From a virus (taxonomy: Duplodnaviria > Caudoviricetes): a stretch of 38,828 nt of DNA. Within the stretch, counting starts at the first letter, position 1, and every line of letters begins with the position of its first letter. The DNA is taken from positions 1-38,828 of the IMG/VR virus record IMGVR_UViG_3300037515_000431. One strand, written 5' to 3'. The notes beneath the pieces were generated by a model. It was not told the origin of the DNA and ran no database searches. It saw only the letters and a list, made by a program, of their open reading frames with translations. This document shows, piece after piece, positions 1 through 38,828 of the stretch. Position numbers and translations under genes: made by a program.

Positions 1-219
1 GGAAGGGGAAGGGGGGGGGGCGAGAAAAGTAGAAAAAATTCTGGAGGCATACATTAAATATTGTGATCTCCAAATTTTCCCCCTCCCCCCCCTCTTAGTC
101 AAAGATAAGTCTATTTAAGAAGTTGTCTGAAAGGGTAGTGCTACTGCCCAGGACACGATTGAAACTTGTGCTCCGCACAAGCTAAGGGCGCTATTAGTGG
201 GCCACCCTTACAGGTGGCC

Positions 220-245
220 ATGAGAAACTGACAGTACCGTAATTA
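220..245 (+). repeat. 26-bp repeat copy: direct copy at 1595-1620, inverted partial copy at 829-848
   Basis: ATGAGAAACTGACAGTACCGTAATTA vs ATGAGAAACTAACAGTACCGTTATTA (24/26). The reverse complement of 829-848 is AAACTCTCAGTACCGTAATT (18/20). Confidence 0.85.
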
Positions 246-338
246 TAATAACCCTGCCGGTGGCAAGCCCTCCTAACCCATGCAAGCAAGCTTACACGGG
301 CTTAGGAGGACTAAGCACAACCCGTCAAAGGTTGGGCT

Positions 339-767
339 TTAGTCCTGCCGTGTAATCCCGGTAGTGACCTGAATAATTGTTAAATTATTTTGATTTGGAG
401 TGTCTTTTTCACGCCAGCCGTGACGAGCTTTTGTGTAATAGATACACGCAAGCACATTTCCATTGGTTGCCTGTTCCCGGAGAGAGTTAGAAACCTCAAA
501 TTCATCCATCGCGCAGCCATTATTTATGGCATCGTCTATTTGAGGAAAATCTAACCTCAAACTCTCCAAATCCCGCAACCTCATCCCCAGACTATATGCC
601 ACATACTCCGCCTTAGCGCCTATGCTGCATAGCTCTTGAATCTTATCTATATCCAATTGGGTAATTTGCTTGGTAAATCCGTTAGCCAGTTTGACTATGG
701 GTAGAGTATTACCCGGCATTAGTTCGGCTTGGGTGAGGGTAACTTCTTTTCGCTTTGATCTAGCCAT
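339..767 (-). CDS. terS: Terminase small subunit (putative)
   Basis: HTH-like N-half, then SLREQATNGNVLACIYYTKARHGWRE, typical of TerS C-termini. Lies upstream of terL across the junction. Confidence 0.7.
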   Translation of the reverse strand: MARSKRKEVTLTQAELMPGNTLPIVKLANGFTKQITQLDIDKIQELCSIGAKAEYVAYSLGMRLRDLESLRLDFPQIDDAINNGCAMDEFEVSNSLREQATNGNVLACIYYTKARHGWREKDTPNQNNLTIIQVTTGITRQD

Positions 768-1200
768 GGTGGGGGCGCAACCTTATTTTTTTTAAAGACC
801 AAGTTAATTAAGAATATGAGCTAAAAGCAATTACGGTACTGAGAGTTTAGCATAAAATTATAAAAGGTTTCCTCCCTTCTTTCCCCCCATATCCCCCCAA
901 TCATCCCACCTTCCAAAAATCATAAAACAAAACCATTGTTATAATGGATGCTTGATGTGTGTGGGGTATGTTAGGTATATGAATGCTTTATGCGGGTAGT
1001 AGTTATGATGTGCTTATCACGGATACTGATTAAGCCAAATATTTGATAAAGCCAGTTCTCTAAACCGCATTTTAGAAATCACCTATAAAACCTGTCAAGT
1101 CATTTTAGACCGAAGGTCTCCTTTAGATTAAATTGATAAGTGGGAGCTATCAACAATAACAACAGATTATTAAAAGGTTGATAAATGCCCTTTACAAAGA

Positions 1201-1217
1201 TATATAATTAATATATA
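1201..1217. promoter_or_regulatory. Candidate operator TATATA-N5-TATATA upstream of ardC
   Basis: TATATA ATTAA TATATA; the same 17-bp motif recurs in intergenic regions across the genome. Confidence 0.7.
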
Positions 1218-1263
1218 TTTATACCCAAGTTGTCAGATACCGCTGGCAATCAAAACCGGAGAA

Positions 1264-2157
1264 ATGCAAATGAAAGACGCACCAAAAAGAGACATTCATC
1301 AAGAAGTTACAGACAAGATTCTGGCTATTATGGAAGCCGGTAAATTGCCCTGGGAAAGGCCATGGCGTAAAGGGTCAAACAATGCTGATGGTTTGTTACC
1401 TTACAATGCAGTAAGCCGCACTAATTACTCTGGAATCAATCTACCGCTTTTGTGGGCCTCTGAGGGTGACTATGGCAGCAACGCATGGCTAACCTATAAA
1501 CAGGCTCAAAGCCTCGGAGGGAACGTTAGAAAAGGCGAATCAGGCTCTATGGTCGTTTTCTTTAAGCCGCTTATAGTAGAGGACAAGAAAACTAATGAGA
1601 AACTAACAGTACCGTTATTACGCAAATATACTGTATTTAATGTTGAGCAGTGTGAAAACCTGCAAGTACCAAAATTAAAACCTGTCACACCCCACATAAG
1701 CCCTCGTGGGGCTGTTTTGGATTTGGCAGTATACAATGCCATGGCAATAAAGCATGGAGGAGACAAGGCGTTTTATAGCCCATCTGAGGACTATATCGCA
1801 TTGCCACATTTTGATCAGTTTAAGAGCGAAGCTTTATATTCTTCCACCTTGGCGCACGAACTGACCCATTCTACCGGCCACAAAGACCGGCTTAACCGTG
1901 ATTTAAGTGGCATGTTCGGATGTGCTAAGTACGCTAAAGAAGAGTTAATAGCAGAGCTTGGAAGCGCTTTTTTAATGGCTGAACTGGGACTTGAATATGA
2001 AGCCCGTCATGCCGCAGCGTATTTGCAAAGCTGGATTAGCGGCTTGAAAGACGATAAAAAGCTAATCTTTCAAGCGGCAGCAGCCGCAAGCAAAGCAGTA
2101 GGCTTGCTACAAGGCAGGCTACATTTAGATAGTAATAAAATTACAGCAGCAGCATAA
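1264..2157 (+). CDS. ardC: ArdC-family anti-restriction / ssDNA-binding protein with zincin-like C-terminal domain
   Basis: LPWERPW, YSGINL, WLTYKQAQSLGGNVRKGE, YTVFNVEQ, HELTH, YAKEELIAELGSAFL, YLQSW motifs. The true start may be the ATG at 1270. Confidence 0.92.
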   Translation: MQMKDAPKRDIHQEVTDKILAIMEAGKLPWERPWRKGSNNADGLLPYNAVSRTNYSGINLPLLWASEGDYGSNAWLTYKQAQSLGGNVRKGESGSMVVFFKPLIVEDKKTNEKLTVPLLRKYTVFNVEQCENLQVPKLKPVTPHISPRGAVLDLAVYNAMAIKHGGDKAFYSPSEDYIALPHFDQFKSEALYSSTLAHELTHSTGHKDRLNRDLSGMFGCAKYAKEELIAELGSAFLMAELGLEYEARHAAAYLQSWISGLKDDKKLIFQAAAAASKAVGLLQGRLHLDSNKITAAA

Positions 2158-2182
2158 ACCAAACACATACGAGGGTAGAAAT

Positions 2183-2464
2183 ATGAAAACGCAAGATTTG
2201 ACGAAGTGGAATGGAGTAGCCGAAACGGATTTCAGCACTGTAGAAAAATTGTGCTTGTGCCGGGTCGAAATGTCGGAAGGCGTTTGTGTCGTAGTAGATG
2301 CCGGGCAGCCATTCGACATGTACAGTCTATACGCATTCACGCGTGGCACCATTGCGCCTGATGTTATCGCAGACTTTAAGCCAGACGCGCTGGAAAAAGA
2401 CATAGTCGCGTATTGTCGTTCCGTTGCATTCCGAAACGGCATCCCATTTTTATACGACAGATAG
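2183..2464 (+). CDS. Hypothetical protein
   Basis: ORF with GAGGG RBS, co-oriented with ardC. Confidence 0.6.
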   Translation: MKTQDLTKWNGVAETDFSTVEKLCLCRVEMSEGVCVVVDAGQPFDMYSLYAFTRGTIAPDVIADFKPDALEKDIVAYCRSVAFRNGIPFLYDR

Positions 2465-2472
2465 GTGAGATT

Positions 2473-2697
2473 ATGAGCAGATATATTAACGTGACATGCG
2501 GTATTTACAACACGTACTACGAGCTTGTGAGCCACCGTGATGGATCTGTCACGGTACGTGTACCGGGCATATCGTGGCGTGACAATACTGGCACGTTAAA
2601 ACACAGCAAAGTATGGATTAATGATCCAAAAAAATCGCCAGAATTAAGTGTTTTTTTGACGAGGACAGACTGGCTAATGATAACGGCTGTACATTAG
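2473..2697 (+). CDS. Hypothetical protein (start re-assigned to MSRYINV)
   Basis: AGGTGA RBS before ATG 2473. Confidence 0.5.
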   Translation: MSRYINVTCGIYNTYYELVSHRDGSVTVRVPGISWRDNTGTLKHSKVWINDPKKSPELSVFLTRTDWLMITAVH

Positions 2698-2840
2698 ATG
2701 ACGCATTATATTATTAATCAATAGGTGACATTATGGACTACAAAGTACAAAAATTAGTGGTAGATCAAAGCAAATCATACCGAGAGCTTGAGAGCGATGG
2801 TGTTATTGATAGCAATTTTTACGAGATAAACGATATTGAT

Positions 2841-3380
2841 TTAACTAATAATTTCTAACACATGATCAGGCAGAGCGGCAAGGAGCGCTGCTTCTGCCCG
2901 GTCATGATCCATGGCCCGCGCAACAAAGCGATCTATCCCGATGTTTAGCTCTTTTGCTTTGTTAATTGATAACTGCTTCATAGCCGACTGGGGGATTTTA
3001 TTAACATTCAACAAACCATAATATTTCTTCCACTTCTGCGGGCTTATCTTGCACAGCTCAAAGCCCATAGCAGAACCTATCCCCTCCATCGTTCCTTTGC
3101 TGTGGCCCAACAAAAAGGCGCTGTAAGACCCGTTTCTAATCATCGGATGGACATCCTCCAGCACTATCCGTGTTGCCCCATGCCGCTTGTAATGCGTCAG
3201 CAACTCACACAGCGCGCTCACATCCAGCTTACGGCGGCTCTTGTCTCCCCGGATAGTGGGCATATCATCAATCGTGATAACCAGATTCATGCGCGGATCA
3301 AACAGAGCGAGTGCCCCGCTCATCCCGATGTCTATTCCGATTACGAGGTTAACGCTGCTTTCTATATTTTCGCTTTGCAT
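2841..3380 (-). CDS. RuvC-like Holliday junction resolvase
   Basis: VIGIDIGMSGALA, IVLEDV, ISPQKWKK, DHDRAEAALLA acidic motifs. Start re-assigned to MQSENI. Confidence 0.85.
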   Translation of the reverse strand: MQSENIESSVNLVIGIDIGMSGALALFDPRMNLVITIDDMPTIRGDKSRRKLDVSALCELLTHYKRHGATRIVLEDVHPMIRNGSYSAFLLGHSKGTMEGIGSAMGFELCKISPQKWKKYYGLLNVNKIPQSAMKQLSINKAKELNIGIDRFVARAMDHDRAEAALLAALPDHVLEIIS

Positions 3381-3509
3381 AATAATCTTCCACCAAGTGT
3401 TTAACCCAAGCCCTGTATTCTTCTGGCACCCGCTGTAATTCAGCCGACCTTTCAGCAGGGGTTTTTCTAAGGATGATGGTAGCGGCAAGCTCTCGCGGCC
3501 AAATACGCC

Positions 3510-3923
3510 TTAAAACGGACAAAGCTCCCCCTCCCCTGGCCTATCCTCATCCAGCAAACTTTTTAAACGGTTAACGTTGGCTAATGCCACAAGCCTCAGC
3601 CGTTCCTTCTCCTCTGGCCCACGCTCCCTACCGGATAACAGCAACCGATGAGCCGTAGCGTTAAAACGGCCGGCCCCTGATAAAATCAGCCCAATATTGG
3701 GCCATTGCCATTCCTTTTCTCCATTCATGCTCATTCGCTGTGCGTTATCTATGGCAGACTTTAATTCACCCTCACTAAAGCGCCCTATTCTTTCCTTCCA
3801 GAGCGTTTTAGCTGCTTGCTCATGTGTTTGGTCAGGCCACTGCGCTTCATAGCGCGCAGCCCCGTACACAGCCCGCAAAAGTTCGAAAAAAATATCTACT
3901 TTGGTATCCATTACAACCCCCAC
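3510..3923 (-). CDS. Replication protein P-like helicase loader (putative)
   Basis: FELLRAVYG..RYEAQW...AAKTLW...WQWP pattern; overlaps the 3' end of the initiator gene. Confidence 0.6.
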   Translation of the reverse strand: MGVVMDTKVDIFFELLRAVYGAARYEAQWPDQTHEQAAKTLWKERIGRFSEGELKSAIDNAQRMSMNGEKEWQWPNIGLILSGAGRFNATAHRLLLSGRERGPEEKERLRLVALANVNRLKSLLDEDRPGEGELCPF

Positions 3924-4837
3924 GCTTTTAAAGTATCGGTACTGGCATTACCTAAATGATTAAAAACTTCTTTCCCACGGGTCTCTTTAAAATCCCTGGT
4001 TTGCTCGGCAAACGTAGCAAGACGCTTCTTATTAAGCGGGCTTCTGATCCAATTACGCCAGGTAGCATGCCAATTCAGCTTTATAGCGCCACTATCAGAA
4101 CGGGCTATCCAGTAGTCCCTGAATTGTTCCGCAATCTCCAGAATCTCCTGGCCAGTGAAATTACTATGCTCCATTGCCCACTCCCCCCATGCCCTGGGAA
4201 GCTGCCAGTCAGGACTTAAACGGGTACCGCGAGCAGTTCCTTCAGCTTTCTTTGCTATATGATTAATAATCGCAACCGCAGGAACACCAGGCTTCTCCCA
4301 CAGCCTCCCCGTTATATATTGATTAGCTGTCGGGATTTGACTAATTGCACCAGAAGACCACTCCCCTTCCAGCCTGTTTGCCAAATCTTCCATGATTTTG
4401 AAAAACAGGTCTTCTGTCATAGGCAATGCACTAAACGCCTTCCACGCATTCTCTCTCCCCATTGTGTTGCGCGGATAACTTTTCCAGAATTGATTGTTAA
4501 ACATGTCCATTACCAGCTCTAACTTCTTGTCTGCTACCAGTTGCTGGTGATCTTCAACAAACGGATCAATTACATTAATCAGCACCTCTGTTTTAGTTTT
4601 GTTTTGATGCACAATGCTTTTCCAGGCAATGATTTCTTTCTTTCGTAAAGCATTCAGGCTTTTTGTTAATTCTTTTTCTGGCAGTTCCAACAATTTAACA
4701 AGTGCGTTCATACTCGTAATCAACTTATAAACTCGCTGGTTATCCCGTAATTTATGGCACAACGCAACAAGCACTAAGCGCTCGGTGACAGTTAATCCGC
4801 TTCTTGTTAACGCAAAGCTCACACCTACAGCAGACAT
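3911..4837 (-). CDS. Phage replication initiator (HTH + FW..YP domain + DnaT-like C-terminal domain)
   Basis: N-terminal LTVTERLVLVALC HTH; FWKSYPR..GRENAWKAF; GTRLSPDWQLP...FRDYW...WHATWRNWIR. Confidence 0.8.
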   Translation of the reverse strand: MSAVGVSFALTRSGLTVTERLVLVALCHKLRDNQRVYKLITSMNALVKLLELPEKELTKSLNALRKKEIIAWKSIVHQNKTKTEVLINVIDPFVEDHQQLVADKKLELVMDMFNNQFWKSYPRNTMGRENAWKAFSALPMTEDLFFKIMEDLANRLEGEWSSGAISQIPTANQYITGRLWEKPGVPAVAIINHIAKKAEGTARGTRLSPDWQLPRAWGEWAMEHSNFTGQEILEIAEQFRDYWIARSDSGAIKLNWHATWRNWIRSPLNKKRLATFAEQTRDFKETRGKEVFNHLGNASTDTLKAWGL

Positions 4838-4846
4838 AATAATTAT

Positions 4847-5161
4847 TCACTTGCGCTTTTTTGTAACCCCGCGCTTTTCACTCAATCGCATACGGATACT
4901 TCGCTGTAAATTAATGTGATCTTCCAGCATCTTTTTTGTAACCCGTGCTCCATTTTTTGATGGCGTTCGGTTGAATTTACTTGCTTCAATTTTTATAGCC
5001 AAAAACTCTGACAGGTTTTTTTTAGTAGACACCAGCAGATTGAAATAAGCGGCAGAATAATTTGTTTCCCGCGCAAGCTGCTCACGTTCTTTTGTTGTCA
5101 AAGTTGTTAAATAGTCGTATAAGTTGCTTACTTCTTGCGGCTCAATAAATACCATGGGCAC
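4847..5161 (-). CDS. Cro-like transcriptional regulator
   Basis: EREQLARETNYSAAYF...LAIKIEAS pattern; divergent from the cI-like gene. Confidence 0.7.
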   Translation of the reverse strand: MPMVFIEPQEVSNLYDYLTTLTTKEREQLARETNYSAAYFNLLVSTKKNLSEFLAIKIEASKFNRTPSKNGARVTKKMLEDHINLQRSIRMRLSEKRGVTKKRK

Positions 5162-5166
5162 CCCCC

Positions 5167-5296
5167 TTTATAAAGGTTATATATATAAAAACACAAAACG
5201 ATTATATACTCAATATAAACAAACAGAGAAGGATAAAAATATTTTTTTAAAAAAATGATTGGACTTTTTGGATGAATACTATATATTGATTATATA
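5167..5296. promoter_or_regulatory. cro/cI divergent control region with three candidate operators
   Basis: TTTATA-AAGGT-TATATA (5167-5183), TATATA-CTCAA-TATAAA (5203-5219), TATATA-TTGAT-TATATA (5280-5296). Confidence 0.75.
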
Positions 5297-5333
5297 GCGC
5301 CTACCAACGCTACCTAAAACCGGAGAGATTAAT

Positions 5334-5792
5334 ATGAGCATAGAAACGCCAATGATCATCGCAGAACAACGCAGAATTAACGCCAGAGAGCTATTAAAAC
5401 AGTGTGATAGCAATAGGGACTTTGCTGCACGAGTAAAGATTAGTGGCGCGCAAGTCACTCACCTATTAGGCCCACACCCAACTTTTAATATAGGGGATAC
5501 AATCGCCAGGCGCATCGAAAAAGGCTTTAATAAGCCCGATTACTGGCTTGATATGGATCACACCGTAGAGCTGGGAGATGATAATGTAACAATAGAGCTA
5601 ATGCTGGAAGCGGTAAGGGTACTCAACGAAACCCTGAAGAAAAACAAAATGCAAATCGACAATATAGACCAAACACTATATAACGACATTTTAAGACATA
5701 TTATTTACACCGCGATCCCGCTGGGCAAAGTCTCCCCCTCCCAGATTCAAAGTACGCTGACACTTTCTCGCGTTTCTAAAATCGCAAACTAA
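5334..5792 (+). CDS. CI-like repressor (HTH); no recognisable S24 peptidase domain
   Basis: RRINARELL...FAARVKISGAQVTHLL...NIGDTIARRIEKGFNKPDYWLD, typical of phage repressor N-domains. Confidence 0.8.
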   Translation: MSIETPMIIAEQRRINARELLKQCDSNRDFAARVKISGAQVTHLLGPHPTFNIGDTIARRIEKGFNKPDYWLDMDHTVELGDDNVTIELMLEAVRVLNETLKKNKMQIDNIDQTLYNDILRHIIYTAIPLGKVSPSQIQSTLTLSRVSKIAN

Positions 5793-5910
5793 CGAGTGGC
5801 CTATGATTTCACAGTGCTCCCTCTGGGAGCACGACCAACACGCGCCCATTAGTTTTGCAGCAATCCCTTCAACAACCTCAGCCTTCAACATACAGCGCCC
5901 CTGTCACGGT

Positions 5911-6015
5911 TTTATATTAAATATATACCTGCATACAGCACTTATCAACCACTTAATATAATATATAAGGAATATATATTTAATTCTTGACGATTATATA
6001 TTAATCATATACTCT
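5911..6015 (+). promoter_or_regulatory. Early promoter region with three candidate operators
   Basis: Operators at 5911-5927, 5962-5978 and 5995-6011; TTGACG -35 at 5987-5992. Confidence 0.7.
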
Positions 6016-6047
6016 GCGCTCAGTCTATAAAAGATTGACCGCTTGCC

Positions 6048-6269
6048 ATGAGCCAAAACAGCAACTCCCCGTCAGTCCAGGCGCATCGGTCTTACTACGA
6101 ATGTATTTCTATTGCACAGCGTCAAGCAATGAGAGACATAGACGAAGAAGGGCAATTTAACAATCCATATAACCCGATTACCGACAGCCTTGCGTATGAG
6201 TCGTATCGCGTTATCGAGGCGTTATGGGGTAACGAATACAACCAACCAGCCAGCGAGGAAACACAATGA
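6048..6269 (+). CDS. Hypothetical protein
   Basis: First ORF of the early operon; ATGA overlap with the next gene. Confidence 0.6.
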   Translation: MSQNSNSPSVQAHRSYYECISIAQRQAMRDIDEEGQFNNPYNPITDSLAYESYRVIEALWGNEYNQPASEETQ

Positions 6270-6835
6270 AAGCATCCTATAAATCAACCGCGTTCGTACA
6301 AGCACCGGAAGGAAGTCATGCGGCGCGCCCTTATCAATTAGTTGATATTGGCATCCAGCACTCAGAGGCTTACGGTGATAAGCATCAGATTATTATTTCT
6401 TACGAGTTAGTGGATGAGCTGATGGAAGACGGACGCCCTTTTATATTAAATAAATTCTACAACCTCTCTCTCAACGAAAAAGCCACGCTCTGTATAGACC
6501 TGGAAGGAATTGCGGGTAGAAAGCTTTCTGACACAGAAAAAGAGAACTTTGATTTTCGCAAAATATTAAACGCGCCGTGCTTGATAAGCGTTATTCATGA
6601 AACAAAAAGCGGGGAAGCTAAAGCCAAAATTAAAACCATTAGCGCGCTCCCAAAAAACATGAGCGCTAGTCCGCTAAAAAACTCTCCCCTGTTTTTTGAC
6701 CTGGATCAACCCGATTGGGATGTATATGAAAAACTGCCAGAGTGGCTACAAGCAAAAATAAATAAAAAATCAATGGCGCCCATAACGGACGATGTGGCTT
6801 TTGATTCAGAAGCTGACGACATCCCCTTTAGTTAA
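6266..6835 (+). CDS. Phage ssDNA-binding / replication protein with SSB-like acidic tail
   Basis: APEGSHAAR..LVDIG, YNLSLNEKA, LPEWLQ motifs and C-terminal DDIPF. Confidence 0.7.
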   Translation: MKASYKSTAFVQAPEGSHAARPYQLVDIGIQHSEAYGDKHQIIISYELVDELMEDGRPFILNKFYNLSLNEKATLCIDLEGIAGRKLSDTEKENFDFRKILNAPCLISVIHETKSGEAKAKIKTISALPKNMSASPLKNSPLFFDLDQPDWDVYEKLPEWLQAKINKKSMAPITDDVAFDSEADDIPFS

Positions 6836-6842
6836 TTATTTC

Positions 6843-6867
6843 TGCCAGGGATGGCAATAACAGGAAG
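6843..6867 (+). promoter_or_regulatory. Candidate CsrA/RsmA binding hairpin plus a second GGA site at the RBS
   Basis: TGCCA-GGGA-TGGCA contains CANGGANG with GGA in the loop; ACAGGAAG follows just before ATG 6877. Confidence 0.55.
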
Positions 6868-6876
6868 CAACTAAAA

Positions 6877-7071
6877 ATGACTTCACTCTTTTCGGCAGCT
6901 GAAAAGAAATTGCTCAAGCAAATTGAAACGGGCAACGCATTTTTTAATTGTCCATACAAAAAAAACAGTGCCAGATATAAATATTGGTATGAGCAGTTAG
7001 AAAAAAAAGACCAACTTAGTTTTAACTTTCAATCGGAGAAAAAAAATGGCAACACCGAAGCTCGGTTATAA
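6877..7071 (+). CDS. Hypothetical protein
   Basis: In operon, with RBS. Confidence 0.55.
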   Translation: MTSLFSAAEKKLLKQIETGNAFFNCPYKKNSARYKYWYEQLEKKDQLSFNFQSEKKNGNTEARL

Positions 7072-7705
7072 AAACGCAGACGGAAAAAAAATTCCAGGTA
7101 CAACCACCATCATTGGCAGATTTAAAGACAGTGGCGGCCTCCTGCACTGGGCACACAAACAAGGTGCGGATGGCAAAACGTTGTACGAAGAGAGAGACAA
7201 GGCCGCAGAATGTGGAACGCTTGCTCACGAAATGGTAGAGCGCTTTTTGAATGATCAAGATCCGATGAAGGTGCTTGATAACGTAGAAGCAGAAATGGCA
7301 TTAAAGGCGCTCAATGCGTTTCAAATGTTCAGGGATTGGAAAGACCAAACAAAAATTAAAATCATCAGCAAGTATCAGGAAATACAAATGGTTTCCGAAC
7401 GCTATCAATACGGTGGCACCCCGGATGCAATTGGAATGCTGAACGGCAAATATATTTTGCTCGATTGGAAAACCAGCAACAGCGTGTACTCGGATTATTT
7501 GATGCAGTTAGCGGCATACAAAATCCTGTGGGAAGAGAATGATCATCCCATAATTAACGGTGGCTTTTATCTTTGCCGCTTTTCTAAAGACTTCCCTGAT
7601 TTTTCAGTGCATTATTTTGAAGAACTGGAATTAGCTGCTAAACAATTTCTTTTGTTCCGCGAGTGTTACGAGAACGACAAAGAGTTGAAAAAGAGAGTGA
7701 AGTAA
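7046..7705 (+). CDS. PD-(D/E)XK exonuclease
   Basis: GTTTII, GTLAH, YGGTPDAIG, LLDWKTS, QLAAY motifs. Confidence 0.88.
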   Translation: MATPKLGYKNADGKKIPGTTTIIGRFKDSGGLLHWAHKQGADGKTLYEERDKAAECGTLAHEMVERFLNDQDPMKVLDNVEAEMALKALNAFQMFRDWKDQTKIKIISKYQEIQMVSERYQYGGTPDAIGMLNGKYILLDWKTSNSVYSDYLMQLAAYKILWEENDHPIINGGFYLCRFSKDFPDFSVHYFEELELAAKQFLLFRECYENDKELKKRVK

Positions 7706-7707
7706 TA

Positions 7708-7938
7708 ATGAAAACGCAAACCAAGCAGATTGATGATGCAAGCTATCAAATTGAATCATGCCCATTTTGCAAAGGGGCTGCCATGTTATTTAGATCAGGA
7801 CAAGATAGCCATTACTATGTAACGTGTGTTGACGAAGAAGAGCGCTGTAAAGTAATTAGCTCAACCATTCCCTGCAAAACCGCTCATGAAGCAATCAGTA
7901 CCTGGAATAACAGAGGAACTATTTTGTTATGCCACTAG
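7708..7938 (+). CDS. Lar-family restriction alleviation protein
   Basis: SCPFCKG...YYVTC...C...EAISTWN. Start re-assigned to ATG 7708. Confidence 0.75.
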   Translation: MKTQTKQIDDASYQIESCPFCKGAAMLFRSGQDSHYYVTCVDEEERCKVISSTIPCKTAHEAISTWNNRGTILLCH

Positions 7939-8162
7939 TCAGAGCGAAGGAATGGGCCGAGAAAAACTTTGAGTCAGGTTCGCGCCCTTCTAGCGCTGCC
8001 ATTTCGCAATGGATAGCCAGAGGGGAAATAGAAGGGAGGATTATAGGGCGCCTTGTCTTTGTTGAGAGCGATACGCTGGATAAGCCCGCCAGGACACCAA
8101 AACCACACCCCGCCAACGCTACAGCCCCTTTGATTGCTGGGCGGTATCGACTAAAAAGCTAG
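7929..8162 (+). CDS. xis: Excisionase
   Basis: EWAEKNF...PS...ISQWIARGEI.G..IGR.VFV winged-helix pattern, directly upstream of the integrase. Confidence 0.75.
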   Translation: MPLVRAKEWAEKNFESGSRPSSAAISQWIARGEIEGRIIGRLVFVESDTLDKPARTPKPHPANATAPLIAGRYRLKS

Positions 8163-8176
8163 ATTCAATCTCTCCC

Positions 8177-8204
8177 TTGACGCCGTATATAATGGATATA
8201 TAAT
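8177..8204 (+). promoter_or_regulatory. Integrase promoter overlapped by a candidate operator
   Basis: TTGACG-N16-TATAAT with TATATA-ATGGA-TATATA at 8186-8202. Confidence 0.7.
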
Positions 8205-8234
8205 AGAGCACCCTACAACAAAACCGGAGAGATT

Positions 8235-9599
8235 ATGAGCACCAGAACCTACTTAGACCCCCATACAAATATCATGTATGAATTGCCTGCCGGTTTATCA
8301 AAAAACAATAAAAATATTTATGGCAAATGGAGATACAGGCATCCAACAAAGTTTGATGGTAAGCAATGCTGTCTTACAAAATTCATTGAGGGGTTGCCAG
8401 CCATTGTTTTGCCGGAAGAAGCCATCAAAATTGCTAACGACCTAAACAAAGCATTCAGTACTGAAGAGTGTCGCCCAAAATTAAAAACTAGTGGTCTTAC
8501 TGTATTAGCTGAAGAATTTATAAAAAGCGAGCGTGAAAGGCGCAGAGAAAACTCTGGCAACATGCGAAGACGCTTCATTGAAGAGTGTGCGGCTGTCAGA
8601 AAAACGGCAGCTCAATTGGAGCACATTAATTTACGAGATTTAACAGACGGCTTGTTAACCGACTGGTGGCATAACAGAAATCAATTTAACAAACCTTGCT
8701 ATATAAAATCTCCTTGCACACAAAGAAACCATAAACATATATTAAAACTGTTTGTCGGCTTTTTGTTGCTCAAAGGATGTACTGGCCTTGAGCGTAATAT
8801 TTTTAATTTCAGAAACGGTGACGTTTCTGCCAACTTCAAGAAAGAGGAGCCTAAAAAACGCAACCGAATAACTATCCAGCAGTTTTATAAAATCAGGCAA
8901 CTTGCCATAGATGATGGGGTGCAGTGGCTGGCGGATGCCATGACAATTGCTCTGGTAACCGGTTTGCGGCGCGGAGATATAGTTTCGCTTGAGTTTAATG
9001 GCAATATTGTAGATGGGAAGATCAGGACGGTTATTCACAAATCTGAATCCCAGCTTGGATTGGTTAGAGCGGCACACAAACAAATTACTTTAAAAAATAA
9101 TCGTGAGATTTTGGATATAGTAAATCGCGCATTAATTAGTAGACACCTGGCCGCACGAGAAACAAAAGAGGCAGTGGAATTACGGCCTGCCATTCATATC
9201 ATTCATGACTACACGGCTCGCATTAGAAAAGCAAAAGGCAAAACCCATTATTCACAAATCACAAAAGACAGATTATCAAAAACATTTAAAAAGTACAGAA
9301 ACAGGTTGCCGGAGCTTGAGCCATTGGCGGCGCATGAAAAATGTTCATTCCATGAAATCAGAGCGCTGTGGGTAGCTGCCCGTAAAAACCTGGGCCACAA
9401 CATTAAAGACATTCAAAAAGATGCTGCGCACCAGCACGAAAGCACTACCAATAAATATGGTGATGGACATGCTATTCAATATGAGGAGCTTGCTTATTGT
9501 CTGACTGAAGAAGATATGCGCAACCATGCGCTGTGGGAAGACGAGCACCAGGATGATCTAACCAGCACTATTGCGATTAAAAAGGCAGGTGGACAATGA
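8235..9599 (+). CDS. int: Tyrosine recombinase / integrase
   Basis: TGLRRGDI (R), FHEIR (HxxR), AAH, TTNKY (Y) catalytic residues. Confidence 0.92.
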   Translation: MSTRTYLDPHTNIMYELPAGLSKNNKNIYGKWRYRHPTKFDGKQCCLTKFIEGLPAIVLPEEAIKIANDLNKAFSTEECRPKLKTSGLTVLAEEFIKSERERRRENSGNMRRRFIEECAAVRKTAAQLEHINLRDLTDGLLTDWWHNRNQFNKPCYIKSPCTQRNHKHILKLFVGFLLLKGCTGLERNIFNFRNGDVSANFKKEEPKKRNRITIQQFYKIRQLAIDDGVQWLADAMTIALVTGLRRGDIVSLEFNGNIVDGKIRTVIHKSESQLGLVRAAHKQITLKNNREILDIVNRALISRHLAARETKEAVELRPAIHIIHDYTARIRKAKGKTHYSQITKDRLSKTFKKYRNRLPELEPLAAHEKCSFHEIRALWVAARKNLGHNIKDIQKDAAHQHESTTNKYGDGHAIQYEELAYCLTEEDMRNHALWEDEHQDDLTSTIAIKKAGGQ

Positions 9600-9775
9600 G
9601 TAATATTATCGATTTTGATGCAATGCGCAATAAAAGGAATGATGCCGCATTCGATAAGTATTTAAAAGAAAGTGGCCTCTATATGAAATATGATGAATAC
9701 ACAAAAGAGCAAGCTGCCAGCATCCTTGCGGAAATGAAAGCCCATGACGATGATGAACCGGATGGTGCGGCATGA
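9596..9775 (+). CDS. Hypothetical protein, 59 aa (not in the ORF track)
   Basis: MSNIIDFDAMRNKR...; ATGA overlaps with both neighbours. Confidence 0.65.
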   Translation: MSNIIDFDAMRNKRNDAAFDKYLKESGLYMKYDEYTKEQAASILAEMKAHDDDEPDGAA

Positions 9776-10773
9776 GGCATAAACCGTACTTGCTTAATAT
9801 GGATTTATTGACGCGCATGGCGCGCAAAAGTGGAGCAATTAATATCACCAAAAAAGATACCACCGAATCCGCGCTTCAACGGGCCATGACTTTTATTAAC
9901 AAAAAAGAGCCGCGTATGCTCGATACGCTTGAGTTTTTAATTCATGCCGAAGAATATTACTGGTTAAAGAATGGCAAACACGCTTATTTTTTTGATTCCT
10001 CCGCTACAGCCAGAGCATTAATTGATAGCAGCTTTGTCATTAATGACCTTGGGGCTGCTTGCGAGAATGGCGAAACCTTTATGCTGTGCTTGCCGGACGA
10101 CTTAACACTGGGCAATCAAAAAGTAACGAGTGGTGCGCTGGTTGTTATTGGCAAACATATTGATAGAGCAGACTTTGTTATTAACAGCTATGCAAAATGG
10201 ATAGATAAAGGCAAGTTGCAATGCAATATGGATATGGGGGAAGACCCAGAACACCTGGGCCTTTATATATGCTATCAGGAACACTATGGAAGCTGCGAGT
10301 ATATGCGCATGGCCATGCCTATTAGCAATGTAAATAAGTGTTTGAGCTTTGATAGTGCGGACGAATACAACGCATATATGAAAAAAACCAATGCGTTTAA
10401 CTATTTTGCCGGGATTCATCTTGATGCGCCAGAAATGAGTTTTCAATTCGATTTGGTAAGGTTGGTGGGTGCCTTATTGCTATACAAAAAAGCGATGCCA
10501 GAACGTCTAAAGCAAGGACTTCCCTTCTCTTTTAAAGAACAGCATTTTGATAGCCGCTACATAAAAAGCCATAAACCTGTTGTGCTGCATTCCCCTGCCG
10601 CTTCTGCTCAGGGAGCCAATATGTCAGTTCACTACCGTAGCTGGCATTTCAGGCAGCTAATGGATAAGCGCTTTTATCAAAGAGAGCATGCTGCCAAGCC
10701 TATAGGCAGCCGCATTGTTTTTGTGAGGGATAGTATCGTTAATCGAGAAATAGAAGCGGAAACGGTCTTATGA
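9772..10773 (+). CDS. Hypothetical protein, 333 aa, with C-terminal HYRSWHFR motif
   Basis: Long ORF in operon; no family recognised with confidence. Confidence 0.75.
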   Translation: MRHKPYLLNMDLLTRMARKSGAINITKKDTTESALQRAMTFINKKEPRMLDTLEFLIHAEEYYWLKNGKHAYFFDSSATARALIDSSFVINDLGAACENGETFMLCLPDDLTLGNQKVTSGALVVIGKHIDRADFVINSYAKWIDKGKLQCNMDMGEDPEHLGLYICYQEHYGSCEYMRMAMPISNVNKCLSFDSADEYNAYMKKTNAFNYFAGIHLDAPEMSFQFDLVRLVGALLLYKKAMPERLKQGLPFSFKEQHFDSRYIKSHKPVVLHSPAASAQGANMSVHYRSWHFRQLMDKRFYQREHAAKPIGSRIVFVRDSIVNREIEAETVL

Positions 10774-11105
10774 GCCGTCCTTGTACTGAATGCGGGGGCA
10801 CCACCCATATTTTTAATACGCGCTATTTAAAGACGAAAAATATGGTATGGAGGCGCTATACATGCAAATCCAGGCAGTGTGGTGCAGTATTTAGCACTTA
10901 TGAGCTGCCAGCAGATCAACTAAAACAACTGGCGGCGCCAACCAGAACCTTGTTATTCAGCTTTATGGGCTTTTATGTTTATGAGCTTGATCCTCCCGAA
11001 TCGAATACAAAGTACTGGCTTCAAAGAGAAAACGGGGAAGGCATGGGTATTGGTAAAATAGAGTTATTGAAGCACCTGGAACGGGGATGGTCTGAAATTT
11101 TCTAA
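10770..11105 (+). CDS. Zinc-ribbon protein (NrdR N-terminal / Ogr-like)
   Basis: CTECGG..TR...RRYTC...CGAVFSTYE. Confidence 0.65.
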   Translation: MSRPCTECGGTTHIFNTRYLKTKNMVWRRYTCKSRQCGAVFSTYELPADQLKQLAAPTRTLLFSFMGFYVYELDPPESNTKYWLQRENGEGMGIGKIELLKHLERGWSEIF

Positions 11106-11551
11106 ACACTTCTGAGGGCTGGATTTTGAAAGCTGCTACGACGAACTGCAAGAACCACACGCCAAATCAGCCGGATGGGTATCTCCAATGGCACGAGTGG
11201 GCAAAAAGGATGAGCAAGACACACAGGCAGGTACGATGTGCTGAATGCGACTTATTTAAGATTTGGGTGCCGAAGAAGAGGCGGAAAGGCACAAATCCGC
11301 GAGGCTATTGAACATGAGTAAACATACCAAAAAAATGACGAGCACCGAGCTAGAGGCGCAGCTTCAAATGGAGCAAATGACTTGCAGCGGCTTTCGTAAA
11401 ATAGCGGCTGACTTAGGAGCCGAGCTTGCGGAATCACAGCGGCAGATCAAGGGACTGTTGGAGTTGCTAATTCGTGCAAAAAGCGTCATTCCGAACAATT
11501 GTTGCGAGTTGAAATATGATTTAGACAAAGCGCTAGGGGGCGGAGGTTGGG

Positions 11552-11815
11552 ATGAGTAGCAGAACGCTAGATTTAATTGTAAAGCACTGGATAGGCGAGC
11601 TTCCACAAAGCGAAGGCTCTGTAAGGCTATCGTTTGTGGTGGAAACATTCTGTGCTGAAAATGACGCGATAATAGCTGACCTACAGCAGCAACTCGCCGA
11701 GGCGGACAGGCAGATTGATTTACTGCGTGACGCGCTCGAATACCATATAAGCCAAACGCGACCGATTGATAGGTCAGCTCAGGCGCTAGCAGCAACCGGC
11801 AAGCGGGGTGAGTGA
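11552..11815 (+). CDS. Hypothetical coiled-coil protein
   Basis: Overlapping ORF in the accessory operon. Confidence 0.55.
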   Translation: MSSRTLDLIVKHWIGELPQSEGSVRLSFVVETFCAENDAIIADLQQQLAEADRQIDLLRDALEYHISQTRPIDRSAQALAATGKRGE

Positions 11816-11903
11816 TGAGTAATTTAGACCTGGCACACTTGGCGGTAGATGTAACGGATTTTTGCAGCGCGTCTGGCTGCCCAGAGTTTGTCGTGTGGGA
11901 TTT
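11810..11903 (+). repeat. 94-bp direct repeat, copy 1 (copy 2 at 12691-12784)
   Basis: 91/94 identical by eye. Confidence 0.9.
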
Positions 11904-12200
11904 ATGAACAGATCAGAAAGGCGAGTTGTATGCGCGGCAATACGAGCTGCTGACGGTGATGTTTTGCTTGGCATACGGCATTACAGCAAAGACATGCACC
12001 GACAGATAGCAGCAAGGCATGATGGCAAAAAGTTTAGCAGACGCGACGATGATGATCAGGGATTCGTTGACCAGTACGGGAGCTTTATGAGCCGCTACGA
12101 GGCTTATCAGATTGCGCTGGCATCTGGCCAGCTTCGATACCCTGAGGCGTGTGGCAATGGTCTGGACGGCCCAAAACTGTACAGCGAAGGGCTGTATTGA
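11904..12200 (+). CDS. Phage hypothetical protein (start re-assigned to MNRSERR)
   Basis: VVCAAIR...GIRHY...QGFVDQYG.FMSR.EA...LYSE.LY pattern, familiar from phage accessory regions. Confidence 0.7.
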   Translation: MNRSERRVVCAAIRAADGDVLLGIRHYSKDMHRQIAARHDGKKFSRRDDDDQGFVDQYGSFMSRYEAYQIALASGQLRYPEACGNGLDGPKLYSEGLY

Positions 12201-12690
12201 TGTTAGCGGAAATGGTAGATTTTCTGCAATCACGACTCGCCGAGGAGGACAGGCGGATTGGGCTGCTTGGGAATGCAATACAAAAAGCAAAGTTTGAGCT
12301 TTCTTTTGCTGGTAATGATACGTATGTAATAGCGGCGATGGATGCCCTGAAGTCGGTATATGAAATCCAGCATCCAGAATTAGCAGGCAAAACCCTCAGA
12401 ATTAGCAGACAAAGCCCTTGATGCTAAGGTTGAGATGAGTGAGATAAGATGCGCACGCCCCGAAGGAGGGATAGTATGAAACACGAAATTGAATTGCAGC
12501 CATTTAGAACGCCTAACTTTGTGCTCCCGGTGCAGAAGCCGGGGAGCAGGCAGGATGGTTTTCACGATGCTGGAAGCATACCTTTGTCAGAATTAAGCGT
12601 GGAAACACTGGAGAAAATGTGCGCTCAGTTTCGCATTGACGTAATGACGAAAGCTGGCAAGCCGATCTAACCCACAACCAACCGAGGAGA

Positions 12691-12784
12691 GAGTGATGAG
12701 TAATTCAGACATGGCACACTTGGCGGTAGATGTAACGGATTTTTGCAGCGCGTCTGGCTGCCCAGAGTTTGTTGTGTGGGATTT
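12691..12784 (+). repeat. 94-bp direct repeat, copy 2
   Basis: Matches 11810-11903. Confidence 0.9.
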
Positions 12785-13085
12785 TGGCTATAGAGATTGC
12801 TACTCTTGCAAGCTGGTGGGCCAGAGCCATTTCGTAGACGCTGTACCGAAGTCCTGCTTGAAACTAAGTGAAATAACAAGCTGGATTAACGCCACCACGC
12901 CAGTGAGCGAAACGAGCGGGCAACAGCATATTGTTATGTTTGAAATGACAACAGAAGGATACAAAAATGCTAAGCAGTATCTTGATGCAATAGGTAGGCT
13001 TGAAGGATTTGAAAGAAATAAAACATCATTAGATGGGTTTAGTCTTATTGCTTTTGCAAACTCGATACTTGCTAAAGAGGAGTAG
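12693..13085 (+). CDS. Hypothetical Cys-rich protein
   Basis: GAGGAG RBS; its 5' end is duplicated at 11810. Confidence 0.6.
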   Translation: MMSNSDMAHLAVDVTDFCSASGCPEFVVWDFGYRDCYSCKLVGQSHFVDAVPKSCLKLSEITSWINATTPVSETSGQQHIVMFEMTTEGYKNAKQYLDAIGRLEGFERNKTSLDGFSLIAFANSILAKEE

Positions 13086-13089
13086 AGAA

Positions 13090-13530
13090 ATGTTAGGTAT
13101 CACAGACGCAATATCAATAATCCAGCCGTTACAGCCAACTTGCAGCGACTGGATGGAGCTAGAGCCGCCACCGGCTTGGGTAACGCTTGGATATGCGGGG
13201 CGCAGATTTTACCATGCACAAACCAAAATCATGGTTATAAGCGCGGTTGAGGTTGCGAAAGATGCTGATGGAATTGATCGTGGCGCCGAATACCATATCA
13301 GTATTTCAAAAAACGGCGGGCGCTGTACGTCTCAAGAAGCAAAAACAGTGCTTGAACAATTTGAAATTTATGGCGCGGAAGAAGATAACCACGTACCGGG
13401 CGGAGTTGTTAGAAACTTTTGGCTACCAGTTGCTGACAGATTTGTTGGGCTTGAGTGTGCTTGCAAAGATGCAGAGCCAGCAATTAAAGAAGACAAGGGT
13501 GATTACGTTTGGCGCGGAGTTACTACGTGA
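13090..13530 (+). CDS. Hypothetical protein (start re-assigned to MLGITD)
   Basis: EYHISIS...EEDNHVP..RNFW; last gene of the rightward operon. Confidence 0.65.
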   Translation: MLGITDAISIIQPLQPTCSDWMELEPPPAWVTLGYAGRRFYHAQTKIMVISAVEVAKDADGIDRGAEYHISISKNGGRCTSQEAKTVLEQFEIYGAEEDNHVPGGVVRNFWLPVADRFVGLECACKDAEPAIKEDKGDYVWRGVTT

Positions 13531-13568
13531 TACATACCCCAAGCCAACAGGTGAGCGTCCGCATCCCG

Positions 13569-13916
13569 TTATGTTTGCCGCCTGTGATTATATTCGTCAA
13601 TCAATTCTTGTAACTTGTTCGCTACGTCCCTCGCAGTAACAAGTTCACGATTCTTGCCGTACATGTGTTGAGCATACTCACGGCTAGCGCAACACAATCC
13701 TTTGGCAATCATGTGATACATGTTAAAAAAATCAGCAATAGCAGCATAGCCAGAATGCTTACCAAATTTCGGGAAGCCATCAATGAGTGAACCTCCCGCT
13801 TTTATCCATGGTTCAGAAGATGCAATATATTGTTCAATTATTGTGGCACTGAATGTATTATCTGATTGCATCAATATAAATACTTCTTTGACTGATTTAA
13901 GCCTTTCTTCGTTCAT
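13569..13916 (-). CDS. Hypothetical protein (start re-assigned to MNEERL)
   Basis: AAAACCGGAGAGA leader before ATG 13916. Confidence 0.6.
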   Translation of the reverse strand: MNEERLKSVKEVFILMQSDNTFSATIIEQYIASSEPWIKAGGSLIDGFPKFGKHSGYAAIADFFNMYHMIAKGLCCASREYAQHMYGKNRELVTARDVANKLQELIDEYNHRRQT

Positions 13917-13942
13917 TGCTTTCTCTCCGGTTTTATCAAGGT

Positions 13943-14152
13943 TTACCAATTTTGCTGTTTAATCTTTTCGTAGGGTTTAAAAGAGCAATCAATATCAATC
14001 TCTCCCCTCCAATATGCTTTTAATTCATTGCAATCAAACAGCCCAATAACGTCTTTTATGGGTACCATAAGGATCACGCTTCTGCTGCGGTTATAAATTA
14101 ATGCGCGGCTCAAATCCCCGGACAATGGGCGCTGAATTTTGAAAGGCTCCAT
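13943..14152 (-). CDS. Small hypothetical protein, paralog of 16297-16509
   Basis: FKIQR.L.G...VPI..V.GLF...EL..YW.G shared between the two. Confidence 0.7.
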   Translation of the reverse strand: MEPFKIQRPLSGDLSRALIYNRSRSVILMVPIKDVIGLFDCNELKAYWRGEIDIDCSFKPYEKIKQQNW

Positions 14153-14401
14153 TTAAAACGCCTCAAATGGCTTTCTGAAGGTTATGGTTGGTTTTTTATC
14201 GGGACGACTAGCCATATACCTTTCTTCTTCTTCTGGCCCCTGTTGTTGTATTCGCTGATATATTTCTTCCCTGTGGACGCTGATGTCCTTGGGAGCATCA
14301 ATGCCAATACGTACCTGGCGTCCATTTACTCCAAGAATTTCAATAAAAATATCTTCACCAATGATGAGCCTTTCTCCAACTCTGCGCGACAGTATTAACA
14401 T
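14153..14401 (-). CDS. csrA: Carbon storage regulator CsrA/RsmA
   Basis: [18 protein letters not shown]...[24 protein letters not shown]. Confidence 0.96.
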
Positions 14402-14416
14402 AGTTTTCTCTCCGGG

Positions 14417-14926
14417 TTAGTTAACAAAAACTTTAATCCATTCTTTTTTCTCAAGCATCGCAAGCTCCTTTTTGTAATGCTTTAATTTTTCCTTGGCAAT
14501 AGCTAAGGCGTTACGGTATCCGTGAAACGGGATGCTTACAGCAGTATTTCTATACACCATTTTGTCATTAATTAAACGGGCGATGTTAACCGAATAACAG
14601 TGGTGCTCTCTTAGTCCGCCTTTAATTGTTCTAAAGTATCTCTGTTCAGTAATGCCAACAAGGCCGGTTTTGGTTCGTGGTTTAACTGGTGCTCTCCTGC
14701 CGTTATAAAGCTTATCTATTCTGCCGCCATAATTTTTTTTAAGGAAAATATTTCTATGCTCAATCGCAGCTGTTAAAGCCTTTCTTTTGCCGCCATGTTT
14801 TTTGTTTGAAAAAAACTTTTGGTGCCGATATGGCGTACCGTGGCTTTTTTGAGAGAAATCTATTCTCACCCAAAAACCAGAGGCTTGGCTAGAATTAAGC
14901 TCAGTAATAAATTTATGCTTTTTCAC
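14417..14926 (-). CDS. AP2-domain DNA-binding protein (putative)
   Basis: FWVRI...QKFFSNKKHGGKRKALTAAIEHRN plus a second degenerate copy after TGLVGI. Confidence 0.65.
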   Translation of the reverse strand: MKKHKFITELNSSQASGFWVRIDFSQKSHGTPYRHQKFFSNKKHGGKRKALTAAIEHRNIFLKKNYGGRIDKLYNGRRAPVKPRTKTGLVGITEQRYFRTIKGGLREHHCYSVNIARLINDKMVYRNTAVSIPFHGYRNALAIAKEKLKHYKKELAMLEKKEWIKVFVN

Positions 14927-14959
14927 AATGAAACAATCCTTTCTATCGTTCAGGCACTT

Positions 14960-15277
14960 TTACTCCCGTGGTTTATTTTGGAACCTGGTACTAATGGGTT
15001 CCCCTGAAGCATCTAGTCGAATGTTGGAATATCTTAATATCTTCTCAATGGTATGCGCCCTGGGTTGATAGGAATCATATTTGGTATCAGCCTCCGCCAG
15101 ACGCTCTATAGTAGCTGTGGCCATAAAACACTCCTCCGCTATCTTCTTTGCGTTCTTTTTGCCCCCAGCAGCGTTTACGAGGTCTTGAGCGAGGTCAACC
15201 AGGGTGCGGCTACTGTTGCCAACCGCAGACCGTCTTTTTTCAGCGATAGCCGACAGGATGCTATTTTTAATGCTCAT
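14960..15277 (-). CDS. HTH (XRE-like) protein
   Basis: KKIAEECFMATATIERLA...PRAHTIEKIL. Confidence 0.6.
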   Translation of the reverse strand: MSIKNSILSAIAEKRRSAVGNSSRTLVDLAQDLVNAAGGKKNAKKIAEECFMATATIERLAEADTKYDSYQPRAHTIEKILRYSNIRLDASGEPISTRFQNKPRE

Positions 15278-15752
15278 TGGTTTCTTCCTTGTTTATGGTT
15301 GATAGAAATGCTTGCCCAATATTAATCATCTGCCTAACTGTTTCCATAGCCTGCTGTCCTTCCTCGAGGGCGGCAACAAAGCCATTCACGGCCCCGGCGG
15401 CTTGAGTGGTTAAAGCGGGGTTAGGTGATTTTCGCCTGCTCTTCTTATAAGGGGAGTTTGGGGCACCTGATGCTTTGACCATTTCTTCTACCGTCATAAT
15501 GGGGGCACCAGATTCTTTGAAAAAATTAATGCCCTTGGCGGTTAATTGATACGGCTGCAATCTCTGGAATCTTGGGTCTTTTTTTGCTTTCTTTAAAAAA
15601 CCTCTAGCCTTGGCTGCCTGAAATCGAGTGTCCATATTGTACTCATCGGAAAGCCCATATTTTTTGACAAACTGAGCTGGCCCCAATGGGGTTTTTGACT
15701 TGTGTATATAGTAAAGAATATCCGCTGTTTCTATGGTGCGAAAGTTTGTCAT
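15267..15752 (-). CDS. Putative winged-helix protein (start re-assigned to MTNFRT)
   Basis: GFLKK...YQLTAKG motif; GAGGGAG RBS. Confidence 0.55.
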   Translation of the reverse strand: MTNFRTIETADILYYIHKSKTPLGPAQFVKKYGLSDEYNMDTRFQAAKARGFLKKAKKDPRFQRLQPYQLTAKGINFFKESGAPIMTVEEMVKASGAPNSPYKKSRRKSPNPALTTQAAGAVNGFVAALEEGQQAMETVRQMINIGQAFLSTINKEETNEH

Positions 15753-15780
15753 AAAGCTCCCTCGTGATTGGCTTAGAAGC

Positions 15781-15809
15781 TTTATAATGATTATATAAAA
15801 TAAAGTCAA
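15781..15809 (-). promoter_or_regulatory. Leftward promoter with candidate operator for the csrA-containing operon
   Basis: Minus strand TTGACT-N17-TATAAA; operator at 15781-15797. Confidence 0.65.
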
Positions 15810-15832
15810 TACTTTTGCTTATTATTGATAAT

Positions 15833-16015
15833 TTTAGTCCCGTACAAATTTTTTAAAAAAATTATCTTATTAAAAATCAATAAGTTGCACCGAAATATTG
15901 AGGACTAAACGCCACCTTGACATGGACGATGCGAAAAATAAAACATTTTTATAATCAGTTGCTTACAGTCATGGGACTAAAAGTAACTGGTTGCGGACTA
16001 AAGACTTTAGTCCCG
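15833..16015. other. Candidate attP
   Basis: Core CCACCTTGACATGG (15912-15925); IHF consensus sites at 15875-15887 and 15953-15965; five GGACTAAA boxes in both orientations. Confidence 0.75.
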
Positions 16016-16078
16016 CATAAGTGGTTTATAAGTTTAGCCCTCAACTTGCTCAGCATAGGAGTGCTAAACGCATAATCT

Positions 16079-16154
16079 ACGGATGTAGCTCAGTTGGTAG
16101 AGCGATGCCTTGACATGGCATAGGTCGAGAGTTCGAGCCTCTTCATCCGTACCA
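16079..16154 (+). tRNA. tRNA-Val(GAC)
   Basis: 76-nt cloverleaf: ACGGATG/CATCCGT acceptor, GCTC/GAGC D-arm, ATGCC-TTGACAT-GGCAT anticodon arm, TTCGAGC T-loop, encoded CCA. Confidence 0.96.
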
Positions 16155-16260
16155 TTTTGATATACCAAAAGATGCAGAAACCTTGGTATATTGCTGGCAC
16201 GTTTGGGGTGGTACCCTGCGTAGATGAAAGCCCTCCTCTCCGGTGGGTAATTGTCGGGAT

Positions 16261-16285
16261 AGGGGGGTTTCGGCCCCCCTTTTTT
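16261..16285 (+). terminator. Rho-independent terminator downstream of the tRNA
   Basis: GGGGGGT-TTCG-GCCCCCC-TTTTTT. Confidence 0.85.
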
Positions 16286-16296
16286 ACGAGGTCAAG

Positions 16297-16509
16297 ATGG
16301 TAGAAGTTTTTAAAATACAGCGTTCATTGGGTGGAAATACAGCCACTGCATTCATTCGCAATGAGCCTAAAACTAAGCTGCTCCATGTGCCAATAGAGAC
16401 CGTTGTAGGGCTGTTTTCTGGTCAGGAGCTAATGGTGTACTGGCTTGGAACGGTAACGCCAGAGGGCAATTTTGAGGCTATTAGAAAAGCCTCTCATAAG
16501 CCCTGGTGA
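16297..16509 (+). CDS. Small hypothetical protein, paralog of 13943-14152
   Basis: GAGG RBS, ATG 16297, shared motifs. Confidence 0.7.
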   Translation: MVEVFKIQRSLGGNTATAFIRNEPKTKLLHVPIETVVGLFSGQELMVYWLGTVTPEGNFEAIRKASHKPW

Positions 16510-16626
16510 GCGGATTGCGGTAGTAGAGTAATGTCAAATAATACCCCCCAACCCGAAATAAGACTTTCTTTATGTCAAATAATGGCTCTATAATCAAATA
16601 ACCATCACCAAACCCGGAGAACTATT

Positions 16627-17124
16627 ATGAAATCAAGAACCATCATCACCCTTGCCTCTACCATCCCTGTAATCACCTGGTTCACAAGAAAAGCTGTAGC
16701 CCTCTACGTGCCCTCAGACGCTCTTTTGTGGATACCGGCATGGATCAACCCTATAGACTTTATTCTGTCCTACAGCTTTGAAATAAGCCTCCTGATAGTC
16801 ATGCCTGCCATGCTGTTATGGGGATGGGCAACCCTGAAAAAAGAACAGGAATCTGTCAGCAATGAATATATTGATCCATTCGACCTGTTTATTAGGGATA
16901 TATACATGAAAAGGGAATCTATTGATCCAATCGACCTGTTTATTAAGGATATATACATGAGAGTTGATCCGGCCTATCTGCAAAAAGAAGCTAGATATTG
17001 CAAAAAAGAACTTGGCACTTTTTTAGAAAAAAACAACAAAAAATGGCGCGAGAAACACAGCCAGGCATTGCTAGACAAAAGAGAAGAGTTTAGAAAAGCT
17101 AACCCTCTACCAGGCTCTGAATAA
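16627..17124 (+). CDS. Membrane protein with an internal 17-aa tandem duplication
   Basis: Hydrophobic N-half; IDPFDLFIRDIYMK / IDPIDLFIKDIYMR. Confidence 0.65.
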   Translation: MKSRTIITLASTIPVITWFTRKAVALYVPSDALLWIPAWINPIDFILSYSFEISLLIVMPAMLLWGWATLKKEQESVSNEYIDPFDLFIRDIYMKRESIDPIDLFIKDIYMRVDPAYLQKEARYCKKELGTFLEKNNKKWREKHSQALLDKREEFRKANPLPGSE

Positions 17125-17126
17125 AT

Positions 17127-17150
17127 AAAGCCCCTTAATCGGGGCTTTTT
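17127..17150. terminator. Bidirectional terminator between convergent genes
   Basis: AAAGCCCC-TTAATC-GGGGCTTTTT. Confidence 0.85.
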
Positions 17151-17153
17151 ACT

Positions 17154-17384
17154 TTAAGCGCCTTGCGATTCTTCGTATTTCCTGCGCCGCTCATTTCGCT
17201 CATTGCGCGCACGGGTTACATCATCATCCGTAAACAACTTGCGCCCAAGCTTTTTTAACCTTCCGCCCATCGTTAAAGGCTCATCGTTCATATCCCGGCC
17301 ATTGCCGCCACGGCTGCCATTTTTCTCGCCCCTGGCAGTAACAGCCTCTCCGCTCTTTGGTTTACCTGCACTATCGTATGGCAT
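17154..17384 (-). CDS. Hypothetical basic protein
   Basis: Last ORF of the late operon; GGAGGGG RBS. Confidence 0.6.
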   Translation of the reverse strand: MPYDSAGKPKSGEAVTARGEKNGSRGGNGRDMNDEPLTMGGRLKKLGRKLFTDDDVTRARNERNERRRKYEESQGA

Positions 17385-17509
17385 TAGCGTCCCCTCCCAT
17401 TCTTTTTCATCATTTTAGTTGGCGTACCTTTTGGCCCCATGTTTTTTGACATAGGCTTGGTGTATTTAGGCTTGCCCGCACTGCCTTTAATTTTGCTACC
17501 CTTTTTCAT
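17384..17509 (-). CDS. 41-aa Lys/Gly-rich peptide (not in the ORF track)
   Basis: MKKGSKIKGSAGKPKYTKPMSKNMGPKGTPTKMMKKNGRGR; GAGGTG RBS; TAATG coupling to the next gene. Confidence 0.6.
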   Translation of the reverse strand: MKKGSKIKGSAGKPKYTKPMSKNMGPKGTPTKMMKKNGRGR

Positions 17510-17592
17510 AAATCACCTCATTAGAAAATCGCTGGCTTTTAAAATGACGCCAGAATATTCCAGCTTAATATCCTGACACCTGATTTTATATT

Positions 17593-18018
17593 TCACGGCC
17601 ATTCGCCGGTAACTAACATGCGTTTATTAACCTGGGCGCGCTCGCCCACCTGCTTTGCATACAGACTATCAACCAAATGCTCACCGGCTATCTGCCAGCT
17701 TCTTGCTTTAATAGCAGCCAACATATTCTTAAAGCCCAATAAACCACTTATACCAAGATTTATCACCATATCAATCAAAACGGCCTGCCTTGCAATCGTC
17801 AAAGAATCCCACCACTCAAATTCTCTTTCACACATCGCTTCAGCCATCGCCACATCATTTTCAAGCAAGTATTCTGCTTCTTGCTGGGTAATCCCACCTC
17901 CGCTTCTTTGCAGATTGCGACCATAACCAATCGTCAAAAAACCTTCACTGCACTTATAAGGCTCAAGTCGCAACCCCTCATTCTTTTTAACCATCGCTAT
18001 TAACTTTTCATTCATCAT
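17593..18018 (-). CDS. Endolysin (GH24, T4-type lysozyme)
   Basis: EGLRLEPYKC..G.LTIGYGRNL; RQAVLIDM..NLG..GLLGFKNML. Confidence 0.93.
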   Translation of the reverse strand: MMNEKLIAMVKKNEGLRLEPYKCSEGFLTIGYGRNLQRSGGGITQQEAEYLLENDVAMAEAMCEREFEWWDSLTIARQAVLIDMVINLGISGLLGFKNMLAAIKARSWQIAGEHLVDSLYAKQVGERAQVNKRMLVTGEWP

Positions 18019-18024
18019 AAAATC

Positions 18025-21000
18025 CTAGTTCGTTACAAAGTTATCTGTGCCTTTCTCTTGCAAGGCATCGAACAAAAAATCCATATACCAAAGATTCTGA
18101 TAAGGCAATAACTTACGCAACGTCTTAACATCGCCTTCCGATACATCACCCGTAAACAAAGCACGATTAGCAGCCAACGCATCGTTAGCCATGCCAAATG
18201 ATGGCCCAAGGAACGCATCCATTAAGTTCCTGGATTGCATCCTGGTTAACTGCTCCCCTCCACCAACAACAGACAACGTGCCACCACTCACCTTGTTAGC
18301 AACTGCATACGCTTCACCCAACAAACCAAACACGCCCGCACGATCACTGGCTTCCAGTAATTGTGTTCCAAAATCATCACTATTCTCTCGGCCCGCAAGC
18401 GCATTTTTTAACGAATACACGGCATAGCCCAAACCAATAGACGTAATCAAACCTTCAGCGACTGCCATATCATGCGCCTGCAAACCAGAGATAAGAACGC
18501 GGCTGTGAGAAGACACTAGAAAGCTCTTAAACTGCATCGTCAATGAACCTAACTCGCTACTCATCCAAATTGGAACATCCCCTCTTCCAACCGTTACAAT
18601 CACCTCATCAATGCTTTTGCGAATTGCAGAAAACATAGCCTGCTTTGTCATCGCATCCCAATCATCACTGTGCGGAACCAACAACCCACCCTCATCCGTA
18701 AACTTTCCAGCTTTCATTTCATCAGCAATACGCTCCAACTCCTTCCGGCCCAAACCACTCTTCGCCATATCCCGCAACTGCTTCTTACTTAATTTACTAC
18801 CCTCCATCACAGCACGGGCAGCTCTCAAAATATCGTCCTGAATCATCACGCCGCTAAACGATTTTAAAAAATCATTGTGATAACTCATTCCAGTTACTTT
18901 GCCAAACCCAATAGCCGCAGCATCTGCCGCCTTCTCCAACTTGTTCCTACGGGCACCATCTTCAAGCAAATCAGCCATTCCTTTCATACGCCCATTCAAC
19001 AGCGTTTCAAAACCAACAGAAGCCCTCTGAGCCTCATCCTTGGCCAACTTATATGCAGAAGTGTTAATTGCCTTCAGCGTCCGAATATAAGGCTTAAACC
19101 CTTTTACCATGATGGGCCTGGCTAAGTCAGGCAATGCCGCTAACTGCATACCACCCAACAGCCTGACCAGGTTATAGCGCTTAACAAACTGGGAAGCTCT
19201 CTGCCAAAAAGCATCAGGATCAGCAGGCCTTTGAGCAGTCCCTAATACCCGATCCCTTAAATACGTCACATCCCGTACATCATCCATCTGCCGATTAGTT
19301 AACCGCTGCATTTCACTGGCTATTTGCTCATCCGAAGCGCCTTTGGCTTTCATAGCCTCACCCACACGCTCACGCAAATTAGAGTACTCATTAGCCAGAT
19401 CATCAAACACCTCTTTCATGTCAGACGTGCCAAATGTTCTCTTCAGCTCCATTTGAGGAGTAAGCGTATTTATATATTTGTTAACCACATTCTCGACATC
19501 GCTATCCAAAAAATCTTCTATCTCTGCATCGTCTATTCCTAACAAGCGAGATTTAAGCGGACTAGCTTTTACAATCCGATTATCTGGCAACGTTTCAAGC
19601 GCCAACTGGCCACGCGGCAAACTCAATATATTATCTACAGTCTCCCTGGCTAAAGCCTCTATAGCATTACGATCCATGGATAACCACTCCGCCATCTCTT
19701 CGCGATCTTTTAGCAACTGTGTTGTTTCAGCCTGTAGCCTTTTTGCTTCTTTTTCTAATTTCTGAACCTGGCCATAAAACTCTTCACGGCCAACAGGTGA
19801 GCCTCTGCGCTCTAAAACATATTGTTCTATATCCGCTTTACTGCTTTGCCTGCCAAGGCCCCCCGCCTCAAGCTCATTAATATAACGCCCGTCAGAAACA
19901 CCACTAATACCGCCAAGCTTACCGGCAATTTCATCATCCCAAACCTTAACGCCGTTATGTACTTCATCTGCTAACGCATCAAATACATCGCTTAAATCAA
20001 TTTCATCATACTGCCTCGCTCCAAACGTATACCCGTTATCCCATAACCATTCCCGCAAAGTATCATCAGACAAACCAGCACCATCACCAGCTTTAATTGA
20101 TCTATCTTTTTTTATAAGTCCGACATACGAGCGATTAGAAATATCCCTTGCAGCTAATTCACCACCAGAGTCATACAAACCACCACGCTCTCTTAAAGCA
20201 ACTGCTAGACTTTTTGGAGCGTCATCCAGCCCAAGAACACGCTTAACGTCCGCCGTCTTGTTTGGATTAAAATCAGCAGCTAAAGTCGATTTAATGCTTT
20301 GTACTTCTCGCTCCAAAGAATCTTTTAAATTTTTAGCTTGCGCTTCTAACGCCATCCCCTCTACATTAAACGCAGAATCTCCCGTATCCCTTACAGCTTT
20401 CTCTATTGCAAGCTTTGTTTTTAATTGTTGCTGTTGAAAATAATTAGCTAACTTGAATTCAAGACCACCGACCAAGTTTCCACTTGCATCAACAACCCTC
20501 CGCCCCTTAATAACCTTCTGTGCATCCCACACGCGATTTAGATACCGACTCGCATAAGCGCCATTAACTTCTATCTCAGCAGGTAACATTTCCAATTCCT
20601 GCAAGCTTTTTAAATACGGAATATAAACCTTGTCGCGTAATTTATTAGCCGCTGCAAACACTTCTGGTATATCGCTCTGCGAATTACGCCGCAAGCTCAA
20701 AGCAACCATTTCCTTAAACTGATCCCACGTCAATTTACTTTCTCTTTGACTGCGCCCCGTTAAATCACTAATGGTTGTTTTTAGCTCACCAAAATCACTT
20801 GCCTTCGCTTGACCGTTCACTACTTTTGCAACATCACGATACTTAGCAAACTCATCCCGCAAAGTTGTTATCAATAACGCCTTTGCATTATCACTAACAA
20901 TAGATACACGCGTTTCTACAGAACCGATTTCGGATGATGTATTAATCCCCTTCATTTGCCCCTTGTTATACATTGGATTGTTCACTAGCCAGGAAGTCAT

Positions 21001-22104
21001 TTTTCTAGCTGTCAAAACAGGCGACTTAGCTAAACGCATCACCGGATTAATGCTGATATTTTCCAAACCCAAAGCAGGCGCTAAAGCATAATCATCCAAC
21101 GTAACAGCATCCACTTTCGCAGCACTTAAACTTTTATCATACTCCCACGCATATCCTGCTTTTTGATACGCCTTTAATTCTTCTGGCGTCATTTCTTGCA
21201 AGCTTCCAGTCTGACGCGTATTAATCACAGGCTTTGGGTCTTTAAAATCTTTTACCGTAGCATCCGCCATCTTATTCATTTGACGCTTGCCGTACATGCC
21301 AACACCGCCACCAATAACGCCACCAATAAGCGCAGCCGCCCCAATATTCATTAAAGCCTCTTCATTAGTGCGCGTAATTTGTGTCTGTAGTTTTACCCCT
21401 TCCGAAAACCCTTCCTGCAACGCACCAAACACAAGCAACTCAGCAGCAGAAGCCAAAGGTTTACCAACCCGCGCCGCTCCTAACGCCGGAATCAACATGC
21501 CGCCCCAAAACTCCGGGCTAACCAGTTGCGTAAAGAACATCCCCGCACCACCCGATACCGGGTTATCAGCAATAAACTGCCTACGCTCCATCTCTTTATC
21601 AATTTGTCTAAGAGTTGCATCGTATTCCGTTCTATTTTGTGTTCTAACCAGGTCGGCTTGATAAGGCGCGTAAGTATCTATGCTATACGTTGGCTCAAGT
21701 GTTGCATCAAAGCTAACATCAACTGACTTATCAACATCACTCAACTCATCATCAAGCGCACTTAGTAACGTATTCTCCTGCACCGCACCGGCTACAAAAG
21801 CTTTCAAGCGACCAGCTTTGACTTCTTCTTCCGGTATCTCCCGGATGCCGGTAGACAAGGCCAAATCCTCTTGAGTACCGTTATAACCAGCATCAACAAC
21901 CCACCCACCACGGCTATCAACACCATCAGAAATACGCAAAAGATCATTAAGACTTGCTGGCTCTTGCGCCTGAAAATCCGGATGATAAAACTCATAAATA
22001 TCTACTCCCCTGAAATCAGGTGCCGCAAGAGAATCATCAAAACCACCTCCCCCATCCGGGGGCGGCAAATCATCCTGCAAAAGAGGGTTAAGGTTTAGCT
22101 TCAT
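18025..22104 (-). CDS. Large internal virion / DNA ejection protein
   Basis: 1359 aa, helical, last of three ejection-type genes; QFKSF and LRKLLPYQNLWY C-terminal motifs. Confidence 0.7.
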   Translation of the reverse strand: MKLNLNPLLQDDLPPPDGGGGFDDSLAAPDFRGVDIYEFYHPDFQAQEPASLNDLLRISDGVDSRGGWVVDAGYNGTQEDLALSTGIREIPEEEVKAGRLKAFVAGAVQENTLLSALDDELSDVDKSVDVSFDATLEPTYSIDTYAPYQADLVRTQNRTEYDATLRQIDKEMERRQFIADNPVSGGAGMFFTQLVSPEFWGGMLIPALGAARVGKPLASAAELLVFGALQEGFSEGVKLQTQITRTNEEALMNIGAAALIGGVIGGGVGMYGKRQMNKMADATVKDFKDPKPVINTRQTGSLQEMTPEELKAYQKAGYAWEYDKSLSAAKVDAVTLDDYALAPALGLENISINPVMRLAKSPVLTARKMTSWLVNNPMYNKGQMKGINTSSEIGSVETRVSIVSDNAKALLITTLRDEFAKYRDVAKVVNGQAKASDFGELKTTISDLTGRSQRESKLTWDQFKEMVALSLRRNSQSDIPEVFAAANKLRDKVYIPYLKSLQELEMLPAEIEVNGAYASRYLNRVWDAQKVIKGRRVVDASGNLVGGLEFKLANYFQQQQLKTKLAIEKAVRDTGDSAFNVEGMALEAQAKNLKDSLEREVQSIKSTLAADFNPNKTADVKRVLGLDDAPKSLAVALRERGGLYDSGGELAARDISNRSYVGLIKKDRSIKAGDGAGLSDDTLREWLWDNGYTFGARQYDEIDLSDVFDALADEVHNGVKVWDDEIAGKLGGISGVSDGRYINELEAGGLGRQSSKADIEQYVLERRGSPVGREEFYGQVQKLEKEAKRLQAETTQLLKDREEMAEWLSMDRNAIEALARETVDNILSLPRGQLALETLPDNRIVKASPLKSRLLGIDDAEIEDFLDSDVENVVNKYINTLTPQMELKRTFGTSDMKEVFDDLANEYSNLRERVGEAMKAKGASDEQIASEMQRLTNRQMDDVRDVTYLRDRVLGTAQRPADPDAFWQRASQFVKRYNLVRLLGGMQLAALPDLARPIMVKGFKPYIRTLKAINTSAYKLAKDEAQRASVGFETLLNGRMKGMADLLEDGARRNKLEKAADAAAIGFGKVTGMSYHNDFLKSFSGVMIQDDILRAARAVMEGSKLSKKQLRDMAKSGLGRKELERIADEMKAGKFTDEGGLLVPHSDDWDAMTKQAMFSAIRKSIDEVIVTVGRGDVPIWMSSELGSLTMQFKSFLVSSHSRVLISGLQAHDMAVAEGLITSIGLGYAVYSLKNALAGRENSDDFGTQLLEASDRAGVFGLLGEAYAVANKVSGGTLSVVGGGEQLTRMQSRNLMDAFLGPSFGMANDALAANRALFTGDVSEGDVKTLRKLLPYQNLWYMDFLFDALQEKGTDNFVTN

Positions 22105-24605
22105 ATTTTCGGCACATAGGTTTTGGGATTAGCCCCACGCTTACGTACAGGCGCGCCAGCACTTACAGGCTTCTGTGGATACTTCTCCTCATAACGCTTT
22201 CTTAGCCTGGCTTCTATCTCCTTCAGCTTACGCTGATAGGCATCGTTAAAAGCTTCTACACGCTTGGCATCCAGTTCCTTATCAACCTTCTTGCCAGTCG
22301 ATACCGCGCCTCTACCGGCCCTTTTAACGCCCTCAGACGACATCGGTACAGCTAACCCCTCAAACACACTGGCCGCTATAGCAGCAGATTTGTTTTGTAT
22401 CCGCATCATGTCCGCCTGCCAACCAGCAGGACTTGTAGTCCCTGCATCCAACCCCTCCAATGCAGCTAACCCGGCGAACGCTTCATTAAATACTTCCTGT
22501 CGATAAGCAGCAGAGCTGGTCACTTTTTGTTGTTCATAAATAGCCGCTTGCCGATTCTCTTTATACTCAGTGTTTTGCTGTATATCTGGATACCAACGCC
22601 GCTTCACATTATTTGCCGTAGTAACGGGGATAGGCGCACCAATGCCATCCTTGGGCCGCACAAACACCGCATAACTTGGCTTGTCAGTCGTTAGCGTGTA
22701 ATAGTCAGACTTGATCAAAATATTTTCTGCACCATACTCGGCAACATAATCAGATAACTGTTCTGCCTTATATTTTTCAAAGTCGTCTTTAATCCATCCG
22801 CTTCCACCATTCACTTGCCCATAAGCAACTTCGGGCGGTAACTGCATCAATTGACGCTCTCCATTAATTTCACTAACGCGCCACGTTTTATTTAATTGCT
22901 GGGCAGCATACGCACTGGCCTTATCCATGTCGCCGGTAATGCCATACATAGTTTTCTCAAGCTCACGATACTGAGCAAGATATGCGTTACCTACAGCAGG
23001 ATCACGCGCAAACCATTCATCATAAACATTATTTGCTGCCTTACTGGCGCGCTTCATAGACTTCTTAAAATTGCCTGCCGCAGCACTGTATTGCTGGTTC
23101 CTTAAATCAAGCTCAGCCTTAGGTACATTAATTTCATCCACCGCCAATTGATACGCTTGTGCAGGCGGCAACCCCGCCTCAACGTGATTACCAATCTCTT
23201 GTAAAATAACCCTGTTTTGCAACGAATCCAAATCATCCATTACATTCGGTAGCCTTTGCATACGACCGTACAAAGAACCTGCCATAGCAGCTAATTCAGG
23301 ATTAGAAGCACCAGCTCCTAACATCCGTACCAAATCATCTTTCATACCACTCGGCATGTAGCCAGTTCTCTCTACCGCTTTAAACGCACTAGCTTGCCAT
23401 TGAAAACGCTCATCAGGATTATTAGTAGCCCATCCCATCCCAAGCACCAGCTTATAATAAGCATCCATCTGCTTCTCCTGATCCTTGCCAGCAACCGGCA
23501 TCCCATAACTAATTAACGCAGAGCCACCCGCTGCTAAATCATCATCCGTAACCGCCCGCTTCATATCCGCAGCAATTTTGCTTTCATCAGAATAACGCTT
23601 ATTAACATCCGCACGAGCTTCACTAATCGTCTTCAGCCAATCTTCCTGTGACACTCCATCAGGCTTATTCTTCTCTGCATTACGTAATGCAGCATTAGCC
23701 GCCTGGATACCGCCATCCTCATCGTAAATACGAACCACATCCCCTCTAAAACGCATAGCTTCCGTATCAGCATCTATCTTCTCCGCAATCTTGTTTGCTT
23801 CTTCATGCGTATACAAACCCTGATCAATGCCATCCATCAACATCGCATTAATACGACCCTGCCCCTCAGCAATAGCTACAGGATCATTACGATACGCAGC
23901 CGAACCAAGCTCCTGCGACTGCATAGAAACCTTTTCTGTCAAACGATCACTAAAATTTTTAATAACCGTCTGGCTTGCAGATGCAAGCTGATCATCAGAC
24001 AGCACTCCCATATTACGTCCCTTCGCTAAGGCAACTAACGCAGAGTCCATATCCCCCGCTTGTGTATACAACGTCACAGATTCTTCTATTCCTTTCTGCG
24101 CATCCTGCAACATATAACCCGCACTAGCAGTATTCGCCCGAACTTTTAACTTTTCCCATTCCTCATTTACACTTTTTGCATACTGCCTCCTGTAATTAGC
24201 AGGCACATCATCCAATCCTTGCATAGATTTTATGTTGTAATAATTCATTACATCCCGCATCACTCGATTAGTCGGAATATAAGTAGCATCACCATCCACC
24301 GCAATATCAGGATCACCGGGATCAATATCTTGCATCACCTGACTACGTATCTCATCCGGCATACGCGGATCATTAATATTAATTCTGTCACCAGATAATA
24401 CGTAATCTTCAAGTGCCGCCATATCAGACGCTAACCGCGCACCCTGCTTTTCCGTTTCAATAGCATCCAGATTATCCTTGATGACAAAAGCAATTTCAGA
24501 CACACCGCCAATTAAATCTAACCCCATTTTAATATCAGCGTTAGCGTCCTCAATAACAGGAACGCGGGGGCTTCCAACAGAATAATTAATATCCGGCAAT
24601 CGCAT
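22101..24605 (-). CDS. Internal virion protein
   Basis: 834 aa, Ala-rich and helical; position matches T7 gp15-like genes. Confidence 0.65.
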   Translation of the reverse strand: MRLPDINYSVGSPRVPVIEDANADIKMGLDLIGGVSEIAFVIKDNLDAIETEKQGARLASDMAALEDYVLSGDRININDPRMPDEIRSQVMQDIDPGDPDIAVDGDATYIPTNRVMRDVMNYYNIKSMQGLDDVPANYRRQYAKSVNEEWEKLKVRANTASAGYMLQDAQKGIEESVTLYTQAGDMDSALVALAKGRNMGVLSDDQLASASQTVIKNFSDRLTEKVSMQSQELGSAAYRNDPVAIAEGQGRINAMLMDGIDQGLYTHEEANKIAEKIDADTEAMRFRGDVVRIYDEDGGIQAANAALRNAEKNKPDGVSQEDWLKTISEARADVNKRYSDESKIAADMKRAVTDDDLAAGGSALISYGMPVAGKDQEKQMDAYYKLVLGMGWATNNPDERFQWQASAFKAVERTGYMPSGMKDDLVRMLGAGASNPELAAMAGSLYGRMQRLPNVMDDLDSLQNRVILQEIGNHVEAGLPPAQAYQLAVDEINVPKAELDLRNQQYSAAAGNFKKSMKRASKAANNVYDEWFARDPAVGNAYLAQYRELEKTMYGITGDMDKASAYAAQQLNKTWRVSEINGERQLMQLPPEVAYGQVNGGSGWIKDDFEKYKAEQLSDYVAEYGAENILIKSDYYTLTTDKPSYAVFVRPKDGIGAPIPVTTANNVKRRWYPDIQQNTEYKENRQAAIYEQQKVTSSAAYRQEVFNEAFAGLAALEGLDAGTTSPAGWQADMMRIQNKSAAIAASVFEGLAVPMSSEGVKRAGRGAVSTGKKVDKELDAKRVEAFNDAYQRKLKEIEARLRKRYEEKYPQKPVSAGAPVRKRGANPKTYVPKI

Positions 24606-25222
24606 TAAAACAAACCCCCTTTACCACCAGACTTTTTAATCTGCTTATAAATATCTTTAAACTGGTTATATTGCCGTCCATACATAACATTTTGTTCTTG
24701 TTGCTGTGCGGCGCGATACGTCATAAATGACCCACTGCGAACAGACGCACCCGATGCCCCCATCTCGGACGTTGTGCCACTAATCTCTTGAGCCATTCCC
24801 TTACGCATTTGATTAAGCTCACTTGTTGCATCAGCCCAAAATGCTTTAGCTTTTTTCTCCGCTTTCTTTTTTGCCCTATCAGCCATTGATGACGACAAAC
24901 CCAAATCGAGAACAACCCCAACAACAGTGGCAATCCAATTACCTGTTGAGGCTCCCATTTGAGTAAAAGTACCGCCGGTTCCTTCACCTCCACGAGCACC
25001 TATCCTGGAAACCAATTGACCACCAGCAGCACCCATTCCTCCACCGCCACCACCAAAGCCGCTTGACTTTTTTTCGCTACCACCTTTTTTATTTGAGGCA
25101 GGCAACTCGGTTCTTGCTGTAGCGTTAGAAAACATATTGTCAAAGTACGACTGATCAAACATGCCGCCACCCCTGGAATCCCTACCGTATGACAAAGATC
25201 CCGCCCCACTAAATTCCGCCAT
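24605..25222 (-). CDS. Internal virion protein (gp14-like)
   Basis: Gly-rich N-terminus, hydrophobic stretch and GASG motif; follows the tail tube B gene. Confidence 0.6.
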   Translation of the reverse strand: MAEFSGAGSLSYGRDSRGGGMFDQSYFDNMFSNATARTELPASNKKGGSEKKSSGFGGGGGGMGAAGGQLVSRIGARGGEGTGGTFTQMGASTGNWIATVVGVVLDLGLSSSMADRAKKKAEKKAKAFWADATSELNQMRKGMAQEISGTTSEMGASGASVRSGSFMTYRAAQQQEQNVMYGRQYNQFKDIYKQIKKSGGKGGLF

Positions 25223-25230
25223 AAAATCTC

Positions 25231-27537
25231 CTACACCGCATTGGATTGTGATTTGCCAAAAATACCGGCGATCTCAGTTCGCAAAGGCAAATTCTGCTCA
25301 ATAACAACCACCCCCTCATCAAACCCCTCATTGCGCACCTCAAAATCACCAGATACATCAGCATCTAATGGATTGCCACTAGACGGCACCAGAGCTGCCG
25401 GTACTGCCGGACGGTACCCATTTAATGTAGGAATTGCAGAAAGCGCCAAACGAGCAAATATACGGTTCCACTTGCGCTTACTACCCTGGGCTGTACCCGC
25501 ATTACTTCCACCTTCTTGCGGCAACGTTGTGGCACTCGCCATATAATTTAGACCAACCACGCAAAAACCAAGCTTCCCATTCGGCACATAAACAATGCCG
25601 TTACTTACAGGCTGATCCGGCAGCACTTCATACAGTACCGCTCCACCACCCGTATCCGCATTCTCTAAAACAATCCCAACTGTCACACCATTTAATCTAT
25701 CAAGACCAGAGATCCCCTGTGTTGTTTGAGATGCAACATAACCCCCACTAAACGCAGAACTAAATGCAAGACTGAACGCACCAGCACGGCGCTGAAAAAC
25801 TTCAATCGATTTATATTCATACGAATCAAGAAAACGCCGCGTAAATAATTCAGGCTCAATCAACTCAAGCGTAAATTGCCCCGCTCTACGTATCGCCATC
25901 CATACCGCTTGACCACCAGACTCTTGCGTAAGCGCAATAGATGAAATCTCACCAACTCCATTAGAAAAATCAGTTACTTCCATCGTATGCCAAGCAAGAA
26001 GCTCATTCTGTAAATCATAAGTACACGCCGCTACAGTGCCATCCTCCAATACGCAATACAGCAAATATTCAGGCTCAACCGCATAATGCACTTCCTTAAT
26101 GCCAGACAAAAATAATTCAGAAGCCACCACCGTAATATCTGATCCCATCATCCCGCGAGCTTCTTCGGACAATTGCGAAACGCGCACCTTCCCCCTCCCG
26201 GCCCCCACATAAGCAATCTGCCTGCCCACAAAAGCAGCCTGTATTCCAGCAGACGAATAACCATTTTGCCGGTATAAGTAAAACGATGAACCAGTGATTG
26301 TTCCACTCTCAGCACCTAACATAATTTCGCCATCTGCCGTCCCGATTAGCATTTGTTGCATCCCAAGCAACCACAAAATAGTTCCAGCAGATGCCAAACT
26401 AATATCAATCGGATCAGAAGCGGTAGCCCCTGGGGTAAAATCAAGATAAGAAGCAACCTTGGAAGCCCAGATTGTATTTGCTTGTAATGGAGTAGCACCA
26501 AACCACAAACGAGATTGAAATATTTCAACAACAGATGGATAGTTGCCCGATACCCACTCCGCAGGCGGCGAAGTAAATGTGATCACTCCAAACGTCCAAG
26601 CCCGTGTTACATAGTTATATCGCAACAACTGAGGAGGGACTTGTGGATGCACCAAAAACATTTCCCCAGTACTAATGTCAGTAGCAACTTGTATATCCCG
26701 CACCTCAGTATCATCCCAGGGAGACGCAAACGATTGCGGCAATGCCGTTGTGCTGTTTATCAAAATGGGGCCGTAAAAAGCGCCCGTATTATCATTATAG
26801 CCAGGCACAATAGTAGGCTTAGTTCGGAGCGTTACATAAAAAGGTGCCCCTGTTGTAACAAACGTCAACTCATCAAACGTGGGATTGTTCCAGTTAGCAG
26901 GCGCAATCTCCATAGACGCAATATCAGAAAGCCCAGGGCCGGTACCAATAAAAACCTGCCCGCTTACTGCCGCATAATTCTTTGACACTTCTGAATTAAC
27001 AGAAGACGCAACGCCAGCTTGTGACGCATAACCAAAATTTATTTTATAAGTGTCCGCAGGCCCAAATATCTTTTGTTGCACACCAATGCTCGCAGCACTA
27101 CCACCAGGAGCAAGTCGGTAATGCTGGAACAACACACGAAAACCGCCCTCATACGTTGTCTCTGCAAACAAAGAAGCAACACCCGTCTTTTTCCAGTACT
27201 GCTCCCCACCAGAAAAATAAGGATCAAAACCAAAAAGGCCGCCCCCTTCGACAATGCCAGCCCTGTCATGCAGCGTTACATTTACGCCATCCAGCACAAC
27301 AACAACGTCCGCACCAACATTAACGGGAAAACGAATCAAGCGAATAGCTGAAGCATCTTCTCTAAGATTCTCAATGTATCGCGCTCCACGCCGCTTCCGT
27401 AACGATCCTTGAGGGGTCACTGTCCAGTTCTTACACTCCAACATCCCATTAACATAACTTTCCGTGTTAACACGGCCAGTCGCGGCAGCAGATATTACCC
27501 CGCCGGAAAAGCCCGCTTTAATTGGATAAATATCCAC
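25231..27537 (-). CDS. Tail tubular protein B / nozzle
   Basis: FSGGVIS...NWTVTPQGSLRKRRG; YPSVV..FQSRLWFG; IWASKV..Y.DF; AWH. Confidence 0.88.
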   Translation of the reverse strand: MDIYPIKAGFSGGVISAAATGRVNTESYVNGMLECKNWTVTPQGSLRKRRGARYIENLREDASAIRLIRFPVNVGADVVVVLDGVNVTLHDRAGIVEGGGLFGFDPYFSGGEQYWKKTGVASLFAETTYEGGFRVLFQHYRLAPGGSAASIGVQQKIFGPADTYKINFGYASQAGVASSVNSEVSKNYAAVSGQVFIGTGPGLSDIASMEIAPANWNNPTFDELTFVTTGAPFYVTLRTKPTIVPGYNDNTGAFYGPILINSTTALPQSFASPWDDTEVRDIQVATDISTGEMFLVHPQVPPQLLRYNYVTRAWTFGVITFTSPPAEWVSGNYPSVVEIFQSRLWFGATPLQANTIWASKVASYLDFTPGATASDPIDISLASAGTILWLLGMQQMLIGTADGEIMLGAESGTITGSSFYLYRQNGYSSAGIQAAFVGRQIAYVGAGRGKVRVSQLSEEARGMMGSDITVVASELFLSGIKEVHYAVEPEYLLYCVLEDGTVAACTYDLQNELLAWHTMEVTDFSNGVGEISSIALTQESGGQAVWMAIRRAGQFTLELIEPELFTRRFLDSYEYKSIEVFQRRAGAFSLAFSSAFSGGYVASQTTQGISGLDRLNGVTVGIVLENADTGGGAVLYEVLPDQPVSNGIVYVPNGKLGFCVVGLNYMASATTLPQEGGSNAGTAQGSKRKWNRIFARLALSAIPTLNGYRPAVPAALVPSSGNPLDADVSGDFEVRNEGFDEGVVVIEQNLPLRTEIAGIFGKSQSNAV

Positions 27538-27539
27538 AA

Positions 27540-28505
27540 CTAAATAGCCGCCTCTAATATCAGCGACCAGTTTGCATACGTAATAGTGCTAAGCGTAAAT
27601 GCCGTCTTATCCAGAATCTTTATATCGTTGATCTGAATAGGCGTCAAATTTGTAGAATCAGCCGATAACTCTAACCCGTTATTATTAGCTCCATCCCACC
27701 GCAAACCTTTCAAATAAACACGATTAGATGGCGAATAATTAAGATCAGCAATATCACACAACAAATACGCATCAACACGCTTTGGCGTTAAACCCAAACC
27801 ATGTGCTGTTGCCGTAATTGCTTTAGAGCCAGTCGTTAATGCGATAGGATCACTAACAAAACCGGTAACAGATTCAACCGCACGAATAAGCAAACGAGTG
27901 TACATGTTATTTCCACGAGTTTCCGTGGAGGTTCTTGCTTGTAACGATGGGTCTAACTTAGCGGTATAATTTGTCTGAGCATTCGTACCAACACCGACAA
28001 ACGAACCTACATTTTCAAACACGCCAGTAACAGTGCCATAACCACCGTGCGCAATCGTGCCGGTAAAGTTTTCTAAAGCGTCAAGCTGCTTGGTTCCGAC
28101 GTTATCGCCAATGGTTCCATCCCCCCGATCAGTACGAGAAGCCGCATCTGGATCAACACCGGCACCGGCATCCTGAATCCGTAAAAACAACCCACGAGCA
28201 TCAGGGACGTTAAATGTTGTTACATTGTCACCCACTCCGTATTTAGTGCCAATCAACGCAAATAAATCAGCATAGGTTGCTCGAGAAACTTCTTGTCCAT
28301 CACAATCCAAAAAACCTGTTGGCGTAGTACTGTCAGACCAAAATAAATAACCACCAACAGGAATAGAGCCACCGCCACCACCAGCGCCTTCATCAATACC
28401 GTTATATAACGAGGTGACAATGTACTGCATGTCAGCAGCAGTAATATCACCCGCACTATTGTCTGCAAGCAGATCAAGCAAATCCTGTAAAGGAGGCAAA
28501 GCCAT
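27540..28505 (-). CDS. Tail fibre protein with tail-collar domain
   Basis: IPVGG...PTGFLDCDGQEVSRATYADLFALIGTKYG.GD..TTFNVPDARGLFLR. Confidence 0.88.
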   Translation of the reverse strand: MALPPLQDLLDLLADNSAGDITAADMQYIVTSLYNGIDEGAGGGGGSIPVGGYLFWSDSTTPTGFLDCDGQEVSRATYADLFALIGTKYGVGDNVTTFNVPDARGLFLRIQDAGAGVDPDAASRTDRGDGTIGDNVGTKQLDALENFTGTIAHGGYGTVTGVFENVGSFVGVGTNAQTNYTAKLDPSLQARTSTETRGNNMYTRLLIRAVESVTGFVSDPIALTTGSKAITATAHGLGLTPKRVDAYLLCDIADLNYSPSNRVYLKGLRWDGANNNGLELSADSTNLTPIQINDIKILDKTAFTLSTITYANWSLILEAAI

Positions 28506-29131
28506 TATCTAGCCCTCGTTAATTGTGTTGAACTAAAACGCTCATGCTTAGCTTGAGAACCATTAATTGCATAAGCATCCATTTTTCTCTTTTCATATTC
28601 CGCCGCCAACGCTTTAAACAAGCCAGCATTTTCAGAAATCGGCACACAAATTTCAGCTGCAAGGCGCAAAGAAAACGAATCAATAAACTGCGGAGTAAAT
28701 AAATTTATATCATCCGTTAAATCCATCCGCCGAACATACTCAACACGAATCGTGTCAGAGTTGGCTAAAATATAATCTCCCTCAACTCGCCAATCACCCT
28801 GCACATCACTCTCCGTTCCATCGTAACTAGCAGCATATTGGTCGTAACTTACCCGCCAAATATTTAAAGCGTCAGATGGCTTTGCAAATTGCTGATCAAA
28901 ACCAAATAGAGGAGGAGTAATTTCCGGCGTATCCAGCAAAGCGCGCTTTATTGCAAAACTCCACACGCGATCCTCTGTTACCACATCACGAATCAACGCA
29001 TAGTTTAATTTGCACAACTTTGCCTCAAGGCTTGAATCATCCAGATCAGCTACCAAACCGCTTGTGGCAGAAATCATATTTCCACCTATTCGCAAAATAG
29101 CTTTATTGCAAATATCAATCTCAGTCGTCAT
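28505..29131 (-). CDS. Tail tubular protein A / adaptor
   Basis: TEIDICNKAI..IG; WSFAIKR; F...F...LRLAAEI. Confidence 0.88.
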   Translation of the reverse strand: MTTEIDICNKAILRIGGNMISATSGLVADLDDSSLEAKLCKLNYALIRDVVTEDRVWSFAIKRALLDTPEITPPLFGFDQQFAKPSDALNIWRVSYDQYAASYDGTESDVQGDWRVEGDYILANSDTIRVEYVRRMDLTDDINLFTPQFIDSFSLRLAAEICVPISENAGLFKALAAEYEKRKMDAYAINGSQAKHERFSSTQLTRAR

Positions 29132-30690
29132 GCAATAACAGCCTCGCTTATAAAAGCAAACCGCTTAATAAAACCATGATATATATCAGCAGCAGCCGTT
29201 CTGCCACCAATGCGTAAAGACGTAGCCGCCCCAGCTATCACGTCCGTTGGCGTCTGTGTACCAACCACCGACCCATTAACAGCCAGCTTGTTATCTGCAC
29301 CAACCGAATGCCAAAGCCGAAGCATTTGTTTTTGAGGCACAACCCCGAGCACCGATTGAGCACCGATCAGACCGTTAAATAATGGAGAACCGCCCTTTGC
29401 TAAACGCCTGCTAGTCTCACCAACACTTTCATAAACACGTCCAAACGCCGCATTTGAATTGGTTGTGCGAATGTCCATCAACTCCGCCATAAACGTAAAC
29501 GCAGCCCCAGGGGCCGGATAAATATCATAAGCTGTGACAGGATATGTAAGAGATGAAGCGGAGCGCGTGCAAGATACCGCACCAGAAGCCATTAACGTAG
29601 AAGGTACATTAGTGCCTTGCTCTAACTGTGCACCCCATACATACACACCGCTGGTGCCATCTCCGTCATAAACCGTATCATTATTCTCATTGACCAAAAG
29701 TAACGCAGCATCTACTAAAGTCTCCGCGCTCGTTAATGCACTGACTGATACACGAAACCACCCATCCGACAGCGCAATAATTGACGCAGCTCCATTTGTA
29801 TAAAGACCTCTAAACGCAATAAAATATACGCCATTATTCAAATCAAAATAACAATCAATACCGTTCCCTGGTGTAACGCTATCTAAAATTGTCGCCATCA
29901 CTATCGTGCGCTCGTCTGGATGCACGTACCACGATTGCGTGACGTAAGCACTTGCAGCCTTGGTAATATTAGTTTTTCCAATATAATGCGGGCTTGCTAC
30001 ATCAACAGTCTCTTGCAAACGAAAAGCATCAATAGAGGGAACTGGTGACGGAAAAGGTAACTCCGTAACAGTAGCGCCAGCAAGCTCCCAAATCACATTC
30101 GTTAAAGCAATTGCGTGTAAAAACAAATTAGCACTTGCAAATTCGAAGTACATTCCATACTTACCATGCACATACGGAGTGTTACTAACTGCGGCTACTA
30201 AATACCCGGTGCCATCATCGTAATACACTGTTCCATCAGCATCAGTCCGCGTATAAGTACCTGTCACCGTCCCGCCAGCATCTAAAGCAATGTCCAAACC
30301 ACTGCTTAGGTCGGCATACGAAATCACACCAGGGCCACCGCGCATTAAAAAATCACGCCACAAATCACTTCTGTGGGTACCAGCAATCCATTCCGCCAAT
30401 GATATGCCGCTATTCAAACAGGCAACTGCTACGCGGCCCAGCGGAGCAACTGGCGCAACAGAAACAGACAAGTTGTCATACGCATACTTTGCAACATTAC
30501 GAAAGCAATCACTTATGGTGTCTGCCGGGACACCCAAATCAATGCAGTATTGTTCAAAATAATCAAAATCAAGATCATTAAAAGCCTGCCCACTAGGAGC
30601 AGCCAGGTTTAACAACAAATAATCTCGCCACAACTCATTAACCTGATTTGACACGCATAGCCTCCGCTCGCTTGCGAACCCGATCACCAA
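29128..30690 (-). CDS. Virion fibre / head-spike-like protein
   Basis: Beta-rich; DGWFRVSVS and YDGDGTSGVYVWGAQLEQG motif. Start uncertain (possibly GTG near 30657). Confidence 0.7.
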   Translation of the reverse strand: MVIGFASERRLCVSNQVNELWRDYLLLNLAAPSGQAFNDLDFDYFEQYCIDLGVPADTISDCFRNVAKYAYDNLSVSVAPVAPLGRVAVACLNSGISLAEWIAGTHRSDLWRDFLMRGGPGVISYADLSSGLDIALDAGGTVTGTYTRTDADGTVYYDDGTGYLVAAVSNTPYVHGKYGMYFEFASANLFLHAIALTNVIWELAGATVTELPFPSPVPSIDAFRLQETVDVASPHYIGKTNITKAASAYVTQSWYVHPDERTIVMATILDSVTPGNGIDCYFDLNNGVYFIAFRGLYTNGAASIIALSDGWFRVSVSALTSAETLVDAALLLVNENNDTVYDGDGTSGVYVWGAQLEQGTNVPSTLMASGAVSCTRSASSLTYPVTAYDIYPAPGAAFTFMAELMDIRTTNSNAAFGRVYESVGETSRRLAKGGSPLFNGLIGAQSVLGVVPQKQMLRLWHSVGADNKLAVNGSVVGTQTPTDVIAGAATSLRIGGRTAAADIYHGFIKRFAFISEAVIA

Positions 30691-30952
30691 GCCGCTCGTA
30701 AACCGTTGGGCTTACAAGGTGTGAGTGTTGGTTTAAAAAATTAAGGGCGGATAGCAAAAAAGGATTTAACGGAATTGCCTCAAGACCAGCATTAAACACA
30801 ATATAGCCTTGACCATTAATCTCCGTAAACTTCCACGCATGACCACTACAAACAAACACCAGGTTTGGCGCATCAGGACTCAACGAAAGCGGTTTACAAT
30901 GCTTTAGAGCGAATCCCCACAACCACCGCCGAAGTGCATCTTTAATTTTCAT
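30638..30952 (-). CDS. Hypothetical protein (start re-assigned to MKIKDA)
   Basis: In the late operon, overlapping its neighbours. Confidence 0.5.
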   Translation of the reverse strand: MKIKDALRRWLWGFALKHCKPLSLSPDAPNLVFVCSGHAWKFTEINGQGYIVFNAGLEAIPLNPFLLSALNFLNQHSHLVSPTVYERLGDRVRKRAEAMRVKSG

Positions 30953-31199
30953 CTGCGGCTTTAGCGTTCTTGCTAAAAAAACCGGCACCCACTTTCTCTT
31001 CCTTGGCTTTGGTCTTTTTTCCGGGCAGCTCTAAACCATACTTGGTAACAAAGAAATCAACAAACGATTGACAGCAGTCAACAGGAAGCTGCAAGGACGC
31101 CGCCAACCCGACTACATCCAAAACCTCACCCGTATCAACTGCGAATTGCACAGCACGATCAATCGCTAACTGATCAGATAAATTTGCCCCACCTTTCAT
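30942..31199 (-). CDS. Hypothetical protein
   Basis: In the late operon with a GGGGG RBS. Confidence 0.6.
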   Translation of the reverse strand: MKGGANLSDQLAIDRAVQFAVDTGEVLDVVGLAASLQLPVDCCQSFVDFFVTKYGLELPGKKTKAKEEKVGAGFFSKNAKAADEN

Positions 31200-31209
31200 A
31201 ACATACCCC

Positions 31210-31665
31210 CTAAGAAACTAACTCGCGCATAAAATCATTAAGATAACCAGCAGCCGCAAACGCAATGCCAGTGGTTTTTGGACTCGGATCATTAATAACA
31301 AGCGACATATTCTTGCCATCAGTAAAAAGTCCAGATAACGCAAGCACCGCAGGATCAGGAATATTGAGCATACTCACACTCGTCTTCGGAGAACCATTTA
31401 CACATCCAATCGCTAAAGCAGTGCCCGTAGCCAATGTGGTATAAGTTCTTGAGTTATCAATAATGCTATTAGCCAACGTAAGCGCCGGGACAGACACCTG
31501 ACCAGATTCAATCTGAGCAAGCACAATATCCGCCTCATCAATAAGCAAACCGATAGAGCCAGCCGGTACAGCAACCCCCACAAATTCCGTAGTAGCAATT
31601 CCAGCGGTATAAACAACATCCGCTTTCCGGCCCAACAAGGGCATTACAAATGATGCAACCGTCAT
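31210..31665 (-). CDS. Putative virion structural protein
   Basis: Directly after the capsid gene; GAGGA RBS. Confidence 0.6.
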   Translation of the reverse strand: MTVASFVMPLLGRKADVVYTAGIATTEFVGVAVPAGSIGLLIDEADIVLAQIESGQVSVPALTLANSIIDNSRTYTTLATGTALAIGCVNGSPKTSVSMLNIPDPAVLALSGLFTDGKNMSLVINDPSPKTTGIAFAAAGYLNDFMRELVS

Positions 31666-31682
31666 AAAATTTATCCTCTAAT

Positions 31683-31710
31683 AAAAAAGGGCGGGTTTCC
31701 CCGCCCCTTT
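31683..31710 (-). terminator. Terminator after the major capsid gene
   Basis: Minus strand GGGCGGG-GAAA-CCCGCCC-TTTTTT. Confidence 0.85.
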
Positions 31711-31717
31711 GTTTTCA

Positions 31718-32584
31718 TTAACTGTTTAACACGTTAATTTTTACAACATGCTCGTCCTCAACACGCACGGCACCAAACACCGCCATGCAGTAAAGAGACC
31801 AGGCAAATGAACGGCTTGGGTCTTGTTGAACAAACGTAGTGATATCCTTATTTATTTGCAAACCAATGCCACGCTTGGTAAACGCATAATTGTTTAAAGT
31901 GCCAGCGCCACCTGAATCAAGCAGCGTAGAACATATCCACGTGAAACCCATCCAGTTCGGCACAATGCCAGTACTGGATAATTGATCCAGTTTCTGACGC
32001 ACATAATCACTTGATGTGGCTTCTGTGGTTTGCATCAATTGCCGAATTTGCACAGGGCCAACTACATAGACCTTCGGCACATCGGGCATGACGTTATTGC
32101 TCATAAACTTCTCTTGCACCTGGGTCACAATGTCAAAAGAAATTGGTGCTATGCCAGTGCCAATTAACTGACCGGCTGGATATGGATTAGCTACACCATC
32201 ACCATCCAGTGCAGTACCACCAAGTGCCGCAACGATTGAATTGTCAAAAGCGCGCCGCATGGCAAAACCCATGGACTGGTTCAGCCCACCGTTTATATCC
32301 ACCAAGGCTTGCGTGGGGTCTTCTTGTTCCACCAATTCGCCAACATTCCAGATTTGCGCTAAAGACACACGACGACTGAACACAAAATCAGCAACCGGGG
32401 TCGCTTGTGCACGAGTAGTTTTTTGTGTGGCTTCTTTGGAACCCAAACGCTCCCAGTTATGGTTTACACCATCAACTCCGCGCTCAGTAACATATGGACG
32501 TAAACGATTAACTTCTTGTTGGGCCAGAAAACGCAAATTGCGCTCAAAGGTCTGTATATAAATCTTATCAATAGTGGTTGACAT
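31718..32584 (-). CDS. Major capsid protein
   Basis: QQEVNRLRPYV...AMRRAFD...WMGFTWI...FGAVRVEDEHVV; BPP-1-like position after the scaffold. Confidence 0.9.
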   Translation of the reverse strand: MSTTIDKIYIQTFERNLRFLAQQEVNRLRPYVTERGVDGVNHNWERLGSKEATQKTTRAQATPVADFVFSRRVSLAQIWNVGELVEQEDPTQALVDINGGLNQSMGFAMRRAFDNSIVAALGGTALDGDGVANPYPAGQLIGTGIAPISFDIVTQVQEKFMSNNVMPDVPKVYVVGPVQIRQLMQTTEATSSDYVRQKLDQLSSTGIVPNWMGFTWICSTLLDSGGAGTLNNYAFTKRGIGLQINKDITTFVQQDPSRSFAWSLYCMAVFGAVRVEDEHVVKINVLNS

Positions 32585-32769
32585 AAGGTCACTCCGTAAA
32601 CAAAAAGGATTAGCTTTTCGCCTATGGGTGCCTGGTCAAATCAAACCAGATCATATCGACTTGCCAGTTTTTCCTGACTGACCGCAGGTTTTATACGGGA
32701 TATATAAATATAGGTGTCCGTATATCTACCAAATATATACCCATTTCTTTAAAGAAAGCAAGAATTAAT

Positions 32770-33093
32770 TTAACGGCGCTTAAATGCGTCACTCATTGAA
32801 TGAGCGGCACCACCGGCCCCTAGAGCGGCCAAAGTAACCGGATCAATCTCTGGACGAAAATATATGAGCACCACACAAGCAAAAAAATGACAAGCAGCCC
32901 CGAGTACCGGGGCCATCTTGTACAGCGCATCAACCCATGGGATGGTTTGTGCATTTAAGCCAGCTATGCGCAAATCTTTCTCGATGCCAGCTAATTCAAC
33001 TTTGATTTTCTCGCGCAAGTCACGATCAGGAACTGCCTTATCAACAATATCCAAAATTTTATTGAACGGGTTTATATAATCAAGAAACGACAT
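32770..33093 (-). CDS. Holin-like membrane protein
   Basis: ILDIVDKAVPDRD N-terminus like 3TM/GTA holins; hydrophobic C-half. Confidence 0.55.
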   Translation of the reverse strand: MSFLDYINPFNKILDIVDKAVPDRDLREKIKVELAGIEKDLRIAGLNAQTIPWVDALYKMAPVLGAACHFFACVVLIYFRPEIDPVTLAALGAGGAAHSMSDAFKRR

Positions 33094-33227
33094 CAGAACC
33101 CTGCTTTATCCAGTCGCCTTGTTAGATACTCAATGTGTACCGAGTGTTTTCCTGTGATCACCATAAGCGCCACAAGATTCGCCACCGAACACACTACCGC
33201 CGCCGTTAATAAAGATTCAATTACCAC
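33093..33227 (-). CDS. 44-aa single-pass membrane peptide (not in the ORF track)
   Basis: GTG start; MVIESLLTAAVVCSVANLVALMVITGKHSVHIEYLTRRLDKAGF; TGATG coupling to the holin-like gene. Confidence 0.55.
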   Translation of the reverse strand: MVIESLLTAAVVCSVANLVALMVITGKHSVHIEYLTRRLDKAGF

Positions 33228-33252
33228 TTCTACAGCCCCTTATAAAAAATCA

Positions 33253-34077
33253 TTAGTTTCCGGCGGCCATTGCCACAAGCTCCGTCACACGCTTGATAGC
33301 CCTTGGATCAGCCTTGTGAAAAGGATGCTTGGGATTGTTATATATCTCATTCAAGCGCTCCTCCGCCTCATACGGCGACAGCTTGCTTTCGTTTGCAGCA
33401 TTGGTGGTGATGCCATCCTGGTTCACTACCGCAGCGGTCTCCTTGCCAGACTTAATCAATCCATGCAACCAAAGCAATTCATTAGCTTTGGCTGTTCCTG
33501 CTTCAATTGCCCTAACCAAATGCTCTGGCGCGCCTGAGCGTTTGGCAAAATCCAGCACTTCTTTCATGCGATCTTCTGCCACAACCCCCCACTCTTTTTT
33601 AAGCAGCTCCGTATCTTGCGCCCTGGCATTCTCATACTCAGTACGAGAACCAGACGCATCTTCAACAAATCGCTTGACCAGGTTTTTAAATTGCCGCTTT
33701 GTCATGTCTGCCGCAGAAGCCAACCCACGCAAGTGATCAAGCTCAGCCTCATTCAGTTCATAACCCTCCGTTTTGGGCGGCACATATTCATCAATCTTCT
33801 CTGGACGCCCCAGCTTTTTAAGCGCGCCCGCATACCCTTCATCGTCATCATCACCAGGCACTTCCATCAAAGAAGGAACCTTGTTCATTAACTTGCTGCG
33901 AAACTCCGCACGAGCTGCCTCATCCGCATCGTCCGATGGAATCCGAATAGAATTGCCCGCATAAGAATGCTGATCCTGCACCCGCTTCCAGAACTTCTCC
34001 TCGCTATCAATCCCTTGCAACAAACTAGATGCCTTCACGGCTTCCGGTAATTTTGCTTTCCAGTCTTCTTCACTCAT
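33253..34077 (-). CDS. Capsid scaffolding protein
   Basis: WKAKLPE...LGRPEKIDEY...LKKEWG...HPFH; between portal and capsid. Confidence 0.85.
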   Translation of the reverse strand: MSEEDWKAKLPEAVKASSLLQGIDSEEKFWKRVQDQHSYAGNSIRIPSDDADEAARAEFRSKLMNKVPSLMEVPGDDDDEGYAGALKKLGRPEKIDEYVPPKTEGYELNEAELDHLRGLASAADMTKRQFKNLVKRFVEDASGSRTEYENARAQDTELLKKEWGVVAEDRMKEVLDFAKRSGAPEHLVRAIEAGTAKANELLWLHGLIKSGKETAAVVNQDGITTNAANESKLSPYEAEERLNEIYNNPKHPFHKADPRAIKRVTELVAMAAGN

Positions 34078-34079
34078 GA

Positions 34080-34274
34080 TTAATCTCCTAATAACGTGTT
34101 GGTAATAGTTGTAACAAATTCCAGCTTGCCAACGCGATTAGCTAAAATCATCGCATTCTCATGCTGAACCCCTGAATAAATGTGATATTGCGTCCATAAC
34201 TGTAACAACTCGCGCCCATCGGGCGTGTTGAATACTTTCCTGACTAATGCAATTTCTTTGTCTAATGGTTTCAT
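34080..34274 (-). CDS. Bbp19-like small protein
   Basis: VFNTPDGRELL motif; follows the portal gene. Confidence 0.65.
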   Translation of the reverse strand: MKPLDKEIALVRKVFNTPDGRELLQLWTQYHIYSGVQHENAMILANRVGKLEFVTTITNTLLGD

Positions 34275-35932
34275 GCTGCCCCCTGCATTGCTTGTTTGCC
34301 TTCACCCATCGCCGCAGCCCCTTTACCCATTTGCTCAGCTAACAGAGCTTCTTCCATTGCCTGCTGTTTAGCCGCATTCTCTTGCCGCACCTGGTTAATT
34401 TCTACAGACGTGTTTTGCATCTTCGCAGGCACTCCAAACATGTTCCCGCTTCCTTTGGTAATCTCATCCCAATTCGGCACATCCAGCACTTTCGGATTTA
34501 ATTGCGCCATGCCGCCCAAAAATTGAACCCAATTTTGAACAGCCATTACATTAGATGCTTCTTGCGCCTTAGCCATCGAACCTACATATTCAATCTCAAT
34601 CTCACCGCGCTCCTCAGCCACAACGTCTGGCATCTCCGGCATTCGACCAGCTCGTAACAAAATTCGGAAAGAACGCGACAAAGCAGGCGACAATAAATCA
34701 GTTTGCAACCTGGCAAGCGTAGGGCCAAAGATTCTTTCTAGTTGCTGCATTCGCACACTAATTTCCGTTGCGGTTACAGGGCTTGGTTGCATAGGTGGCA
34801 ACAAAAGCTGATTAATAAAAAAGTAATCCTTAATATTATTTTGCAAGCGCTCTACTTCATAATTGCGCACATCAAAACGCGCTACCGATTGCAAAGGCGC
34901 AAGCTCTTTCATGTCACGCACTGTTGTTAGGCCACCGGCATTCAAATCCATGTCACCAATTAAACCGCGCTGGGTTGTCATCATTGGAGGATCAATTGCT
35001 TTCTCTACTGCCGCTAAACTCAATTCAATTAAACGCTGCAAAGTAATATTGTCACCCAATGCAATCATCGCAGGAGAGTTGCCCCACATTGAATCAGACG
35101 TTTTTCGCCAACGCGGAATAAATGCGGGCATCTCATAATAGCCACCCTCTTCACCCAATTCGCTTTCTGGATCACTCTCTAAAACATACTTAAACCCATA
35201 AGGGCGCTTTGTTGCATCCATAATCTTGCTATCAGTTGTTTTATACTCAACCCCCTCGCGCTTAAAAATACAAAACCAGACAACATACTTCAGATCATCG
35301 TTATAACCATCGCCATTAATCAAGTCCATTATCCATTCAGGCGTATCCTGACCAAACTTTGAATAAATTTCTAAACCAGACCAGTTAAGCTTCCGATAAA
35401 AATTAAGCACATGGCCTTTAAAGTCTTGTTCAAAAAAACATTCTTTTAACGGAATGCTTTTAAATACCAACTCTTCGCGCCCTTCGCTCGTTTCACTTTC
35501 TTCAATAATAATAGACGTACCATAATTCACTAAGTCTTGATACGTTTCATTTATTTCTACATTAAAATTAGAGTCCTGCAACGCAGAATAAACACGCTTG
35601 CCACATTCTTCCAGCCATACTTTTGCATCAACATCATCATTTAATTCATCCTGGCGATAACGAAAAGAAAAAAATTGCGTACTCGCACTGGTTAAACTCG
35701 AATGCAAAGAACTAGCTAAATTCTGTGAAGCCATCACACCAGTGCCGTCATACAACCACGGCCTGCGCCATTCAATTGAATTCTCGCTGCTTTCATCTTT
35801 AAAAAAACGACCGCGATAGGGCGCAAAATAACGCTCTACCTGTTCCCATATATCTTCAATCGTATAACGATTCCCGGCACATTGCCGAGCACGTCTAACT
35901 ATTTCCTGACTCTTCATTGCCAACCCCTGCAT
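34271..35932 (-). CDS. Portal (head-tail connector)
   Basis: YDGTG..A...LAS.L, SNF......YQDLVNYGT, PRW.....WGNSPAM.AL, TATEI, GP.L.RLQ. Start could be MKSQ. Confidence 0.93.
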   Translation of the reverse strand: MQGLAMKSQEIVRRARQCAGNRYTIEDIWEQVERYFAPYRGRFFKDESSENSIEWRRPWLYDGTGVMASQNLASSLHSSLTSASTQFFSFRYRQDELNDDVDAKVWLEECGKRVYSALQDSNFNVEINETYQDLVNYGTSIIIEESETSEGREELVFKSIPLKECFFEQDFKGHVLNFYRKLNWSGLEIYSKFGQDTPEWIMDLINGDGYNDDLKYVVWFCIFKREGVEYKTTDSKIMDATKRPYGFKYVLESDPESELGEEGGYYEMPAFIPRWRKTSDSMWGNSPAMIALGDNITLQRLIELSLAAVEKAIDPPMMTTQRGLIGDMDLNAGGLTTVRDMKELAPLQSVARFDVRNYEVERLQNNIKDYFFINQLLLPPMQPSPVTATEISVRMQQLERIFGPTLARLQTDLLSPALSRSFRILLRAGRMPEMPDVVAEERGEIEIEYVGSMAKAQEASNVMAVQNWVQFLGGMAQLNPKVLDVPNWDEITKGSGNMFGVPAKMQNTSVEINQVRQENAAKQQAMEEALLAEQMGKGAAAMGEGKQAMQGAA

Positions 35933-36140
35933 TAGCTAAAGTTAATAACGACATAATCCCTGCTTCTTTACGTTTCATTGGGTTAATCATCCCGCAGCTT
36001 TCCTGATAATCCCACGCCAGAAATAACCCACGGTTCGGATTAACAAAAACATTCTTATGCCGAACCTCACCAGTGCTTCTAAAAACACGAGTGGGCCGCG
36101 CAATATCTTCAATAGTGGCATCTCTGCATTTCAATTCCAT
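35895..36140 (-). CDS. Hypothetical protein
   Basis: TGATG coupling to terL. Confidence 0.55.
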   Translation of the reverse strand: MELKCRDATIEDIARPTRVFRSTGEVRHKNVFVNPNRGLFLAWDYQESCGMINPMKRKEAGIMSLLTLANAGVGNEESGNS

Positions 36141-37465
36141 CAGCAGCTCCTGATAACCTTTCCGCGAGGCATTGCAGATAAATAACGGTGATCGCTAGTA
36201 ACGCGGCCCCGATTAAAGCTCTCGTCGTAACAAACGGCTAAGTAGCGAAAGGAATCCGCTCCGTGTACAAACTGATCCTTATGTTCCAGATTTAAAAACT
36301 GCCCTGTTCGCTCATCTTTCTTTTTACGAAAATTTTCAAGGCAATCCACACCAGCAGCAGTCTTAGTCTTATCAAACACACAGCGAGACAAAACCGTGCG
36401 TACCGCATGAATACCGTCTTCTTTAGAAATCTTTTTACTCGATACCGTAACATCAAACCCCATCTCCCGAACACACTCAAGCCGCGTTCTCCCAGTAAAC
36501 AAATCATGCACACCAATATCCCATGGCATAAATAATTCAGCATATACATAAGGTTTGTACTGAATTTCTTTCAATACATCCATCAACCCAACACCTACAA
36601 ACTCCTGGTATTCAATCAACCGTATTTCGTTTTGAAAAAATTGTGCAAACCACAACGCAGTGTGATCGCTATAGCCAAGATCAAATGCAACAAACACCGG
36701 CAAACAAGGCTCATAAGGTACAGACATAATCCGCCCCTCTTCATGTACCCGTTTCATTTCATTATCGTAAAAGCTACCTTCAATCCCTGCGCTCCAATCA
36801 CATAACATTTCCTGACGAAATTTGTTTTCAGGCATTGAATCCCTCATGCTCTGTAATTCTTTTTCTGACAGTATCCCGGTCTCATCAGCTCGATACGTTG
36901 CACAAAACCATTCATCATCATTCATGGCCATGCGTTCCTGCGCTCTCCTGAAAATATCGTAGAATTGATTCTTGCCCTGTGGGGTGCCCAAAAAAGTTGC
37001 ACCACCTCCCCGGTCTGCACAAGCTGGCCTACAAACCTCTTCCCAAATAGAAACAGGCATCAAGCCGTACTCATCAAATACAATGTGATCTATAAATACA
37101 CCGCGCAAAGAATCCGGGTGATCAGCCCCCAGACACTGAATGATGGCTTCATTCCCATCTCCCAGCGGAATAACAACCTTCAACTCACTTTCGTATTGTT
37201 TTACGTTGGGCAAGTTATAGGTGTAAGTCTTTAAAACTCCCCACGCAATACGTTTGGCCTGTACCAGATACGGGGCCATATAAAACATTTGGGGCTTATG
37301 TAGAGGACAATTAATGGATAAATCAATTAATTCATTGATGGCTAACACCGTCTTGCCGAACCGACGATGTAGCGCAAGTACAGAGAACCTGGTTAAACGC
37401 TTATGCAGCTCCGCTTGCAATGGGCGAGGTGTATAACCAGTACTGACAACCTTGATTTGTGCCAA
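36140..37465 (-). CDS. terL: Terminase large subunit
   Basis: HRRFGKT Walker A; LRG...IVFDEY Walker B; GTPQG; DLGYSD and HGADSFRY nuclease motifs. Confidence 0.95.
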   Translation of the reverse strand: MAQIKVVSTGYTPRPLQAELHKRLTRFSVLALHRRFGKTVLAINELIDLSINCPLHKPQMFYMAPYLVQAKRIAWGVLKTYTYNLPNVKQYESELKVVIPLGDGNEAIIQCLGADHPDSLRGVFIDHIVFDEYGLMPVSIWEEVCRPACADRGGGATFLGTPQGKNQFYDIFRRAQERMAMNDDEWFCATYRADETGILSEKELQSMRDSMPENKFRQEMLCDWSAGIEGSFYDNEMKRVHEEGRIMSVPYEPCLPVFVAFDLGYSDHTALWFAQFFQNEIRLIEYQEFVGVGLMDVLKEIQYKPYVYAELFMPWDIGVHDLFTGRTRLECVREMGFDVTVSSKKISKEDGIHAVRTVLSRCVFDKTKTAAGVDCLENFRKKKDERTGQFLNLEHKDQFVHGADSFRYLAVCYDESFNRGRVTSDHRYLSAMPRGKVIRSC

Positions 37466-37496
37466 TGGCCAAAAACCCCGCTTGAAAGCAGGTGAT

Positions 37497-37579
37497 CATA
37501 TAACACTTATATACAAATTAACAAGCAATCACAATGGTTTGCAAAAAGCAAAGCCCAGTTGACATATAATAAATATAAA
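37497..37579. promoter_or_regulatory. Two candidate operators upstream of terL
   Basis: CATATA-ACACT-TATATA (37497-37513); CATATA-ATAAA-TATAAA (37563-37579). Confidence 0.55.
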
Positions 37580-37588
37580 CCAATAGAT

Positions 37589-37627
37589 AAAAAAATAGCG
37601 CACGAACTGCCATGCGCTATTTTTTTT
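37589..37627 (-). terminator. Terminator closing the RAMP gene + array transcript
   Basis: Minus strand ATAGCGCA-TGGCAGTTCG-TGCGCTAT-TTTTTT, a few nt after the array. Confidence 0.85.
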
Positions 37628-37635
37628 CATTAGGC

Positions 37636-37997
37636 TGCCCTGCCCCGCGTTGCCTTGCCATGTCTTGCCTCGCCAAGCCATGCCTGCCTCGCCTCGCCAA
37701 GCCATGCCTGCCTCGCCTTGCCAAGCCTTGCCTCGCGCTGCCGTGCCACACCCCGCCTTGCCAAGCCTGCCAAGCCATGCCTAACCCTGCCCCGCCTAGC
37801 CTCGCCTTGCCCCGCCTGCCAAGCCCTGCCTAGCCGTGCCATGCCTAGCCTGCCATGCCTGGCCATGCCTGGCCATGCCAAACCCCGCCTAGCCTTGCCT
37901 GCCTCGCCTTGCCTTGCCTTGCCATGTCTTGCCTAGCCATGCCATGCCTGCCTCGCCTTGCCAAGCCTTGCCCTGCCTAGCCCGGCCTCGCCATGCC
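37636..37997 (-). ncRNA. (GGC-NN)n pentamer array in 8 units delimited by GGCA; candidate guide-RNA array
   Basis: 66 pentamers + 8 GGCA tetramers = 362 nt; 67 of 74 fixed triplets are GGC (3 GGT, 2 GAC, 2 CGC). The repeat is seen directly; RNA function is inferred. Confidence 0.8.
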
Positions 37998-38004
37998 TAT
38001 CTTC

Positions 38005-38673
38005 TTAATCAACTTTGGCAGTAGTAACCCCAACTGATCTGTCCACTTCAAACCTGCCAAAATCACCACCCTTCTCCGGCCTCATCTCCCCTATCCCAAC
38101 ACCAAAACCAGCACGGTCAATCAAATTTAAAATATCACCAATCTGTACAAGCTCCTCATCCAACTCAAACTCAAATTCACACGACCACCTGGCAAACTCA
38201 GGCCTATACCGCAAATCAGCAGAACCAGCCCCAACCCGAACCATATCCTCCCGCAATACAGGCTCAGGTGCCTCAATCGGAATAACCCCATGCAAATCAT
38301 CACAAATAATAAAAAAAGCCTTACGCAATAACGTCTTCTCAAATCCAATATCTTTATGAGCCGCAGAAATAATTGCCGACTTTAACGCCATGGCCGATAT
38401 ACCAACATGCCCACCAGACGTGTAATAAGTAGCCGCCTTTACTTCCGCTTCAGGATTACGCAACTCACGCTCCTTTGTCTTCTTCCCCTGCTGCTGCTTC
38501 TCCCTCATCTCCCTTTTTGCCTTCTCAGACCACTTGTGAAAAACAGCCCTCGATATAGACCGTATCGTAACCCTGTACCGACCCTTCCTGATCGTCTTTA
38601 AACGCACCGTTTTATATTCACCAACCGCTACGTCTTCAGCAGCACTTTCACTAACTTTATCTTTGCCTTTCAT
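38005..38673 (-). CDS. Solo RAMP/Cas7-like protein
   Basis: YRVTIRSIS..VFH first strand; GISAMALKSAIISAA helix (cf. RAMP IP.SSLKG.LR); C-terminal Gly-rich loop AGFGVGIGEMRPEKGGDFGRFEV. Confidence 0.8.
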   Translation of the reverse strand: MKGKDKVSESAAEDVAVGEYKTVRLKTIRKGRYRVTIRSISRAVFHKWSEKAKREMREKQQQGKKTKERELRNPEAEVKAATYYTSGGHVGISAMALKSAIISAAHKDIGFEKTLLRKAFFIICDDLHGVIPIEAPEPVLREDMVRVGAGSADLRYRPEFARWSCEFEFELDEELVQIGDILNLIDRAGFGVGIGEMRPEKGGDFGRFEVDRSVGVTTAKVD

Positions 38674-38728
38674 AAAAAACCCCTGGTTATTAAAAAAATA
38701 TCACTCACTCGACCTATCCTAAATAAGC

Positions 38729-38745
38729 AATATAATCATTATATA
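38729..38745. promoter_or_regulatory. Candidate operator upstream of the RAMP-like gene
   Basis: AATATA-ATCAT-TATATA. Confidence 0.55.
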
Positions 38746-38828
38746 GTACAAATACTCCATATAAACAATAACCACAATTACACATATACCAACAAGGGGA
38801 ATGGGAAGGGGGGGATTGGATAGGAGGG

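What the first reader, a model, noticed from the sequence alone, without database searches (positions are those of the whole stretch)
37636..37997. Array grammar: eight GGCA-delimited units, five with exactly nine dinucleotides
Minus-strand NN strings read by hand. U1 37997-37949: AT GA CG TA AG AA TT AA GA. U2 37948-37900: AT AT TA AA AT AA AA AA GA. U3 37899-37851: AA TA GG TT AT CA AT CA AT. U4 37850-37817: TA AT AC TA AG TT. U5 37816-37768: GG AA GA TA GG AG TA AT TT. U6 37767-37709: TT AA GG GT AC AG GA AA TT AA GA. U7 37708-37685: AT TT GA GA. U8 37684-37636: AT TT GA AA AT AA AA GG AG. Every phase break is the same tetramer GGCA, and the modal 49-nt unit holds 18 variable nt, comparable to a guide's information content. 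Simple slippage would not be expected to give constant unit length with diverse NN. Inference: GGCA is a processing or filament-boundary signal.
Basis: partly seen in the sequence, partly recalled or inferred. Interest (0 to 1): 0.88.

Follow-up and report, generated by a model that had tools for sequence, protein, structure and literature searches.

The report
Phage VIPR staggered guide-RNA array
This repeat follows a phage Vipr gene and has the layout of a known RNA-guided system (VIPR); its GGCA breaks likely mark the borders of about eight guide RNAs, an arrangement already reported, so it is a new example of a known system.

Summary
All eight unit boundaries and NN strings are correct. 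There are seven true 4-nt phase breaks, all GGCA; the eighth 'GGCA' is only the array end. The array begins 8 nt after a 222-aa gene that matches SUSP1 Vipr (phmmer E 4e-6, profile E 6e-10), has a predicted Csm3/Cas7 fold (Z 11.9) and keeps the GGY-reading residues. It is therefore a VIPR locus. The GGCA break fits the published 'staggered' array with a 1-nt overlap (10.64898/2026.04.26.720920, fig. S18 legend). In homologous arrays 310 of 370 four-base breaks are GGCA and unit length is 8-12 with mode 10, not exactly nine. The cassette lies between the small and large terminase genes of a sediment phage and lacks the partner gene found in 32 of 40 close loci. Its NNs are unusually A/T-rich, and units share 21-32-nt blocks. 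No target was established and no RNA data exist, so processing at GGCA remains inferred. Verdict: new member of a known kind.

The parts
37636..37997 (-). GGY/NN (vrRNA) array: 66 pentamers in 8 units separated by 7 GGCA phase breaks at 37952, 37903, 37854, 37820, 37771, 37712 and 37688
   Evidence: TRF period 5 and 49
38005..38673 (-). vipr gene, 222 aa, RAMP fold with G-loop; stop codon ends 8 nt before the array
   Evidence: phmmer to SUSP1 Vipr 36pp_D E 4e-6; profile E 6.2e-10; model pLDDT 86; Foldseek and VIA hits to Csm3/Cas7; residue mapping
37589..37627 (-). Terminator-like hairpin after the array (A8, 9-bp G+C-rich stem, T7); predicted end of the transcript
   Evidence: fold of 37640-37570 gives -25 kcal/mol, z -4.98, 0 of 200 shuffles; not called by the consensus terminator scan
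38738..38765 (-). Sigma-70-like promoter candidate upstream of vipr (10 of 12 matches); weak
   Evidence: 3 sites found against 2.0 +/- 1.6 in shuffles, so no excess
36140..37465 (-). Terminase large subunit, the next gene downstream (context)
   Evidence: Pfam PF03237 E 1.2e-5; phrog_2 E 1.3e-31
339..767 (-). Terminase small subunit, the next gene upstream across the contig join (context)
   Evidence: phrog_309 E 3.4e-11; a 623-nt X2 contig spans the join

Best explanation
This is a VIPR locus, a Vipr gene followed by a GGY/NN array, and it likely makes one transcript that would be cut at or next to each GGCA into about eight short guide RNAs. By analogy with the solved SUSP1 complex, one Vipr protomer would grip each GGY and present the NN pairs. 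These would read double-stranded DNA two bases at a time with one base skipped, so a nine-NN unit would cover about 26 bp and silence it by binding. GGCA+GGC equals a last pentamer GGCAG whose final G is also the first G of the next unit: the 1-nt-overlap 'staggered' layout. Shown here: the grammar, the Vipr homology and fold, the conservation of GGCA and of 8-12-pentamer units in relatives. Inferred: transcription, cutting, the 1-nt skip for this clade, and the targets (likely rival phages or mobile elements). Membership in VIPR alone is about 0.97; the confidence given is for the full active, processed-guide model.
For: Vipr homology: the only PDB sequence hit is SUSP1 Vipr. The A1 profile finds SUSP1's vipr in KT454805.2 at E 3.8e-12. 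SUSP1 H17, R39, R138, D177 and R179 align to H46, R69, R157, E196 and R198; H46, R69, R157, E196 and R198 are invariant in 48 aligned relatives. Their roles come from 10.64898/2026.04.26.720927. Fold: Csm3/Cas7, Z 11.9, rmsd 3.7, 157 aligned. Arrays were called in 60 of 104 homologous loci, and all 83 lie on the vipr strand. 310 of 370 four-base breaks are GGCA. Close-clade units have mean 9.65 and sd 2.79, matching the 9-16 repeats of described vrRNAs. Inner NN frequencies of homologs (n=1077) correlate with codon positions 1-2 on the sense strand (r 0.62) and not with other frames (r -0.46 to 0.22), as a wobble-skip code predicts. The last NN before GGCA is constrained (2.96 bits against 3.9 in the middle), as a boundary motif would be.
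Against: No target was established for any unit under the 1-nt skip. Among 156 homologous units against 2.2 Mb of phage loci, skip 1 did not beat other skips: matches of 0.85 or more numbered 4, 6, 4 and 6 for skips 0-3, a low-power test. The codon model fits the NN counts only slightly better than a uniform model (log-likelihood -2982.8 against -2986.1). The partner gene present in 32 of 40 close loci is absent from this genome, and SUSP1 needs vap1 in natural infection (10.64898/2026.10.15.759431, passage). SUSP1 W178, and W in 90% or more of the clade, is M197 here; K33 and K82, needed for silencing in SUSP1, align to G63 and H106 in a 39-of-178-identity alignment. U4 and U7 have only 6 and 4 NN. 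There is no 3' tail per unit like the type II pseudoknot.
Confidence: 0.6

Rival explanations
1. The array stays one long RNA. GGCA only resets the five-base register, so Vipr builds separate filament segments on an uncut transcript, each reading its own target.
For: No ribozyme or known RNA family lies in the array (Rfam finds only a tRNA in the window). Units do not fold better than NN-shuffled controls (window z -1.5 to +1.6; 125 homolog units mean z 0.07). No partner enzyme is encoded. The discovery paper states sRNA confirmation for ribozyme and single-vrRNA loci, not for staggered arrays.
Against: The fig. S18 legend of 10.64898/2026.04.26.720920 draws these borders as ends of processed vrRNAs (figure not seen). 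The strict A in GGCA (310 of 370) suggests sequence-specific recognition rather than any register slip.
Confidence: 0.2
2. This is a decaying VIPR cassette: the partner gene was lost and the array now drifts by duplication and recombination, so most units no longer aim at anything.
For: No partner gene. NN A+T is 0.77, the highest of 25 arrays compared (others 0.34-0.67), and rarefied entropy is second lowest. Units share 32, 28 and 21-nt identical blocks. U3 has an internal repeat. W178 is replaced by M.
Against: The vipr frame is intact with all 40 invariant columns of the family alignment. 62 of 66 scaffolds are canonical GGY. All 7 breaks are intact GGCA. The cassette keeps a terminator-like hairpin. 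Active arrays may also grow by recombination: similar shared blocks appear in homologs such as L037, L051 and L058-L064.
Confidence: 0.17
3. It is an ordinary pentanucleotide microsatellite, or a low-complexity protein-coding repeat, unrelated to the neighbouring gene.
For: Short ORFs of 83 and 93 aa overlap the array, and a homologous array is annotated as a CDS in phage Donkeykong.
Against: The same grammar, on the same strand, sits beside Vipr genes in 60 of 104 loci. Four-base breaks shift the frame every unit. No other such array lies in the genome.
Confidence: 0.03

Closest known systems
VIPR staggered vrRNA arrays (10.64898/2026.04.26.720920, fig. S18)
   Same: Vipr gene plus a continuous GGY/NN tract in which successive units overlap by 1 nt; phage-encoded; units of about 9-12 repeats.
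   Different: I saw only the legend, so I could not check that the published overlap is the GGCA motif. The word GGCA was not found in that paper's text or supplement. This locus lacks a partner (vap) gene.
Type II VIPR of phage SUSP1 (PDB 36PP; 10.64898/2026.04.26.720927)
   Same: Homologous Vipr (39 identities over 178 aligned positions) with the GGY-reading residues kept; same GGY/NN grammar.
   Different: SUSP1 vrRNAs are separate ~100-nt RNAs, each with a pseudoknot tail, and the operon has vap1. Here units abut with only GGCA between them, scaffolds are mostly GGC, and there is no vap.
Class 1 CRISPR Cas7/Csm3 backbone
   Same: RAMP fold (Z 11.9 to Csm3); expected to polymerise on a guide RNA.
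   Different: No repeat-spacer array and no cas operon; specificity would be noncontiguous.

Membership tests
VIPR | Vipr-family protein | tested here: met
   Only PDB hit is SUSP1 Vipr, E 4e-6 and 6.2e-10; profile finds SUSP1 vipr at E 3.8e-12
VIPR | RAMP fold with G-loop, thumb and GGY-reading residues | tested here: met
   Model pLDDT 86; Csm3/Cas7 top hits; H17, R138, D177, R179 map to H46, R157, E196, R198, while W178 maps to M197
VIPR | Adjacent tandem GGY/NN repeats on the vipr strand | tested here: met
   66 pentamers, 62 with GGY, starting 8 nt after the stop codon
VIPR | 9-16 repeats per vrRNA | tested here: met
   6 of 8 units hold 9-11 NN; 2 of 8 are shorter, with 6 and 4
VIPR | Phage-encoded minimal locus without cas operon | tested here: met
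   Flanked by terminase, portal and capsid genes; 22 proteins scanned in PHROGs, not every ORF
VIPR | vap accessory gene (typical, not stated as universal) | tested here: not met
   Profile of 26 partner proteins from close loci finds nothing in six frames of the genome, best E 0.9; both neighbours are terminase genes
VIPR | vrRNA expressed and bound by Vipr | not testable with these tools
   No RNA holder listed
VIPR | 1-nt-skip DNA targeting | tested here: inconclusive
   No credible target; weak codon 1-2 signature in homologs
VIPR staggered array | Units overlap by 1 nt with no tail or ribozyme between them | tested here: met
   7 of 7 breaks read as GGCAG sharing its last G with the next GGC; no Rfam match in the array
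VIPR staggered array | Processing at the overlap | not testable with these tools
   No RNA reads
VIPR type II (SUSP1) | Separate vrRNAs each with a 3' structured tail, plus vap1 | tested here: not met
   Units abut directly; SUSP1 arrays are tailed; no vap
VIPR types I-VII | Placement in the published Vipr phylogeny | not testable with these tools
   Fig. 5A, fig. S16 and data S4 are not held as text
Class 1 CRISPR-Cas | Repeat-spacer array with contiguous spacers and a cas operon | tested here: not met
   No such array in TRF or Rfam; a single RAMP gene

The most novel reading that the evidence does not exclude
This is the smallest self-sufficient VIPR: one 222-aa protein with no accessory gene, ribozyme or tail, which itself cuts the array at GGCA. 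It would be a one-gene, self-processing multiplex guide system in which a four-base word separates guides.
Probability: 0.2. Interest if true: 0.65.

Novelty: new member of a known kind. Interest (0 to 1): 0.3.

Why it matters
The system and the staggered layout are published, so the finding does not open a new class. It still adds a little. It names the boundary word (GGCA, 310 of 370 four-base breaks) and the unit-length range (8-12) for this branch; neither was found in the texts I could search. It also offers a partner-less two-part locus, a clean test of how staggered arrays are processed and whether Vipr alone suffices. If Vipr cuts at GGCA, the array would be a compact format for multiplexed gene silencing.

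Tried and rejected
Target searches with exact 1-nt-skip patterns: U6 (22 bases) gave 0 in viral, metagenome and genome contigs. U1 (18 bases) gave 0 in viral contigs. The 16-base core of U6 gave 31 loci in 19 distinct contexts, best 20 of 22, about what chance gives by my estimate. U5 gave 55 metagenome loci in 23 contexts with no consistent codon phase. U3 gave 10 viral loci in 6 contexts, against 2 for a 2-nt-skip control; one control is too few, and codon periodicity favours period-3 patterns. U2, U4, U7 and U8 were not searched in public collections. All 8 units against the own genome and 24 loci gave no self-target; the best match for nine-NN units was 15 of 18 under every skip. One Donkeykong unit gave 14 loci, best 20 of 22, not credible. 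Unit hairpins looked significant under dinucleotide shuffles (z to -2.9) but vanished when the scaffold was kept: rejected. Sequencing runs: no RNA holder listed. No Pfam family for Vipr or its partner. The partner profile does not hit SUSP1 or ESCO56, so I could not name it vap1-6. Host not identified: the nearest cultured portal is 43% identical, in Vibrio phages, and the nearest Vipr in genomes lie in Planctomycetota bins at 50-60%. The wide structural search was not run because the machine was busy. The Vipr structures postdate the fold library, so no direct superposition was made. Earlier findings: none on this genome.

Full report
Observation. On the minus strand, 37997-37636 is a run of 66 five-base units: 59 GGC, 3 GGT, 2 GAC and 2 CGC scaffolds, each followed by two variable bases. 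Seven 4-base phase breaks exist and all are GGCA. The eighth 'GGCA' is the last in-phase pentamer, so U8 may have 9 or 10 NN. With breaks placed at random, five equal lengths among eight has P=0.0006, and four among the first seven P=0.0065. Contigs of run X1, which may be the source, reproduce the whole array without differences; runs X2 and X4 independently reproduce 37847-38072 and 37934-38322.

Surroundings. The window is a whole 38.8-kb assembly of a phage with terminase, portal, capsid, tail, endolysin and integrase genes. Its best holders are sediment metagenomes. A 623-nt contig of run X2 maps with bases 1-462 to window 464-1 and bases 461-623 to 38828-38686. I take these as one record because length and depth (5.83) agree; the join differs by about 20 nt. 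The order on the minus strand is thus terminase small subunit (767-339), a 222-aa gene (38673-38005), the array 8 nt after its stop, a strong hairpin with a T tract (37627-37589; z -4.98), then terminase large subunit (37465). The cassette looks inserted between the two terminase genes (inference).

The protein. It has no Pfam match and matches the unnamed phrog_4652. It has 1434 relatives among 1765 candidates. Its only PDB sequence match is SUSP1 Vipr, E 4e-6 singly and 6.2e-10 with a 48-row profile; the profile also finds vipr in the SUSP1 genome. The model (pLDDT 86) matches Csm3/Cas7 RAMPs (Foldseek E 1e-5; Z 11.9, rmsd 3.7, 157 residues). In a 103-row alignment SUSP1 H17, R39, R138, D177 and R179 fall on H46, R69, R157, E196 and R198. 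W178 falls on M197, and K33 and K82 on G63 and H106, in a low-identity region (39 identities over 178 positions). The roles of these residues are from 10.64898/2026.04.26.720927 (parts 1-2 of 6 read).

Homologous arrays. Of 104 viral loci with a Vipr relative, my caller found arrays in 60. All 83 arrays lie on the vipr strand, and 82 are distinct. Some loci are near-clones, and L001 and L033 are one contig, so counts are not fully independent. Of 370 four-base breaks 310 are GGCA. I counted only units bounded by GGCA-type breaks on both sides (217, 205 distinct); others were dropped. In the close clade, 125 of 162 units hold 8-12 pentamers, against 18% for random breaks; the mode is 10 (38 units) and 9 is second (27). 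The last NN before GGCA is constrained (2.96 bits against 3.9 mid-unit). Inner NN frequencies correlate with sense codon positions 1-2 (r 0.62; the five other single frames -0.46 to 0.22), but the likelihood gain over uniform is only about 3 log units. Units form no special hairpins once the scaffold is held fixed.

What is odd here. A conserved ~165-aa partner gene follows vipr in 32 of 40 loci checked (37 of the 50 closest viral loci, chosen by hand, plus 3 genome loci). A profile of 26 of these finds the partner in phages ODay and Donkeykong but nothing in this genome (best E 0.9). The NNs are 77% A/T, the highest of 25 arrays with 35 or more NN (others 34-67%), and entropy is 3.08 bits with 11 of 16 dinucleotides used. 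Units share identical blocks of 32, 28 and 21 nt, so duplication or recombination shaped the array.

Targets. None was established. U6 had 0 exact skip-1 matches in three collections, and U1 had 0 in viral contigs. The U6 core, U5 and U3 gave scattered matches that look like chance; a skip-2 control for U3 gave 2 against 10. No self-target was found. 156 homologous units showed no skip-1 excess in 2.2 Mb of phage loci. These tests need exact matches or cover little sequence, whereas published natural targets are accepted at 80% NN match, so they neither support nor refute the code. No RNA run is listed.

Mechanism. Most likely one transcript runs from upstream of vipr to the hairpin and is cut at or beside each GGCA. 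Vipr would then polymerise one protomer per GGY and present NN pairs to DNA with every third target base skipped, silencing by binding. Grammar, homology, fold and family conservation are shown. Transcription, cutting, skip rule and targets are inferred from SUSP1 work. Rivals: an uncut RNA with register resets (0.2), a decaying cassette (0.17), an unrelated repeat (0.03).

Comparison with what is known. VIPR was described in 10.64898/2026.04.26.720920 (whole text read; supplement part 5 of 5 and a term search; figures and data files not visible). It lists 'staggered arrays with overlapping vrRNAs', and the fig. S18 legend says vrRNAs derive from 1-nt overlapping positions, the end of one marking the start of the next. 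GGCA followed by GGC is such an overlap; that it is the same motif is my inference. The paper reports sRNA confirmation for ribozyme and single-vrRNA loci, not for staggered ones. In 10.64898/2026.10.15.759431 (passages) SUSP1 needs both vipr and vap1 against its satellite. 10.64898/2026.10.21.760802 (passages) recovers VIPR arrays at scale. The word GGCA was not found in those two main texts or in the first paper's supplement. A search for vrRNA plus staggered listed only the discovery paper, and one for GGCA with pentanucleotide repeat, phage and array found nothing. The unseen figure S18, data S4 and closed preprint supplements may already show the motif or partner-less loci.

Verdict. Interest 0.3. 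The open, testable point is whether this partner-less Vipr processes its own array at GGCA.

Noticed in passing
window 339-767 and 36140-38673: The VIPR cassette separates the small and large terminase genes across the contig join.
   Followed up: partly
window 16079-16154 (+): tRNA-Val(GAC) gene.
   Followed up: no
window 1264-2157 (+): Anti-restriction protein, phrog_7245 E 7e-79.
   Followed up: no
window 8235-9599 (+) and 4847-5792: Integrase and a divergent pair of regulator-like genes suggest a temperate phage.
   Followed up: no
window 7046-7705 (+): Exonuclease (phrog_298) with a weaker match to a family labelled CRISPR-associated (phrog_1706); likely an ordinary recombination nuclease.
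   Followed up: no
window 16864-16960: Near-duplicate 51-bp segment inside a 165-aa ORF.
   Followed up: no
L106 1486-1872 (phage Donkeykong gp48): A GGCA-broken GGY/NN array is annotated as a hypothetical protein; this cultured mycobacteriophage, and Gordonia phage ODay (L105), offer ready test systems.
   Followed up: partly
L008, L009, L011, L013, L018: Variant boundary: GGCA followed by a fixed GTTGA-like pentamer, often preceded by ggtTT.
   Followed up: no
L025, L034, L041, L045: Paired 4+6-base breaks (for example GGTC then GGTCAA) that restore the five-base register; possibly one-base slips within a unit.
   Followed up: no
L037 4833-7513: Three arrays with 29 clean units in one locus, the largest set seen.
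   Followed up: no
L046 6594-7100: The conserved partner of this Vipr clade matches phrog_15946 (unknown function) and no Pfam family; its profile does not hit the SUSP1 locus.
   Followed up: partly
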